Shown here in pieces: positions 1 to 64,000 of a stretch of 64,000 nucleotides of DNA. A model generated the notes under the pieces. The model worked only from the letters and a program-made list of their open reading frames with translations, searched no databases and was not told the origin of the DNA. Made by a program: the position numbers and the translations under genes. Source of the DNA: a virus (taxonomy: Duplodnaviria; Caudoviricetes); IMG/VR virus record IMGVR_UViG_3300031867_000024, positions 1-64,000 of that record. One strand, 5' to 3'. Within the stretch, counting starts at the first letter, position 1. Every line of letters begins with the position of its first letter.

Positions 1-199
1 GCTCGTCATTGAGGTATATCTTGCCAGTGATGCTGGTGTTCTCATACTTCAATGGATAGGCACGGCAGGCGTTCCTGCTCGTGTTCATCATGCTCCTTAG
101 CAGGCTGTAGGCGTCGCTTCTCCTTGACGCCTTGTCCTCCATCCTGTGCGACTTGTCAAACGTGTTATACACGATGACCTCGTAGTCTCTGCTTATCAT
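1..199 (-). CDS. hypothetical protein, partial (runs off window)
   Basis: Open frame MISRDYEVIVY... from ATG at 199 to the window edge, read manually. Confidence 0.5.
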   Translation of the reverse strand, partial: MISRDYEVIVYNTFDKSHRMEDKASRRSDAYSLLRSMMNTSRNACRAYPLKYENTSITGKIYLNDE

Positions 200-297
200 A
201 TATTTCCAGTGTTTCCGCCGTTTGTAACTCTCACTAAATCAGCCACCTCAAGATTTCTTGATACGGAAATCGCATCAATCATGTTCTTTGTTGTCAT

Positions 298-504
298 CTA
301 TTTATCGTACTCCTTTCTCAGTTTCTTTATCTCATATATCTCAGTCTTTCCGCTCATGAAATGCAGCTTGTCCATCATGAGCTTCATGTTGAACTCGCTG
401 CCACTTGTAACGAGCAGTCTCTGCCCGTTGTCACACTCATGCACTATGGCATGGGTGTGACACTTAGGCAGGCCTGTCACGGCACTCCTATTCAGCTTTG
501 TCAT
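298..504 (-). CDS. hypothetical protein
   Basis: 68-aa ORF coupled to the upstream gene in the minus-strand run. Confidence 0.5.
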   Translation of the reverse strand: MTKLNRSAVTGLPKCHTHAIVHECDNGQRLLVTSGSEFNMKLMMDKLHFMSGKTEIYEIKKLRKEYDK

Positions 505-844
505 TGCTCTTCGGGGTTTTCGGGATTAGGTTGCCAGCGAACATTTCTGGCACATATCTGCATCTTCCAGTGACTGGTGTAGGGTCGAGGTCTATCTCCT
601 CAAGTATCGCCCTCCTCTCCATTGCGTCGAGATAGCCCTGCATTTCAACCATCTGCTCGTTCATTACGTTAAGTATGGCACATTGCTTCTTGTCTAATGA
701 GCCGAGTGTCGTCTCCCTGATCTCATTCCTTACTATGTACTGCTTAAGATTCCACCACCTGTTGAGCAGCTGGTAGTACTCCGCCTTGAATCTCTCAGTC
801 CAGTCTGCCGAGAGCATCATGTCTACTGTGTCCTTCAGTTCCAT
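488..844 (-). CDS. crAss001_48-like phage protein
   Basis: MELKDTVDMMLSADWTERFKAEYYQL...M..Y...L.RRA..E.I pattern recalled for this family. Confidence 0.6.
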   Translation of the reverse strand: MELKDTVDMMLSADWTERFKAEYYQLLNRWWNLKQYIVRNEIRETTLGSLDKKQCAILNVMNEQMVEMQGYLDAMERRAILEEIDLDPTPVTGRCRYVPEMFAGNLIPKTPKSNDKAE

Positions 845-857
845 TTGTCTATTGATT

Positions 858-1070
858 TTATTGGTTATTGAATGTTATCTTGCTTGCCATCTCAGAGCAT
901 GCGAGGTTGGTGCTCTTCCAGTCCTGATAGTATGGGTCCTCCTTGAACTTTGCTATCGCCTCCTCCTCGCTGTCTGCGTCTATGATGTCGAGTATCTGAA
1001 GGTTCTCGACCTCCAGTCCGTTCGGGTCCTGCGTGTAGCCACCGTCCGAGATGATGATGTACTTTTTCAT
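858..1070 (-). CDS. small acidic protein (DpnD/PcfM-like motif)
   Basis: IIDADSEEEAIAKF motif. Confidence 0.5.
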   Translation of the reverse strand: MKKYIIISDGGYTQDPNGLEVENLQILDIIDADSEEEAIAKFKEDPYYQDWKSTNLACSEMASKITFNNQ

Positions 1071-1432
1071 TTCTTCCTCTCCTTTGTGTGGAGAGAGGCC
1101 TGAAAGCCCATCTCCCCGTTCTTTGAATAAAACTTTCCTATACCGAGATACTTGCAGTAGTATCCGTCCTCAGTCCACTTCTTCATGGAGTACAGGTACT
1201 TCATGATGATGTCGTCGACGACGCTCTTGATCTCCTCGTCTGTCATTGCGTTCCTCACACGTGCCCTCAGTGCCTTGTACACCTCGTCATGGATGGTTGT
1301 CTTGCTCACCTTCGGCTTCGTGCTCCTCGTGCGAGGCTTCCTGACATCGAGCTCCGTCCAGTACTTCCTGTACTCCTCGTCGAACTTCCTCTTCGCCTCA
1401 AGAAGCTCCTCGTCAGTCATCATGCTCATCAA
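1067..1432 (-). CDS. hypothetical protein
   Basis: 121-aa ORF, overlapping stop/start with neighbours. Confidence 0.6.
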   Translation of the reverse strand: MMSMMTDEELLEAKRKFDEEYRKYWTELDVRKPRTRSTKPKVSKTTIHDEVYKALRARVRNAMTDEEIKSVVDDIIMKYLYSMKKWTEDGYYCKYLGIGKFYSKNGEMGFQASLHTKERKK

Positions 1433-1715
1433 GAACCTCCCTCCTGCACATGTCTATGTAGCTCTCCTCTGCGACCCACCACGTGCAGGCCACAGTTACC
1501 TCCGTCTTCAGCACGTCGATAGGACTGTAGTTGTCGTTCTTCACGTCCTCCTCGAAGCGTCTTAGAAACTTCTTCAGATCGTCAGGGTTCTTCACCTTCC
1601 TGTAATACTCGTTGAGCTTGTCGAGCCAGTAGTCCTCATTGCTTATCACCTCGCTCATATCACAAGAAGTATAAGAAGTATCATGACACCTATCGCCAGC
1701 GACGTAGCTCCCCAT
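1413..1715 (-). CDS. hypothetical protein (start uncertain)
   Basis: ORF in the minus-strand run. Confidence 0.5.
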   Translation of the reverse strand: MGSYVAGDRCHDTSYTSCDMSEVISNEDYWLDKLNEYYRKVKNPDDLKKFLRRFEEDVKNDNYSPIDVLKTEVTVACTWWVAEESYIDMCRREVLDEHDD

Positions 1716-1830
1716 ACCACTGGTATGTACCTGTCGAACTCCTCGTCAGTCTCCGACGTCTGCATCTTGTATAGCGTCATCCCCACTGCCAGTATAGGGA
1801 ACGCTATCAGCGTGTATGCTATGTACTCTA

Positions 1831-2556
1831 TCATGCGTATGTCTTTATAAGCTGCTCGAAGTCCTTGTGCTTCATCTTCGTTATGATGCGCTCACCTTTT
1901 CGATTGAACAGCTGCACCTGCGGACGCAGCACAAGTCCCTCCGCTATCAGCTTTCTGTCCTCGCTTATCCTCGATATGAATCCGTCCCTTACAAGCTCCT
2001 CGGCCTGCTTCAGGTCATACGTACCGATATACGGGCATACGCATGTACACAGCTTGACTGCTATTGAGTCCCTGTCGTCGATTGAGAGCCACCATTTGCC
2101 GACTCTGACGTCGAAGATGATGAAATCCACGCTGTCGTGGAGATAGGCCCCTCCTGACTGTATCTTGACCCCGAAGCCCTCGCCGTAGATGGTGAACTCT
2201 GGAGGGGTATCGCCGCCCCACTTCTCAGTGGCCTCGCTGTTCGTGTAGCAGTCGTTGATGCCGAGAGCATCATATACGAGGTCGTCCGTGTACTTCTCCT
2301 TCAGGAACTTGAGAAGGTGTGCAGGTATCTGCGCCCTGTCCGTGCGTCCTTTGAACTCCTTGTGGGCCCTCCAGTAGCCTCCGTCACCATCCCACTGCCA
2401 TGTCACCTCTATGCGTATGTTCGTCCCGTCTATCTTCTCCTCACAGTGCCATAGGCTGTTGCGAAGGTAGAAGAACTCGTCGCACGAGTACTCGCACGGT
2501 ATTATACAGTTCCTCTCGTCCCTCTTGTAGAGGGTGTTTATCTTCTGATATTCCAT
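1831..2556 (-). CDS. ATP-dependent RNA ligase (Rnl2-like nucleotidyltransferase)
   Basis: Motifs EKIDGTN (I), YGEGFG (III), FIIFDV (IIIa), EGLVL (IV), ITKMK (V). Confidence 0.85.
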   Translation of the reverse strand: MEYQKINTLYKRDERNCIIPCEYSCDEFFYLRNSLWHCEEKIDGTNIRIEVTWQWDGDGGYWRAHKEFKGRTDRAQIPAHLLKFLKEKYTDDLVYDALGINDCYTNSEATEKWGGDTPPEFTIYGEGFGVKIQSGGAYLHDSVDFIIFDVRVGKWWLSIDDRDSIAVKLCTCVCPYIGTYDLKQAEELVRDGFISRISEDRKLIAEGLVLRPQVQLFNRKGERIITKMKHKDFEQLIKTYA

Positions 2557-2565
2557 TGCTTTCTA

Positions 2566-3036
2566 TTATTTTCCTGTTGATCCATAACCACCTTCTCCAC
2601 GCTCAGTCTCAGTGAGTTCACTCGTCACACGAAACTGCAGGTTCCTGCTCTGCTCGAAGAACATTATCTGACCTACCCTCTCGCCGACCTCGTACTTCGG
2701 GAGCGTCGGCACGACATGATAGAACACTGCTGAGATCTCCCCCCTGAAATCCTGATCTATCAAGCCAATCGAGTTCGACAGCACCATTCCACGCTTGTAT
2801 ATTGATGACCTTGGGAACAGCATGAAGGCAGGCGTGTAGAAGCTGCTCACGTACTTGTCTATCCCTGCCGTAGGATCGAGTGCTATGCCGAGCCCGTATC
2901 GGTAAATGTTCGGTCCCACCTCCTCGCATGATGTCGCAACCACGTCGTATGCCACGTCAGTCTCGTGTGCCTTTGTCGGAGTCTTCGCCTCTGGGTGGAG
3001 CAGCTTCATGTCCACCGTCATTTTCTCTTCAACCAT
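2566..3036 (-). CDS. dut: trimeric dUTPase
   Basis: AYDV, PRSS, GLIDQDFRGEI, GERVGQ, TERGEGGYGSTG motifs. Confidence 0.95.
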   Translation of the reverse strand: MVEEKMTVDMKLLHPEAKTPTKAHETDVAYDVVATSCEEVGPNIYRYGLGIALDPTAGIDKYVSSFYTPAFMLFPRSSIYKRGMVLSNSIGLIDQDFRGEISAVFYHVVPTLPKYEVGERVGQIMFFEQSRNLQFRVTSELTETERGEGGYGSTGK

Positions 3037-3089
3037 TTTCTGATGTTTTTGATTTGTACTTAAAATTACTACTTATTTTTCAGATTATC

Positions 3090-3131
3090 AAATAGTTGCC
3101 GAAATTTTTGAGAACATTTCGGCAACTATTT
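3090..3131. terminator. intrinsic terminator-like hairpin
   Basis: 16-bp inverted repeat AAATAGTTGCCGAAAT/ATTTCGGCAACTATTT. Confidence 0.65.
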
Positions 3132-3141
3132 TGAAACTTTT

Positions 3142-3312
3142 TCAATCAACGCATATCACTTCGTATCCGTCACACTCAACAAGGTCGTTTAGGCTCCTCT
3201 GGTCTACGTAGTCGGATGCCTTCTCGTATGCTTCATCCTTGCTCGTTGCCTCCACCTTCACCTCGACGTAGTAGTACATGAGCACCTTGTATGTCTTCGT
3301 CTCCTCTTCCAT
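3142..3312 (-). CDS. small acidic DpnD/PcfM-like protein (56 aa, not in ORF track)
   Basis: Manually translated MEEETKTYKVLMYYYVEVKVEATSKDEAYEKA... Confidence 0.65.
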   Translation of the reverse strand: MEEETKTYKVLMYYYVEVKVEATSKDEAYEKASDYVDQRSLNDLVECDGYEVICVD

Positions 3313-3314
3313 TG

Positions 3315-4175
3315 CTATTCTGCTTTATTGTTTGACAATCCTTCATAGAAGTCGAACTTTGAGACCTCCTTTGCCTTTTTAGCTATATACTGTGCATCAG
3401 GATGCGCATCGCTCGCAAGCCTCTTGTCAAAGAAGTTCTCCCAGTGTATGTCAAAACCGCACTGCACTAAGTGTGTGGCAATGTCAAGGTTTAGCACTCC
3501 ACGTGCATTTTCGGGTTTCAGACCGAGCCTCAGCAGCTCCAGATAGTCCTCCTCCGTCCTCTGATTGTGACGCATCCACATATACAGACGCATATCTTCA
3601 CTATCCTCAGCAGGACGATAGCTATCCTCAAAGTTCAATCCTACCGCCCATCTAGGGAGTATGAAATCAAGTCCCTTCTTCTTGTAGTTAACCCATCGAG
3701 TGCTTTCCATAAGTCCACTTAACGTGACGTGCGTCCTGAACTCGTCCGCTATGCCACGTGATATGTGCCAAAGGAACGTTGGTCGATAGACGTTAGGGTC
3801 GATGGTGGGCCTGTCCACCTCCAGATAATGCGTCAGCATGTGCTGCCACTTGTCTGGGAATCTCTCTATTAGGAGTCTTAGGTTCGTTATGATATGTCCG
3901 TTCCTCTCGATGACCCACGGGTTTGCAAAGCTGAGACGTCTCATGTCCATGCAGTCTGGATCGTCCCAGTTGATGCGCATAGTTACCGTACCGAACTCCA
4001 ATGGCCTTCCATGTTCTCGCTTCATGAGCACCTTCTTGACGAACTCCTCGCTCGTCATGTTGCCCTTGCTCTCACTGCGGTAGCATATACGGGCACACCT
4101 TTCGATGTGCCTGTATAGACCTTCCACGCCTGGCTCCTGACGCCAGACCTCCACTGTTGGTTGAATGATGTTCAT
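3315..4175 (-). CDS. thyX: FAD-dependent thymidylate synthase
   Basis: ARICY, H.RPLEF, SRGIADEFRTH...ESTRWVNY, PENARGVL, RLASDAHPD. Confidence 0.9.
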   Translation of the reverse strand: MNIIQPTVEVWRQEPGVEGLYRHIERCARICYRSESKGNMTSEEFVKKVLMKREHGRPLEFGTVTMRINWDDPDCMDMRRLSFANPWVIERNGHIITNLRLLIERFPDKWQHMLTHYLEVDRPTIDPNVYRPTFLWHISRGIADEFRTHVTLSGLMESTRWVNYKKKGLDFILPRWAVGLNFEDSYRPAEDSEDMRLYMWMRHNQRTEEDYLELLRLGLKPENARGVLNLDIATHLVQCGFDIHWENFFDKRLASDAHPDAQYIAKKAKEVSKFDFYEGLSNNKAE

Positions 4176-4387
4176 TGCTTCTCTTGTTTAGTTGATTCCT
4201 CTATATACATTTCCTCTATGTCGTCCACGTTGACGTAATCTGCAAGCTCCTTAGCTACTCCTTCAAGTGCGTCAAAGGCGCATGCTCTGATGTGGTCGTC
4301 GTCTATCGGTAGGCACTCAAACTCAGTCTCCATTGATACTCTGATAAGCACCTCACCAGAGACCTTAAACCGTCTCATCTCTTCCAT
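4172..4387 (-). CDS. small acidic hypothetical protein
   Basis: ORF coupled to thyX. Confidence 0.55.
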   Translation of the reverse strand: MEEMRRFKVSGEVLIRVSMETEFECLPIDDDHIRACAFDALEGVAKELADYVNVDDIEEMYIEESTKQEKQ

Positions 4388-4616
4388 CGTACTTTTGTAT
4401 TAAATCGTAAATTCTGTCATTCACATTGCTTGTGTAAAGGATTGTTCTAAGCTCAAGCAAGAACTGCTTATCAGCCCACTCTGCTCCTGCAATGAATGAG
4501 GGGTTTACATTTGCAGACTCTATCATGTCTGTAAATGCGTCACCTCCAATTGCCATTGGCATCTTGGACATCTGATAGTCTATTGATGCCTTTCTGATTT
4601 CTTCTTTTCTTGTCAT
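4365..4616 (-). CDS. hypothetical phage protein
   Basis: FIAGAEWADK motif common in Bacteroidota phage ORFs. Confidence 0.6.
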   Translation of the reverse strand: MTRKEEIRKASIDYQMSKMPMAIGGDAFTDMIESANVNPSFIAGAEWADKQFLLELRTILYTSNVNDRIYDLIQKYDGRDETV

Positions 4617-5005
4617 AGTTCTATTTCTTTGTTAATACGCATTAGTCTCAGGACATGCTGTAGTTCGTGAACGTAACGAATAGTGAAGGGAGTGTTGTTC
4701 GTGTCCTCGTCATCATAGTCTGAGACTGCCAAGATGCGAAAGACTTCACCTTGCTTTCTCAGCAGAAGGCTTCCCACCCACGTCTCCGAGAAGAATTTGG
4801 CATCGGCTACGTGCCATTTCCACCCATTCTTCAGCAGGATGTCGGGAGTGAGAGGAATAGGCTTTAATTCAAAGTCACTAAACAAACCAACCGCAGTGCC
4901 ACCTCCACTACATGTGACACCTCCATCGCTGGAATTGTCATATACCTTTCTTGTACCGAGTGGCGTAAGCACCCAGTCTCCAAGCATCAAATCTGTTGCT
5001 CTCAT
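4613..5005 (-). CDS. hypothetical protein, paralog of 5002-5415
   Basis: MRATDLMLGDWV...PIPLTPDILLKNGW...YVHELQH. Confidence 0.7.
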   Translation of the reverse strand: MRATDLMLGDWVLTPLGTRKVYDNSSDGGVTCSGGGTAVGLFSDFELKPIPLTPDILLKNGWKWHVADAKFFSETWVGSLLLRKQGEVFRILAVSDYDDEDTNNTPFTIRYVHELQHVLRLMRINKEIEL

Positions 5006-5415
5006 AATACCAAGTCAATATCAATGTTATGTAACCAAAGGAAGTTCTGCAATTCGTGAACGTATATCTCCTCGCCATACACCTTGCAGAACGTCGAAAT
5101 GGTTCCGCTGTCCGTTCCGTCAGGCGTAATCTCCTCGTAGCTTATGTTGATAAAGAACGGGTCGTATAACGCTACTTCTACGACAATCGTGCCATCGACA
5201 TACAAGGAGTACACCCCCTCGGGGCATTTATACCCCATCTCAAAGCCGTTAGCCTCCAACAACTCGGGAGTGATACGGATAGGCTCAACCACCTCGATAT
5301 TGGAGTGTTCATTTGCCGTGGTCTCTATTACACCACCGCACGTGATTCCTGTTACTTGTGCAGGTTGAGTTCCGTCGATAACCCAATCTCCAATCATCAG
5401 CTCATTTGCTTTCAT
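5002..5415 (-). CDS. hypothetical protein, paralog of 4613-5005
   Basis: MKANELMIGDWV...PIRITPELLEANGF...YVHELQN. Confidence 0.7.
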   Translation of the reverse strand: MKANELMIGDWVIDGTQPAQVTGITCGGVIETTANEHSNIEVVEPIRITPELLEANGFEMGYKCPEGVYSLYVDGTIVVEVALYDPFFINISYEEITPDGTDSGTISTFCKVYGEEIYVHELQNFLWLHNIDIDLVL

Positions 5416-5418
5416 AGT

Positions 5419-6048
5419 TCAGTCAATCATTAGATAGTCTTTCACCAACTGTTCATTCTTTGCAAGGAAAAGAGCTCTCTGCTCGTTAGTGTGGAAAGCG
5501 AGGAAGTGATATGTAAGTGTCGCTGAATTGAAGATTGTCCTTCCGTTGTAGCGCATTATAATGCACTTAGCAAGTTCGGGTCTCTCCCATTCCTCATCCG
5601 TCACGACTCCTCCATATCTCTCGTCGTGTGCCATGAGCTGACTAATTCTCGCCATGGCAAGTGCGGACTTCGCTTGTTTTTCGGTGGCAAATGCTCTAAA
5701 ATTAAAGCAATTATTGAGGCGAAACGTGCCATCGTTGATGAATGAGTAGTCGTCAATAACCCATCCTTCGCCTTTCGCCTCCTTGTCATCTGCCCACCTC
5801 TCAGGCTCTTCGACTTCCTCGACGATTACAAGGTCACAATAGCTCTGCTCTCCCGTGTAATAGTGTCCATAAGTGTCGAATGTGTGCACATGCTCTTCGT
5901 CATTCTTGAACGTTACAACTGCAACAATGGGCTGGTCGTTATTGAGGTCTGTGCAAAGTATCCGCACTTTATTTTCATCTCTCGTCTCTACCTTTGCGCC
6001 GTTCTTCCATGCTTCAAGGCTGAAAGGTTTTTGTATCTTCTTTTTCAT
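5419..6048 (-). CDS. hypothetical protein, 209-aa paralog family copy 1
   Basis: KPFSLEAWKNGAKVETRD...AKSALAMARISQLM...LVKDYLMID. Confidence 0.75.
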   Translation of the reverse strand: MKKKIQKPFSLEAWKNGAKVETRDENKVRILCTDLNNDQPIVAVVTFKNDEEHVHTFDTYGHYYTGEQSYCDLVIVEEVEEPERWADDKEAKGEGWVIDDYSFINDGTFRLNNCFNFRAFATEKQAKSALAMARISQLMAHDERYGGVVTDEEWERPELAKCIIMRYNGRTIFNSATLTYHFLAFHTNEQRALFLAKNEQLVKDYLMID

Positions 6049-6238
6049 TTCTGTTCCTCCTTATTCTTTATGTTTAACGCATCCTTCAATAGCCTGCTTA
6101 TCATGTTATTTCCTTTGTTAATTTGTTAATACGCCCCCAAAAAGCCGCTTTAGATGCGCAAATACTCCGATAATTGCTTTTGTTCATTTGTTAATACATT
6201 CCTTTTTGTGCTTCCTACGATGCACCCAACGTTTCCTC

Positions 6239-6868
6239 TCAGTCAATCATTAGATAATCCTTCACAAGCCGCTCGTTCTCTTCGAGGAAAAGGTTGCGTT
6301 GATCGACAGTGTGAAATGCCAGAAAGAAATAAGTAGCTGCGAAATGATTACATTCCACATCATTTTCATTTCTATAAATCACATATTTCCAATCAGACGA
6401 TTCCCATTCTTCATACGTTACAGCGCCTCCGTACCTCTCGTCATGTGCCATAAGCTGAGAGATACGTGCCATAGCGAGTGCAGATTTTGCTTGCTTCTCC
6501 GTGGCAAAGACATTGCGATTACATTTACTGTTGAGCGGGAGCGCGTCATGTTGGAGGTCGGAGTTCTCATCAATGTACCACCCTTCACCCTCTGCATCCT
6601 TGTCCTCTGCCCACCTATCAGGCTCTTCCACTTCCTCAACGATTACGAGGTCGCGGTTATCTTCCTTCCCGATATAGAAGTGTCCGTCAGCGTCATACTC
6701 CGTTACTGCTTCTTCACCATCCTCGCACATGATAGCCACTACAATGGAATAACAGCTCTTAATGTCTGTGCAGAGTATTCGCACGGAACGCCCGTCCCTT
6801 GTCTCTACCTTTGCGCCGTTCTTCCACGCTTCAACGGAGAACGGCTTCTGAATTTTCTTAGTTTTCAT
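6239..6868 (-). CDS. hypothetical protein, 209-aa paralog family copy 2
   Basis: Collinear with 5419-6048. Confidence 0.75.
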   Translation of the reverse strand: MKTKKIQKPFSVEAWKNGAKVETRDGRSVRILCTDIKSCYSIVVAIMCEDGEEAVTEYDADGHFYIGKEDNRDLVIVEEVEEPDRWAEDKDAEGEGWYIDENSDLQHDALPLNSKCNRNVFATEKQAKSALAMARISQLMAHDERYGGAVTYEEWESSDWKYVIYRNENDVECNHFAATYFFLAFHTVDQRNLFLEENERLVKDYLMID

Positions 6869-7095
6869 TGTCTTACCTCCTTTCTTCTTTGTTCACAATA
6901 CTTGCAGTTGCCCTTGTGAGCTATGCCAAATCTATGACCATCTACACTGACAACTACATACTCGCAACTATCAAACTCTAATACTTTTGGTGATCCATAA
7001 TGAAATTCTAACTGCCTTAATTCCTCCTTAGTTATTGGAGTACACCCTGCGAAGAGTAGTACCGATAGTGCGAGAATGCTTAATGTTAACTTCAT
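6865..7095 (-). CDS. small lipoprotein
   Basis: MKLTLSILALSVLLFAGC signal peptide with lipobox; start moved to ATG 7095. Confidence 0.65.
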   Translation of the reverse strand: MKLTLSILALSVLLFAGCTPITKEELRQLEFHYGSPKVLEFDSCEYVVVSVDGHRFGIAHKGNCKYCEQRRKEVRQ

Positions 7096-7267
7096 TTCTG
7101 TTCCTCCTTTCTTCTGTATTCGAACATCATACACTCGTCCTCACCATTGTGGTAGATGCTCTTGACCTCCGCAAACTGCTCGTCCGTGAGATACATCAAC
7201 ACATCGTCCGTCATATTATCGTATGCTTCAAGCAAAGCGTTGAACGCCTGTGTTGCTTCTTCGTTTG

Positions 7268-7534
7268 TCATTTTATCTCCTCCTTTTCTTCTTTGTTAAG
7301 ATCATCCAACTTATCCTTGCAGCACTTGGCAAGTCCTGTTATAGCTTCATGCAGAAGGTCTAATGTTACAAGTGTCTCCAATAGAGATTGCTTGGTAGGG
7401 TTGTAAAGGTCATTCATCATCTTCTCAACATGTTCCTTCTCTTTCTCATTAGCGATTGGCAGTAGTATTCTCTTAATGCTGTCTACTACACTCTTCCATA
7501 GAATCAGTTCATATTCATCCATTTTGTTACACAT
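7268..7534 (-). CDS. hypothetical protein
   Basis: 88-aa ORF. Confidence 0.5.
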   Translation of the reverse strand: MCNKMDEYELILWKSVVDSIKRILLPIANEKEKEHVEKMMNDLYNPTKQSLLETLVTLDLLHEAITGLAKCCKDKLDDLNKEEKEEIK

Positions 7535-7541
7535 GTTTTAG

Positions 7542-7579
7542 GAATATGTACCCGAAAACGCTGTTTCGGGTACATATTC
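7542..7579. terminator. hairpin (terminator or processing site)
   Basis: GAATATGTACCCGAAA/TTTCGGGTACATATTC inverted repeat. Confidence 0.55.
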
Positions 7580-7590
7580 GTGGTTAGTTA

Positions 7591-8223
7591 CTATCTGTAA
7601 AACTCTGGTGCCTCGTTGGTAGTACCGACTAAGTGCTTAGTCTCATCGTTGTAGGGAATGCACTCACAATAAGCATCCTCCACGCATGAGTACTTGTACT
7701 CACCACTCTCATCATCACATCTTTCCTCCTTTGGGCGAATGTGTGAGAAAAAGTTAGCCTTCCAATAGTCAGCATCTGTATCTCTCACAAGGACTCTGTC
7801 GAAAGGTCGTAGCATTGTATGATCGAACATGTCAGAAGTAGTCAACTCTTTAAGGAATACACATTTTGTCCATCCATATACTACATTCACGACTCTAGCC
7901 TCATCTTCGTCTATTTTCATAATAATATACTGTTCTCCATCATACAACACATGGTCTCCCACCTTCACCTCGACATCCTCCTTGAGACGTACATACTCGT
8001 TCCAGTCTCTGCACTCCTTTGACGGAAAGAGTAGACATTCACCTTCGTCTTCTAATTTACCAAATTCGTCAAAGTACACATCTGACTTACATTTGCCATT
8101 ATAGTACATTACTATCTCGTTATTATCCTGTACGAAACAGAACTCGAGATCTCCACATGATACTGAATAGAAGATGTCGCCTTTCTTAGCGTACTTCTTT
8201 AAAATCTCTGCTATATTCATCAT
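7591..8223 (-). CDS. hypothetical protein, paralog of 15036-15659
   Basis: ILKKYAKKGD..Y, PFDRVLVRD, CIPYNDETKHLVG motifs shared. Confidence 0.75.
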   Translation of the reverse strand: MMNIAEILKKYAKKGDIFYSVSCGDLEFCFVQDNNEIVMYYNGKCKSDVYFDEFGKLEDEGECLLFPSKECRDWNEYVRLKEDVEVKVGDHVLYDGEQYIIMKIDEDEARVVNVVYGWTKCVFLKELTTSDMFDHTMLRPFDRVLVRDTDADYWKANFFSHIRPKEERCDDESGEYKYSCVEDAYCECIPYNDETKHLVGTTNEAPEFYR

Positions 8224-8241
8224 TGTATTATAAGTTTAAAG

Positions 8242-8490
8242 TTAATCTACCAGTGCAAGTAACTCCTCGTCTGTCATATTCCAGAGGTTGTCGAGGCTCG
8301 TATAGAAGTAGAACAGATCGTCCACGTATTGATACTCTGGGTTAATGTCACCATTCTCATCCTTGATAGCATCTTCAAGCCTGTCCTCTGCAAATCGGAG
8401 AATTGAGTGATACTCTTTAAATCTCTGATCGACCTCCCTATACATGTAGGTCATTCCTTTGAACTTGTATTCTTTTAGTCCGTATGGCAT
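8242..8490 (-). CDS. hypothetical protein
   Basis: 82-aa acidic ORF. Confidence 0.55.
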   Translation of the reverse strand: MPYGLKEYKFKGMTYMYREVDQRFKEYHSILRFAEDRLEDAIKDENGDINPEYQYVDDLFYFYTSLDNLWNMTDEELLALVD

Positions 8491-8537
8491 GATTTATTGA
8501 AATTGTGGGCAGGGACTGCTCCCTGCCCTTGTTAATA

Positions 8538-8873
8538 CTAGACATTCCTTCCATTGTCCTTCAGGTAGGCAAAGGCCTCAACCCATCCAGACACGTTTAT
8601 CACCTCGTTGATAGACAGCGTTGCGAAACTGAACTCATAACCGTCATCATCCACGAACATCAGGTTGTCGTAGTTGTCTACTGTGAGCTTTCTGACGAGT
8701 GCCACATTGCCGTCGATCATCTCAACGTTGAATGACAGAGTCTCGAATTGCCAGATGTCGACACCACCATTCGCTCCTACATCATTATGATGCTCCTTGA
8801 TCATGTTCTTGATGTAGTTCTCTGCCTCGCTCCTTACTATATCGAGCTCCTTCTTATATTCGTAACACCTCAT
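8538..8873 (-). CDS. hypothetical protein
   Basis: 111-aa ORF. Confidence 0.6.
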   Translation of the reverse strand: MRCYEYKKELDIVRSEAENYIKNMIKEHHNDVGANGGVDIWQFETLSFNVEMIDGNVALVRKLTVDNYDNLMFVDDDGYEFSFATLSINEVINVSGWVEAFAYLKDNGRNV

Positions 8874-8884
8874 TGCCTTCTCTG

Positions 8885-9259
8885 TTAGATGTTGAAAATT
8901 GAGTACTCTTTAAGCTTCTCAATGATAGTCTCAAGACGAGACAGAGCTCTTATCAGCTCATACAGGTCAAGGCTTTCTGCAATCAGTCTGTAATTTGACG
9001 TGTTGTCCTGAAATACTATCTCATTCTTACCTTCCTTTGACGGATTATAGAAGATGTCACTAATGCAGTATGCCTTACTCTTCATCTCATCATCATCTAT
9101 TGATGTGCCAATGACTTTGAATGTGAGCCAGTTGAGACTCAGCTCATAATCATGACTATACGAATCCTCCTTTCCATACTCCTTGACGATCTCTATTATC
9201 GTTCGCTCTGCATCGACCCTTATCTCCTTAAGGTCTTTCATCAATTCCTCACCTTTCAT
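8885..9259 (-). CDS. hypothetical protein
   Basis: 124-aa ORF. Confidence 0.6.
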   Translation of the reverse strand: MKGEELMKDLKEIRVDAERTIIEIVKEYGKEDSYSHDYELSLNWLTFKVIGTSIDDDEMKSKAYCISDIFYNPSKEGKNEIVFQDNTSNYRLIAESLDLYELIRALSRLETIIEKLKEYSIFNI

Positions 9260-9450
9260 TTGCTAATAGTTTTGAATTTGTTGTCAATACATTCTATCTC
9301 AGCCTCGTCGAACCTCACATAGCTAGGCAGGCCGTTGTCATTCTCCACTGCCTCTCTCGCCTTGCGTATGGCAGTCTCCTCGTCCTTCTCACACACGCCA
9401 ATGTCTATCTTGTAGACAAGTGTGATGTCGTAATGATGATACCCTTCCAT
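9256..9450 (-). CDS. small acidic DpnD/PcfM-like protein
   Basis: YDITL...IGVCEKDEETAIRKA; start at MEGY. Confidence 0.5.
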   Translation of the reverse strand: MEGYHHYDITLVYKIDIGVCEKDEETAIRKAREAVENDNGLPSYVRFDEAEIECIDNKFKTISK

Positions 9451-9451
9451 G

Positions 9452-9643
9452 CTACTCGTCCTCCAATAGCTGTGCAAGCTCCTCGTCCGTTATGGACTCA
9501 CATTCTGCGCTCTCGAACGTAGCTATGTCATCAAGGTTGTTACAATCAATTATTGTGTTAATCTTGTCTCTCGCCTCGTCCTTGCTCTCAGCCTCTATAA
9601 CCTTACTTACCACATAGCGATATGTGCATAGATACTTGCTCAT
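9452..9643 (-). CDS. small acidic DpnD/PcfM-like protein
   Basis: VIEAESKDEARDKI. Confidence 0.55.
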   Translation of the reverse strand: MSKYLCTYRYVVSKVIEAESKDEARDKINTIIDCNNLDDIATFESAECESITDEELAQLLEDE

Positions 9644-9645
9644 GG

Positions 9646-9957
9646 CTAGTCCTCCCCATTTCTTTCAACGTAGTCAAGAGCCTCCTCGACATACATCATC
9701 CACTCCGACTGCTCAAGGTTCGTTGCGTCATACAGATGATGACCGTCCTCATACACTCTTACGGACAGCCCCTCTGCCTCATGTGCTATGAAGGTGATGT
9801 TTCCGATGTGGAACTGCATCCTGAACAGCTCCTCGCCTCCGTCGTTAAGCTCGTCGAGCTTTCCCTTGATGACCCTAATCACCTCGTCTCTGTCTATTCC
9901 GTAGAAGTCGACAGTCTTTGACTTCAATTCCTCAATTTCTAATTTCATGTTATGCAA
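9646..9957 (-). CDS. hypothetical protein
   Basis: 103-aa acidic ORF. Confidence 0.55.
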   Translation of the reverse strand: MHNMKLEIEELKSKTVDFYGIDRDEVIRVIKGKLDELNDGGEELFRMQFHIGNITFIAHEAEGLSVRVYEDGHHLYDATNLEQSEWMMYVEEALDYVERNGED

Positions 9958-10351
9958 AATTTAAGTAAAACAATATGTCACATTCACCGAAGAATACGTT
10001 CATGCCTGTGGCAGTCTCCACCTCCTCGTAGTTCTCACGCATGGCCTTCAGAGTCTCCTGCCAAGTGTCTCTCTCGAACTCTTTGAGATTGTTCTCCGTG
10101 AGGACACTGTTGGTCTCATCCCTGTAGTAGTAGTCGACATTGTATGGAAGAGCTCTTATGAACTCCTCCAGTGTCATGTCGCAGTGTTCCCAGTAGTTGC
10201 CGTTTGCTCTGACAAAGCAGTCGAACATCAGGTCAATGGCCCTATCGTCAAACATGTCGTCTGTCAGCTCCTTGACAAGTTCGTTCCACTGCCTTCTCTT
10301 CATCTCGCCTGGATCTATCTCCATTTGCGTCGTAGGAAGCTCTCTCTTCAT
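9950..10351 (-). CDS. hypothetical protein
   Basis: 133-aa acidic ORF. Confidence 0.6.
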   Translation of the reverse strand: MKRELPTTQMEIDPGEMKRRQWNELVKELTDDMFDDRAIDLMFDCFVRANGNYWEHCDMTLEEFIRALPYNVDYYYRDETNSVLTENNLKEFERDTWQETLKAMRENYEEVETATGMNVFFGECDILFYLNFA

Positions 10352-10352
10352 G

Positions 10353-10673
10353 TCAGTCGGTATAAGGTCTGTCTTTGTCCACGTCCCAGTCGCTCCCCTG
10401 CATGAGGGTCACAGGATCCATCTCAAGAGGCTTGCTCGTCTCGAAATCCACATCGTCTATCTCCTTCTGTATTTTCTCGTCAAGCTCGATGGTCTTGTTG
10501 AGATACCAGATGGCCTTCTCAAGGTCCTCTCTTGAGTTGATACTCTTCTTTCCGCAACGCCAGATGTATTTCATTGCGTTGCACTTGCAGAAGTCACGGA
10601 CGCTGTAGGGCCCGAAGGCCTCTACCATTGCGTCCAGACATCCAGTTCCGTTGTAGTAGCTCTTATTCTCCAT
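10353..10673 (-). CDS. DUF3310 family (T7 gp1.7/SaV-like, putative nucleotide kinase)
   Basis: CLDAM...FCKCNAMKYIWRCGKK...EDLEKAIWYL. Confidence 0.8.
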   Translation of the reverse strand: MENKSYYNGTGCLDAMVEAFGPYSVRDFCKCNAMKYIWRCGKKSINSREDLEKAIWYLNKTIELDEKIQKEIDDVDFETSKPLEMDPVTLMQGSDWDVDKDRPYTD

Positions 10674-10848
10674 GTCCTCTTCTTAATAGCATTTCCTCTC
10701 TTTCCGCCTCGAACCTCTCAGTCCAGAGGTATTCGTCGTAGTCAGCCTCGTCCTCCATCTCCTGAAGCTCCTCATCCGTGTAGTCGTCATCACTGCCTGA
10801 GCAGTACTCGTCTATCTGTCTTTCCAGATGCTTATCCCATTCTGTCAT
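10663..10848 (-). CDS. very acidic small protein
   Basis: 61 aa, D/E-rich. Confidence 0.5.
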   Translation of the reverse strand: MTEWDKHLERQIDEYCSGSDDDYTDEELQEMEDEADYDEYLWTERFEAEREEMLLRRGHGE

Positions 10849-10863
10849 GTCTTTATTGTTTTT

Positions 10864-11307
10864 TTAGTGTGAACACTCGTCTATCATCCTGCAAACATCC
10901 TTGTCTATCGGAAGTTCACATCTATATTCATCCATAAAGCCCCATGTCTGTCTCATGATATTCTTTCCAGTGAACAGTCGTATTGAAGGCCCTCCGAATG
11001 TTATAATGACTTCAGTATGCCCTCTCTTACATACTACATCAACCTGATTCTTGAACCACTCTTCCATTGCGTGATCCCTGTATGCTTCACGTACCTCATC
11101 CTCTACGTTTCTGCACGTATAATAGAATCTCGCATACTCATACTCTTTGTCATTCTCGCAGACCTTCTTCAGCTTTTCTGAATACAGTCCGAACTCCTTT
11201 AGAGTTTTCTCTATCAGGCTTCTTTTTGCCTCTGATATTGTCTCGTTAAGCATGGCTATTTGTTTGAATGTTTGATAATATACTTCCTTATGCTCCTGTG
11301 TATGCAC
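10864..11307 (-). CDS. hypothetical protein
   Basis: ITFGGPSIRL motif. Confidence 0.6.
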   Translation of the reverse strand: MHTQEHKEVYYQTFKQIAMLNETISEAKRSLIEKTLKEFGLYSEKLKKVCENDKEYEYARFYYTCRNVEDEVREAYRDHAMEEWFKNQVDVVCKRGHTEVIITFGGPSIRLFTGKNIMRQTWGFMDEYRCELPIDKDVCRMIDECSH

Positions 11308-11828
11308 TCCAGCTCGTATGCTGCGTCGTTCAAGATGCTCCCTATGTCGAACACCTGATCTGCCAGGTCGTCGTTGAACTTCCTTATGTCACCTGCGAAT
11401 GTCATAAGATGGTCTACGAACTGGCTCATCTTGTAGTCCATGTCCTCGAACTTCCTCGCCTCCGTGCTCAGCTCCTTGTCGGTGAGCATTGTGACATAAG
11501 GTAAGTTATGGTCGTCCACGTCGTCCGTGAATGTTATGTCTGGATTCACGTCGCTCCACTCAATTATCACGAGGTCCTGATAGTTCTCTATCTCGTAGTC
11601 ATTCCTTAGCCTCTTCCTGAGCTCAGTCATGGTCTCCTCGCATGGCACCACTTTCTTCTCGGCTGGAAGGTACTCGCACGGCATGCAGTCCTCCGTGAAC
11701 GTTATCATCATCATGTTGTTATCGAGCTTCAGTGCGTCACCGACATTGGGACACTGATACAGCTTCTCGCTCACCTTGACGGTGATGTCGAACTTCATAG
11801 TTCCTGTGCACTTGATGTTCTTCTTCAT
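11256..11828 (-). CDS. hypothetical protein
   Basis: 190-aa ORF. Confidence 0.6.
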   Translation of the reverse strand: MKKNIKCTGTMKFDITVKVSEKLYQCPNVGDALKLDNNMMMITFTEDCMPCEYLPAEKKVVPCEETMTELRKRLRNDYEIENYQDLVIIEWSDVNPDITFTDDVDDHNLPYVTMLTDKELSTEARKFEDMDYKMSQFVDHLMTFAGDIRKFNDDLADQVFDIGSILNDAAYELECIHRSIRKYIIKHSNK

Positions 11829-11887
11829 TGCTTAATGGTTTAATAAATGGTGGAGCGGGTCTCATTCCCACCCCACCTTGTTTGACA

Positions 11888-12931
11888 TTAGATTTCGTTA
11901 TACCCCATCGTCTTGATGTACTCTGGCATAGGAGTCTTTCCCTCTTCGAGCTGCCTGATTGCATTGTCAAGTCTCTGCGCCATGATGAATACGTTGTATT
12001 CCCCTTCGTCGTAGTGCTTCTGGACCTCCTCAAAGTTCTGACACCTCTCCCACACAAGAGGCTCGCCTGCCGTCTTGCTTAGCACGATAAACTTCAGCGG
12101 AAGCACGTCATAATCCTCATACTCCGTGCCTGCTATCACCCTCTTCATGACTTTCTCATAGAGAGTAGCCTGATAGTGGTAATTCCACTTCCAGTAGCTG
12201 TCAGGAAAGTTCCATGACTCGCATGCGGACGTCTTGATGTCATATATCTGTATCGTCCTCTGCTCGTTGTTAACAACGACAAGATCCATCATTGCCTTGA
12301 AGACTAGAGGATGCATCTCAGGGTCTCCCTGAAGCAGCTTGACCTTGAACTTTGGCTGCCACAGCTTTTCCTCGTCCACGAAAGGAGTCGTGGCACCGAT
12401 GATGTCACCGACATACGCATGCTCCCTCGCAGCCTTGACAAGCTCTGCCGCCTTGTCATACTGCTCCTGAGTCACTACCGTCTTTCCCTTGCTCTGCTTG
12501 ACTACGTTGTAGTAGTTGAAGGAGTCGTCGTATATGTGCTTGATACGGGTCTCTGGCTTGTACCTCGCCCAGTACGAGTAGTCGTCGAGGATTGCAAGCA
12601 GCTCCTTCTCCTTGTCTACGGAGTAGTCCACGTCCCTCTCTATCATAGTCTTCACTATGCCGTCAATCTTCGGGTCCACCTTGTTCAGGTCTGCCACTAC
12701 TGCAAACCTGCTCTCAAGGTTCTCCTCGTCAGTAAGCATGCAGTCCACGAGACTGCCGAACGTCAACGCCTCAGTCTTGGGTCTCGGCTCGAAGAGGGCT
12801 GCGATGTCCTTGTAGCCCTCCTGCTGGAACCTGCTGATAAGGGAATAAGAGTACTCCACATGGTTGATGTCGTCCTTGTAATACTCCTCGTCCGTGACAT
12901 TGAATGTCAGCTCTGCAAATTTCTTCTCCAT
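11888..12931 (-). CDS. PD-(D/E)XK exonuclease (RecE/Cas4-like recombination nuclease)
   Basis: SYSLI, FGSLVDC, KAMMDL...YDIKT, YHYQATLY. Confidence 0.8.
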   Translation of the reverse strand: MEKKFAELTFNVTDEEYYKDDINHVEYSYSLISRFQQEGYKDIAALFEPRPKTEALTFGSLVDCMLTDEENLESRFAVVADLNKVDPKIDGIVKTMIERDVDYSVDKEKELLAILDDYSYWARYKPETRIKHIYDDSFNYYNVVKQSKGKTVVTQEQYDKAAELVKAAREHAYVGDIIGATTPFVDEEKLWQPKFKVKLLQGDPEMHPLVFKAMMDLVVVNNEQRTIQIYDIKTSACESWNFPDSYWKWNYHYQATLYEKVMKRVIAGTEYEDYDVLPLKFIVLSKTAGEPLVWERCQNFEEVQKHYDEGEYNVFIMAQRLDNAIRQLEEGKTPMPEYIKTMGYNEI

Positions 12932-12966
12932 TGTCTTTCTGTTATTAAATTGTTAATGATTAGTTA

Positions 12967-13683
12967 TTAGTTCAATGAAAACACCCTGTCTTGCCATCCT
13001 GTTACCGTTATGGGCTTGAGTGCCGATACGATGTACTGGTTGTTCTTGTTGACTTGTGTAATCATGCTCAGCACCTTCTCGCTCGTGTCCATGTCGAGAT
13101 GATCGTCGAAGTTGTCAAGGAGAACGACTCCCTTGCTGTCACAGTCTCCGCTGTATGCTATCATGAACAGGCAGAACAGCTTGAGCTCTCCGCTCGACAT
13201 GTTACACAGCTTCATGTTACAGTCAAGGGATGGGGAGATTTTATTCAGTACATCAAGAGCACCTTCAAACCTTTCCATCTCGTCTCTAAGTATTCCATAG
13301 TCGTCTGTGAAGTTGTTGTAATATTGAGACGCTATTGTCTCGAACGATGCCTTGTATCTCTCCTTGAGACCCATGGCAGTGTTGTAGTCGTACTTGTCGT
13401 AGAACCTCACAAACACGTCATTTATGCGCTCTCCTACTGTTATTGGCTCGTCCTTCTTCTCGCAGAAGTACTCGAACTTCTGTCCTTCCGTCGTCTCTAT
13501 CGACAGGTAGGCTGGTTGGTACTTCGGGTCGTTCCTGTTGAGTAGGTCGTACAGTGACCTCAGGAGTATCGTCTTGCCACCTCCGTTATTTGCGGAGATG
13601 ATGTTCACGTTGTCGAACAGCTCAAGAACTCTCGTGTTCATTCCCATGTCCTTATTGAACTTCAGTGTCTTCAAGTATGCCAT
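12967..13683 (-). CDS. ABC/AAA_21-type ATPase with degenerate catalytic motifs
   Basis: Walker A ANNGGGKT, signature MSSGE, Walker B VVLLDN (N for E), H-loop His absent. Confidence 0.7.
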   Translation of the reverse strand: MAYLKTLKFNKDMGMNTRVLELFDNVNIISANNGGGKTILLRSLYDLLNRNDPKYQPAYLSIETTEGQKFEYFCEKKDEPITVGERINDVFVRFYDKYDYNTAMGLKERYKASFETIASQYYNNFTDDYGILRDEMERFEGALDVLNKISPSLDCNMKLCNMSSGELKLFCLFMIAYSGDCDSKGVVLLDNFDDHLDMDTSEKVLSMITQVNKNNQYIVSALKPITVTGWQDRVFSLN

Positions 13684-13695
13684 TGCCGTAATTGT

Positions 13696-13986
13696 TTAAT
13701 CGTTCATAATCTGCTCTATCGCCTTCAGTTTGGCCTCCTCTACCGTCTTGCTTACGCAGAGCTTTTCAAGATCCTTCTCGAACATGTCAAAGTCTTTCAG
13801 GAATACTATTGAGCCTACTCCCTTATGAAACTCCACACAGCGATACAGGATGCTCACATAATGTCTGTTTTCTCTTGCATCGTATTCTGTCTCTGCCTTG
13901 ATACGATTTACTTTGCACTTGATGACCTTGCCATCACGCACGATGAAGAACTCCTCGAACTGGTCTAACTTCGTCTCTATAATCAT
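13696..13986 (-). CDS. hypothetical protein, paralog of 13983-14270
   Basis: MIIETK...KTVEEAK pattern. Confidence 0.6.
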   Translation of the reverse strand: MIIETKLDQFEEFFIVRDGKVIKCKVNRIKAETEYDARENRHYVSILYRCVEFHKGVGSIVFLKDFDMFEKDLEKLCVSKTVEEAKLKAIEQIMND

Positions 13987-14270
13987 TTCTGTAATTGTTG
14001 ATTGTTAATGATTCTGTTGATTGTGTCAATCTTGGCCTCATCAATAGTCGGGAACCATCTCCATGAATTGCTTGGCAGACACTCCTCATTCACTACTGAA
14101 TCTATCATGCTGGAAAACACTCCACTTACTGGATGCCTGAATCTGTAGATTATTGTAGGATAGTCAGGATCGCCCTCAATCTTTATCTCAGTTATCACTC
14201 CCTCTCTCAATGTCGTTCCACAGACATTATAGAGCTTCTGTCCTAAGTTGAATTTCGTCTTAATCTCCAT
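13983..14270 (-). CDS. hypothetical protein
   Basis: MEIKTKFNLGQ...PTIDEAK. Confidence 0.6.
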   Translation of the reverse strand: MEIKTKFNLGQKLYNVCGTTLREGVITEIKIEGDPDYPTIIYRFRHPVSGVFSSMIDSVVNEECLPSNSWRWFPTIDEAKIDTINRIINNQQLQK

Positions 14271-14332
14271 TTTTGTAATTGTTAATTAAAGTTTGGTAGC
14301 GACACTGATGTCGCCACCAAACAGATTGTTGT

Positions 14333-15016
14333 CTACTCGTAATACTCGTTCATCTTGTCAACGACAAGCTGAAGGTCGTTAGGTATGAAGTCCTCCTCGA
14401 ACATGCCTTCTGGCGACTTGCATGGTATCTTTATGCCGTCACTGTTCATGTTAGCATGAGTGTAGAACCCATACTCTGGCTTCCCGTCATTGTCATACCT
14501 GATGTCAGACATGAGAGCCACTGAGACAAGCTCAACAGGATTGAACTTGTCGTCTATGAGCTTTCCGATGGTGGCAATCTTGTATGTCTCTATCATTGCC
14601 CCATTGAATACAGGCTCTATGTGAAGTATGAGGAACACGTTAATGTCACCACGCATCTTCTCGCAGGTAGCTATTATCTGCTGGAAATGAGCTGCGAGCT
14701 CCTTGTATATCTCATAGCCCTTCTCGTTTATCCTGTTGAAGAACTCCTTGCGCATGGTATACATACTGTCATCAAGTATTACATTCTTGACGTTCTGGAG
14801 CTTGTCGCTGATCCCCTTGAGATAGGATATGATGTCAGCGTACTTGTCGAGGAGGAAGAAGTTCTTCTTCTCTGCGTTATACATCTTCGCACTGCCCTTG
14901 AACGGGAGCCTCTTGTCGAGGACGCTGATGATTACAGTCTCGTCAGGATTGAGAGTCTTGATGGAGGTGGACTTTCCCGTTCCACTCTTGCCCATGATGA
15001 TTGCTACGTTTGCCAT
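14333..15016 (-). CDS. AAA_24 / Sak4-like P-loop ATPase (recombination)
   Basis: GKSGTGKST, VILDD, KSPEGMF..IPNDL. Confidence 0.85.
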   Translation of the reverse strand: MANVAIIMGKSGTGKSTSIKTLNPDETVIISVLDKRLPFKGSAKMYNAEKKNFFLLDKYADIISYLKGISDKLQNVKNVILDDSMYTMRKEFFNRINEKGYEIYKELAAHFQQIIATCEKMRGDINVFLILHIEPVFNGAMIETYKIATIGKLIDDKFNPVELVSVALMSDIRYDNDGKPEYGFYTHANMNSDGIKIPCKSPEGMFEEDFIPNDLQLVVDKMNEYYE

Positions 15017-15035
15017 TGTGTTAATTGTTTAATTG

Positions 15036-15659
15036 TTACTTCTTATAGAAATCTGGTTCCTCGTTAACCTTGCCAACGAGATGCTTAGTGTCGTCATTAT
15101 AAGGAATGCAGTATTTCACGCATCCTTCAAACAGATTGGCAGTTGCAAAGTAGTCTCCACTTATGTGTGAGAACAATGAGGTAGTCCATCTGCCATCAAT
15201 CACATCCCTCACAAGTATCCTGTCGAATGGCTTCAGCTGGGAGAAGTTGAACTTGTCCACCTTCTTCAGCTCTTCCTTGCCGTCTACTATGCACTCGGTA
15301 GCGCAACTTCCGTCGGTTGTAAGACGTTTGAGGAAGTACGTATCCTCGCTTATGTCGCTTACGACGTACTGCTCGCACTTGTACGACACATGGTTGCCCT
15401 GCCATATCTCAGTGCTGTGACGCTCTATGTAGTCGTCCCAGTCCCTGTTGCTCTCACTGGGATATAGCATGCGAACGCCACACGGACTCAGCTCGCCATA
15501 CATGTTGAATATCACCTCCTGCCCCATGCCGTCGATGGTTACTATTGTAAACTCCTCGGTGACACGCTGAAACTCCACGTCACCATGTGACAGCGTGTAG
15601 AACGTGTCACCCTGTTTTGCATACTTCTTGAGTATGTCTCCAATAATTGCTTTCTCCAT
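15036..15659 (-). CDS. hypothetical protein, paralog of 7591-8223
   Basis: Shared motifs. Confidence 0.75.
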   Translation of the reverse strand: MEKAIIGDILKKYAKQGDTFYTLSHGDVEFQRVTEEFTIVTIDGMGQEVIFNMYGELSPCGVRMLYPSESNRDWDDYIERHSTEIWQGNHVSYKCEQYVVSDISEDTYFLKRLTTDGSCATECIVDGKEELKKVDKFNFSQLKPFDRILVRDVIDGRWTTSLFSHISGDYFATANLFEGCVKYCIPYNDDTKHLVGKVNEEPDFYKK

Positions 15660-15661
15660 TG

Positions 15662-16261
15662 TTAATCAATCATTAAATAATCCTTAACTAATTGCTTATT
15701 CTCTGAAGCAAAGAGGTTCGCCTGCTCCTCAGTGTGAAATGCGAGGAAGTTGTATGTGTGCATGAAAGAGTTAAAGGTGATGTCATTGTATCTTCGTTGA
15801 ATAACATGCTTCCATGTGTCCGACTCCCATTCCTTATCGGTTACAACCCCACCAAACCTCTTGTCATGTGCCATTATCATGCTTATCTGAGCCATTGCTA
15901 ATGCGCTTTTGGCTTGCTCGTAAGTGTTAAAGACATACTTATAACCTGGTTTTGCAGCAGTTTCATCTATACTATCTAAATCAAGGTAAAACCCACTAAC
16001 CCTCTCGTCACTGTCTATCCATCGTTCAGGCTCTTCAATCTCTTCGACAATTACAATGTCGTCGTCTGTGTTGTCGATGTCATGATTGAACCTGCCATTG
16101 AGGTCGTAGGTGTCTACGTCACCATTATGACAGAATACAAAAGGGTACTCCTCATTAGAGCATTCCCCTACGAACTCCATCTCTTCGCCGAGATTGGTCT
16201 CAGCACGTGCGCCGTTCCTTATCGCCTCGATGTCAAACGGCTTCTTGATCTTCTTCTTCAT
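15662..16261 (-). CDS. hypothetical protein, 209-aa paralog family copy 3
   Basis: MKKKIKKPF...AKSALAMAQIS...LVKDYLMID. Confidence 0.75.
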   Translation of the reverse strand: MKKKIKKPFDIEAIRNGARAETNLGEEMEFVGECSNEEYPFVFCHNGDVDTYDLNGRFNHDIDNTDDDIVIVEEIEEPERWIDSDERVSGFYLDLDSIDETAAKPGYKYVFNTYEQAKSALAMAQISMIMAHDKRFGGVVTDKEWESDTWKHVIQRRYNDITFNSFMHTYNFLAFHTEEQANLFASENKQLVKDYLMID

Positions 16262-17036
16262 TGTGTAATTGTAATTGATGAATGAACTTGTCAATGAAAT
16301 ACTGCTGACCCTTAGGAGTCACCTTAGTGGTCAACGAGGTTACGGACTTCTCGTTCTCCGTGTGCATGCTCTCCTTCAGCTCGAACAGTCCCATCTCCAT
16401 GTACTGCTGCATAGGCTTGTTGTAGAAGCATCCTGTGTTGCCGAGATACTTGTTATCCCTTAGCCACTGGAACAGCTGCTTCTGACCTATCCTGTAGCCA
16501 TTCTGAGTTATCTGCTTTGCAAGGTCTGCCACGGATATTGAGTTCTCACTTCCAAGGATTGCATTTGCAAATGTCACCTTCGGCTTCTGCTCTTCTATGA
16601 GTAGTTTCTGCCTCTCGTTCTCCTCCACCTTGTCAGCAAGCTGTCTCAACGCCTCAGAGTATGTCTGAGGCATGTTGTACTGACTCTGTATCTCAGTCTT
16701 GCCTTCAGTTAGCAATTCCTTGATGCGGTCGTTACACCAGATATAGAAATCAGGGGATAGCCACTGGGCGAATACAAGTGCGACATCCTCATGAAGCCAC
16801 GTTCCCTGCTTATTAGAGTCGCCACCTTGCTTAACTATCACTAAATCAGCCGTTAGGATATTTCTCCTTACGGAAATCGCATTTATTATTCTCTGCGACT
16901 GCTCCGTTTTTAGCCAATCCTTGACTAACTTGCCGAATGGTCTCGCCATCTCAGTGGCATTTACCATCACTCCTCCATTGTCATCCCTTTTGCCAAAAGA
17001 GATCATGGAGCCTTCATAGTGCTTCTGTACTATCAT
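16233..17036 (-). CDS. KilA-N + ANT/KilAC phage antirepressor
   Basis: VMVNATEMARPFGK...GTWLHEDVALVFAQWLSP (KilA-N); KPKVTFA...VTPKGQQYF (ANT). Confidence 0.9.
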   Translation of the reverse strand: MIVQKHYEGSMISFGKRDDNGGVMVNATEMARPFGKLVKDWLKTEQSQRIINAISVRRNILTADLVIVKQGGDSNKQGTWLHEDVALVFAQWLSPDFYIWCNDRIKELLTEGKTEIQSQYNMPQTYSEALRQLADKVEENERQKLLIEEQKPKVTFANAILGSENSISVADLAKQITQNGYRIGQKQLFQWLRDNKYLGNTGCFYNKPMQQYMEMGLFELKESMHTENEKSVTSLTTKVTPKGQQYFIDKFIHQLQLHNEEEDQEAV

Positions 17037-17038
17037 GG

Positions 17039-17362
17039 TCAGAATGGTATGTTGAGTACGTGATACCCAAACTCCTCAGCCTCACGTGTCAGCGCATCCC
17101 TGATGTTCATCAGTCTCGCTATCTCCTCATTGATGTTCTTCACGATTTCGAGGAGACCATCGTGGTGCTTCTCGTTGAACACACACTCCTTGTTGTTGTT
17201 CGCCTCCTTCTTGCTCGTTTTCTTCAGGCTCGACTTGAGATTGTTAAGTAACTTCTCAAGTTCAGCAGTCTTGACGTTAGTGTAATGAAGACCTGTCTCC
17301 TTCTTGATGTAATCTGTCAGGTCTTTCACTCTGATTACGTCATAAAGTTCCTTCCTTGTCAT
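17039..17362 (-). CDS. hypothetical protein
   Basis: 107-aa ORF. Confidence 0.6.
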   Translation of the reverse strand: MTRKELYDVIRVKDLTDYIKKETGLHYTNVKTAELEKLLNNLKSSLKKTSKKEANNNKECVFNEKHHDGLLEIVKNINEEIARLMNIRDALTREAEEFGYHVLNIPF

Positions 17363-17931
17363 TTTCCTATACTGTTAATCTGTTTTTCCAATTCATTCTT
17401 TCTCTCAAGCAGCTGCTCGTATGTGTAGCTGCCATGACCCTTCCTCAGCTCCTCAAGGCACATGTTGATCCTTTCCTCTCTGAGGCTGTCAGGAACGAGG
17501 TCGTCGATCTTCTTTATGAGCTCGTTGTATCTCCACCTGTCATCAGTGCACGCCATATACAGCAGTATATGCTTTATCAGTCCTATCAGTGCCCCTCCGT
17601 TGTCAAACAGCTCGCCAAAGTAGTTGCCCTTGTTGTCGAGCACCGTCTCCTCCTTGTAGAGCACGTCCATAAGCCTCTCATTTGCCGTCCTTGCATTCTT
17701 CATGAGCTGAATGTACTGCTTGCCGTCCGTGGTGTAGGTAAGCAATGGCAGCGCACCCTCCTCAAGGTCGTCGAACAGCTGGACCATCATCATCCCACAC
17801 AGCTTCAGAATGTGCACCTTCACGTTCTGGTCTATGTTGAACTCTGGGTCTGTCACCATCTTCAGTGACTGAAGATGTCTCTTGGCCTCATTCGTTATGA
17901 GGTCACTTAGTGGTTCCTTCTTCTTCTTCAT
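17359..17931 (-). CDS. hypothetical protein
   Basis: 190-aa ORF. Confidence 0.6.
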   Translation of the reverse strand: MKKKKEPLSDLITNEAKRHLQSLKMVTDPEFNIDQNVKVHILKLCGMMMVQLFDDLEEGALPLLTYTTDGKQYIQLMKNARTANERLMDVLYKEETVLDNKGNYFGELFDNGGALIGLIKHILLYMACTDDRWRYNELIKKIDDLVPDSLREERINMCLEELRKGHGSYTYEQLLERKNELEKQINSIGK

Positions 17932-17934
17932 TTG

Positions 17935-18231
17935 TCAATACTTGAATCTTCTTATCTCTGTCTCAAGCTCCCTGGTCCTCGTCAGTCCCACGAGCTTCGT
18001 TGCGAACGTGTCGCCCCATGTGCCAATGTCATTCCTGTCGAATCCTTTTTTGAACACGAATGTCGTTGGCACGTCGAACGTATTCGCCAGCCTGCACAGC
18101 TCCCTGCTCTCGTCCTTGTCATCATCAAGGTCGAACACCACAAGGTCCACTGATGGTGGGTTCACCTTGTACTCGGCAAGCTGCTTCTGGCATGTCTTGC
18201 ACCATTGCGCCTTCAATAATACTGCCTTCAT
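17935..18231 (-). CDS. thioredoxin-like protein
   Basis: WCKTC and VPTT motifs. Confidence 0.7.
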   Translation of the reverse strand: MKAVLLKAQWCKTCQKQLAEYKVNPPSVDLVVFDLDDDKDESRELCRLANTFDVPTTFVFKKGFDRNDIGTWGDTFATKLVGLTRTRELETEIRRFKY

Positions 18232-18905
18232 GCGAATCGTTTTGAAAAGTCCTCAATCTTGTCGACGACATCCTGTGGCATCGTCATCTTGATCTTCTGA
18301 TACTCGAAGGAGTTCTCCCACTCGACCCTGCTCATGGTCTTGTCGGAGAATATCTCCTTCGTTATCTGCTCACCCTTTTCCTTGTCCTTCTGCTTCTGGT
18401 ACTCGGCAATTCTCTCCGTCCTCCAGTCGCAGTAGTTGTCAAGTCCCTGCGTCAGCACGACAATATCCACTGTTCCGTAGAACTTGCCGTGCTTGCCTGC
18501 CATGAACCTGTTGAAGTACAGCATGATGTCCGTGCACTTCAGATGGCCGTAGTTCGACAGTATGGTGTCCGCAGTCACCTCTATCTGCTCTGGCGTCATC
18601 TTCTTGCTCGTGTCGCTTCCAAGCACGTTCTTGTTCAGCTTGATGATTTGGAGCATCAGCCATGCCTTCGTCAGGCAGTCGCCGTATGCGTCGCTGATGA
18701 CATTCAGGGACGGTGCGTTGCCCACTATGCACCTCAGCTCGTACTTCCTCGCATACTCAGCCTGCATGTCAGGATTGAATTTGCAGAGGAACTGAACTGG
18801 CGTTAGCTCCCTCGACAGCGTAACCGCCGCTGGCAAGGATGGAGAGTGCCCTGTCGATGCAGGACTGCTCCCAATCGTCAATGCTCTGCTTCCCGTTATT
18901 TCCAT
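18228..18905 (-). CDS. putative replication-associated protein (DUF6633-like)
   Basis: FNPDMQ...APSL..I...YG...FMAGKHGKFYGTVD pattern of Bacteroidota phage proteins found next to initiators. Confidence 0.55.
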   Translation of the reverse strand: MEITGSRALTIGSSPASTGHSPSLPAAVTLSRELTPVQFLCKFNPDMQAEYARKYELRCIVGNAPSLNVISDAYGDCLTKAWLMLQIIKLNKNVLGSDTSKKMTPEQIEVTADTILSNYGHLKCTDIMLYFNRFMAGKHGKFYGTVDIVVLTQGLDNYCDWRTERIAEYQKQKDKEKGEQITKEIFSDKTMSRVEWENSFEYQKIKMTMPQDVVDKIEDFSKRFA

Positions 18906-19143
18906 ACACTACGTCCTTGAATGTCATCATGCCCACGTTCTTACCGAGCCAGTTCAGGAAATGCTTCGTCAGCTCCCCGACTCCCTCGTTCTTCCAGCAT
19001 CCGCTCGCCCTCAGCCACAGCTCGAACTCCCTCAACTTCCTCTTCACCTCCATGACATTGAGCTTGTATCTCATGCCTGCGAGGTCGTAGATGTACTGGT
19101 TGTCGAGACTCTGCAGCCCGAGAGTCAGCTCGTCCTCTGTCAT
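18769..19143 (-). CDS. putative replication-initiator C-terminal-like protein
   Basis: LREF...KHFLNWL motif; overlaps next gene. Confidence 0.45.
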   Translation of the reverse strand: MTEDELTLGLQSLDNQYIYDLAGMRYKLNVMEVKRKLREFELWLRASGCWKNEGVGELTKHFLNWLGKNVGMMTFKDVVYGNNGKQSIDDWEQSCIDRALSILASGGYAVEGANASSVPLQIQS

Positions 19144-19523
19144 ATCACGGCATCTATCTTCGTGGTCTCTATCTTCACCTTGATCATGTTGTACCCCTGA
19201 CTCAGGATCTCGTCAATCCTGCTATTTGCCTCGTCAAGGCTTGTCGCCTGAACAAGTATGGGGTACTTCACAATTTTCTTCTTGCCGTTCGACTCGTTAA
19301 TCTGAACGTCACCGACAGTGACCTTGTACCAGTGTCTCGGAGCGTCGTCGTTAGCATCCACGATATGATCCCTGAACACCTCCTTGACCTTCGACAGGTA
19401 CACTGCGAAAATCTCTCCCATTCCTGCGCTCATGGCGTTGTTTGATGCCTCTATGACATCTATTGCATTCTCTGCAACGAAGTGCATTCCAACCTCGTCG
19501 CACTTTCCTTTCACTTCGTACAT
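19140..19523 (-). CDS. DUF4494-like protein
   Basis: WYKVTV...NGKKK...ILVQATSLDEA...IETTKIDAV. Confidence 0.65.
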   Translation of the reverse strand: MYEVKGKCDEVGMHFVAENAIDVIEASNNAMSAGMGEIFAVYLSKVKEVFRDHIVDANDDAPRHWYKVTVGDVQINESNGKKKIVKYPILVQATSLDEANSRIDEILSQGYNMIKVKIETTKIDAVI

Positions 19524-19708
19524 TCCACCTGTGTTAATATGTTAAACAATTCATTCATCATTATGCCGTTGTACTCGGCAGCTACCTTGCCTTCACTGTT
19601 CACCACAATCAGCTTGTCGTCAAACCTCCTGTAGCTCGCCTTCCATCCGTTCTTGAACGAGAACTCGGCACCGTCGCTATTCCACGTTGTAGTCCACGTT
19701 TCCATATT
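19511..19708 (-). CDS. hypothetical protein
   Basis: METWTTTW... coupled ORF. Confidence 0.45.
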   Translation of the reverse strand, partial: NMETWTTTWNSDGAEFSFKNGWKASYRRFDDKLIVVNSEGKVAAEYNGIMMNELFNILTQVECTK

Positions 19709-20033
19709 CCTCGCATGGTATGTTCTTTTCGCCCATCGTCTCGTCGTCAAGCGCAATGCCGCTGAATGAGCACACGTTCATCTGCTCTAGGTTGAATGAG
19801 CCCACTATCTTCCACGTCACCCTGCCGTTGCAGCGTATGCGTATCCTCTTGCCCTCGTCCGACCTCGTTGCGTCATTCATCTTCACAACGTCGATGGTCT
19901 TGGCCCTGTCGTCATTACCCTCGAAATACATCGAGTACACGAAGTACCTGTCACCGACCTTGAACTCGCTGGTCTTTGACGACGTTATCTCTATCACGTC
20001 GTTCCTGACCTTCCTCTTTCCTGCTACAATCAT
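19677..20033 (-). CDS. hypothetical protein
   Basis: 118-aa ORF. Confidence 0.55.
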   Translation of the reverse strand: MIVAGKRKVRNDVIEITSSKTSEFKVGDRYFVYSMYFEGNDDRAKTIDVVKMNDATRSDEGKRIRIRCNGRVTWKIVGSFNLEQMNVCSFSGIALDDETMGEKNIPCEEYGNVDYNVE

Positions 20034-20035
20034 AA

Positions 20036-20431
20036 TTACTTATTAGTTAATTGTTTATATTCTCCAATGACATTCATCATGTCCTTGACCGTCTTCACGA
20101 GCCTGAATTTGTACCTGCTGTGAGTGTCAAGCAAATGCCTCAATATGAATTTCCTCTTCAGTGGAAACACATCGTTCTGCCATCCCTTGATCTCCACAAC
20201 GAGGTCCCCAAGGATAAAGTCAGGAGTATATGTGACTGCACGTATCTTCTCGCCCTCGTACTCAAACTTGTCAAGTATGACCCACGTCTCTTCTTCATAT
20301 TTATATGGGATCTTGTGAAGTCTGAGCAGCTGTGCGAAGCGTGCCTCCAGCTTGCTCCTGAATGTCACGCCGTCAACAGTGACGACAGTGGCGTTCTTTA
20401 TCTTTGGGTTCCTCATGGCAGAAATTATCAA
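20036..20431 (-). CDS. DUF1064-like endonuclease / Holliday junction resolvase
   Basis: VDGVTFRSKLEA...YTPDF...VEIKG. Confidence 0.8.
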   Translation of the reverse strand: MIISAMRNPKIKNATVVTVDGVTFRSKLEARFAQLLRLHKIPYKYEEETWVILDKFEYEGEKIRAVTYTPDFILGDLVVEIKGWQNDVFPLKRKFILRHLLDTHSRYKFRLVKTVKDMMNVIGEYKQLTNK

Positions 20432-20440
20432 GTGTCAATG

Positions 20441-21412
20441 TTAGAATGGAAGTTCGTCAGCATTGTCTGGCGCACCTACTGGAACCTGTGCCATTGGCGT
20501 AGGCGCAGTCGTCGGACCTCCAAATGGCATGGCCTGTGCCTGCTGCTGCACCTGTGTTGCGTCAGGCACTGCCACGCCTATCTGCTTAGGCTCGTACTTC
20601 TGTACTGGCGCAGCCACTATCGTGCATCCGTCAAGCCTCTTGTTTGCGTTGTCGTCCTGTATGCACCTGTCAAGCTCACGATAGTTTACGCTGTCAGCCC
20701 TCATGGCCTTCCAATAGACCTTCTGGTACTCATATCCGTTATATGTGCCAGTATAGAACAGGACCTTTACGAGCTGATTCTTGTTAGGCTCGACGATCTT
20801 CCTTATCTCCGAAACGTCGCCAGCGAAGTAGTTCTTCACGTGCTCAAGCTGCGCCCTGCACTCAAGGAGCTCAGCCACGGACACGAGCACGAACTCGTTG
20901 GTGTCCTTGTTCCATCTGAAGCTCTCCCTTATTCCAAGGAACTTCTTCAGGAAGTCTATCAGCTTGTCCTCGCCGTCATACATCGGGCGATACTCCTTCG
21001 TTATGCTCAGCGGCTTTCCGCTCGACGACAGCGGCACGGTATGGTTCTTGCCCTGCTCCGTCGTCACCCATGCGGTGTTTCCGTATGCGTCGATGACCTT
21101 CGTCTTTGCAGACTGCGACGTGAGTATCCTGTTCCTTATCCTGAACGTCATCGGGAACACGAAGTTCGGGTCTATGCTCTCGTCCATCTTGAGCATGAAC
21201 GTTATCGCAGCCTGTGATATAGGCACACCGCTCTTGTCTGTATACATTGCCGTCGGCTCTGGTATGCTGCCCTGCCATCCGAGCTTGAACGCCTCCTCCT
21301 TCGTCGGGTTCACGGCTATTATCCTTACTGGGGCTACCCCCATATACAGGTTTCCAGACCTCTTCTCAGTATCCTTTATGTCTGTCACCTGATTTACCTG
21401 TCCAAATGCCAT
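20441..21412 (-). CDS. crAss-type single-stranded DNA-binding-like protein
   Basis: LYMGVAPVRIIAVNPT N-terminus, low-complexity tail ending DELPF. Confidence 0.65.
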   Translation of the reverse strand: MAFGQVNQVTDIKDTEKRSGNLYMGVAPVRIIAVNPTKEEAFKLGWQGSIPEPTAMYTDKSGVPISQAAITFMLKMDESIDPNFVFPMTFRIRNRILTSQSAKTKVIDAYGNTAWVTTEQGKNHTVPLSSSGKPLSITKEYRPMYDGEDKLIDFLKKFLGIRESFRWNKDTNEFVLVSVAELLECRAQLEHVKNYFAGDVSEIRKIVEPNKNQLVKVLFYTGTYNGYEYQKVYWKAMRADSVNYRELDRCIQDDNANKRLDGCTIVAAPVQKYEPKQIGVAVPDATQVQQQAQAMPFGGPTTAPTPMAQVPVGAPDNADELPF

Positions 21413-21425
21413 AATCTTTGAATTT

Positions 21426-21965
21426 TTAATTGGTTACTTTTTGACAATTATTTGCGCTAAGCAGTGATGCGAGCTTGGACTCTATCGGATTCTTCCTGTC
21501 ATTGAGTATGAAGTTCCTGAGCGTGCACATGTAAGTGTCGTCATCCTCGTATGTCTTCACGTATGACCATCCGCAATCCACTATGTCCTGAGCCTCGTAC
21601 CTCCCGAACTGCCTCTCGAAGAGCCTCAGCCTCCTGACCGTCTGGTCGATGTCGTCCTTCCATGGCCACTTCTCGTCCTTCAGTCCCTCTGGCCAGTACT
21701 CCATCAGCTGTATCGCCACGTCCATGTAGTAGCCGAGGTCGTTGTTGCCCTCGCTGTTCATCATCATGTCGTTCAGCCTTCTCACACCTTTCTGCAGGAG
21801 CCTGCCAGTCGAGCCTATGAACCCAAGAGACTTCAGCTTATCCATGTGCTCGCTTGTAAGGTTCATTGACAGCCCCTTGCTTATCGCTATTAGGGCTATG
21901 AAGTCCTTCGAGTCGAGCCCGCTCTCCTCAAGCTCCGCATCGTTGACTATTATCCTAATTCCCAT
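21426..21965 (-). CDS. conserved phage protein (possible replication factor)
   Basis: LMEYWP.G.K..KWPW...Y..Y...D.YM.TL.NFI. Confidence 0.55.
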   Translation of the reverse strand: MGIRIIVNDAELEESGLDSKDFIALIAISKGLSMNLTSEHMDKLKSLGFIGSTGRLLQKGVRRLNDMMMNSEGNNDLGYYMDVAIQLMEYWPEGLKDEKWPWKDDIDQTVRRLRLFERQFGRYEAQDIVDCGWSYVKTYEDDDTYMCTLRNFILNDRKNPIESKLASLLSANNCQKVTN

Positions 21966-22230
21966 ACGTGTTGATGTAATTGATGAAGTCGGCACCGCAG
22001 TAGAACTTCTTGCGCTTCGAGATCTGCTTGCACTTAGGCTTTATGATGTCGATGTATCTGTACATCGTCATCCTTGTCACGTCAAGCATGTCAGAAAGCT
22101 CTTGACACGTGTACCACTTGTCTGCCTCTAGTAAATTGAAATTGACCATATACAATCTGCGTTTTATACTCGCAAATTTACCGTTTTCGTCCTTGCTTTC
22201 CTCTTGCATAGTTGCATTAAAATACATCAT
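21955..22230 (-). CDS. HTH DNA-binding protein, excisionase-like
   Basis: WYTCQELSDMLDVTRMTMYRY; divergent from integrase. Confidence 0.6.
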   Translation of the reverse strand: MMYFNATMQEESKDENGKFASIKRRLYMVNFNLLEADKWYTCQELSDMLDVTRMTMYRYIDIIKPKCKQISKRKKFYCGADFINYINTYGN

Positions 22231-22381
22231 AACTAATTATGTTACAAATAGTTGCAAAAATTTATAATGTTCCAGTACGACACCATTATATAATTGCACC
22301 ATATTCCATATATCCATGTAAACTAATGTGTTACGTAGTATTATTTCGCCTCTTTATGTTGTGTTATATGGCAAAAATGTA

Positions 22382-22389
22382 TATCTTTG
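22382..22389 (+). promoter_or_regulatory. Bacteroidota -7 promoter element (integrase)
   Basis: TATCTTTG matches TAnnTTTG. Confidence 0.55.
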
Positions 22390-22395
22390 TAACAA

Positions 22396-22418
22396 TTACT
22401 TGCATAGTTACTTGCATA
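22396..22418. repeat. tandem TTACTTGCATA direct repeat, possible integrase arm-type sites
   Basis: Two copies at 12-bp period just before the integrase ATG; related CTTGCATAGTT at 22203-22213. Confidence 0.4.
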
Positions 22419-22419
22419 T

Positions 22420-23574
22420 ATGGCATCATTCAAGTTCTACCTTGACCGTCGTCAGAAGACGAGGAACGGTCGATACCCAATCAAGATAGTACTGTCTCAC
22501 AAGAGCAGGACACTCCTCGTATCCACTGGCTTCACATCTCTTCCAAATGAATGGAGCGAGGTGAGGCAGAGGATAACAAAGAGGAACATGTCTAATGACT
22601 GCACCAACTCTCAGCTTGTCAGCTTCGAGCATGAGATAAGAGTGCTGTTCACGAATCTTCAGGTCGACGACATGCTGTCTGGCATGGATGTCGAGGAGCT
22701 TCGTGACAGGATAGTCAACAAGATTCTTCACAGGGGCAAGATGTCGGACAGCAGCTTCAAGAAGATGGCTCACAAGATTATAGAGGAGGCGAGGACATCT
22801 GGCACTGAGAAGAGTTACAGGTCGATGCTCTCCACTCTCTCAGGGTTCACTGATGTGGACTCGCTCAGCTTCAGCAACATGACTCTCTCGTTTCTCAAGA
22901 GATTCGAGAAGCATCTACATGAGCGTGGTTTGTCGCAGAACACGATATGGAAGATCTTCAAGCAGATGAAGGCCGTGTTCAACAGGGCACGCAGCGAGGG
23001 CGTGACAAGCCTGAACCCGTTTGCAGGTATCAAGACTCCTTATCAGCCAACAGTCAAACGCTCTCTTTCCGTCGATGACCTGCGCAGCATAATGAGCTTC
23101 GAGTCAAACAGCCCCTCAGTGATAATGGCAAGGGACGTGTTCATCCTGTCATTCATGCTTATAGGCGTTAACTATGCCGACCTTCACAGGGGTCTCAAGA
23201 TTGACAGGGACAGGGTGGTGTACTTCCGTGCTAAGACGGGCACCAACTACTCGATAAGGATAGAGCCATGTATGCTCCCTCTCATAAGAAAGTTCACATA
23301 CAATGGCCTTATCCGTGTCGATGCCACTCAATACTCCATCAATTACAACCTGAAGAAGATATTCAACAATCTCACTCTATATTATGCACGTCACTCATGG
23401 GCCACCATAGCCTGTGACCTTGACATCCCGATAGAGACTATCTCCCATGCCCTCGGTCACAAGATTGGCAGTCCCATAACCAACATCTACATAAGGTTCG
23501 ACATGAAGAAGGTTGACGAGGCGAACCGCAAGGTCCTCGAATATGTGTTCAATCCTCCTTCAGGATTATCTTGA
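22420..23574 (+). CDS. int: tyrosine integrase/recombinase (Bacteroidota Arm-DNA-bind_5 + SAM_5 type)
   Basis: N-terminal LDRRQK..GRYPIKI; GVNYADL, YFRAKT, YYARHSWAT, ALGH, TNIY. Confidence 0.9.
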   Translation: MASFKFYLDRRQKTRNGRYPIKIVLSHKSRTLLVSTGFTSLPNEWSEVRQRITKRNMSNDCTNSQLVSFEHEIRVLFTNLQVDDMLSGMDVEELRDRIVNKILHRGKMSDSSFKKMAHKIIEEARTSGTEKSYRSMLSTLSGFTDVDSLSFSNMTLSFLKRFEKHLHERGLSQNTIWKIFKQMKAVFNRARSEGVTSLNPFAGIKTPYQPTVKRSLSVDDLRSIMSFESNSPSVIMARDVFILSFMLIGVNYADLHRGLKIDRDRVVYFRAKTGTNYSIRIEPCMLPLIRKFTYNGLIRVDATQYSINYNLKKIFNNLTLYYARHSWATIACDLDIPIETISHALGHKIGSPITNIYIRFDMKKVDEANRKVLEYVFNPPSGLS

Positions 23575-23818
23575 GTACAGTATCTGCATCATCACCTATC
23601 AGGGCCTTCACTACGTGAATGACCCTTTCCTTCATGTCCTTCTGCTTCAGATACTCCTCAAAGTAGTCGACAGTGAACCCGTTAATCTCCTTGATGAGCT
23701 CTTCAATCTCCTCTACCGCACGTGTCGCCGTCCCCATGCTACTCAACTTATCCTTGTAGTCACATAGAGCGAAGTTCACGGTGTTCAATTGTTCGTTTGT
23801 CAATCTAAGATTCTTCAT
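23549..23818 (-). CDS. hypothetical early protein
   Basis: 89-aa ORF converging on int. Confidence 0.55.
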   Translation of the reverse strand: MKNLRLTNEQLNTVNFALCDYKDKLSSMGTATRAVEEIEELIKEINGFTVDYFEEYLKQKDMKERVIHVVKALIGDDADTVLKIILKED

Positions 23819-23855
23819 TGCTTAACGTATTTAATTGTTATAGACTATTGATAAT

Positions 23856-23870
23856 CACAATATTACTAAT
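23856..23870 (-). promoter_or_regulatory. early-region 15-bp motif copy (ATWAGTAATAKTGTG)
   Basis: Plus-strand CACAATATTACTAAT; four copies in 23.8-27.9 kb. Confidence 0.5.
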
Positions 23871-23930
23871 GCTTATGATTAAAAAATCAGCATGGCACAG
23901 CCACAAGGACTGCACCATGCTCACTTACTA

Positions 23931-24143
23931 CTACTTGCTACCCGAACCAAACGTGTCAAGATAGTCACGTCGTCTGTCACCTGTCAGCTTCTTGACATGG
24001 ACCTCAGCCGCCTTGATGACATACTCCTCTATTGGCCAGTCACCTATGCAGTCCTTCATGCCGATGATGCCGTTTGCACAGTAGTCCACAGTGCCGATGA
24101 TGCCGTCAATAATAACGACATCACCCTTGCATATCTTCTCCAT
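23931..24143 (-). CDS. hypothetical early protein
   Basis: 70-aa ORF. Confidence 0.55.
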   Translation of the reverse strand: MEKICKGDVVIIDGIIGTVDYCANGIIGMKDCIGDWPIEEYVIKAAEVHVKKLTGDRRRDYLDTFGSGSK

Positions 24144-24144
24144 G

Positions 24145-24309
24145 TCAGTAGTTGTTAATTATAAGAGTCTCAACATTCGAGAGCTTGTTCCTCAGCTCCG
24201 TCGTGTCGTGTCCCATTGCCTCCTCCATCTGGATTAGGCCCTCAAGGCAGTCCATGTACTCTTCTTCGATGGTCTGTCTCATCTCGTAGTCAAAGTTAAT
24301 CTCGCTCAT
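24145..24309 (-). CDS. hypothetical early protein
   Basis: MSEINFDY..., coupled to next gene. Confidence 0.5.
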   Translation of the reverse strand: MSEINFDYEMRQTIEEEYMDCLEGLIQMEEAMGHDTTELRNKLSNVETLIINNY

Positions 24310-24392
24310 GGCTGTAATTGTTAATGATTCACGGAAATGAAATACCCACACGTGCATCCGTGCATACACGTGTGGGTTGTATCTATTCGTGG

Positions 24393-25049
24393 CTAATCTA
24401 TTTTAACCACGTTAAAATACTTCTTGAGCTTATTGTACTCCTTGAACTTGTTCTTCTCATCAAACGACCTTGCACTGTCAAAGTCAGTCATTGACTTGAT
24501 TTTCTTCTTATAGAAGTCAACAATCTTCTTGGCGTCAGTTACCTCTATCTTATATTTGGCAATATCACCAAATATCAGATAATAGTCGTTGTCCGAGTCA
24601 ATCTTACATGAGCTTCTCTTGTATCCTTGCTTCAGTCTGAACTTAGGCGTATACAACCTACTCACTTTGTCAATCATAAGAAGTGCCTTGTAAAATGCAC
24701 ATTGCAACAAACTTGAATTTAAATACCATTCTGGATATTCTGTTGTTGGATTTCCAAATTCGTCCAGAACTGACTTAATCTCATAGAAGCAGCCATCTTT
24801 TATCATATCAATACAATAAAAGATCTCAATGTCCGTATTGTCTATCTTAATAGAATGACAGCCTCTCATCTCATCGGCGACGATATTCGACAGTGAACTG
24901 TCTTTCACTATCTTTGATTGAAACGCCGTACCATTCTCCATCCTCTTAGATATTATTTCCTGTCTCTTCTTTGACAGATATAATATCTGCGCTGCCGATC
25001 TTTTTACTAAATCAGCAGCACTATACTGTGTAACTTCAAGCATACGCAT
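24393..25049 (-). CDS. PD-(D/E)XK nuclease (RecB/Cas4-like, no Fe-S cysteines)
   Basis: GTAFQ, CID...YEIKS, LQCAFY; AT-rich gene. Confidence 0.6.
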   Translation of the reverse strand: MRMLEVTQYSAADLVKRSAAQILYLSKKRQEIISKRMENGTAFQSKIVKDSSLSNIVADEMRGCHSIKIDNTDIEIFYCIDMIKDGCFYEIKSVLDEFGNPTTEYPEWYLNSSLLQCAFYKALLMIDKVSRLYTPKFRLKQGYKRSSCKIDSDNDYYLIFGDIAKYKIEVTDAKKIVDFYKKKIKSMTDFDSARSFDEKNKFKEYNKLKKYFNVVKID

Positions 25050-25058
25050 GTTGTTATG

Positions 25059-25367
25059 TTAGATGTCAATCGGCCTCAGTCTTACTTTATAAGAATGCTC
25101 ATAACCATAATAGCCATAAGCATCCCTTTCTAACTGATTCTTAAATTCAACGAATGTTAATCTACTTTTGTATCTACAAACACCTACTATTAAGGATACA
25201 TGATACATCACATTCTCGCTATAAGATGCCATTAGTCTTATTTGTATCGGCTTGTTTTTGAAAGTGAGTGTCATTATCGTACCTTTCTCATAGCACTTAC
25301 AAGCTTCGTCGAAAACAGATTTCTCTATCTCAAAGGTATTTCTTGCCGTCTTCATATTTATATTCAC
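25059..25367 (-). CDS. hypothetical protein
   Basis: AT-rich ORF. Confidence 0.5.
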   Translation of the reverse strand: MNINMKTARNTFEIEKSVFDEACKCYEKGTIMTLTFKNKPIQIRLMASYSENVMYHVSLIVGVCRYKSRLTFVEFKNQLERDAYGYYGYEHSYKVRLRPIDI

Positions 25368-25391
25368 ACTAACTGAATGGATTGAATCTTT

Positions 25392-25718
25392 TCATTTTCT
25401 GTGCTTCTTTACAAGTTCAACAAGATACTCTGCGGCCTTGAGCTTGTCCTTGCGGTATAGCTCGACAAACCTGTCCCTCTCATCCGTCTCAGCCTCATAG
25501 CCGAAGCCTCGACGGTTGGCACACAGGACTGCTATTACCATTCCCTGCACCCTGCACAGGGAACAGTACCAGTTCACTCCATATATGCCCATCCCGTAAC
25601 CGAATGAGCTGAACGGCTCCCAATTCATATAGGTCCACGGCATGGACCAGAAGCAGACAGTGGCGTCAGCCACTATCTGCACGTCCTTCTTTGTCACCTT
25701 GTCGTCTCTGTCTCTCAT
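25392..25718 (-). CDS. hypothetical early protein
   Basis: 108 aa, YGMGIYGVNW motif. Confidence 0.6.
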   Translation of the reverse strand: MRDRDDKVTKKDVQIVADATVCFWSMPWTYMNWEPFSSFGYGMGIYGVNWYCSLCRVQGMVIAVLCANRRGFGYEAETDERDRFVELYRKDKLKAAEYLVELVKKHRK

Positions 25719-25834
25719 ATCTCAATGCTTTTACGATACATTACTCTCCATCCATTGAAGAATGCCTTGTGCCAGCCCACCCACTCCTCGTGTGTGAGCT
25801 CATACTCTGTACTCTTCTTAATTCTCGTAATCAT
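25715..25834 (-). CDS. 39-aa peptide (not in ORF track)
   Basis: MITRIKKSTEYELTHEEWVGWHKAFFNGWRVMYRKSIEI; ATGA overlap with next gene. Confidence 0.5.
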   Translation of the reverse strand: MITRIKKSTEYELTHEEWVGWHKAFFNGWRVMYRKSIEI

Positions 25835-25872
25835 AGTCGTAATCTCCTATTACTTAATTCGTTACAATCATT

Positions 25873-25887
25873 CACACTATTACTTAT
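25873..25887 (-). promoter_or_regulatory. early-region 15-bp motif copy
   Basis: Plus-strand CACACTATTACTTAT. Confidence 0.55.
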
Positions 25888-25939
25888 GCTAATGCTTTTT
25901 AATAAGCCGCCACACCTGTCACGTGCAGCGGCCTTATCA

Positions 25940-26254
25940 TCATATTGCGCTGTCAATCTCCACCATCTCATCCATCGTGAAGACTGCATCGCACCATATC
26001 TCATCCATACGCTCGCAGATCTCGGCATATACACGCCTATAATACCTGCTCGTATCCTTCTTGAGCATCCTGCTTATGCACCAGTCGTACAGGTCTGCCA
26101 TGTTCTCACACTCCATGTACTTGGTGAAGCACTCCTCGCCTCCAAAGGCGCATACTCTCTCGAAGTCACAGTCCTTGAGCCATACTTCGAGCATCTCAAT
26201 CATCTTGTCCTCGTTCGTGTCATGCTCCTTGACACCTTTCTCAAGTCGTATCAT
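25940..26254 (-). CDS. hypothetical early protein
   Basis: 104-aa acidic ORF. Confidence 0.6.
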   Translation of the reverse strand: MIRLEKGVKEHDTNEDKMIEMLEVWLKDCDFERVCAFGGEECFTKYMECENMADLYDWCISRMLKKDTSRYYRRVYAEICERMDEIWCDAVFTMDEMVEIDSAI

Positions 26255-26277
26255 GGTATTATGCTTCTATGTGGTCT

Positions 26278-26292
26278 CACACTATTACTTAT
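26278..26292 (-). promoter_or_regulatory. early-region 15-bp motif copy
   Basis: Plus-strand CACACTATTACTTAT. Confidence 0.55.
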
Positions 26293-26333
26293 GGCATGGC
26301 TGAAAGACTCCACGGTTTCCCGTGGAATCCTGT

Positions 26334-26423
26334 CTACGCCAGCACCCATATTGCCAGCGTAAACACTCCGAATGTTATCGCCATCATTATGGCTCCTGCC
26401 GTTATCTCTAATGCTGTCTTCAT
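26334..26423 (-). CDS. 29-aa single-TM peptide (not in ORF track)
   Basis: MKTALEITAGAIMMAITFGVFTLAIWVLA, A-rich leader, followed by a hairpin. Confidence 0.55.
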   Translation of the reverse strand: MKTALEITAGAIMMAITFGVFTLAIWVLA

Positions 26424-26490
26424 TTCCTTTGTTTTTGTCGTGATACAATTAGGGCTGCCAACATCACTGCTGACAGCCCCTTTCTCATGT

Positions 26491-26814
26491 TTAGATCTCG
26501 AAGAGTACGTTCATACGTGCACCGTTCTTATGGACGAGGTAGAACGGTTCTTCCGTCTCGTTATCCTCACAGAAGCTGATAACGTACGCATTCGTGTCCT
26601 CCTTGAAATCTTCTAACTCGACTTTGTTGGAGAACCATACCACTGTCTCATCCGCACATTTGATGAGCGGAACCTCCTTGTCTATTGAGGTGCCACACTC
26701 CATCCTTCCGTGCTGCTTCTTGAACTCCTCTACGGTGTACTTCTCGTACATCGTGAAGTTGTCAAACTTGACATTCACCTTCCTTGCTGCAACTGACTTT
26801 GACTCTCTTGCCAT
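26491..26814 (-). CDS. hypothetical early protein
   Basis: 107-aa ORF preceded by structured RNA. Confidence 0.65.
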   Translation of the reverse strand: MARESKSVAARKVNVKFDNFTMYEKYTVEEFKKQHGRMECGTSIDKEVPLIKCADETVVWFSNKVELEDFKEDTNAYVISFCEDNETEEPFYLVHKNGARMNVLFEI

Positions 26815-26819
26815 AGTCC

Positions 26820-26954
26820 TGACGTGTCATTACAACATCACTATGATGCTGTTTCTGGGTGACACCTGCCCAATCATTGTTTTGCTGTCTCTTCCAGCTG
26901 CCAACAACCTCATTGCAACATTGAGGCTACCACTCCTTGAGTGGTTTTACGTCA
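26820..26954 (-). ncRNA. unclassified multi-hairpin, pseudoknotted RNA
   Basis: Closing UGAC/GUCA; hairpins ACCACUC/GAGUGGU, AGCCUCA/UGAGGUU, GCUG/CAGC, UGGG/CCCA, ACAGCAUCA/UGAUGUUGU; loop GUGUCA complementary to downstream UGACAC. Confidence 0.55.
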
Positions 26955-26955
26955 T

Positions 26956-26998
26956 TGTGGAGTGCGAGGAATCGAACCTCGCTTCAACCATTACTCCC
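26956..26998 (-). ncRNA. tRNA top-half mimic 1 (acceptor + T arm only)
   Basis: GGAGU-AAUGGUUGAA-GCGAGG UUCGAUU CCUCGC-ACUCC-ACA. Confidence 0.6.
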
Positions 26999-27314
26999 CC
27001 CAGTAGTACTTTCTGTACCACTGTTCATACCTTTCTCCGAGGTATGACTTCTTTAGGTCGATGATCTTGTCATTGACCTTGTTCACCTTGTGCGCAAGTT
27101 CGTCAAGGTTCTTCTTGAGGTCTGTCAGAGCTTCTATCTTGTCGAACTTCTCCCATCCGAAGCACTTGTCTAGCTCCTTCTCTTCCTCTGCTATCAACAG
27201 TGCCGCTGTTGACTTTACGTTCAACAACAAGCCGTTGATGTTCGCCTGCTCCTCTGCGAGGAGTGACATTTCCTCAGCCTTGCTGAGAACAATGTCCTTG
27301 TTTGCGTTTGCCAT
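26991..27314 (-). CDS. hypothetical coiled-coil early protein
   Basis: 107-aa ORF bracketed by the two tRNA mimics. Confidence 0.65.
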   Translation of the reverse strand: MANANKDIVLSKAEEMSLLAEEQANINGLLLNVKSTAALLIAEEEKELDKCFGWEKFDKIEALTDLKKNLDELAHKVNKVNDKIIDLKKSYLGERYEQWYRKYYWGE

Positions 27315-27330
27315 ATCTCTATGTGTTGAT

Positions 27331-27376
27331 TGTGGTCACGGCAGGAATCGAACCTGCCTTATGCACCAGCATGACC
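27331..27376 (-). ncRNA. tRNA top-half mimic 2 (7-bp acceptor + T arm only)
   Basis: GGUCAUG-CUGGUGCAUAAG-GCAGG UUCGAUU CCUGC-CGUGACC-A-CA. Confidence 0.7.
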
Positions 27377-27418
27377 ATACGATTTCTGTTGCCAAGCTCG
27401 CTACACTCCGAATCTTGT

Positions 27419-27649
27419 TCAGTCTAGATCCTCTGACAACTTCTCCATTGCCATGAAGATGCTCATTGCCTTGTCGAACAATACTTTCGACATGTCAACG
27501 ACATCTCCAGTAAGTGCGTCCATGATGACGTACTCACCGTTCTTGCCTCTCTTTATGACTACATAAGAGAAGCCTTCAGCAATGAATACAATGCCTCGGA
27601 TCTTAGAAGCTATCTCTTCGATATGCTTCTCCAATTCCTCTATTTTCAT
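27419..27649 (-). CDS. hypothetical early protein
   Basis: 76-aa ORF starting 21 nt after the hammerhead cleavage site. Confidence 0.6.
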   Translation of the reverse strand: MKIEELEKHIEEIASKIRGIVFIAEGFSYVVIKRGKNGEYVIMDALTGDVVDMSKVLFDKAMSIFMAMEKLSEDLD

Positions 27650-27666
27650 CTCTTTTCTTTGTTTTG

Positions 27667-36990: not shown

Positions 36991-37617
36991 ATGAGCAGAG
37001 AACCGTCAATACAGCTGAAGAAGAGCCACCTGTTCAACGAATGTAACAGGGACAAGGTGTATCCGTACACCGACGCTCAATATGTGTACTACACTCAGAC
37101 AGGCACGGATGAGGAGAAGACTGTTCAGGAGGTTCTGGACGGTCTTCTCGCAAAGCCTGATGATACTCCTAAGCCAGAGGGCACAGGGCTGACTGATGAG
37201 CAGCTTGATGCTCTCAAGGCATGGCTGAAGAGTGAGCTGAAGACAGAGATTAAGCAAGAGATTGAGAACGAGATAAGGTCAAGCATAATGACTGATATAG
37301 AGCTTGCGGTGAGTGGAGCACTTCTCAAGCAGTTCTTCGATCCAGAGCTGCAAACAGAAAGTAAGCAGATCTCGCTTGAAGCTCTTACTGCTGAAAACAA
37401 CCCATACAAGGATTGCATCTTGACATTCAAGGGTACACATTCTACATACCCACAGAATATTGATGTACCTGACTTCTGGCTGCACAAGAACGCAAAGGTG
37501 GTATATAGCGATGGTGCTACGACTATGAACGTCACAGGTGACGTGAACATCAATGGTGAAGTAAATGCAAAGGGACTATATGACACGAGTGAGGAGAGCA
37601 ATGAGCAAGGGCAGTAG
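36991..37617 (+). CDS. virion fibre-associated protein
   Basis: KVYPYT...VY...TVQEVLD motif. Confidence 0.5.
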   Translation: MSREPSIQLKKSHLFNECNRDKVYPYTDAQYVYYTQTGTDEEKTVQEVLDGLLAKPDDTPKPEGTGLTDEQLDALKAWLKSELKTEIKQEIENEIRSSIMTDIELAVSGALLKQFFDPELQTESKQISLEALTAENNPYKDCILTFKGTHSTYPQNIDVPDFWLHKNAKVVYSDGATTMNVTGDVNINGEVNAKGLYDTSEESNEQGQ

Positions 37618-38017
37618 ATGTCTGTATCTGCTGCTTGTACTGCTTGTCATCATCCTGACAGGATGCTCGCCTAAGAGGCAGCTGACTGAGCAGGAGAGGA
37701 ACGACAAGGAGATACGTGAGAGGATAGTATACAGGGACAGGGTGCAACGTGACAGCGTGTTCGTCCATGACAGCATATACATGATGGTCAAGGGTGATAC
37801 GGTGTTCAGGGATAAGATAAAGTATGTGAACGTGTTCAAGTACAAGACGGACACTGCATACGTGTGCAGGATTGATACGATGTATATGATAAAGAAGGAG
37901 GTGTTCCGAGAGGAGCTGTCATTCAGGGAAAGGATGAAGATAAAGTCCTTTCCCTATCTATGTACTGGACTCGTACTTCTTGCAGGTGTAGCTTATGTAG
38001 GGTGGAAACTTAAATAA
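37601..38017 (+). CDS. unimolecular spanin-like lipoprotein
   Basis: Lipobox LTGC, beta-rich DS/DT repeats, C-terminal TM. Confidence 0.7.
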   Translation: MSKGSRCLYLLLVLLVIILTGCSPKRQLTEQERNDKEIRERIVYRDRVQRDSVFVHDSIYMMVKGDTVFRDKIKYVNVFKYKTDTAYVCRIDTMYMIKKEVFREELSFRERMKIKSFPYLCTGLVLLAGVAYVGWKLK

Positions 38018-38027
38018 ACTGGGGGGC

Positions 38028-38381
38028 ATGGAATATATATGGGAGATACTTACTCCGACACTTACGGCGATAGGTACAGGTCTTGCTGGATGGATATTCG
38101 CAAGGAGCAGGAACAAGACTGAGATAAGGCAGCTGAAGGCAGAGCTTGAGGGCAGCAAGATAGACAACCTCAACAAGGCCGCTGAGAGCTATGAGCATAT
38201 CATAGAGTACATCAGAAAGGAGAACGAGAGGCTTGTCTCCGAGATGCAGCAAAACCGTGACAAGATGGCACGTCTACTTGAGGAACAGAATGCACTCAAG
38301 ACCAAGATCATGGAGCTCACTCTTGAGGTGAACAGGCTCAATGCAGAGCTCAGCAAGTACAAGAACAAGAAGGAGAAGTAG
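38028..38381 (+). CDS. holin-like / TM + coiled-coil lysis protein
   Basis: N-terminal TM then long coiled coil, between spanin and lysozyme-like gene. Confidence 0.55.
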   Translation: MEYIWEILTPTLTAIGTGLAGWIFARSRNKTEIRQLKAELEGSKIDNLNKAAESYEHIIEYIRKENERLVSEMQQNRDKMARLLEEQNALKTKIMELTLEVNRLNAELSKYKNKKEK

Positions 38382-38406
38382 ATATGACTTATAAACATTG
38401 GTAGCT

Positions 38407-39051
38407 ATGGCAAGAACAACATCAGCCGAGGAGCTGGACGAATACTGGAATAGGAGGATACAGGAGGTCAGGAGGGCACGTGAAAAGTACTATAATGACG
38501 AGTTCGCACCCAGATTCAGAAAGTACCTGGCGAACGTCGAGGGCGCGAAGCGTGGTTTTGACAAGAAGACTGGACGATATACCACGTATGACATAAATGA
38601 CGGGAAGAACACGTTCCCTCTTGGCGTGACGTATGAGGCAGACACTGCGCTTGTCAACGGATTCTATAATAAGAATGGTGGCAAATACCTAAACGAGAAT
38701 CAGTACGACAAACTGTTCTCGAAGGTCCTGAAGAGCAAGTACGACAGGGCTACAAGGGAGTATTATGCCGCAGGAGGTAACGACTGGGACGGACTTCCAT
38801 TCGAGAAGAAGGCACTGCTCGTCGACGACAAGTATAATGGCATAAGGGGACCAAAGATGACAGCGGCGATAGCATCAAACAGAGGCAACTGGATGGATAC
38901 AATAGGTGTCAAGAATCCAAGGAGAAGTCAGGCCAGAAGACTTCTTGCCTACAACATAATACCAGAGAACTCTGGCGACATCGACAGGATAATGAGGGAT
39001 GACAGAGACACGTTGAGCATAAATCACAAGAAACCAAGGAAGTTGTTTTAA
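38407..39051 (+). CDS. lysozyme-like (GH24-related) protein
   Basis: VEG...YD..DG.NT..LG and WDGLP...KALLVD..YNG. Confidence 0.5.
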   Translation: MARTTSAEELDEYWNRRIQEVRRAREKYYNDEFAPRFRKYLANVEGAKRGFDKKTGRYTTYDINDGKNTFPLGVTYEADTALVNGFYNKNGGKYLNENQYDKLFSKVLKSKYDRATREYYAAGGNDWDGLPFEKKALLVDDKYNGIRGPKMTAAIASNRGNWMDTIGVKNPRRSQARRLLAYNIIPENSGDIDRIMRDDRDTLSINHKKPRKLF

Positions 39052-39096
39052 CATACATGTCTACGACTTATCGAACATGTAACAAAAAAAGAATAT

Positions 39097-39933
39097 ATGG
39101 CAGCATCACCAGACGTAAGGCAGGCAATGAGGGCCGCAGGCATAAACAACGGCAATGTGGACAGGATAGCCTCTGGAATTCAGCCAAGCAGCGTAGACGA
39201 CATGCTGAGGCAGAAGGAGGCTGACAGGCTCTCAGTGTATCATAAAAGTCTGAGACCTCATATATCGACAAGAAGGTACGACCCTACTAATGAGACGATA
39301 TACAGGAGGGACATTCCTCAGGATGCCTACGAGAGGATAGTGCAGGATGCCTACGACGAGTCTCTTGACGCTTACAGAAGGGCATACGGCATTACCAATG
39401 ATGGAAATGGAGGCTATGAAGGCCCTATAAAGTTCGACGGAGCTATGGGCGACGTGCTTGATGAGGCTAAGGGCAAGGAGCTCTCTGAGGACGAGAGGAG
39501 ACAGGTCAAGGACTACTATGAGAACGAGTACGATCAGCAGAAGCTCGACAAGAAGCATGCGAAGGAGCTTCAGCGGTACTCTGGCTATATTGGATACGCC
39601 TCGCTTGCTGCAAGTGGAATACCTATAGTAGGACAGCCACTGTCAATGGGCTTAGGTAGTATGTCTGTGCTTGCAGGAGCAGGCTCGAAGTACTACGAGA
39701 ACGGAAGGAAGCTGGGCTGGGAGGATGCTCCAGAAATAGCCACGGATGCCGTTCTTGAGGCGTCACCATACTTCAAGTTCACAAAGGCATTAGGCACCGC
39801 TAATAAGGTCGGCTCTAAGGCTGCACGTGCAGGAGGAGGTGGAGCACGTACTGTTCACGTGAATTTCAGAAGGCCAGGCGAGGTGCTTAACTTTGCAGAC
39901 GACACGCATAACATTCATAACTCGTTAAGATAA
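39097..39933 (+). CDS. hypothetical virion/cargo-like protein
   Basis: 278 aa with Gly/Ala-rich hydrophobic hairpin near the C-terminus. Confidence 0.55.
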   Translation: MAASPDVRQAMRAAGINNGNVDRIASGIQPSSVDDMLRQKEADRLSVYHKSLRPHISTRRYDPTNETIYRRDIPQDAYERIVQDAYDESLDAYRRAYGITNDGNGGYEGPIKFDGAMGDVLDEAKGKELSEDERRQVKDYYENEYDQQKLDKKHAKELQRYSGYIGYASLAASGIPIVGQPLSMGLGSMSVLAGAGSKYYENGRKLGWEDAPEIATDAVLEASPYFKFTKALGTANKVGSKAARAGGGGARTVHVNFRRPGEVLNFADDTHNIHNSLR

Positions 39934-39934
39934 A

Positions 39935-39972
39935 CTTAGGGCGGTGGAGATACCCTTTTCCACCGCCCTAAG
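39935..39972. terminator. bidirectional terminator between convergent blocks
   Basis: CTTAGGGCGGTGGA/TCCACCGCCCTAAG. Confidence 0.7.
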
Positions 39973-40015
39973 AAAATCATAAAACAGAATGAACGATATG
40001 TGTTTTTCTCAATAC

Positions 40016-40516
40016 CTATTTCTTACTTTCACCCTTTGATATGATGTCATCCATCTCTTTGATGACCCTTGCGAACTCTGAGAACGGAGTCTTTTTCCCA
40101 GACACACCTGCGAGATCCATTGACATAAACTCAGCAAACTTAACGAACAGCTGCTCGCACTTCTCAATCTCCTCGTCTGTCGGCATATACTTCTTTGTGT
40201 CTTTCTGCATCGACTCGTAGGTCTTGTTGCACTTCTCGACAGCACAGTTGAGGTCTTTCTCTGTGATGAAACCGTCATTTAATAGTTGATTCCAGACTAT
40301 TGATATAGGATGAGGATAGTTTCCGTGATCGCTCGTCATCAATTCATCAAAAACCTTTCCTTTCCTGATTAGGAATGATGTGAATGTAAGGTCATCCAAA
40401 TTTATTGATCCCTTATCAATTATGACCTCTCCATTATTTAGATTCGGTATAAGCTCATAGAATCTATGTGTCTTAATCTCATCTATGTATTTCTTCAGTA
40501 TCTCTTCCTTCTCCAT
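40016..40516 (-). CDS. hypothetical protein with its own -7 promoter (40536-40543)
   Basis: 166-aa AT-rich ORF, TATCTTTG upstream. Confidence 0.6.
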   Translation of the reverse strand: MEKEEILKKYIDEIKTHRFYELIPNLNNGEVIIDKGSINLDDLTFTSFLIRKGKVFDELMTSDHGNYPHPISIVWNQLLNDGFITEKDLNCAVEKCNKTYESMQKDTKKYMPTDEEIEKCEQLFVKFAEFMSMDLAGVSGKKTPFSEFARVIKEMDDIISKGESKK

Positions 40517-40572
40517 GTTTTTTATCTTTATGTCACAAAGATAACGTTTTGATATGAGAAATCAAAAGATTA

Positions 40573-42174
40573 TCATAGGTTTTCATTTGGATTATAGTTT
40601 CTTACTTGGTATTGTATATTGACTTTTATCTTGTCATTATGGTTGCTTGCATTTTGCAGGTACGAAGTGATTGTAGGCTCCGACACATACGAATAGCTCT
40701 GCGGATCAGGAACTGTCGTAGGTGCGCTAATATACGTGAAGTATGTCTTGCCACTTAATACGACTTCAAGCCTCAATGGGATCTGTCCACTTGGCTGGTC
40801 TCTTGGATCGTAATATATCCAGTCAACATCAATGGTAAGACAGCCATTGTTGTCAAGATATACTTCATCATTCTGAGATGTATGCATGATAGGACCAAAT
40901 GCTATTGAGTAATCTCCAATAGAATTAGCAGAAACCCCATGCTCATCCATTGTCATAATTGATGAAAGTATATAATTCTGCAATGTTACTTTCTTACTGT
41001 GATTGTTTATCATATAATCACAACTATATGAAACACTCGGTTGTCCAACTACGGCAGCTTCAACAGAAGCAGTACAATGAGCGTCTGCAACTGCTGACAG
41101 TGCACCTGTGCCTACGCTCCTGTAAATGGTATAATCGCTGTCGTTAGCATTGAACGTATTCACATAGTCCCCATAATGGAAGTGTATGAAACTTGCGCTA
41201 TTGCTCGATGGCAACGATATGTCTTCTGATAATGCGTTCCAGTCGGCGGCTACAGGAGTGGAGTTGCTTCCGAATGTTCTCTGATAGTACCACGTCTGCT
41301 GTCTCTCGTATGTTATGTTAGTTTGAACCTCAGACGACTTCCGTAATTGCATACTAACCGCACCGCTAAGACCACTTACATCAACCTTGTTCCAATAATT
41401 GTACTGTTCTGATGGCCCGTATATAATCTGCGTTCCATTGTTCTCAATGTAAGCCTCATAGTCTGATGGATTGTTTATAGGATTTATGTTCTGAAGATTC
41501 AGGTCGCTATCTATGCACAATATCCACAGATAGTTGTAGTTGGAGTCATTGATGATCGTGTTGTTGCTTGGTATGCTTACGAACTGCTGAGGAGTATCTG
41601 CCGTAGTGGAAAAAGCGTAGAACCATGAAACATTGTCTGTGCTTCCAGATGCACTAGTTATCATACGTACCATAGGGCTCTCAATAGTTCTGTCATACTC
41701 ACAATAGTATCTGTTAGGCCCGTCTAAGACCTTCGTATAAAGATGGTCGTGTGTTGGTATAGTATTGTTGGACGGATTCTTATAGAAAATCTCATAGTCC
41801 TGCACATCTTCATTCACAAGCTGATTATCGCAGTACATCCTAAAGTGCAAGTATGGAGTATTAGGATTGTAATAAATCAGCTGTGTGTCTGATGACAGAG
41901 TACCCCATCCAGTGACAGGCACTGCCGTGCTTGCGCTGAAGGCATATTCCCAATCATACGTATGCTGAGGCTCTGGATTGATAGGGTCAGGATCATCTGG
42001 CTCGTTTATCGCCCACGCCTTCGTTATCAGCCTGTTCCCTGTGTAGTTGTGGTTAATGCCAAGCACGTCTGCTATTGCTGCCGTTACGCACATGTGTATG
42101 TTGACTATCCCAGCAAGTGACTCTATAAGCCCCTCCTTGAACAGCTGCAAGTATGTGTATACCCTCCTTTTCAT
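40573..42174 (-). CDS. beta-rich repeat (Ig-like) virion/adhesin protein
   Basis: Three repeats W.YAFS....P / WYYQRTF...P; N/S/T/Y-rich. Confidence 0.55.
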   Translation of the reverse strand: MKRRVYTYLQLFKEGLIESLAGIVNIHMCVTAAIADVLGINHNYTGNRLITKAWAINEPDDPDPINPEPQHTYDWEYAFSASTAVPVTGWGTLSSDTQLIYYNPNTPYLHFRMYCDNQLVNEDVQDYEIFYKNPSNNTIPTHDHLYTKVLDGPNRYYCEYDRTIESPMVRMITSASGSTDNVSWFYAFSTTADTPQQFVSIPSNNTIINDSNYNYLWILCIDSDLNLQNINPINNPSDYEAYIENNGTQIIYGPSEQYNYWNKVDVSGLSGAVSMQLRKSSEVQTNITYERQQTWYYQRTFGSNSTPVAADWNALSEDISLPSSNSASFIHFHYGDYVNTFNANDSDYTIYRSVGTGALSAVADAHCTASVEAAVVGQPSVSYSCDYMINNHSKKVTLQNYILSSIMTMDEHGVSANSIGDYSIAFGPIMHTSQNDEVYLDNNGCLTIDVDWIYYDPRDQPSGQIPLRLEVVLSGKTYFTYISAPTTVPDPQSYSYVSEPTITSYLQNASNHNDKIKVNIQYQVRNYNPNENL

Positions 42175-42623
42175 ATTATCTCTATAGTTATATCCTCACA
42201 ACCTTTAAGCCTGCTCATCAGCTTCTCGAACGTCTTCCTTGAGTTCAGCACCTTCCCCTTCTCAAGATTTTGACCCACGATGAGACATCCTGCACTGTCC
42301 TCGGCAGTCGTCCCACAGTGAATAAGCACGCCCTCGAAGCCTTTGACATCTATCAGTCGTGGCAGCTTGCCACCGCATACCTTCTTGTAGAAGTCCTGCT
42401 GACTGAACTTTGGCGAGTACACGTTGAGTGTCACCTTGTATGTGCCAGATGGTATCGCCGTCTGTGCAGGAACCTTGATGCGCACTATGTCGTTCTTCAG
42501 CATCGACTGCTTCAGTCCCCTGTCCTTGTCCTCTATCGTATCGCAGAAGTACTCTCCGTTGAGGAACATCTTGCCTATCGTGTAGGTGTCCTTCTTGTAT
42601 AGCCTGTTCACTGTTATCTTCAT
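42171..42623 (-). CDS. DUF5675 family protein (putative endolysin / L,D-transpeptidase-like)
   Basis: YTIG......FCDTIED...TAIPSG.Y...VKGFEGVLIHCG...DSAGCLIVG. Confidence 0.8.
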   Translation of the reverse strand: MKITVNRLYKKDTYTIGKMFLNGEYFCDTIEDKDRGLKQSMLKNDIVRIKVPAQTAIPSGTYKVTLNVYSPKFSQQDFYKKVCGGKLPRLIDVKGFEGVLIHCGTTAEDSAGCLIVGQNLEKGKVLNSRKTFEKLMSRLKGCEDITIEII

Positions 42624-42670
42624 AGCCTTGTGTTTTCTCGTTAACCACTTGAACATGATGCAAATATAAC

Positions 42671-42702
42671 AAAAAAAAATGACTGTTTCACAACAGTCAT
42701 TC
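42671..42702 (-). terminator. intrinsic terminator after the solitary repeat
   Basis: AAUGACUGUU GUGA AACAGUCAUU + U tract. Confidence 0.8.
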
Positions 42703-42732
42703 ATGAGTTGTTATTGCCTATGATTATGGTTT

Positions 42733-42759
42733 GTTTCAATCCACGCACATAAGTGCGAC
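42733..42759 (-). CRISPR. solitary type I-C-like CRISPR repeat (no array)
   Basis: GTCGCAC TTAT GTGCG TGGATTGAAAC; matches I-C repeat ends with a shortened hairpin. Confidence 0.7.
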
Positions 42760-43014
42760 TTATTTGCATAAGAAGTTTCTACAAGCCTCGTCCGTCTTAA
42801 ACTTCACATACTTCCCTTCCGTATAGTACTTGCAACGCACGCAGAAGTACGTGCCGTCGTTAGCCCTGTTCATGAACTTCCTGTCCTCCACGGCATGAGC
42901 GCACTCTTCGCAGTAGTGGACTGCTGGCTTAGGCTTCTCCTCCTCCTTGAGCAGGCCCTGCTTTTTCAGGGCGTACTCCATCGCTATGTCCCTCTTCTTT
43001 GCCGTCTTTGTCAT
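42760..43014 (-). CDS. small Cys-rich (Zn-binding) protein
   Basis: CEEC...CVRC...C; stop abuts the CRISPR repeat. Confidence 0.6.
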   Translation of the reverse strand: MTKTAKKRDIAMEYALKKQGLLKEEEKPKPAVHYCEECAHAVEDRKFMNRANDGTYFCVRCKYYTEGKYVKFKTDEACRNFLCK

Positions 43015-43033
43015 ACAAGGTACAAGGTACAAG
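43014..43033. repeat. 7-bp tandem repeat TACAAGG x2.9 at an ORF junction
   Basis: TACAAGG TACAAGG TACAAG. Confidence 0.7.
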
Positions 43034-43133
43034 TCCGTACATTAGCCACATATCAAACATCTCCTGCAAGTCATCTGGAGAGAGATAATGATCCGTTAAG
43101 TCAATAATCGGTTCCATGCCTGCAAGCTCCATA

Positions 43134-43370
43134 CTACCACCAATATATGAGTCTGTGATTGACAACCCTTCCATGCTTGTCGAGGTAGTCCTGAAGGAAC
43201 CTGAAGTACCTCGCCCTCATTGCACGGTGAAGAGCCTCGCCGTCAATGCAGGATGCGTCATAACTACCATTGTGATAAATGGTATACATGGTTATCGAGT
43301 CCCTGCTATTCTTTATCGTATACAGGCTCGCAAACTGCCTGCGCAGCTTCTTCAGCAACTTGTTCTTCAT
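43134..43370 (-). CDS. small basic hypothetical protein
   Basis: 78-aa ORF just after the tRNA-like element. Confidence 0.55.
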   Translation of the reverse strand: MKNKLLKKLRRQFASLYTIKNSRDSITMYTIYHNGSYDASCIDGEALHRAMRARYFRFLQDYLDKHGRVVNHRLIYWW

Positions 43371-43386
43371 TGTCTTTTCTGTTTAG

Positions 43387-43491
43387 AGCCGAGGACAGGA
43401 GTCGAACCTGCGCTTCCCCCACAAAACCCGAAAAAGAGTGGAACATGCCATCGGTCGTGCATGTGACGAAACCTCTACGTCGTACCTCGGC
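43387..43491 (-). tRNA. aberrant tRNA-like RNA (10-nt anticodon loop, long variable arm)
   Basis: GCCGAGG/CCUCGGC acceptor, GACG/CGUC D stem, CAUGC/GCAUG stem with ACGACCGAUG loop, GCAGG UUCGACU CCUGU T arm; -7 promoter at 43584-43591. Confidence 0.6.
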
Positions 43492-43776
43492 AAGTTGGCG
43501 CACCGTTGTGCGCCTTGAAATTAAAACGTAAATCTATGAACAAATCAATACTGAATGTCATCACGACTCAGCTTCCTTCATCACAAAGATAGCTATTGTA
43601 ACATACTTGTCAAACTTTTAGAGCACCTTATTTCACTCTATATTAAAATTGTGCGTTTTAGGGAAGTAATAATATAATAATTTGTATAGAAGTGTATAAC
43701 ATTCGTACAATAAGGCAATAAAAAACTTCCAATCATCACGACTGGAAGTACATAAAAAAGATGAGAAATAATATTG

Positions 43777-44196
43777 CTACCTGCGTATGTAGTACCCGTT
43801 GGTACATCTTGGGCACACGCACATGGCTGAAGCAACGAACATGTTCCTTGCTATCTCGCCCTGCAGGTATGCCGCCCTTTCGCTCTTGCTGTCTACATCA
43901 TAGTATTCGCTGATGTGCTCCACGAGATGCTTCAGCTCATGCTGTATCGTGTCGTACATCTGCTCGGCTGACGAGGCATGACCTATGACGACGATTGACC
44001 TTCTCTCGTCGGTGTTCGAGATTATGTACCCGTTATCCATCGTGTCGAACAGGTGCATAAGGTCGTCCATCGGGTCCTCTGAGCCAATCGTCATGATCTC
44101 GTCACTCACTTCTATGAAATCCTCTTTTGTCACTGGGTCATAGAAGCATGTGACATTCCATGCGTCATCGCCAACATCGAATACCTGCTTTATCAT
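43777..44196 (-). CDS. HExxH zincin-like protein
   Basis: TIQHELKHLVEHI...SERAAYL. Confidence 0.65.
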   Translation of the reverse strand: MIKQVFDVGDDAWNVTCFYDPVTKEDFIEVSDEIMTIGSEDPMDDLMHLFDTMDNGYIISNTDERRSIVVIGHASSAEQMYDTIQHELKHLVEHISEYYDVDSKSERAAYLQGEIARNMFVASAMCVCPRCTNGYYIRR

Positions 44197-44585
44197 AGAT
44201 GGTCCTCCCAATGAATAGGAATGCCCAATGCGCACATCTTCGCCGTGTAGCATTCGAGGACAGCCTCTGGGCAACAGTCGGGATCAAGAAGCGTCTCGAC
44301 GACGAAGTTGCATCGTGCCGTGTCATCTTTGAGTGACTTCTGATAGTCGGCAATGGCCATGTTGTAGAGGTAGAGAGCCGTATATATCATACGCTCCTCT
44401 ATCTCCACGCCATGGTTCTTCAATATGCCCCTAAGCTCGTCTATTGACACTCGCCTGATGGGCACCATTCTGCCATTTTCTCGTACCTTCATGTTGCTCA
44501 CGGCAAATTCAGCAAGAGACTTGCTAAACTGTCCGTGGTTATAGTCCTCGTAGACTGCTCTTCCTTCAGAAACGTAGCTCCTCAT
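44193..44585 (-). CDS. conserved helical protein of the gut-phage six-gene module
   Basis: FSKSLAEFAVSNM...YLYNMAIADY...LDPD...PIHWED. Confidence 0.65.
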   Translation of the reverse strand: MRSYVSEGRAVYEDYNHGQFSKSLAEFAVSNMKVRENGRMVPIRRVSIDELRGILKNHGVEIEERMIYTALYLYNMAIADYQKSLKDDTARCNFVVETLLDPDCCPEAVLECYTAKMCALGIPIHWEDHL

Positions 44586-45457
44586 TAGATATAGTATTCT
44601 GCGTCCTTAGACCTCTTGTATGGCTTTCCATACTTCCTTGACAATCTTCCGCCACGTGCATACTCACGATCCTTAGGTCCGTAGTAGCCACCCTGACTGT
44701 CATCGTAGTAGTCGTTTTCACCACCGTAAGCAGATTCATCTATCGTTGAGGTATCTGGCTCTTCGCTTGCTCCTCGCCGACTGAAATCTACACCTGCACT
44801 AAGGTCTGTACGTGATGTTGGATTTGTAGCTCTCATCTGCTGTTCTTGCTGTAACATCTGTCTAAGTCCAGCGATAGATTTTTTTCCGAGCTTACCATCA
44901 ATAGGGCCGTCGTAAAGACCAATAGCCTTCAGTTTTCTTTGAAGAGCCTTAGCGGACTGCTGACCAAATACTCCATCAGCCTTAACTCCTAATGACTGCT
45001 GGAGCTTACCAACGCTATCTACATCTCCTAACTCTTTTAGCATCTGGCTATGATTGATGTTGTTCCAGTTTGCTTTACTTTGTTTTTTTAATGAGTTTTC
45101 AATAGATTCTAGTTTAGATATATATTTTTCTCTTTCGTCTTCAATAGATTGTAGCTCTGCATCTGTTGGAGTCGTCACATCTGTTACTGGCTTATTTGCA
45201 GTAAACTGAAGCTTTGGATTCTCAAGATCATCATATATTTTAGCTCTTATTTTAGCTCTGGTTTCTGCAATAGGTGATGGTGCATAATTATTAACACTTC
45301 CATCCTCATTTATACCTTGAAGGCCTCTATATCCATCTGCATATTCAGTTAGACTCGGAATTCTTCTATCAGAATGCCTGTATCTTTCAGCATTTTCTAC
45401 TTGAGGGAATTTCCTTCTATAGTATTCTGCCATTTCTTCAGCACTTGTACTTGCCAT
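44585..45457 (-). CDS. peptidoglycan-binding-domain protein, putative virion cargo
   Basis: KLQQSLGVKADGVFG...GLYDGPIDGKLG (PG_binding_1-like); paralogous to 59713-60888. Confidence 0.7.
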   Translation of the reverse strand: MASTSAEEMAEYYRRKFPQVENAERYRHSDRRIPSLTEYADGYRGLQGINEDGSVNNYAPSPIAETRAKIRAKIYDDLENPKLQFTANKPVTDVTTPTDAELQSIEDEREKYISKLESIENSLKKQSKANWNNINHSQMLKELGDVDSVGKLQQSLGVKADGVFGQQSAKALQRKLKAIGLYDGPIDGKLGKKSIAGLRQMLQQEQQMRATNPTSRTDLSAGVDFSRRGASEEPDTSTIDESAYGGENDYYDDSQGGYYGPKDREYARGGRLSRKYGKPYKRSKDAEYYI

Positions 45458-45474
45458 ACTTCTGTAGTATTAAA

Positions 45475-45508
45475 TTTACCTGCCGTGCTTCAAAACACGG
45501 CAGGTAAA
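45475..45508. terminator. hairpin terminator
   Basis: TTTACCTGCCGTG/CACGGCAGGTAAA. Confidence 0.65.
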
Positions 45509-45512
45509 ATGT

Positions 45513-45725
45513 TTACATATATCGTTTGCTAACTTTCTCGTCATCTGTGCGTCCCATGTCACGCATAGCGTCCTCATAGCCGCACTCATAACCGTCATTC
45601 CAGTCCTCATCATGGTCTTCTCCAGACTTGTGACCGTACTTCGCACGCATGGCATTACGCATATTCATGCGCATTCCATCTTTGTCAGTCCTGTTCTTTT
45701 TGTCGTTTACAATTATATATCCCAT
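45513..45725 (-). CDS. small charged protein (six-gene module)
   Basis: GYECGYEDAMRDM. Confidence 0.6.
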   Translation of the reverse strand: MGYIIVNDKKNRTDKDGMRMNMRNAMRAKYGHKSGEDHDEDWNDGYECGYEDAMRDMGRTDDEKVSKRYM

Positions 45726-45736
45726 TGCTTATACAA

Positions 45737-46270
45737 TTAGTTCTTGTTACACATCGACTTCAACATGCTTAGCATCTCGTCATTCTGCTTCTTCAGGTCC
45801 TCTATCTTCTTGTCAGTCTCGGACTGTTTCTCCTCAAGAGCCTTGATGGTGCGAGCCTGCTTCTTCTCGTCTGCATACCTCGGGTTAAGTGTCTCAAGCA
45901 TCTTCTCGCCCTCAGTGACAACTGACTTATGATAGCCCACCATGTCGAGAGCCTTCCTCGACGTCTGTATCATCGAATCCACAAACTGCAGCATTGCCTC
46001 CCTGCTTCCACTGAACACCTCGTCGCCCTTCTGGGCTATCTCGACGTTCGTCGGTATCTCGGAGAATACCCTGTCCTTTCCGTCTACTGTCGCAGTGATA
46101 GCTATCACGCTCTGCTGCTGCAATCCATTGAACACGTTTGGAGCCGTCTGAGCCAGATACTTCGCCTGTGGCGCAGTCTTCTCCTTGACGACACCGACTG
46201 ATAACGTCGGCTTGTCCGTCTTGGTGAGAATGTAGAATGGCGCTCCTGTGCCTAAAGAGTTGAAATCCAT
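45737..46270 (-). CDS. conserved protein with C-terminal coiled coil (six-gene module)
   Basis: FNSL..GAPFYIL.K...LETLNP.YA. Confidence 0.65.
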   Translation of the reverse strand: MDFNSLGTGAPFYILTKTDKPTLSVGVVKEKTAPQAKYLAQTAPNVFNGLQQQSVIAITATVDGKDRVFSEIPTNVEIAQKGDEVFSGSREAMLQFVDSMIQTSRKALDMVGYHKSVVTEGEKMLETLNPRYADEKKQARTIKALEEKQSETDKKIEDLKKQNDEMLSMLKSMCNKN

Positions 46271-46280
46271 ATATCCGTAT

Positions 46281-46622
46281 TTATGCTGTTAATGGTGAGA
46301 CCACCTGTAGTATGCCGTTATATCGGTCATTGAACACCGCTATGACTCCAGTCCCGACAAGGTCTGCCGCAGTCACCGACTGTCCACCGAACGCAGTCAG
46401 CTGTCTCGTCACGCCATTGAGCGTCAGTGTGACAGGAAGCGTTCCCGTGGTGCCAGTAGGTATTGCCGTTGAGATGCGTACGAAGAACAGACCAACTGGC
46501 GGAATGCGCCTGAATCCAAGCGCAAGGTCCACCGTCGTGTCACTTACCGTGACGTTCGACGTCGACATATATGGCGTGCCTTGCAGATTTGTATTTATAT
46601 TCACACAGCTCATTGGCATCAT
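46281..46622 (-). CDS. small beta-strand protein (six-gene module)
   Basis: AIPTGTTGTLPVTL...VTAADL.GTG. Confidence 0.65.
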   Translation of the reverse strand: MMPMSCVNINTNLQGTPYMSTSNVTVSDTTVDLALGFRRIPPVGLFFVRISTAIPTGTTGTLPVTLTLNGVTRQLTAFGGQSVTAADLVGTGVIAVFNDRYNGILQVVSPLTA

Positions 46623-46624
46623 AT

Positions 46625-47512
46625 TTAGAAGTTGAACGTCGGTGCCATGGCTCCATATACGCCACCTCCAGTATACGGTGTGGTGTTTACTGCTGTGATG
46701 TTAGGATACTGCACTGGCACTGTCGGCAGCTGCTTTGCCGCTATATCATTTATCTTGGCCTGCAGCGGAGCAATCTGTGCATTCACGAACGCCATAATCT
46801 GGTTGGTCTGGTTTGCGTTGTCCTGCTGTCCCCTAAGCTGCGTGATGATCTCAGCCTGCGTGTCGATCTTCTGCTGCATCTCACGTTCCTTCAGTGCACA
46901 GAACTGGTCGTTCATCGCAATCGTCTGGGCGTTGATGGCCTGCAGTATGTTGTTCGTGTTACGCTCGCTCTGTGTCGTCAACGTATTCGTCTGCTGGCAG
47001 ATCGCAAGTGCATCCGTGGCCCCCATTGCGCTTATGGCGCCCTTCACGTCACAGATGCTCTGCTGGAACTGCGAAGCCAATGCCGCATTGCCACTCTGGA
47101 TAGAGTTAACTATCTGCATGAAGCCGACTCCCTGAGCGTTCGCCAAGTTGTTGATTGCCGAGATGACGTTCTGCACGCTCGTGTTCACGGTGTTGAAGTC
47201 CTGACCAAGCATCGTGCTGAGAGTCTGCACGGCCTGCCTGCTCTGCTCTCCCTGCGACGTGATTGCCTGCATCACAAGCTGACGTCCAGCGTCGCTCGAA
47301 ATCTGATTTGAAAGGTACTCGGTGTTGCTTGCACCACGATTTCCTCCCCATCCGCCATTACCCCAGCCAAACATGCCAGCGATGATTGCGAAGCCAAAAA
47401 GGTCAACGAGCGAGCTGCCGTTTCCAAAAAGACCATTGTTGCCACCTACTGGAATGGAGAACGGTAGACTGTTGCTACCATTGCTTTCTGGCACCTGATA
47501 AATTTCAGCCAT
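46625..47512 (-). CDS. Gly-rich TM + long Q/N-rich coiled-coil protein (six-gene module)
   Basis: FAIIAGMFGWGNGGWGG then heptad-rich region. Confidence 0.7.
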   Translation of the reverse strand: MAEIYQVPESNGSNSLPFSIPVGGNNGLFGNGSSLVDLFGFAIIAGMFGWGNGGWGGNRGASNTEYLSNQISSDAGRQLVMQAITSQGEQSRQAVQTLSTMLGQDFNTVNTSVQNVISAINNLANAQGVGFMQIVNSIQSGNAALASQFQQSICDVKGAISAMGATDALAICQQTNTLTTQSERNTNNILQAINAQTIAMNDQFCALKEREMQQKIDTQAEIITQLRGQQDNANQTNQIMAFVNAQIAPLQAKINDIAAKQLPTVPVQYPNITAVNTTPYTGGGVYGAMAPTFNF

Positions 47513-47682
47513 ATATTTTTTATGTTTTAAGAATTATGATTACACAAAGTTCTATAACAGACAAGTCATTGACAACACCAATAATGATTTACTATCTTAT
47601 TGTAAACAAATCTATTAATTCCCCCACCCCACCATCCTCAGCAGCCACCACAGGCACTGCCTGTCCTAATGGTTAATCCTTG

Positions 47683-50499
47683 CTATACCTCGCTTATCGT
47701 TACAGTCAAGTCTGTTGCAGGAACGTAGACGAGGACCTTGGTGCTTGTCTCTCCTATTGCCGATTGCTCACAAGATACTGCATTGTCGTCCGCATCTGTT
47801 GCTGTGACCGTTATGCTTGCATTAGCTGCGTTTACATATATCGCTATCGTGTCCGTAGTGCATGCCGTCGTTGGATAGTCGACCGTATACTCCGTGCTGT
47901 TGCTTACAGATACATTCACCTTGCTGAATGTTATGTCATAGTCCGTCTCATAGTCAAGTATCTGTAAGAACTTCTTTGCTATAAACCGTCCATGCCGTGC
48001 GGCTCCTTGCTTTAGCTCGCTCTGCTTGTACGGATGATAGGCGTCGTAAAGCCAGTGTCGCTTACCACTTGCATCATCCCAGAGGAATGGCATATTTGCC
48101 TCCTCGAATACGTCAATGATTGGCAGGCTTAGTCGCTTTGCCATCCACTTCATATCCCTCACACAGGCCCTCTGATTAGCCTGATTTGTATAGTTGTTCC
48201 TTAGCGGAGTACACACTATCATTCTTACATTAGGCCACGTCTCAAAAGCTCTCTGCACTATATATCTCAATGCGCCAGCAAGTTTACTGCAATCTACATT
48301 GTTTATGTCTATGACGTTGTTGCTACTTGTCATGAACGTCTGCTCCATGTACGTGTCATAGTCTGTACCATTGAGTTCTGCATCAGTCACCCACGCATAA
48401 GGACTTGACGTGCTTTCATCATTAGTGCATCCTACGACAAAGATGTAGTCAGGCGTAAACTGCTCAGCATGAGAAATCATCGACTCAATCTGCTTGATGT
48501 AAGTATTGGCAGTTGTCGTTATGACTCCGTTGGATATAGGAGTCGTGTCTCTTACTGTTGCACCGCCAGCTGCATTATTTCTTACTTCCTTTGGTTTGAT
48601 GAGGGTATTAAAGAACGCCACCCAAGCTCCACAGTTTCCACTTTGAGAGTATGCTTTTATACTCTTGCCAAACGCTGTACTTGAAGTCGAGTCACCAAGT
48701 ATTCCTATGTTTAGGTTGTTTACCTGCTTATGTCTCTCGTTTGCTTCTCTGTTGTTTATTACGCATGTAGCAAGCGTAAAATCCTCTGCATAGCAAAGCA
48801 ATGCCTCGCTGACAGTCTCTACTCCTTCGCTAGTGAATTTCACAGGGAAGTATGCGTATGCTGCATTTGCAGGAGAAGTTATTCTAAGTACGTTGTTGTA
48901 ATGGTTATTCGCAACCCCAACACTATAGTCGCCAGCAACATAAGTTTCTCCTATCAGGACAAAAGACGAGTCAAGGAACATTATGCGTCGAGTACTTTCG
49001 TATGCGCTTTTGTTTCCTACTGTGGCAAGTATATAATCCTTTCCTCCTTCCACTGGTGCGCATGGAATTGCGAGAGCCTTATTTTGTGTGTTAAGAGTTG
49101 TGGTCCCATCAGAGCCGACCGTTATGGTGCATTTCTCGTTTATGTAGTCATTCAGCGTCTGAGGAACGACTTCACTATTGATAGTGATATAGTGGTTGTC
49201 AGCCTTCCATTCATCGTTTCTTGTTGCTACTGTTATCTTTGCAGTAAAAGGCGGCAGTGTTCGGTAGTAGTTTTGCGTAGTAGAGAAAGAGTACATTATC
49301 CTATCTGCCTTGTCGAAACACTGCGTCGTGCCTGCGTAATACGACCCAGGGACGTAAGCGTTCCTTATGACATTCTCAACAGGTATCGTGTACGTCCATA
49401 TTTTTCCAGATTTCCCATTTACCGTTTCGCTTGTGTATGTTGTAGAGACGATTGTGTAGTCCTTAGTGTCGTTTCCTTCGTCTGGACGCCAGTTGGATAT
49501 GTAGCTTTTCCCTGCCTCGCCCATGCCTATGTAGTGATAGGTCTGATACTTGTTAGGGTAATTGGTATTTACATACGCCAGCGTGTCTCTATTTACTTCA
49601 AGCAACGACTCAAAGGCATCCTTGAAGTTTGCATACGTCCCATTGATGATTTGAGCAACGTTTGCAAGGTACTTCTCGTTTCTTGCTATCCTATCTATAA
49701 GACCATAGACAACCATTTCTTTAACTGCTGCACTCGTAGTGCCAACGGCAAGTGCGCTCGCCGTCACTGGCACGTCTACAACAACATTAGTAAGTGGTCC
49801 ATCGGTATCCTCTGATGCGGAGATTAGTGCGTCAGAAGACATTGTAGCATACTCCGATGCACCTATTGCATTGTAGAAGGCATAGTGAATGAGGTTACTT
49901 TCGTCAGTCGTAGTTATCCTAACTTTTTCACCACGATAAAGCCTTACGTCAAAGATTTTAACATAATATCCGTATACCGGTTCATCTTCTCCGTCAGAGC
50001 CTATCTTTGTGTTCTGATTGGTCTGTATTGCAGTAAACAAGTCTTCCTTGTATCGCAAGTCAGCGATGTTCTCGCTAACGATGTTTATGACGCCCGTGTG
50101 TCCTGCTACTACTGTTGATAGTGCAGATACCTCACCGCTAAGAGTATTCACACCGCTCCTTGCTGTGCTGTCTATCGTCTCGGCATTCTCCAGTGCCGCT
50201 ACATTCTCATTGATTTCAGCCACGCTTTGCTGCACTGTGCTAAGTGCGGCTGCCGTCGCAGCGTTCTCAGCAGGGATGACATTCACAAGTCCAGAGCCGT
50301 TCTTCTCAATCGTCACCACGCCCGTCTGACTGTCCGTTGCGACGGTTATGGAGTCTGGTGCAGGCTGAGCCTCCAATGTCGCAACCCTCCCAGCGAGCGA
50401 GGAGACGTTCTCTCTCGCCGCCTTGTCTACAATCTCGAACGACTCCACCGTGGAACCGCCCGAGACCTTCGCCTGTATATATGTCGCTTTCTTCGCCAT
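47683..50499 (-). CDS. tail-spike/fibre-like protein with SGNH (GDSL) esterase domain
   Basis: ILGDS, NAAGGAT, GCTND, DAYHP blocks; N-terminal IVDKAAR coiled coil. Confidence 0.75.
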   Translation of the reverse strand: MAKKATYIQAKVSGGSTVESFEIVDKAARENVSSLAGRVATLEAQPAPDSITVATDSQTGVVTIEKNGSGLVNVIPAENAATAAALSTVQQSVAEINENVAALENAETIDSTARSGVNTLSGEVSALSTVVAGHTGVINIVSENIADLRYKEDLFTAIQTNQNTKIGSDGEDEPVYGYYVKIFDVRLYRGEKVRITTTDESNLIHYAFYNAIGASEYATMSSDALISASEDTDGPLTNVVVDVPVTASALAVGTTSAAVKEMVVYGLIDRIARNEKYLANVAQIINGTYANFKDAFESLLEVNRDTLAYVNTNYPNKYQTYHYIGMGEAGKSYISNWRPDEGNDTKDYTIVSTTYTSETVNGKSGKIWTYTIPVENVIRNAYVPGSYYAGTTQCFDKADRIMYSFSTTQNYYRTLPPFTAKITVATRNDEWKADNHYITINSEVVPQTLNDYINEKCTITVGSDGTTTLNTQNKALAIPCAPVEGGKDYILATVGNKSAYESTRRIMFLDSSFVLIGETYVAGDYSVGVANNHYNNVLRITSPANAAYAYFPVKFTSEGVETVSEALLCYAEDFTLATCVINNREANERHKQVNNLNIGILGDSTSSTAFGKSIKAYSQSGNCGAWVAFFNTLIKPKEVRNNAAGGATVRDTTPISNGVITTTANTYIKQIESMISHAEQFTPDYIFVVGCTNDESTSSPYAWVTDAELNGTDYDTYMEQTFMTSSNNVIDINNVDCSKLAGALRYIVQRAFETWPNVRMIVCTPLRNNYTNQANQRACVRDMKWMAKRLSLPIIDVFEEANMPFLWDDASGKRHWLYDAYHPYKQSELKQGAARHGRFIAKKFLQILDYETDYDITFSKVNVSVSNSTEYTVDYPTTACTTDTIAIYVNAANASITVTATDADDNAVSCEQSAIGETSTKVLVYVPATDLTVTISEV

Positions 50500-50501
50500 G
50501 A

Positions 50502-51062
50502 CTAACTGAATGTTATTTCGTACTCGTCCGTCTCACCAGTCACAAGGGTTGCCGTTGCGTTAAGTTCCTGCTTGACGCCTACCAGCTCCCATCTTGTCGT
50601 CGTAGTCGTTACGCCTCCGCTCTCGGTAGTAGTCTTTATGCAGCACCACTCTTCCGTCTGGTTCTCGCTCGCGTTGAAGTACAGGTATATGTCGCCTGTA
50701 TCTGAAGTAGCAGACAGGTCGTCAAGGCAGTCCGCAAGAGTCTTGTCTACCGTCTCGTGCGTTTCAGGATCCTCCTTTGTCCCACTGACAGTGACTGTGC
50801 CAATTATCTTCAGAAGCCCTGAAGGCAGCGGGCCAGAGCCAGTGCCGTTCTTTATGGCAGTAGCAAGAGCCTCGTTAATCGTATGCTGGTCATACTGACC
50901 TCCACCATCAAGTATCTCCTCAAGATCCGAACCTTCTGTGACTACATCCCAAGCACTATCCTGATATACAAGAGGAAAGTCGCCTCTGTTAGCGGATTTC
51001 ATAGTATAAGCGAAGCCTACCTCTGTCTTTCGTGTTGTATTATTGATTTTCGCTGTAGCCAT
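50502..51062 (-). CDS. fibre-associated structural protein
   Basis: GDIY...EEW...WELVG motif. Confidence 0.55.
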   Translation of the reverse strand: MATAKINNTTRKTEVGFAYTMKSANRGDFPLVYQDSAWDVVTEGSDLEEILDGGGQYDQHTINEALATAIKNGTGSGPLPSGLLKIIGTVTVSGTKEDPETHETVDKTLADCLDDLSATSDTGDIYLYFNASENQTEEWCCIKTTTESGGVTTTTTRWELVGVKQELNATATLVTGETDEYEITFS

Positions 51063-51065
51063 ATC

Positions 51066-51914
51066 TTAGATGTTTATAGTTATGTTCAACTTTCCGAAAC
51101 CACTGCCAGCCTCTGCCGAGTTCGTTGAGAAGTATGCTTTGTAGCCAGTTAGCTGCACAGCCTTGTCTGGATAATAGAACGACTGCCCTGACACGGCAGC
51201 ATCGAGAATTTCAGTACCGTTCTGAGTGACTGACGCAGTGCTTCGAGTAAGTATGCACAGATATGCCGCTGACTGAAGAGTGTTCGTGAAGCTGCCAGAG
51301 CCACCAGTCTGAGACACCTTTGTCGTGCTTCGTGTAAAGCCAGTGATTGTGGCAGGTACAGTCTTGCTTGTCACCCATCCATAATATACTGGAGCGATAA
51401 CCTTTGCGCTTACAGCATCGCTGTTCTTTGTCAAACTGCCTGGGTAATCTTCTGGAGCAATCATGAAACTTTCAGATGCTATAGTAGTAGTTCCTGGGCC
51501 TGTCTGTTCCTTTTCGATCGTATATTCACCAATGTTATCAGTCCGTCCCCATCCTGTAGGTAGTGATGCTGCCTGTATTGCCGTACCCTTGTATGTAAGC
51601 TGCACCTTTGCGGAGAATACATTTGATGCAGCCTCGTCTGCGTATACTGAGCTGTTGTTCACGGGAGTAGTTACCAGAGAGTAGTTTGCCATTGCAGTAG
51701 CAAGGGCCTCCTCTGCGTGCTTCTCGTTATACAACTCCTCTGCGTACTTGTATACAACATCATCTGTCGTCACATTAGATGCGTTCTCAAGGTCGCTTAT
51801 CCTTGCGCCGAGGCTCGTCTGCAATGCAGTTATCGAATCCCTCGCCTCCTTGTCCTTCACGACGTAGGTCTCTCCACCTATCGTCAGCTTGCTTGCGTAT
51901 TTCGTTCCACTCAT
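51066..51914 (-). CDS. fibre-associated structural protein
   Basis: YVVKDKEAR motif shared with 47683-50499; PVYYG; start moved to MSGTK; -7 promoter at 52088-52095. Confidence 0.6.
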   Translation of the reverse strand: MSGTKYASKLTIGGETYVVKDKEARDSITALQTSLGARISDLENASNVTTDDVVYKYAEELYNEKHAEEALATAMANYSLVTTPVNNSSVYADEAASNVFSAKVQLTYKGTAIQAASLPTGWGRTDNIGEYTIEKEQTGPGTTTIASESFMIAPEDYPGSLTKNSDAVSAKVIAPVYYGWVTSKTVPATITGFTRSTTKVSQTGGSGSFTNTLQSAAYLCILTRSTASVTQNGTEILDAAVSGQSFYYPDKAVQLTGYKAYFSTNSAEAGSGFGKLNITINI

Positions 51915-52314
51915 ATATAGTTGTCTTTGTGATTTCCTGTTGTGTTGGAAAAAAGTAGTCGTCGCCCCAACAGTAGCAAGTGACCCACGATTCACGAGTG
52001 TAACCAATTTACGATTCAGCACCCCGACTTCGATCCACGATGCCTCTATGTAAGGTCGTTCGTGGCTTGCATATATTTATATGTACGCAAAGATACACAA
52101 CATACCTTGTAATCATAGTGTCGTTTATGTTGTTGTAACTGCATTGCCCTCAAAAAGTATGTAAAACGTTTCATAGATATATATTTGTATATAACTATAT
52201 GTAAGATTTTTATTACAAAAACTATATAACTTCTGATAATAAAACTATTATCGTCTGTCATAGATTTTTCGCTACGAATATCTTTGCGATAGTTTTGTTA
52301 AAAAAGCAGAAGAA

Positions 52315-53418
52315 ATGGAAGAAGAGGAATTTAGCATGGATGACGTCTTCGGTGGAGACGAGGACATCATAGACGAGGGCTCTCCGCAGGGCGAGGAGTC
52401 CAATGACGGGAATATAGACGACATTGCTGATGACAAGTCGATCGAGGCCTTCATGGAGGAGAACGCAAGTCAGGGGATCGTAGGCGATGGAAATGATGAT
52501 ACTGGTGATAGTCAAGGTACGCCGTCCGACGACGACGAGTCTTCTCCAGAGTTCTATTCTTCCATTGCCAACTCGTTGGTGGAGGAGGGCGTACTTGACG
52601 AAGCCAATTCCGCAGAGATAGGCAATGCGCAGGATCTCGTGGAGGCAATGAAGAGACAGGTGTACTCGATGCTCGACTCAAAGCAGAGACGTATATCGGA
52701 TGCTCTCGACGCAGGAATGTCTTCAGACTCCATAAAAGAGATGGAGGACAGGATAGACGGAATGTCAGACTACACGGACAGCCTTCTCAACTCCGAGACT
52801 GACGATGCACTTGAGGCAAGGAAGGAGCTGATATATCAGGCTGCTCTCATGAGGGGTCTTGACGAGGAGAAGGCGCAGAGGGAGGTTGACAAGTCGATAA
52901 GGGCTGCGACTGACATTGACGACGCATTCGAGGCGAGGGACTTCATCAATAATGTGTACCACAACGAGTACAAGAAGCTCTATAACGAGGCCCAGCAGGC
53001 GCAGAAGGCTGACTACGAGAGGGACAATGCTATCAGGCAGAAGACTACTGACTGGATAGTGAATGACTCGACGTTCGGAAGTCTACCTGAGTCCACAAGG
53101 AGGAAGGTGTATGAGAACCTGTATGGAGAGACTGTGAAGATGGATGACGGCTCTCTCGTGTCACCTGTGGTGGCGTTCTCCGAGAAGTACCCAGATGTCT
53201 ACAACTATATGATTGGGACAATATTCACATTGACTGACGGGTTCAGGGACTTCTCTCACATAGGAGGGCAGTTCGCCAAAAAAAAAATTAACCAGAGTGT
53301 GAAGGACATCGAGAAGGCATTGAGGAGTACTGGTTCTGGTGGAGGAGGAACATACGAGTATGCTAACGACAGCTCTGACAGGTCTGAGGGAAAACAGAAA
53401 TATGAAATAATATACTAA
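52315..53418 (+). CDS. acidic capsid scaffold-like protein
   Basis: Very acidic N-terminus, immediately upstream of MCP; TATCTTTG at 52279-52286. Confidence 0.65.
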   Translation: MEEEEFSMDDVFGGDEDIIDEGSPQGEESNDGNIDDIADDKSIEAFMEENASQGIVGDGNDDTGDSQGTPSDDDESSPEFYSSIANSLVEEGVLDEANSAEIGNAQDLVEAMKRQVYSMLDSKQRRISDALDAGMSSDSIKEMEDRIDGMSDYTDSLLNSETDDALEARKELIYQAALMRGLDEEKAQREVDKSIRAATDIDDAFEARDFINNVYHNEYKKLYNEAQQAQKADYERDNAIRQKTTDWIVNDSTFGSLPESTRRKVYENLYGETVKMDDGSLVSPVVAFSEKYPDVYNYMIGTIFTLTDGFRDFSHIGGQFAKKKINQSVKDIEKALRSTGSGGGGTYEYANDSSDRSEGKQKYEIIY

Positions 53419-53433
53419 CTAAAAAAGTAGAAT

Positions 53434-54984
53434 ATGGCAGGACAGTTAAACAAATACAAGGTCAGTCAGAAGTTCGTGCACTGGAAGGGCATGACCAAGG
53501 ACAACCATCTTGCTCACATCAGCGAGTTGTTCGAGGCAGACGCTCAGAAGGGTTCAAACCACATGGTCAGGCTTTTCGCTTCACGAACTGGATGTCCTTC
53601 GTATGAGGCTATCTTAAATGACTATGGTATCAGGGAGTTCGAGGACGACAAGGATATTCGCTGGAAGGTTCTTGGTGCCACGGAGCGTAACATTCCTCTC
53701 GTGGAGGCACGAGATGAGAATGGTGTCGTGATCACCGACTCCACTGGTGCAAATATTGGTCAGAACAACTCTCCGTTCGAGCTCGTCTTCGCTGAGGACT
53801 GGTTTGAGCGTGGCGAGTGGATCGTCGGCAACCTGAATGAGCAGTACCCGATGCGAATCCTTGAGCAGGGTCGTCAGGAGGGCGTGAACACGGTGTACCG
53901 TGTCGAGCTTCTTGGCAATATCGCAGGTGGTATTCCACGTGAGCGACTGCTCCGAGGCGAGAAGTTCAGCGTAGAGTCGACGTATGTCGAGAGGGAGCTC
54001 TCCCGTGAGGTGGGCACTGTACGCTTTGCTGCGCCTGTCTCGATGCGTAACGACTGGACGACCATCCGTCTCAAGGCTGAGGTCTCTGGTAAGCAGGTTC
54101 TCGACAAGATTGCGGTATCAATACCAGTCGTGCGTCGTGACCTCAAGACTGGCAAGCTGAGCGAGAGCCACATAAACCACTGGATGCAGTACGTGGACTA
54201 CGAGTTCGAGCAGCAGTTCGCAGGAAACAAGAACAGGGCTCTCGTCTATGGACGCAGCAACCGTAACGACAATGGCGAGTACCTGAACGTCGGCGACTCT
54301 GGCGAGGTGATTCGTATCGGTGCAGGCCTTCGTGAGCAGATGGAGTTCGGCTACACGAGGTTCTACAACGAGTTCTCCATCGACCTTCTTGAGGATGCCC
54401 TTGAGCAGATCTTCTCGAACAACAACACTCCGTTCAATGAGACTACGGTTCATATCCACACTGGCAGGCGTGGTGCTATCGAGTTCAACAAGGCTGTTCA
54501 GGAGCGTCTTGAGTCGAGCGGCTGGCAGAGGTTCCAGTTCAATGGCGACTCTCTCGGCATCATCTCGAAGGCTTCGAGCCCGATTCATAAGAACGCACTC
54601 AAGGCTGGCTATCAGTTCACGGAGTATATCGCATCGAACAACCTTCATCTTATCCTTGTCGTCGATAGCATCTATGACGATCCGTACCGCAACAAGATCA
54701 TGCACCCGAAGGGCGGCGTGGCAGAGTCGTACAGGTTCGACATCATGGATATGGGTCCGTCCGAGGAGGCGAACATCGTCAAGTGTCGTATCGCTGGCGA
54801 GTTCGGCAATCCTGCACGTGGCTATCAGAGCGGCATGAGGAATCCGTTCACGAAGTCGAACAGCAACAACTACATGAGCTGGGACATCGACTCTGCGAAG
54901 ATTCACAAGATGGAGACGTTCGGCGTGGTAGTATACGACCCGACGAGGTGCTTCTCCCTTATCCCGAGCATCTTGCAGGGGTAG
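53434..54984 (+). CDS. major capsid protein (crAss-type)
   Basis: WKGMTKDNHL, NIPLVEAR, GAGLREQ, DDPYRNKIMHPKGGVAESYRFDI; optimised codon usage. Confidence 0.88.
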   Translation: MAGQLNKYKVSQKFVHWKGMTKDNHLAHISELFEADAQKGSNHMVRLFASRTGCPSYEAILNDYGIREFEDDKDIRWKVLGATERNIPLVEARDENGVVITDSTGANIGQNNSPFELVFAEDWFERGEWIVGNLNEQYPMRILEQGRQEGVNTVYRVELLGNIAGGIPRERLLRGEKFSVESTYVERELSREVGTVRFAAPVSMRNDWTTIRLKAEVSGKQVLDKIAVSIPVVRRDLKTGKLSESHINHWMQYVDYEFEQQFAGNKNRALVYGRSNRNDNGEYLNVGDSGEVIRIGAGLREQMEFGYTRFYNEFSIDLLEDALEQIFSNNNTPFNETTVHIHTGRRGAIEFNKAVQERLESSGWQRFQFNGDSLGIISKASSPIHKNALKAGYQFTEYIASNNLHLILVVDSIYDDPYRNKIMHPKGGVAESYRFDIMDMGPSEEANIVKCRIAGEFGNPARGYQSGMRNPFTKSNSNNYMSWDIDSAKIHKMETFGVVVYDPTRCFSLIPSILQG

Positions 54985-55030
54985 TCTAAATATTCATTCG
55001 TCATGGCGGTGGAGCGATCCACTGCCATGA

Positions 55031-56014
55031 ATGGATGATAAAATCAAGGAACAACAACAAAAGGAGAAAATAATGGCAAGGAAGAAAGAAGATGATGTTG
55101 CTGAATTTGACAGCACGGTAGTACAGGAGGAGGATATAACGAGCCTCAACCCATTAAGGAACGAGACTGTGATAGTGAGATACATACAGAAGAAGTCGAA
55201 GATGTTCGATGACCCCAAGCACATACTGTTTGGAGGACTGTCAGAGAGTGTCACGAGGACTTTCTCTGTACCGCTCTTGCGTAACGGTCAGTTCGCCAAT
55301 ATACTCACGAACGCTGAGAAGAAGTTCTTCGAGAGGACTATGGGGTTGCAGGAGGGTGCTCTGAGCGTACACAAGAAGGAGAACAACTATTGGAGCAGCA
55401 AGAATCCAGAGGCCACCGTCAATCTGAACAAGTATGACACGTATCTGGACTTGAGCAGCCCGATAGACTACATAAAGTACAAGATACTTCTCGCAAACAA
55501 GGATGTCATCTGTCCAGACTCAAAGACGTTGCAGGACTACCCGAAGGAGTCTTATCAGTACGTTCTCATCAAGTCGAACGACGAGCTCGACGACAAGAAG
55601 AACAGGATGACCAACATCATGGAGTGCTACAAGGAGTATGGCAAGATCGAGAGCGACGCATACAAGCTGCGCACTATCATCGAGCTTATCATACGCAAGC
55701 CTCTCGCTGACAACACGAAGCTCAGCTGGATGCAGGTCAAGTGCAATGACCTCATGCAGGAGCAGACTAAACAGTTCCTTGCGACAATCAAGGATCCGCT
55801 GCTCGACACGAAGATACTCATCAGGAGGAGCGTCGAGAGCGGCATGCTAAGCAACAGGGCAGGGCAGTACTACATGCGAAGGGACGGCAGTCCGCTATGC
55901 GGCAATGGCGAGGAGCCTACGCTCGGAGTGGCTGCAAGGTGGCTGAACGAGCCTAACCATCAGGATATAAAGCTGTCTCTCATGGAGAAGCTGGACGACA
56001 AAAAGTTGGATTAA
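55031..56014 (+). CDS. conserved crAss-like protein downstream of MCP
   Basis: LDLSSPIDYIKYKILLAN motif, synteny. Confidence 0.7.
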   Translation: MDDKIKEQQQKEKIMARKKEDDVAEFDSTVVQEEDITSLNPLRNETVIVRYIQKKSKMFDDPKHILFGGLSESVTRTFSVPLLRNGQFANILTNAEKKFFERTMGLQEGALSVHKKENNYWSSKNPEATVNLNKYDTYLDLSSPIDYIKYKILLANKDVICPDSKTLQDYPKESYQYVLIKSNDELDDKKNRMTNIMECYKEYGKIESDAYKLRTIIELIIRKPLADNTKLSWMQVKCNDLMQEQTKQFLATIKDPLLDTKILIRRSVESGMLSNRAGQYYMRRDGSPLCGNGEEPTLGVAARWLNEPNHQDIKLSLMEKLDDKKLD

Positions 56015-56015
56015 C

Positions 56016-56756
56016 ATGACGACACAGGACTTCATAAATACGTTTGACATATTCTTTAACAATCTGATGTCCAACAGGGCACCAGAGGTGAACGTGTACG
56101 AGAAGTCCGTGCTTCTTACTATCGCACAGGAGGAGATCGTCAAGCAGATCTATGAGAACAAGTTTGAGGGGGACGAGGAGAAGAGAAGATGTCTTGACGT
56201 TCTTCTTGTGCATAGTGAGGATGAGAACCTGATGACACCGAGTGACGTCATCATTGGTGATGGTTTCAGGCACTATGTCGCAGAGCTTCCGAGAGACCTG
56301 TGGTACATAGTGTTCGAGGGAGGGAGGTACGAGGATGACGCCACCTGCAAGGGCAGTGCGCTTATACCTGTCGTGCCTACTATTCACGACTACTATCACA
56401 GGGATTCGAGGAATCCGTTCAGGGGGCCGTCGGCGAACAGGATTCTGAGGCTTGAGAGACCACGAGGCAATGCCGTGGAGCTTGTCAGCAAGTATCCTAT
56501 GGCAGCCTACATACTCAGGTATGTGAGGAGACCGAAGCCAATACTTCTTGCGGACTTCTCAATGGGCGAGTTCAAGGGGCTTGACATACATATCAGGGGA
56601 AAGCAGTATACAGATGCCGTTCAGTGGATAGAGACTGAGGGGCAGTACTTGCCGAACTCCGATACCGAGTCTCCTTGCGAGCTGAACGACCTGCTCCACT
56701 ATGAGATAGTACAGAGGGCTGTCGAATATGCAATAGCAACTTACAAAGGACAATAA
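56016..56756 (+). CDS. tail ring/connector protein
   Basis: YEKSVLLTIAQEE...Y.RRPKPI...CEL..LLH.EIV.RAV. Confidence 0.7.
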   Translation: MTTQDFINTFDIFFNNLMSNRAPEVNVYEKSVLLTIAQEEIVKQIYENKFEGDEEKRRCLDVLLVHSEDENLMTPSDVIIGDGFRHYVAELPRDLWYIVFEGGRYEDDATCKGSALIPVVPTIHDYYHRDSRNPFRGPSANRILRLERPRGNAVELVSKYPMAAYILRYVRRPKPILLADFSMGEFKGLDIHIRGKQYTDAVQWIETEGQYLPNSDTESPCELNDLLHYEIVQRAVEYAIATYKGQ

Positions 56757-56775
56757 CAAATAAACACAAAAAGAT

Positions 56776-57996
56776 ATGGCAAATTTTTCTGTAAACAGAG
56801 TAAATCAGTTCTATGTCGTCAACAAGGTAGCTGCTGATGATGACAAGGATGCCAATGGTCATCTGAAGAAGGATGGCACGGTAAAGGCAGGAACGATTCT
56901 TCCAGTATACAATGCCACATATAACGATCTTCGGTTCGAGTATATGAGTCCAGGCGGCGTCATCACTACGGATAGGATCGAGCTTGACAAGATCATGTGG
57001 AACAAGAAGGTCGATGCTCTTGCTCCGTCGCAGGTTCGTCCGCTGAAGAAGGTCAAGTTGACATTCCTCGCAGATACGAACGTGCTTCCGAACGAGACGT
57101 ACACGGCAATCATGAATATCGGTCACTGGATTGGTATTGATGAGCGTGACAAGTATGTCATCGTTGCTTCTGTCTATGGTGGAGAGGTTACTGGTGCGGA
57201 GCTTAATCCTGGCGACGATCTTGGTGGCACGGAAGCTATCGAGGCAAAGCAGAAGAGTGAGCTTCTGTATCGTCTTGCAGTGTCGTTCGCACGCAATATG
57301 AGCAAGGATCCAATTCCACTGTTCGACATCTATCTCAGCACGGACGGAAGCGCATTGTCTGCTAAGGTTGAGGTTGGTGCAATCTCTCCGTCTGTAGAGG
57401 CAGCTGGTGCTGCAACGGCATATACGGCAGGCTATACGTCAATAATCTTCAAGGAGCGTATCGACGCAACGTATGAGAGGGGTATCGGTACTGACTACGA
57501 TCCGATTCGTCTTGAGCTCTCAGCCAAGAAGATCACGCAGAACAGTGCAGAGGTGAAGTGGGCTGCAATCGAGGACGTTACGCCAGTCCCAAGTCTAAAT
57601 GCTGACAACTCAAAGCCTGATAATTACGTAGCTCCTGCAAAGGCCTCTGTCTTTGGTGCTGGTGCGACAATGGCAAACGCCTCGTACTACGGCAACGGTC
57701 GTGTAGTAAGCGATATGGAGTACTTCTTCATGGGCGAGCGTGGAGATCAGGAGCGTCATGCACACTGGCCAAACTATGTCAAGACTGAGTATCTTGTAGA
57801 CAATCCAGACAGCACCATATTTGACATGCTGAACATCCACTTCTATCGCACTCTTCCGAACGAGGCTGTGCAGAAGAGCGAGAAGGACATCACGCTTGTA
57901 TTCCCTCACTTTGATGCAGGTGGCGACGATGCTGGTATCATGACTGCTCTCGTGTCCGCAGTCAGCACGGCGACGAGTGCCAAGTTAGCACTTTAG
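56776..57996 (+). CDS. auxiliary capsid-like structural protein
   Basis: MANFSVNRVNQFYV, DMEYFFMGERGD, VQKSEKDIT. Confidence 0.65.
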   Translation: MANFSVNRVNQFYVVNKVAADDDKDANGHLKKDGTVKAGTILPVYNATYNDLRFEYMSPGGVITTDRIELDKIMWNKKVDALAPSQVRPLKKVKLTFLADTNVLPNETYTAIMNIGHWIGIDERDKYVIVASVYGGEVTGAELNPGDDLGGTEAIEAKQKSELLYRLAVSFARNMSKDPIPLFDIYLSTDGSALSAKVEVGAISPSVEAAGAATAYTAGYTSIIFKERIDATYERGIGTDYDPIRLELSAKKITQNSAEVKWAAIEDVTPVPSLNADNSKPDNYVAPAKASVFGAGATMANASYYGNGRVVSDMEYFFMGERGDQERHAHWPNYVKTEYLVDNPDSTIFDMLNIHFYRTLPNEAVQKSEKDITLVFPHFDAGGDDAGIMTALVSAVSTATSAKLAL

Positions 57997-58027
57997 TAAC
58001 GAATTGTAAACAAAAGCGATAAGCATA

Positions 58028-58056
58028 AAAGGAGGCACGACAATGTGTCTCCTTTT
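58028..58056 (+). terminator. intrinsic terminator followed by a -7 promoter (58061-58068)
   Basis: AAAGGAGGCAC/GTGTCTCCTTT. Confidence 0.6.
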
Positions 58057-58084
58057 ATATTATTTTTGCTGAAAAGGTATTGAG

Positions 58085-58678
58085 ATGATACGTTTCAACG
58101 AGCTTGCTATATCGAACAACGGCAGGAACCTCATCATAGACGCTGAGGTAAGGGACATGCCGTACTACAAGAATGGCGACGACTTCACAGTGTTCATAGA
58201 CAAGATATATGTCGTGGTTGCTGGGCAGTATACAGACATGAGCGACGCTGAGAAACCAGACAATCATGTGTATGAGATTTCGATGGGTGACGACGAGGAG
58301 CTTCACAAGTATCGCACTGTTCTCACTGACAGGGAGGTGTGCGGACTTCATGATGAGCTCCTGTACGTCATAGTCAAGACGAAGGGCACGTTTGCTGACG
58401 GTACTCCATGCGGCATGGACGACGAGTACACTCTCGGTGCCGTGTACTGGGAGGGACCGATATACCACAAGTTCATGGACGACATCTGTGAGCTTGGCAA
58501 GAGGTGCGTTATACCACGTGACTTCATAGACACTCACTTGAGGCTTGTGGCACTTAAGGCTGCTATAGAGGCAGGGCAGTACGTTGCTGCTGCGAGGGTA
58601 TGGGACGAGTTCTTCAAGCACGGCAGGCACGAAGTCAATCACATAAGACCATCAAAAGGATGCGGATGTCATGGATAG
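58085..58678 (+). CDS. tail hub-like protein A
   Basis: MIRFNEL.I, TPCGMD, C-terminal GCGCHG; synteny. Confidence 0.6.
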   Translation: MIRFNELAISNNGRNLIIDAEVRDMPYYKNGDDFTVFIDKIYVVVAGQYTDMSDAEKPDNHVYEISMGDDEELHKYRTVLTDREVCGLHDELLYVIVKTKGTFADGTPCGMDDEYTLGAVYWEGPIYHKFMDDICELGKRCVIPRDFIDTHLRLVALKAAIEAGQYVAAARVWDEFFKHGRHEVNHIRPSKGCGCHG

Positions 58679-59069
58679 GTATGTATATGATGTCATAAAG
58701 CAGTACTACAAGGTTCTGTCGTACGTAGGGTACAAGAACGACGAAGAGGTGAAAAAGATACTCGCCCTGACATACATCTATGACATGACGCAACACGACA
58801 CTCACGGCTTTCTGAGACATGAGGACTACAAGCTGATAGAGAGGGCTCTGCTATGTCTAAACTGCGGATGCACTGTGCCGTTCCCGAGACTTTACGATCC
58901 GAAGGTCATAGAGAATCAGTGCCCTGACAGCTGGAGTGACGAGGAGAGGCAGAGAAGAGCTGATGCAGAGGAGACTGTTGTCGTGAAGAGACCAGAGGTC
59001 GTGGAGCACGTCGAGGTCATAACGCCTAAATACGATGACAGTACAGAGACACTTACACTAAGTTTATAA
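58671..59069 (+). CDS. tail hub-like protein B
   Basis: YYKVLSYVGY...EDYKLIERAL.CL; synteny. Confidence 0.6.
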   Translation: MDRYVYDVIKQYYKVLSYVGYKNDEEVKKILALTYIYDMTQHDTHGFLRHEDYKLIERALLCLNCGCTVPFPRLYDPKVIENQCPDSWSDEERQRRADAEETVVVKRPEVVEHVEVITPKYDDSTETLTLSL

Positions 59070-59073
59070 TACA

Positions 59074-59388
59074 ATGAGCAGACTTCATTTAGGAGACATA
59101 TCAGAGCTTGCGTACAGGGTTGGTGCACTGGAGGACGAGCAGGACTTCATAACTGAGAGGCAGAACAGGGCCATCGCCAAGCACAGGCAGCAGGACGGCA
59201 GGCTTGACAGGCTTGAGGACGAGCATGATATAGACCATCCAGAGTATGCGGAGGACGAGTATGGCGAGGTAAGGCCTATGCGTCACAGGAAGCACTGGGA
59301 GGGTAGAGGAAGGTACAGGTATGATCACGGTCTATGCTGTGGCGGCTATCACTGGAGGAAGAGGCCACGCAGATGGTATGACTGGTAA
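59074..59388 (+). CDS. hypothetical protein
   Basis: 104-aa ORF in operon. Confidence 0.55.
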   Translation: MSRLHLGDISELAYRVGALEDEQDFITERQNRAIAKHRQQDGRLDRLEDEHDIDHPEYAEDEYGEVRPMRHRKHWEGRGRYRYDHGLCCGGYHWRKRPRRWYDW

Positions 59389-59399
59389 ATGACGACATT

Positions 59400-59711
59400 A
59401 TGGGAAAGCGTAGAATAGGAGAACTGCTCAACAAGGCTATATATGTTGGCGACAGGAACCTCGTAGGATATAACGAGTACTATGCCACCATCGACGCTAA
59501 CAACAGGCATGTGACAGGTCTGTATTCAAGGGACAGGAGCTACGGCTCTGAGAGCGACATCAGCGGCTTTGCTCTCGCATACGGTGACAGGAGCAAGTCG
59601 AAGGATGTATGGAAGACTGGTTCTGGCGGTGAAGGTGGTAACGCATCTGTAACATACGAATCAGCATCTGAGAAACTTATATTCAATAACGTATCAATAA
59701 CAGTATCGTAA
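59400..59711 (+). CDS. hypothetical structural protein
   Basis: RRIG.L.NK.I..GDRNL motif. Confidence 0.55.
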   Translation: MGKRRIGELLNKAIYVGDRNLVGYNEYYATIDANNRHVTGLYSRDRSYGSESDISGFALAYGDRSKSKDVWKTGSGGEGGNASVTYESASEKLIFNNVSITVS

Positions 59712-59712
59712 T

Positions 59713-60888
59713 ATGGCAAAAAAACAAGTAGAAAATAAAGGTAATGGAGATAGTAATGGAGCTCCAAAACCACAAGACGGTAAAAATACTACTTCAACTA
59801 CTACGACACGAAGTGCTAAATCAGCATCTCAGACTAAATCTAAAGGTGTTGCAAGTGGTAAAACCACAACAACTACTACACAGCCTGAGCCACAGGGTGG
59901 GCAGGGTGTTGCACCTCAACCTCAAGGTAATGGAGCCTCGCAGCCCACGACAACACAGCAGACCACTATACAGGGAAGTCAAGGTCAAGCACCTCAGCAA
60001 CCTGCACAACAGCCACAAAATGGCACACAGCCTCAACAGGGACAGCAGCAGTCTCAAGGAAACGGACAGTCACAGACTCAACAACAGGCTAAAAGAGGAA
60101 ACGGTACAAGACAGAGAAATGGTGCTCCAAGAACAAGGACTGGAAGAGCAGGTAGAGGTGGAAGAGCTGAAGTTCCAGTAAAACAAGTTGGAGCAGTAGG
60201 CAAGATAGATAAAGTTAAAGACTGGTGGAACACTAAGCCTGACGGAACGAAGCCTGCATCTTATACAATGAACAAGTACTGGGAGCGAAGGATCGCAGAG
60301 GAGGAGGCTAAGAGAAGAGCTAACGCAGGTGCTGGTAAACCGCAGGCAGGACAACCAGCGGAGAAGCAAAAGCCTCAGTTCAACTGGCACAGGTCGAATC
60401 ATGCCAACATATCGAAGCTGCTCAATGGCGACGTGAACTCAATAAAGAAGCTACAGAAGGAGCTCAGAGTGAAGGAGGATGGCATATTCGGCATGCAGTC
60501 CGCTCCTGCCCTACAGAAGGTCATGAAGGAGCGTGGTCTCTATGACGGTCCTCTTGACGGAAAGATAGGAAATTTAACGAAGGCTGGCCCTGCAAAGATG
60601 ATGAACGGTGCATCGAACACTGGCGAGATACTGCACAGGTTTGTCAGTCAGAAGGGGAATGGTGCAGCTCCTGCTGCAATGGCCGAAACAGCACCAGAGA
60701 CTGAGCAGGTGGCACAGGATGAGCTTGCAAGACAGATAGCATCGCCTGAGAAGCTGCATGGGTTTAACCCAGAGTTCCCAGTAAGGAACGTCATGGATCC
60801 TGAGTACATGCAGCTACAGAGACGCAAGTTCGCACGTGGAGGTTACGTGTCATACAAGAAGACGAGGGACTATGAATACTATATTTGA
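59713..60888 (+). CDS. Q/T-rich low-complexity protein with peptidoglycan-binding domain, putative cargo
   Basis: KKLQKELRVKEDGIFG...GLYDGPLDGKIG; paralogous to 44585-45457. Confidence 0.7.
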   Translation: MAKKQVENKGNGDSNGAPKPQDGKNTTSTTTTRSAKSASQTKSKGVASGKTTTTTTQPEPQGGQGVAPQPQGNGASQPTTTQQTTIQGSQGQAPQQPAQQPQNGTQPQQGQQQSQGNGQSQTQQQAKRGNGTRQRNGAPRTRTGRAGRGGRAEVPVKQVGAVGKIDKVKDWWNTKPDGTKPASYTMNKYWERRIAEEEAKRRANAGAGKPQAGQPAEKQKPQFNWHRSNHANISKLLNGDVNSIKKLQKELRVKEDGIFGMQSAPALQKVMKERGLYDGPLDGKIGNLTKAGPAKMMNGASNTGEILHRFVSQKGNGAAPAAMAETAPETEQVAQDELARQIASPEKLHGFNPEFPVRNVMDPEYMQLQRRKFARGGYVSYKKTRDYEYYI

Positions 60889-60906
60889 TTGTTGTGGAAA
60901 GTGTGT

Positions 60907-60953
60907 GGCACTTGGCAATGTCGAGTATTGGGCATTGCTGAGTGCCTATTTTT
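60907..60953 (+). terminator. intrinsic terminator followed by a -7 promoter (60957-60964)
   Basis: GGCACTTGGCAATG/CATTGCTGAGTGCC + T tract. Confidence 0.6.
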
Positions 60954-60982
60954 CGTTATCTTTGTAGCTAAGAACAAGTGGT

Positions 60983-61720
60983 ATGAGCACATACAGGGAA
61001 GTTGTATATATGGTTCTTGACAAGCTCAAGCTGGCAGGTGACGACTCCTACTTCACAGAGGAGCATGTTATATTCATGCTTGACAAGGCAAGAGCATTCC
61101 TGCTGAAGAAGTATTACGAGACACAGAACAAGGAGCTTCCTGAGAGCGTCTATCAGACGATATGTATAGACCTTATGCCTCATGGGCTCATACAGGAGAT
61201 AGCATGCGAGACTGGCACGTGGCTCAGGAGCACCAAGAAGCTGCCAAACCTTATCAACGTCGGGAAGAGGAGTCTGTATCCTGAGAACTTCTTCGTAAGG
61301 GAGATAGAGTTCGTAAAGAAGGAGCGCATGAGGTATGTTGGCAACAACAGGTACATGCAAAGCATACTGTACGCCACCATCGACCCTGAGCACTATCTGT
61401 GGCTGAAGAGCGCAAATCCTCAGTTCCTGTATCTGAAGAGGGTGAAGCTGAACGCAGTGTTCGAGAACCCGAAGGATGCTGACGAGATGTCGTGTGATGG
61501 TGCGGAATGTGACGTTCTCGACATGGAGTTCCCTATGGAGGAGGCCTTCATAGAGACGATAATCGAGCAGGTGTCGCAGGAGCTCTACAACCCGACATTC
61601 ATGCCAGAGGACGAGGTGAACAACTCTAAGGACGACAGGGGGGATTCGCCAGTGCCGAAGCAGCAGCCGCAGAAGAAGGTAGCAACAGACACAGATAACA
61701 CAGAACAGCAGCAGTCATGA
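60983..61720 (+). CDS. tail ring protein
   Basis: TYREVVYMVLD.LK..GDDS.FTEEHVIF, AVFENP, P.DEVNNSKDD. Confidence 0.7.
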   Translation: MSTYREVVYMVLDKLKLAGDDSYFTEEHVIFMLDKARAFLLKKYYETQNKELPESVYQTICIDLMPHGLIQEIACETGTWLRSTKKLPNLINVGKRSLYPENFFVREIEFVKKERMRYVGNNRYMQSILYATIDPEHYLWLKSANPQFLYLKRVKLNAVFENPKDADEMSCDGAECDVLDMEFPMEEAFIETIIEQVSQELYNPTFMPEDEVNNSKDDRGDSPVPKQQPQKKVATDTDNTEQQQS

Positions 61721-62283
61721 TGATGGGAAAGTACGACAGGTCAAGACTTGTCACGGCAGGAAACAGGCAGATAGCAGAGATGCTTACCTCCACGAAGAAG
61801 GAGGCGAGACAGCTTGAGCCCATATTCGACACGATAACGGACGTGATATTCGACGAGCTCCTGAAGGGCGAGCTTGTCGAGCTACCGTACTCGATGGGCA
61901 TACTCCATATCAGAAAGAGGAGGAGGAGCATAAAAACTCAGGAGGACGGTACTGTCAAGGCAATAGGATACAACACGGACTGGGGTGCGACGAGGAAGCT
62001 ATGGAGGGAGGATCCGAAGGCACATGAGGAGAAGAGACTCGTGAAGGTGATAGACAGCAACCCTTACCAGTACAACCTCAAGCTGTTCAAGGGATGCCTC
62101 CAGCATAACATACCTATCATCCTGAAGTCCACCATGAATTTCAGAAAGGCACTAAACAGGGCGATAGTTGACAATCCTGACTTTGACGTGATAAGCACGC
62201 CGAACAGGCTTAGCGAAATGAGCAGGAGTAAAAAGGGAAAGTATGACAGAGCAGACGATAAGCATAAGGCAGATATTGGATGA
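61717..62283 (+). CDS. IHF/HU-like protein (crAss-type)
   Basis: ELLKGELVELPYSMG.L.IRK...DWGATRKLW. Confidence 0.65.
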   Translation: MMMGKYDRSRLVTAGNRQIAEMLTSTKKEARQLEPIFDTITDVIFDELLKGELVELPYSMGILHIRKRRRSIKTQEDGTVKAIGYNTDWGATRKLWREDPKAHEEKRLVKVIDSNPYQYNLKLFKGCLQHNIPIILKSTMNFRKALNRAIVDNPDFDVISTPNRLSEMSRSKKGKYDRADDKHKADIG

Positions 62284-62923
62284 CCTTCTAATTCATCCTC
62301 TACTCAAGGACATGACACTTGAGAAGGTAGTGAGGTACACTGTCAATTTCATGAGGATTCTCGGTTGTCCATTCATCTTCACGGAGAAGACATGCAAAAT
62401 AGAGATACGCAACCATAAGGCTGCGCTTCCATGCGACTACTATCAGATAGTACAGATGCGCACGGAGAAGGAAGTCGTGTATCAGCTTGCGCAGCACTCA
62501 TTTCATAGCGTGGACTACAGCGATGACATGACAGGGCCGACGTACAAGATACAGGGAGGTTTCATAATATCATCAGAGAGGGACGACGATGCGACTCTCG
62601 TGTACTCCGCTATATGCACGGACGAGGACGGGTTTCCAGTTCTTCCAGACAACAGCACATTCATACGTGCGCTTGAGCTGTTCATAAAGAAGGAGGAGCT
62701 TACAATACTATTTGAGCTTGGAAAGCTTAACTTGAACATACTAACTAATGCTCAGCAGGAGTACGCATTTGCCGTCGGTCAGGCCACGACTGAACAGAAC
62801 AAGATGACGATAGACAGGATGGAGAGTCTGCGCAACTCCATAACGACACTTGTAAGGAGGGCTACTCAGCACAAGCATGGCTACGAGTGGCTTGGTGCGC
62901 AGGAGGAGATTAAGATACACTAA
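62243..62923 (+). CDS. tail tubular/ring protein (P22 gp4-like position)
   Basis: ALPCD...TYKIQG..I...DEDGFP.LPDN..F.RALE. Confidence 0.7.
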   Translation: MTEQTISIRQILDDLLIHPLLKDMTLEKVVRYTVNFMRILGCPFIFTEKTCKIEIRNHKAALPCDYYQIVQMRTEKEVVYQLAQHSFHSVDYSDDMTGPTYKIQGGFIISSERDDDATLVYSAICTDEDGFPVLPDNSTFIRALELFIKKEELTILFELGKLNLNILTNAQQEYAFAVGQATTEQNKMTIDRMESLRNSITTLVRRATQHKHGYEWLGAQEEIKIH

Positions 62924-62924
62924 A

Positions 62925-64000
62925 ATGGGAAGACAGAGGAGTACTGTAGACGTAACGGGGATGAACAGGGATCTGGCACTTAGCAGGTTCGACCCTAAGT
63001 TCAGCTATGAGAACAAGAACATACGTGTCTCGGCAAGGGACGACGAGAGCACCATGTATGGCATAAGCAACGAAAAAGGTACTCTTCTTATCGAGGATGT
63101 CAATGTCTCTGGCACCATCGTAGGATCGTTCACTGTGAACGAGTTTGTAGGCTTCTTTTCCTATGATGACGACTACGACTACATCACTGTATACAAGAAG
63201 ACGGGCAGCACGGACTTCGACCTGTTCCTGTCATGGGAGGGTACAGGTCTCGACTTCGCATCGGTAGACACTTCGCAGCAGGAGATTGAGACAGTCGTAT
63301 ATGTAGAGGCTGCTAACAGCATAAGGGTGTATTGGGTGGATGGCGTTCACGAGCCTCGTGTCATTGATTTCAAGAGGCTCAACGAGAAATATGGCGTAAG
63401 TATCACGGAGAGCGACATAAAGGCTGACTACTTCTCGTTCCTTCCTAAGATTAGCATAGTTGACAGCTGGAATGTGAAGAAGAACTACAATGGCTACTTC
63501 TTCTCAGGCACCGTGCAGTTCGTCGTAACCGAAATCGTCAATGGCAACGAGAGCAACATCGTGTACTACTCTCCTCTGTACTACTGTAGCAATGACAACG
63601 AGAACATAGGCTTCGCTCCTGACAACCTCACAACTGGCAACTCTTTTGACATCAGCTTCAGCATAGAGGAGTCTTCAGATACGATAAGCCAGTACATGGT
63701 GTATGCGATACACAGGGCTGTCAAGGACGGCACTCCTCAGATATTCAGGAAGGACGTGGCGTATGCGCAGAGCGTGAGCGTCACCATGAGCGGTGACGAG
63801 GAGGCCGTGGAGAGCTCGTACCTGACGTTCAAGAACTCGATCGTAATGCACGGTGTGAGGACAATGGAGCAGAAGGATGGCACGCTCTTCATGGGCAACT
63901 GGAACACTGAGGACGAGAGACACGAGGACAGGACTGACATATCAGTAACATGCGAGAGACATAGGCATATAGACGACGGAGTGTTCAGCAAGGCTGGCTA
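62925..64000 (+). CDS. tail stabilisation / muzzle protein, partial (not in ORF track)
   Basis: MGRQRSTVDVTGMNRDLALSRFDPKFSYENKNIR... appears open to the window end; typical crAss GM.RD...S N-terminus. Confidence 0.75.
   Translation, partial: MGRQRSTVDVTGMNRDLALSRFDPKFSYENKNIRVSARDDESTMYGISNEKGTLLIEDVNVSGTIVGSFTVNEFVGFFSYDDDYDYITVYKKTGSTDFDLFLSWEGTGLDFASVDTSQQEIETVVYVEAANSIRVYWVDGVHEPRVIDFKRLNEKYGVSITESDIKADYFSFLPKISIVDSWNVKKNYNGYFFSGTVQFVVTEIVNGNESNIVYYSPLYYCSNDNENIGFAPDNLTTGNSFDISFSIEESSDTISQYMVYAIHRAVKDGTPQIFRKDVAYAQSVSVTMSGDEEAVESSYLTFKNSIVMHGVRTMEQKDGTLFMGNWNTEDERHEDRTDISVTCERHRHIDDGVFSKAG

Follow-up and report, generated by a model that had tools for sequence, protein, structure and literature searches.

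The window, by which we mean the whole 64,000-nt stretch of DNA analysed here, is part of a 97,791-bp phage record that comes from bovine gut metagenomes and has relatives in sheep gut. The phage is crAss-like: its large terminase, portal and major capsid proteins match the corresponding PHROGs, and the capsid protein is 52% identical to those of Bacteroides intestinalis crAss-like phages. Because the first 344 bases of the record are repeated at its end, the genome is complete at ~97.4 kb (a circular assembly or a terminal repeat), even though the record is classed as 'linear'. Far from the locus described below, positions 27721-27797 (minus strand) gave a gathering-level Rfam match to the RAGATH-1 hammerhead ribozyme (58.1 bits).

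The genes around the locus all lie on the minus strand. The features collected in Table 1 follow one another in the order promoter, tRNA-like RNA, 78-aa ORF, a short extra stretch, Cys-rich ORF, CRISPR-like repeat and terminator. The promoter motif of this unit was assigned to what we take to be the Bacteroidota consensus, TAnnTTTG (-7 promoter box). Terminator-like sites were found only upstream of the promoter and at 42702-42677, with none inside the unit, and the repeat-holding unit is delimited by the TATATTTG box; a DUF5675 gene (42623-42171) starts ~25 nt past that box. In metatranscriptome contigs from one run, a relative was covered over 42937-43371 and the repeat lay in no contig, contigs being unable to show where an RNA ends.

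Table 1. Features of the repeat-holding transcription unit and its downstream border (window positions)
Feature	Position	Strand	Basis
Bacteroidota-type promoter of the unit: TTTG, 19 nt, TATCTTTG	43584..43614	-	sequence reading
Aberrant tRNA-like RNA at the 5' end of the unit	43391..43495	-	sequence; ARAGORN at relaxed threshold only
78-aa ORF, same transcription unit as the repeat	43134..43370	-	ORF list
84-aa Cys-rich ORF (CxxC...CxxC); stop abuts the repeat	42760..43014	-	ORF list
Solitary hairpin-minimised type I-C CRISPR repeat (psiR), 27 nt	42733..42759	-	sequence read, fold, match to natural repeats
'Pseudo-spacer': second AAAC (42732-42729), then backbone 3'-UTR beginning CATAATCATAGGCA	42703..42732	-	comparison with relatives
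Intrinsic terminator of the operon: 9-11-bp stem, GUGA loop, U9	42671..42702	-	fold, terminator scan and conservation
-7 box TATATTTG of the next gene, directly after the terminator	42651..42658	-	sequence; conserved in relatives

The tRNA-like RNA is ~105 nt long, with a 7-bp acceptor stem (GCCGAGG/CCUCGGC) and a canonical T arm (GGUUCGACUCC); at its relaxed threshold ARAGORN calls it as a tRNA that either contains an intron or has an anticodon of 2 nt, there was no match to the Rfam tRNA family, and the element is conserved in the related contigs L206, L207, L211 and L212. The 78-aa ORF is present in all relatives and matched no PHROG or Pfam family and nothing in the PDB. For the 84-aa ORF there was a weak PHROG match to a DksA-like zinc-finger protein (E = 0.006), no Pfam match and no PDB homologue, and its homologues were confined to close relatives. 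None of the operon ORFs resembles a known Acr or a solved structure when searched against PHROGs, Pfam and PDB sequences. L206 and L207 lack the ~117-nt stretch between the two ORFs (43016-43132, minus strand), and L211 and L212 have it. An acidic frame of 67 aa opens in this stretch and overlaps the gene that follows; a search for homologues of this frame found none. Downstream of DUF5675, a 533-aa protein (40573-42174, minus strand) is the most divergent part of the region when the window is compared with L211, at 10-20 differences per 50 nt as against 0-5 in the operon, a pattern that would fit a host-recognition protein.

Read on the minus strand, the repeat unit is GTCGCAC-TTAT-GTGCG-TGGATTGAAAC. 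The stop codon of the 84-aa ORF (TAA, 42762-42760) is followed by the repeat at the very next base. As RNA the layout is GU / CGCAC-UUAU-GUGCG / UGGAUUGAAAC, and folding gave the repeat hairpin together with a 3' hairpin at -24.7 kcal/mol (z = -3.1 against shuffles). A preliminary description of this DNA had reported a solitary type I-C repeat in transcript orientation straight after an ORF stop, without a second repeat or a cas gene nearby, and we could read exactly this. The stem has 5 bp (CGCAC/GUGCG), not 7, and is closed by a UUAU tetraloop. The 16-mer GTGCGTGGATTGAAAC has a single exact copy in the window and one further match with three mismatches; by chance, 0.5 matches would be expected in the window at up to three mismatches, and we put the chance of an exact copy at ~3e-5 by our own estimate. 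With one mismatch allowed, the 12-mer GTGGATTGAAAC occurs at one site in the entire 97,791-bp record. The repeat search found no array and no second copy in the complete genome, nor was there a Cas5d-family match among its products. The unit is therefore a lone repeat on a mobile element with neither array nor cas gene nearby. Rfam returned only a sub-threshold hit to CRISPR-DR9 (15.4 bits, E = 5). A possible degenerate second repeat, the GAAAC of the terminator loop, was rejected, as it lies 48 nt from the repeat end and does not fit an array spacing of 64-68 nt.

To compare the unit with natural repeats, as the preliminary description had proposed for Prevotella, Bacteroides and Porphyromonas, we followed a scan of genomes with a short form of the unit, which gave a Candidatus Segatella albertsiae MAG contig, and then sampled 201 genomes of that genus. 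Arrays whose repeats end in GTGGATTGAAAC were carried by ~20 of the 201, and Cas5d was found in 17 of those 20. The repeats of these arrays are 32-33 nt long and the spacers mostly 32-36 nt, and the 11-nt handle was identical in the main repeat of every array that was read (15 of the 17 cas-locus stretches plus two further array loci). One class of repeat, found in G095, G205 and G026, reads GTCGCAC-CC-CATGT-GG-GTGCGTGGATTGAAAC or a close variant of it. The phage unit equals the 32-nt repeat of one such array (L199, from G095; the same class in G205 and G026) at all 23 of the 23 positions that it retains: the 5' GTCGCAC, the stem base and the 11-nt handle have been kept, and two upper stem pairs and one loop base (5 nt) have been trimmed. 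The CG/CG stem base and the handle UGGAUUGAAAC are thus identical to those of natural type I-C repeats. The comparison bore the proposal out for genomes of the Prevotella/Segatella group, which is likely to be the host group of the phage.

The positions that were kept are those reported to matter to the processing nuclease. Recognition by Cas5c/Cas5d rests on the base of the stem and on the 3' overhang, in which the UGG just after the cut counts most (PMC8524198, PMC5965381), and Cas5c cuts after nucleotide 21 to leave an 11-nt handle, with changes in the loop and the 5' overhang tolerated (PMC8524198, PMC5965381). Because Cas5c reads the stem base and the 3' overhang and the loop is dispensable, the trimming appears to have spared the reported recognition elements, while the shorter 5-bp stem departs from the canonical 7 bp. 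Placed by analogy with this literature, a Cas5c cut would fall between 42744 and 42743 and leave the 11-nt handle at 42743-42733.

Behind the repeat, 30-32 nt (42732-42701/42703) separate it from the terminator. After the second AAAC this segment runs CATAATCATAGGCAATAACAACTCATGA and is followed directly by the terminator hairpin, ATGACTGTT-GTGA-AACAGTCAT, with a 9-bp core that reaches 11 bp with G-U and A-U extensions (42702-42677) and with nine T behind it (42679-42671). The hairpin was also called by a consensus terminator scan. The preliminary description had treated the repeat, the segment and this hairpin as a complete crRNA mimic. The hairpin with its U tract does exist, but it is the ordinary terminator of the operon and is kept in relatives both with and without the repeat. 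Since relatives that lack the repeat have part of the segment as well as the terminator, the terminator and much of the pseudo-spacer are phage backbone and not a captured spacer.

These relatives were reached by protein look-ups of the flanking ORFs and by aligning the region with contigs that came from other runs; a blastn search of the phage collection gave none, and IMG/VR relatives found through the DUF5675 protein were at most 57% identical, with no repeat nearby in any of them. Five states were seen at the repeat site. The window type recurs without a difference in L213, a JGI rumen contig, and in short contigs of two other bovine studies. L211 is ~96% identical over the operon and has the repeat intact, with one AAAC missing, which gives a 4-nt shift behind the handle; a perfect 27-nt repeat is not significant here, as the operon differs by only ~4%. 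L212, L219 and L221 (~86% identical) lack the repeat and have 26 unrelated nt in its place, after which come CATAATCATAGGCA, then CATGA, then the same terminator. In the sheep contig L206, 42703-42760 is replaced by ~960 nt holding a separate terminator and an opposite-strand KilA-N gene, with the shared terminator resuming exactly at 42702, and in L207 a KilA-N gene occupies the repeat site in the forward orientation. The presence of the repeat thus varies between strains. From these comparisons the site is a hot spot for accessory genes, and the unit acquired or lost there is essentially the 27-nt repeat itself.

The 26 nt found in place of the repeat (L212:843-868, also in L219 and L221) resemble the downstream promoter region (TATATTTGCA..ATGT.GG). 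Because of that resemblance, the shared UTR and terminator of the repeat-free siblings could form a small promoter-driven RNA of their own.

The trimmed design is not confined to this phage lineage. A scan of IMG/VR with the 16-nt repeat core gave at least 113 loci, and among these listed matches at least 56 were solitary 27-nt units (GTCGCAC-TTCG/TTCA-GTGCG...), at least 22 were arrays, at least 13 were solitary full-length units and at least 22 were of other kinds. Trimmed units are therefore the largest single class among the IMG/VR matches listed, most of the at least 56 loci belonging to one phage family in which the unit lies between genes near a 669-aa ORF; a related Segatella contig has a 667-aa ORF that is SbcC-type ATPase-like by sequence reading. 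In members of the TTCG-loop family (L150:1779-1805; L011, L049, L065), whose flanks were read by eye, behind the 27-nt unit comes a conserved 21-nt foldable stretch (GACATT-AAA-AATGTC), and after it a tail of one of two kinds that contains a terminator-like hairpin. A genome scan found one copy of this family in a Phocaeicola vulgatus assembly.

Related units of other lengths and loops were found further afield. The Segatella MAG contig has a 26-nt unit with a TAT loop that abuts the stop of a 68-aa ORF. Psychrobacter namhaensis (G003) has a 26-nt minimised I-C unit (L151:7474-7499), followed by a hairpin that is terminator-like when read by eye, and on another contig ~180 copies of the repeat core in an I-C array. 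Units of 29 nt occur in a Negativicutes MAG and in a Sphaerochaeta MAG. A different stem class, represented by GTCGCTC-ATACT-GAGCG... and GTCGCTCC-CTAG-GGAGCG..., lies between a stop codon and the next ribosome-binding site. Across the minimised units the loops vary freely, the handle is constant and both sides of the stem change together (A-U to U-A), giving two complementary stem classes, CGCAC/GUGCG and CGCUC/GAGCG; no minimised unit with a third stem, GTCACAC/GTGTG, was found in IMG/VR. The pairs were counted by eye, as MAFFT misaligned the 5' halves. As the search patterns fixed both stem halves, this recurrence shows, at the level of sequence, units in two natural repeat classes and not unbiased covariation.

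Taken together, these observations are best explained by a hairpin-minimised solitary I-C repeat that serves as an RNA anti-CRISPR decoy of the Racr kind, a reading to which we give a probability of about 0.5. The preliminary description had offered two functions, a Racr or a regulatory crRNA mimic. The former holds, on the strength of the handle, the stem base, the match to the Prevotella group and the RacrIC1 layout, which the sense orientation, the abutment to a stop codon and the placement between promoter and terminator all reproduce; the latter, in which the RNA acts as a guide or regulator, is not supported. What the sequences show directly is the anatomy of the unit, its match to repeats of the host group, its place within a transcription unit, its varying presence among strains and the recurrence of the trimmed design. 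We infer for the unit transcription, binding and cleavage by Cas5c and an effect on immunity, as follows. Transcription from the promoter at ~43600 would put the repeat at the 3' end of the RNA of a small accessory operon. Should the host have a type I-C system, its Cas5c would bind the UGGAUUGAAAC overhang together with the base of the stem, with a probable cut at 42744/42743. This would release an RNA in which an authentic 11-nt handle is followed by ~30 nt of phage 3'-UTR and then by the terminator hairpin. Complexes without a useful guide would tie up Cas5c, Cas7 and perhaps Cas8c, and the pool of Cascade with real crRNAs would be lowered. In favour of a decoy, the repeat itself is the variable unit among relatives, and minimised I-C units of 26-29 nt recur in unrelated elements. 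Against it, the operon ORFs have no Acr likeness, and spacers give no link to a host: none of 589 I-C spacers from the sampled Prevotella-group arrays matches the phage. Only two of the 589 match any viral locus that was fetched, from which no PAM could be derived.

Foremost among the alternatives, though unlikely, is that the repeat is a neutral passenger, a piece of a host array or a repeat unit of another phage caught at a recombination-prone site and without function. The exchange at this site of the repeat for a KilA-N gene in either orientation or for 26 unrelated nt would fit such a history, and conservation among the few repeat-bearing strains is uninformative on the point. Decay, however, should bring random changes, whereas neither the handle nor the stem base has a single mismatch and a clean hairpin is left after the loss of 5 nt. 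Similar trimming with different loops in unrelated phages and bacteria also speaks against a remnant.

Next in order, and again unlikely, comes a weapon with one guide, of the mini-array or homing type, aimed at sibling phages. The native 3'-UTR behind the repeat would act as the guide, and host Cascade-Cas3 would attack co-infecting relatives that lack the repeat. The segment is, after all, backbone that is present in repeat-free relatives, and the 14 nt that follow the handle in L211, CATAATCATAGGCA, are preceded in L212, L219 and L221 by TTT, with C as their first base. In L. pneumophila TTT is the second-best PAM for I-C interference, and TTT + C is the '-1 slip' configuration of TTC. But the match to the only known repeat-free siblings ends after 14 nt, where an indel follows, and a 14-nt match would generally be too short for cleavage by Cas3. 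The extra AAAC of the window shifts the register and gives four seed mismatches, and a guide of 33-35 nt would enter the terminator stem. A second repeat is, moreover, lacking, and searches of IMG/VR, the JGI metagenomes and 401 family genomes gave no full protospacer. A more elaborate version is less probable again: here the conserved 3'-UTR would, by virtue of the lone repeat, guide the I-C Cascade of the host to siblings without it (TTT/TTC + CATAATCATAGGCA...), the AAAC duplication in the window would re-aim this guide at the parental repeat-bearing type (site after TTG), and one crAss-like lineage would hold a competition or homing cassette, made of one repeat and no protein, that evolves stepwise.

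We regard as quite improbable a regulatory crRNA mimic of the Cracr kind, in which the handle and a partly complementary pseudo-spacer would lead Cascade to repress a host cas promoter or that of a CRISPR-guarding toxin. The architecture of a psiR, a spacer-like stretch and a rho-independent terminator is that of CracrVA1, and type I-C Cracr candidates have been reported. The preliminary description had asked for the segment to be searched against host genomes (cas promoters, TTC PAM) and other phages, and we found no target in any of the collections used. We scanned the cas genes, leaders and flanks of 17 Prevotella-group I-C loci (10-19 kb each): the best PAM-proximal seeds did not exceed in length those of 30 shuffled versions of the segment, and a TTC PAM flanked none of them; the 9-10 or more PAM-proximal matches to a host cas or toxin promoter that mark a Cracr were not seen in these loci of the presumed host group. 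Nor did the 17 loci hold a solitary handle-like unit of the CreA/CreR kind outside their arrays, to which the phage unit could be likened. Two 20/21-mers of the segment had no match in IMG/VR, 26 nt of it with up to three mismatches had none in 401 family genomes, and there is no second site for it within the phage itself. One 20-mer had three matches in JGI metagenomes, in unrelated contexts, without a PAM and with nothing matching beyond 20 nt, which is about the number expected by chance on a rough estimate of our own; we do not consider them credible as targets. A Cracr needs a fixed PAM-proximal seed, and the reading is weakened because no target was found and because the register differs by 4 nt between the window and L211, both of which bear the repeat. 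Given also that the segment is partly present in relatives without the repeat, the proposal that it guides Cascade to a host promoter is not supported.

Least probable of all is a Cas5c-dependent processing site acting as a sensor or switch for phage gene expression, whereby the operon mRNA would be cut off from its terminator, or the tRNA-like and ORF part set free, in I-C-expressing cells alone: the unit does lie inside an mRNA directly after a stop codon, like the minimised units that precede a ribosome-binding site, but the idea is pure conjecture for which we found no precedent, and it is compatible with a decoy effect.

If trimmed units of this kind work as decoys, then counts of RNA anti-CRISPRs in Bacteroidota phages are underestimates, and the present unit would be, as far as the literature that we found goes, the first CRISPR counter-defence candidate of this kind from crAss-like phages. 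The units would also form a natural experiment that defines the minimal RNA for Cas5c, of use in the design of compact I-C guides. If they do not work, their recurrent trimming still wants an explanation.

The trimmed form probably explains why such units would be missed by published search rules. SRUFinder requires that a known repeat be matched over 90% or more of its length with an identity of 90% or more, and the phage unit has 27 nt against 32-33 nt, with an internal 5-nt gap; this deletion would break the alignment below the coverage threshold. That is a failure of the search rule and not of biology. In the portion of the Racr supplementary tables available to us, GTCGCACCCCGCACGGGTGCGTGGATTGAAAC and its kin are listed as I-C repeats and GTCGCACTT does not appear (PMC10651486).

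Compared with a canonical I-C repeat (PMC8524198, PMC5965381), the unit shares the 2-nt 5' overhang, the GC-rich stem base and the 11-nt 3' overhang UGGAUUGAAAC; it differs in its stem (5 bp against 7 bp), in its loop (4 nt against 5 nt), in its length (27 nt against 32-33 nt, ~32 nt in the usual format) and in standing alone, outside a periodic array. Like the virus-borne mini-arrays of inter-virus competition (PMC11656645), it is a host-type repeat in a virus with sequence behind it that resembles related viruses; those mini-arrays hold a spacer between two repeats, however, whereas this locus has a single repeat, with no more than 14 nt that match the known repeat-free siblings. With CracrVA1 (Liu et al., bioRxiv 10.1101/2024.10.29.618823) it has in common a single psiR, a spacer-like stretch and a rho-independent terminator. 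In contrast to a Cracr, the partial match to a host cas or toxin promoter that we sought was not found in the 17 loci, and the spacer-like stretch is backbone UTR; the reported hosts of Cracrs are Pseudomonadota, Bacillota and Actinomycetota, and not Bacteroidota (bioRxiv 10.1101/2024.10.29.618823).

The closest parallel is RacrIC1, a 34-nt full-length I-C unit in a Bifidobacterium prophage that lies 11 nt behind an acrIC5 homologue on one transcript (Camara-Wilpert et al. 2023, PMC10651486) and that rescued phage on a I-C strain, with a gain in titre of roughly four orders of magnitude (PMC10651486). Like RacrIC1 and other Racrs (PMC10651486), the crAss-like unit is a lone I-C repeat in a phage, without cas genes or an array, in sense orientation behind a small ORF on the same transcript, and by analogy it would be expected to sequester Cas proteins. 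It also has the likeness to host-group repeats expected of a Racr, at 23 of 23 positions and with the hairpin kept in shortened form, for a host group that is itself a deduction. It is unlike RacrIC1 in its length of 27 nt, its 5-bp stem and tetraloop, its home in a rumen phage and the lack of a recognisable acr neighbour, and it is a candidate only. RNA anti-CRISPRs, including one against type I-C, are already known; what is new here is the hairpin-trimmed form in a crAss-like phage.
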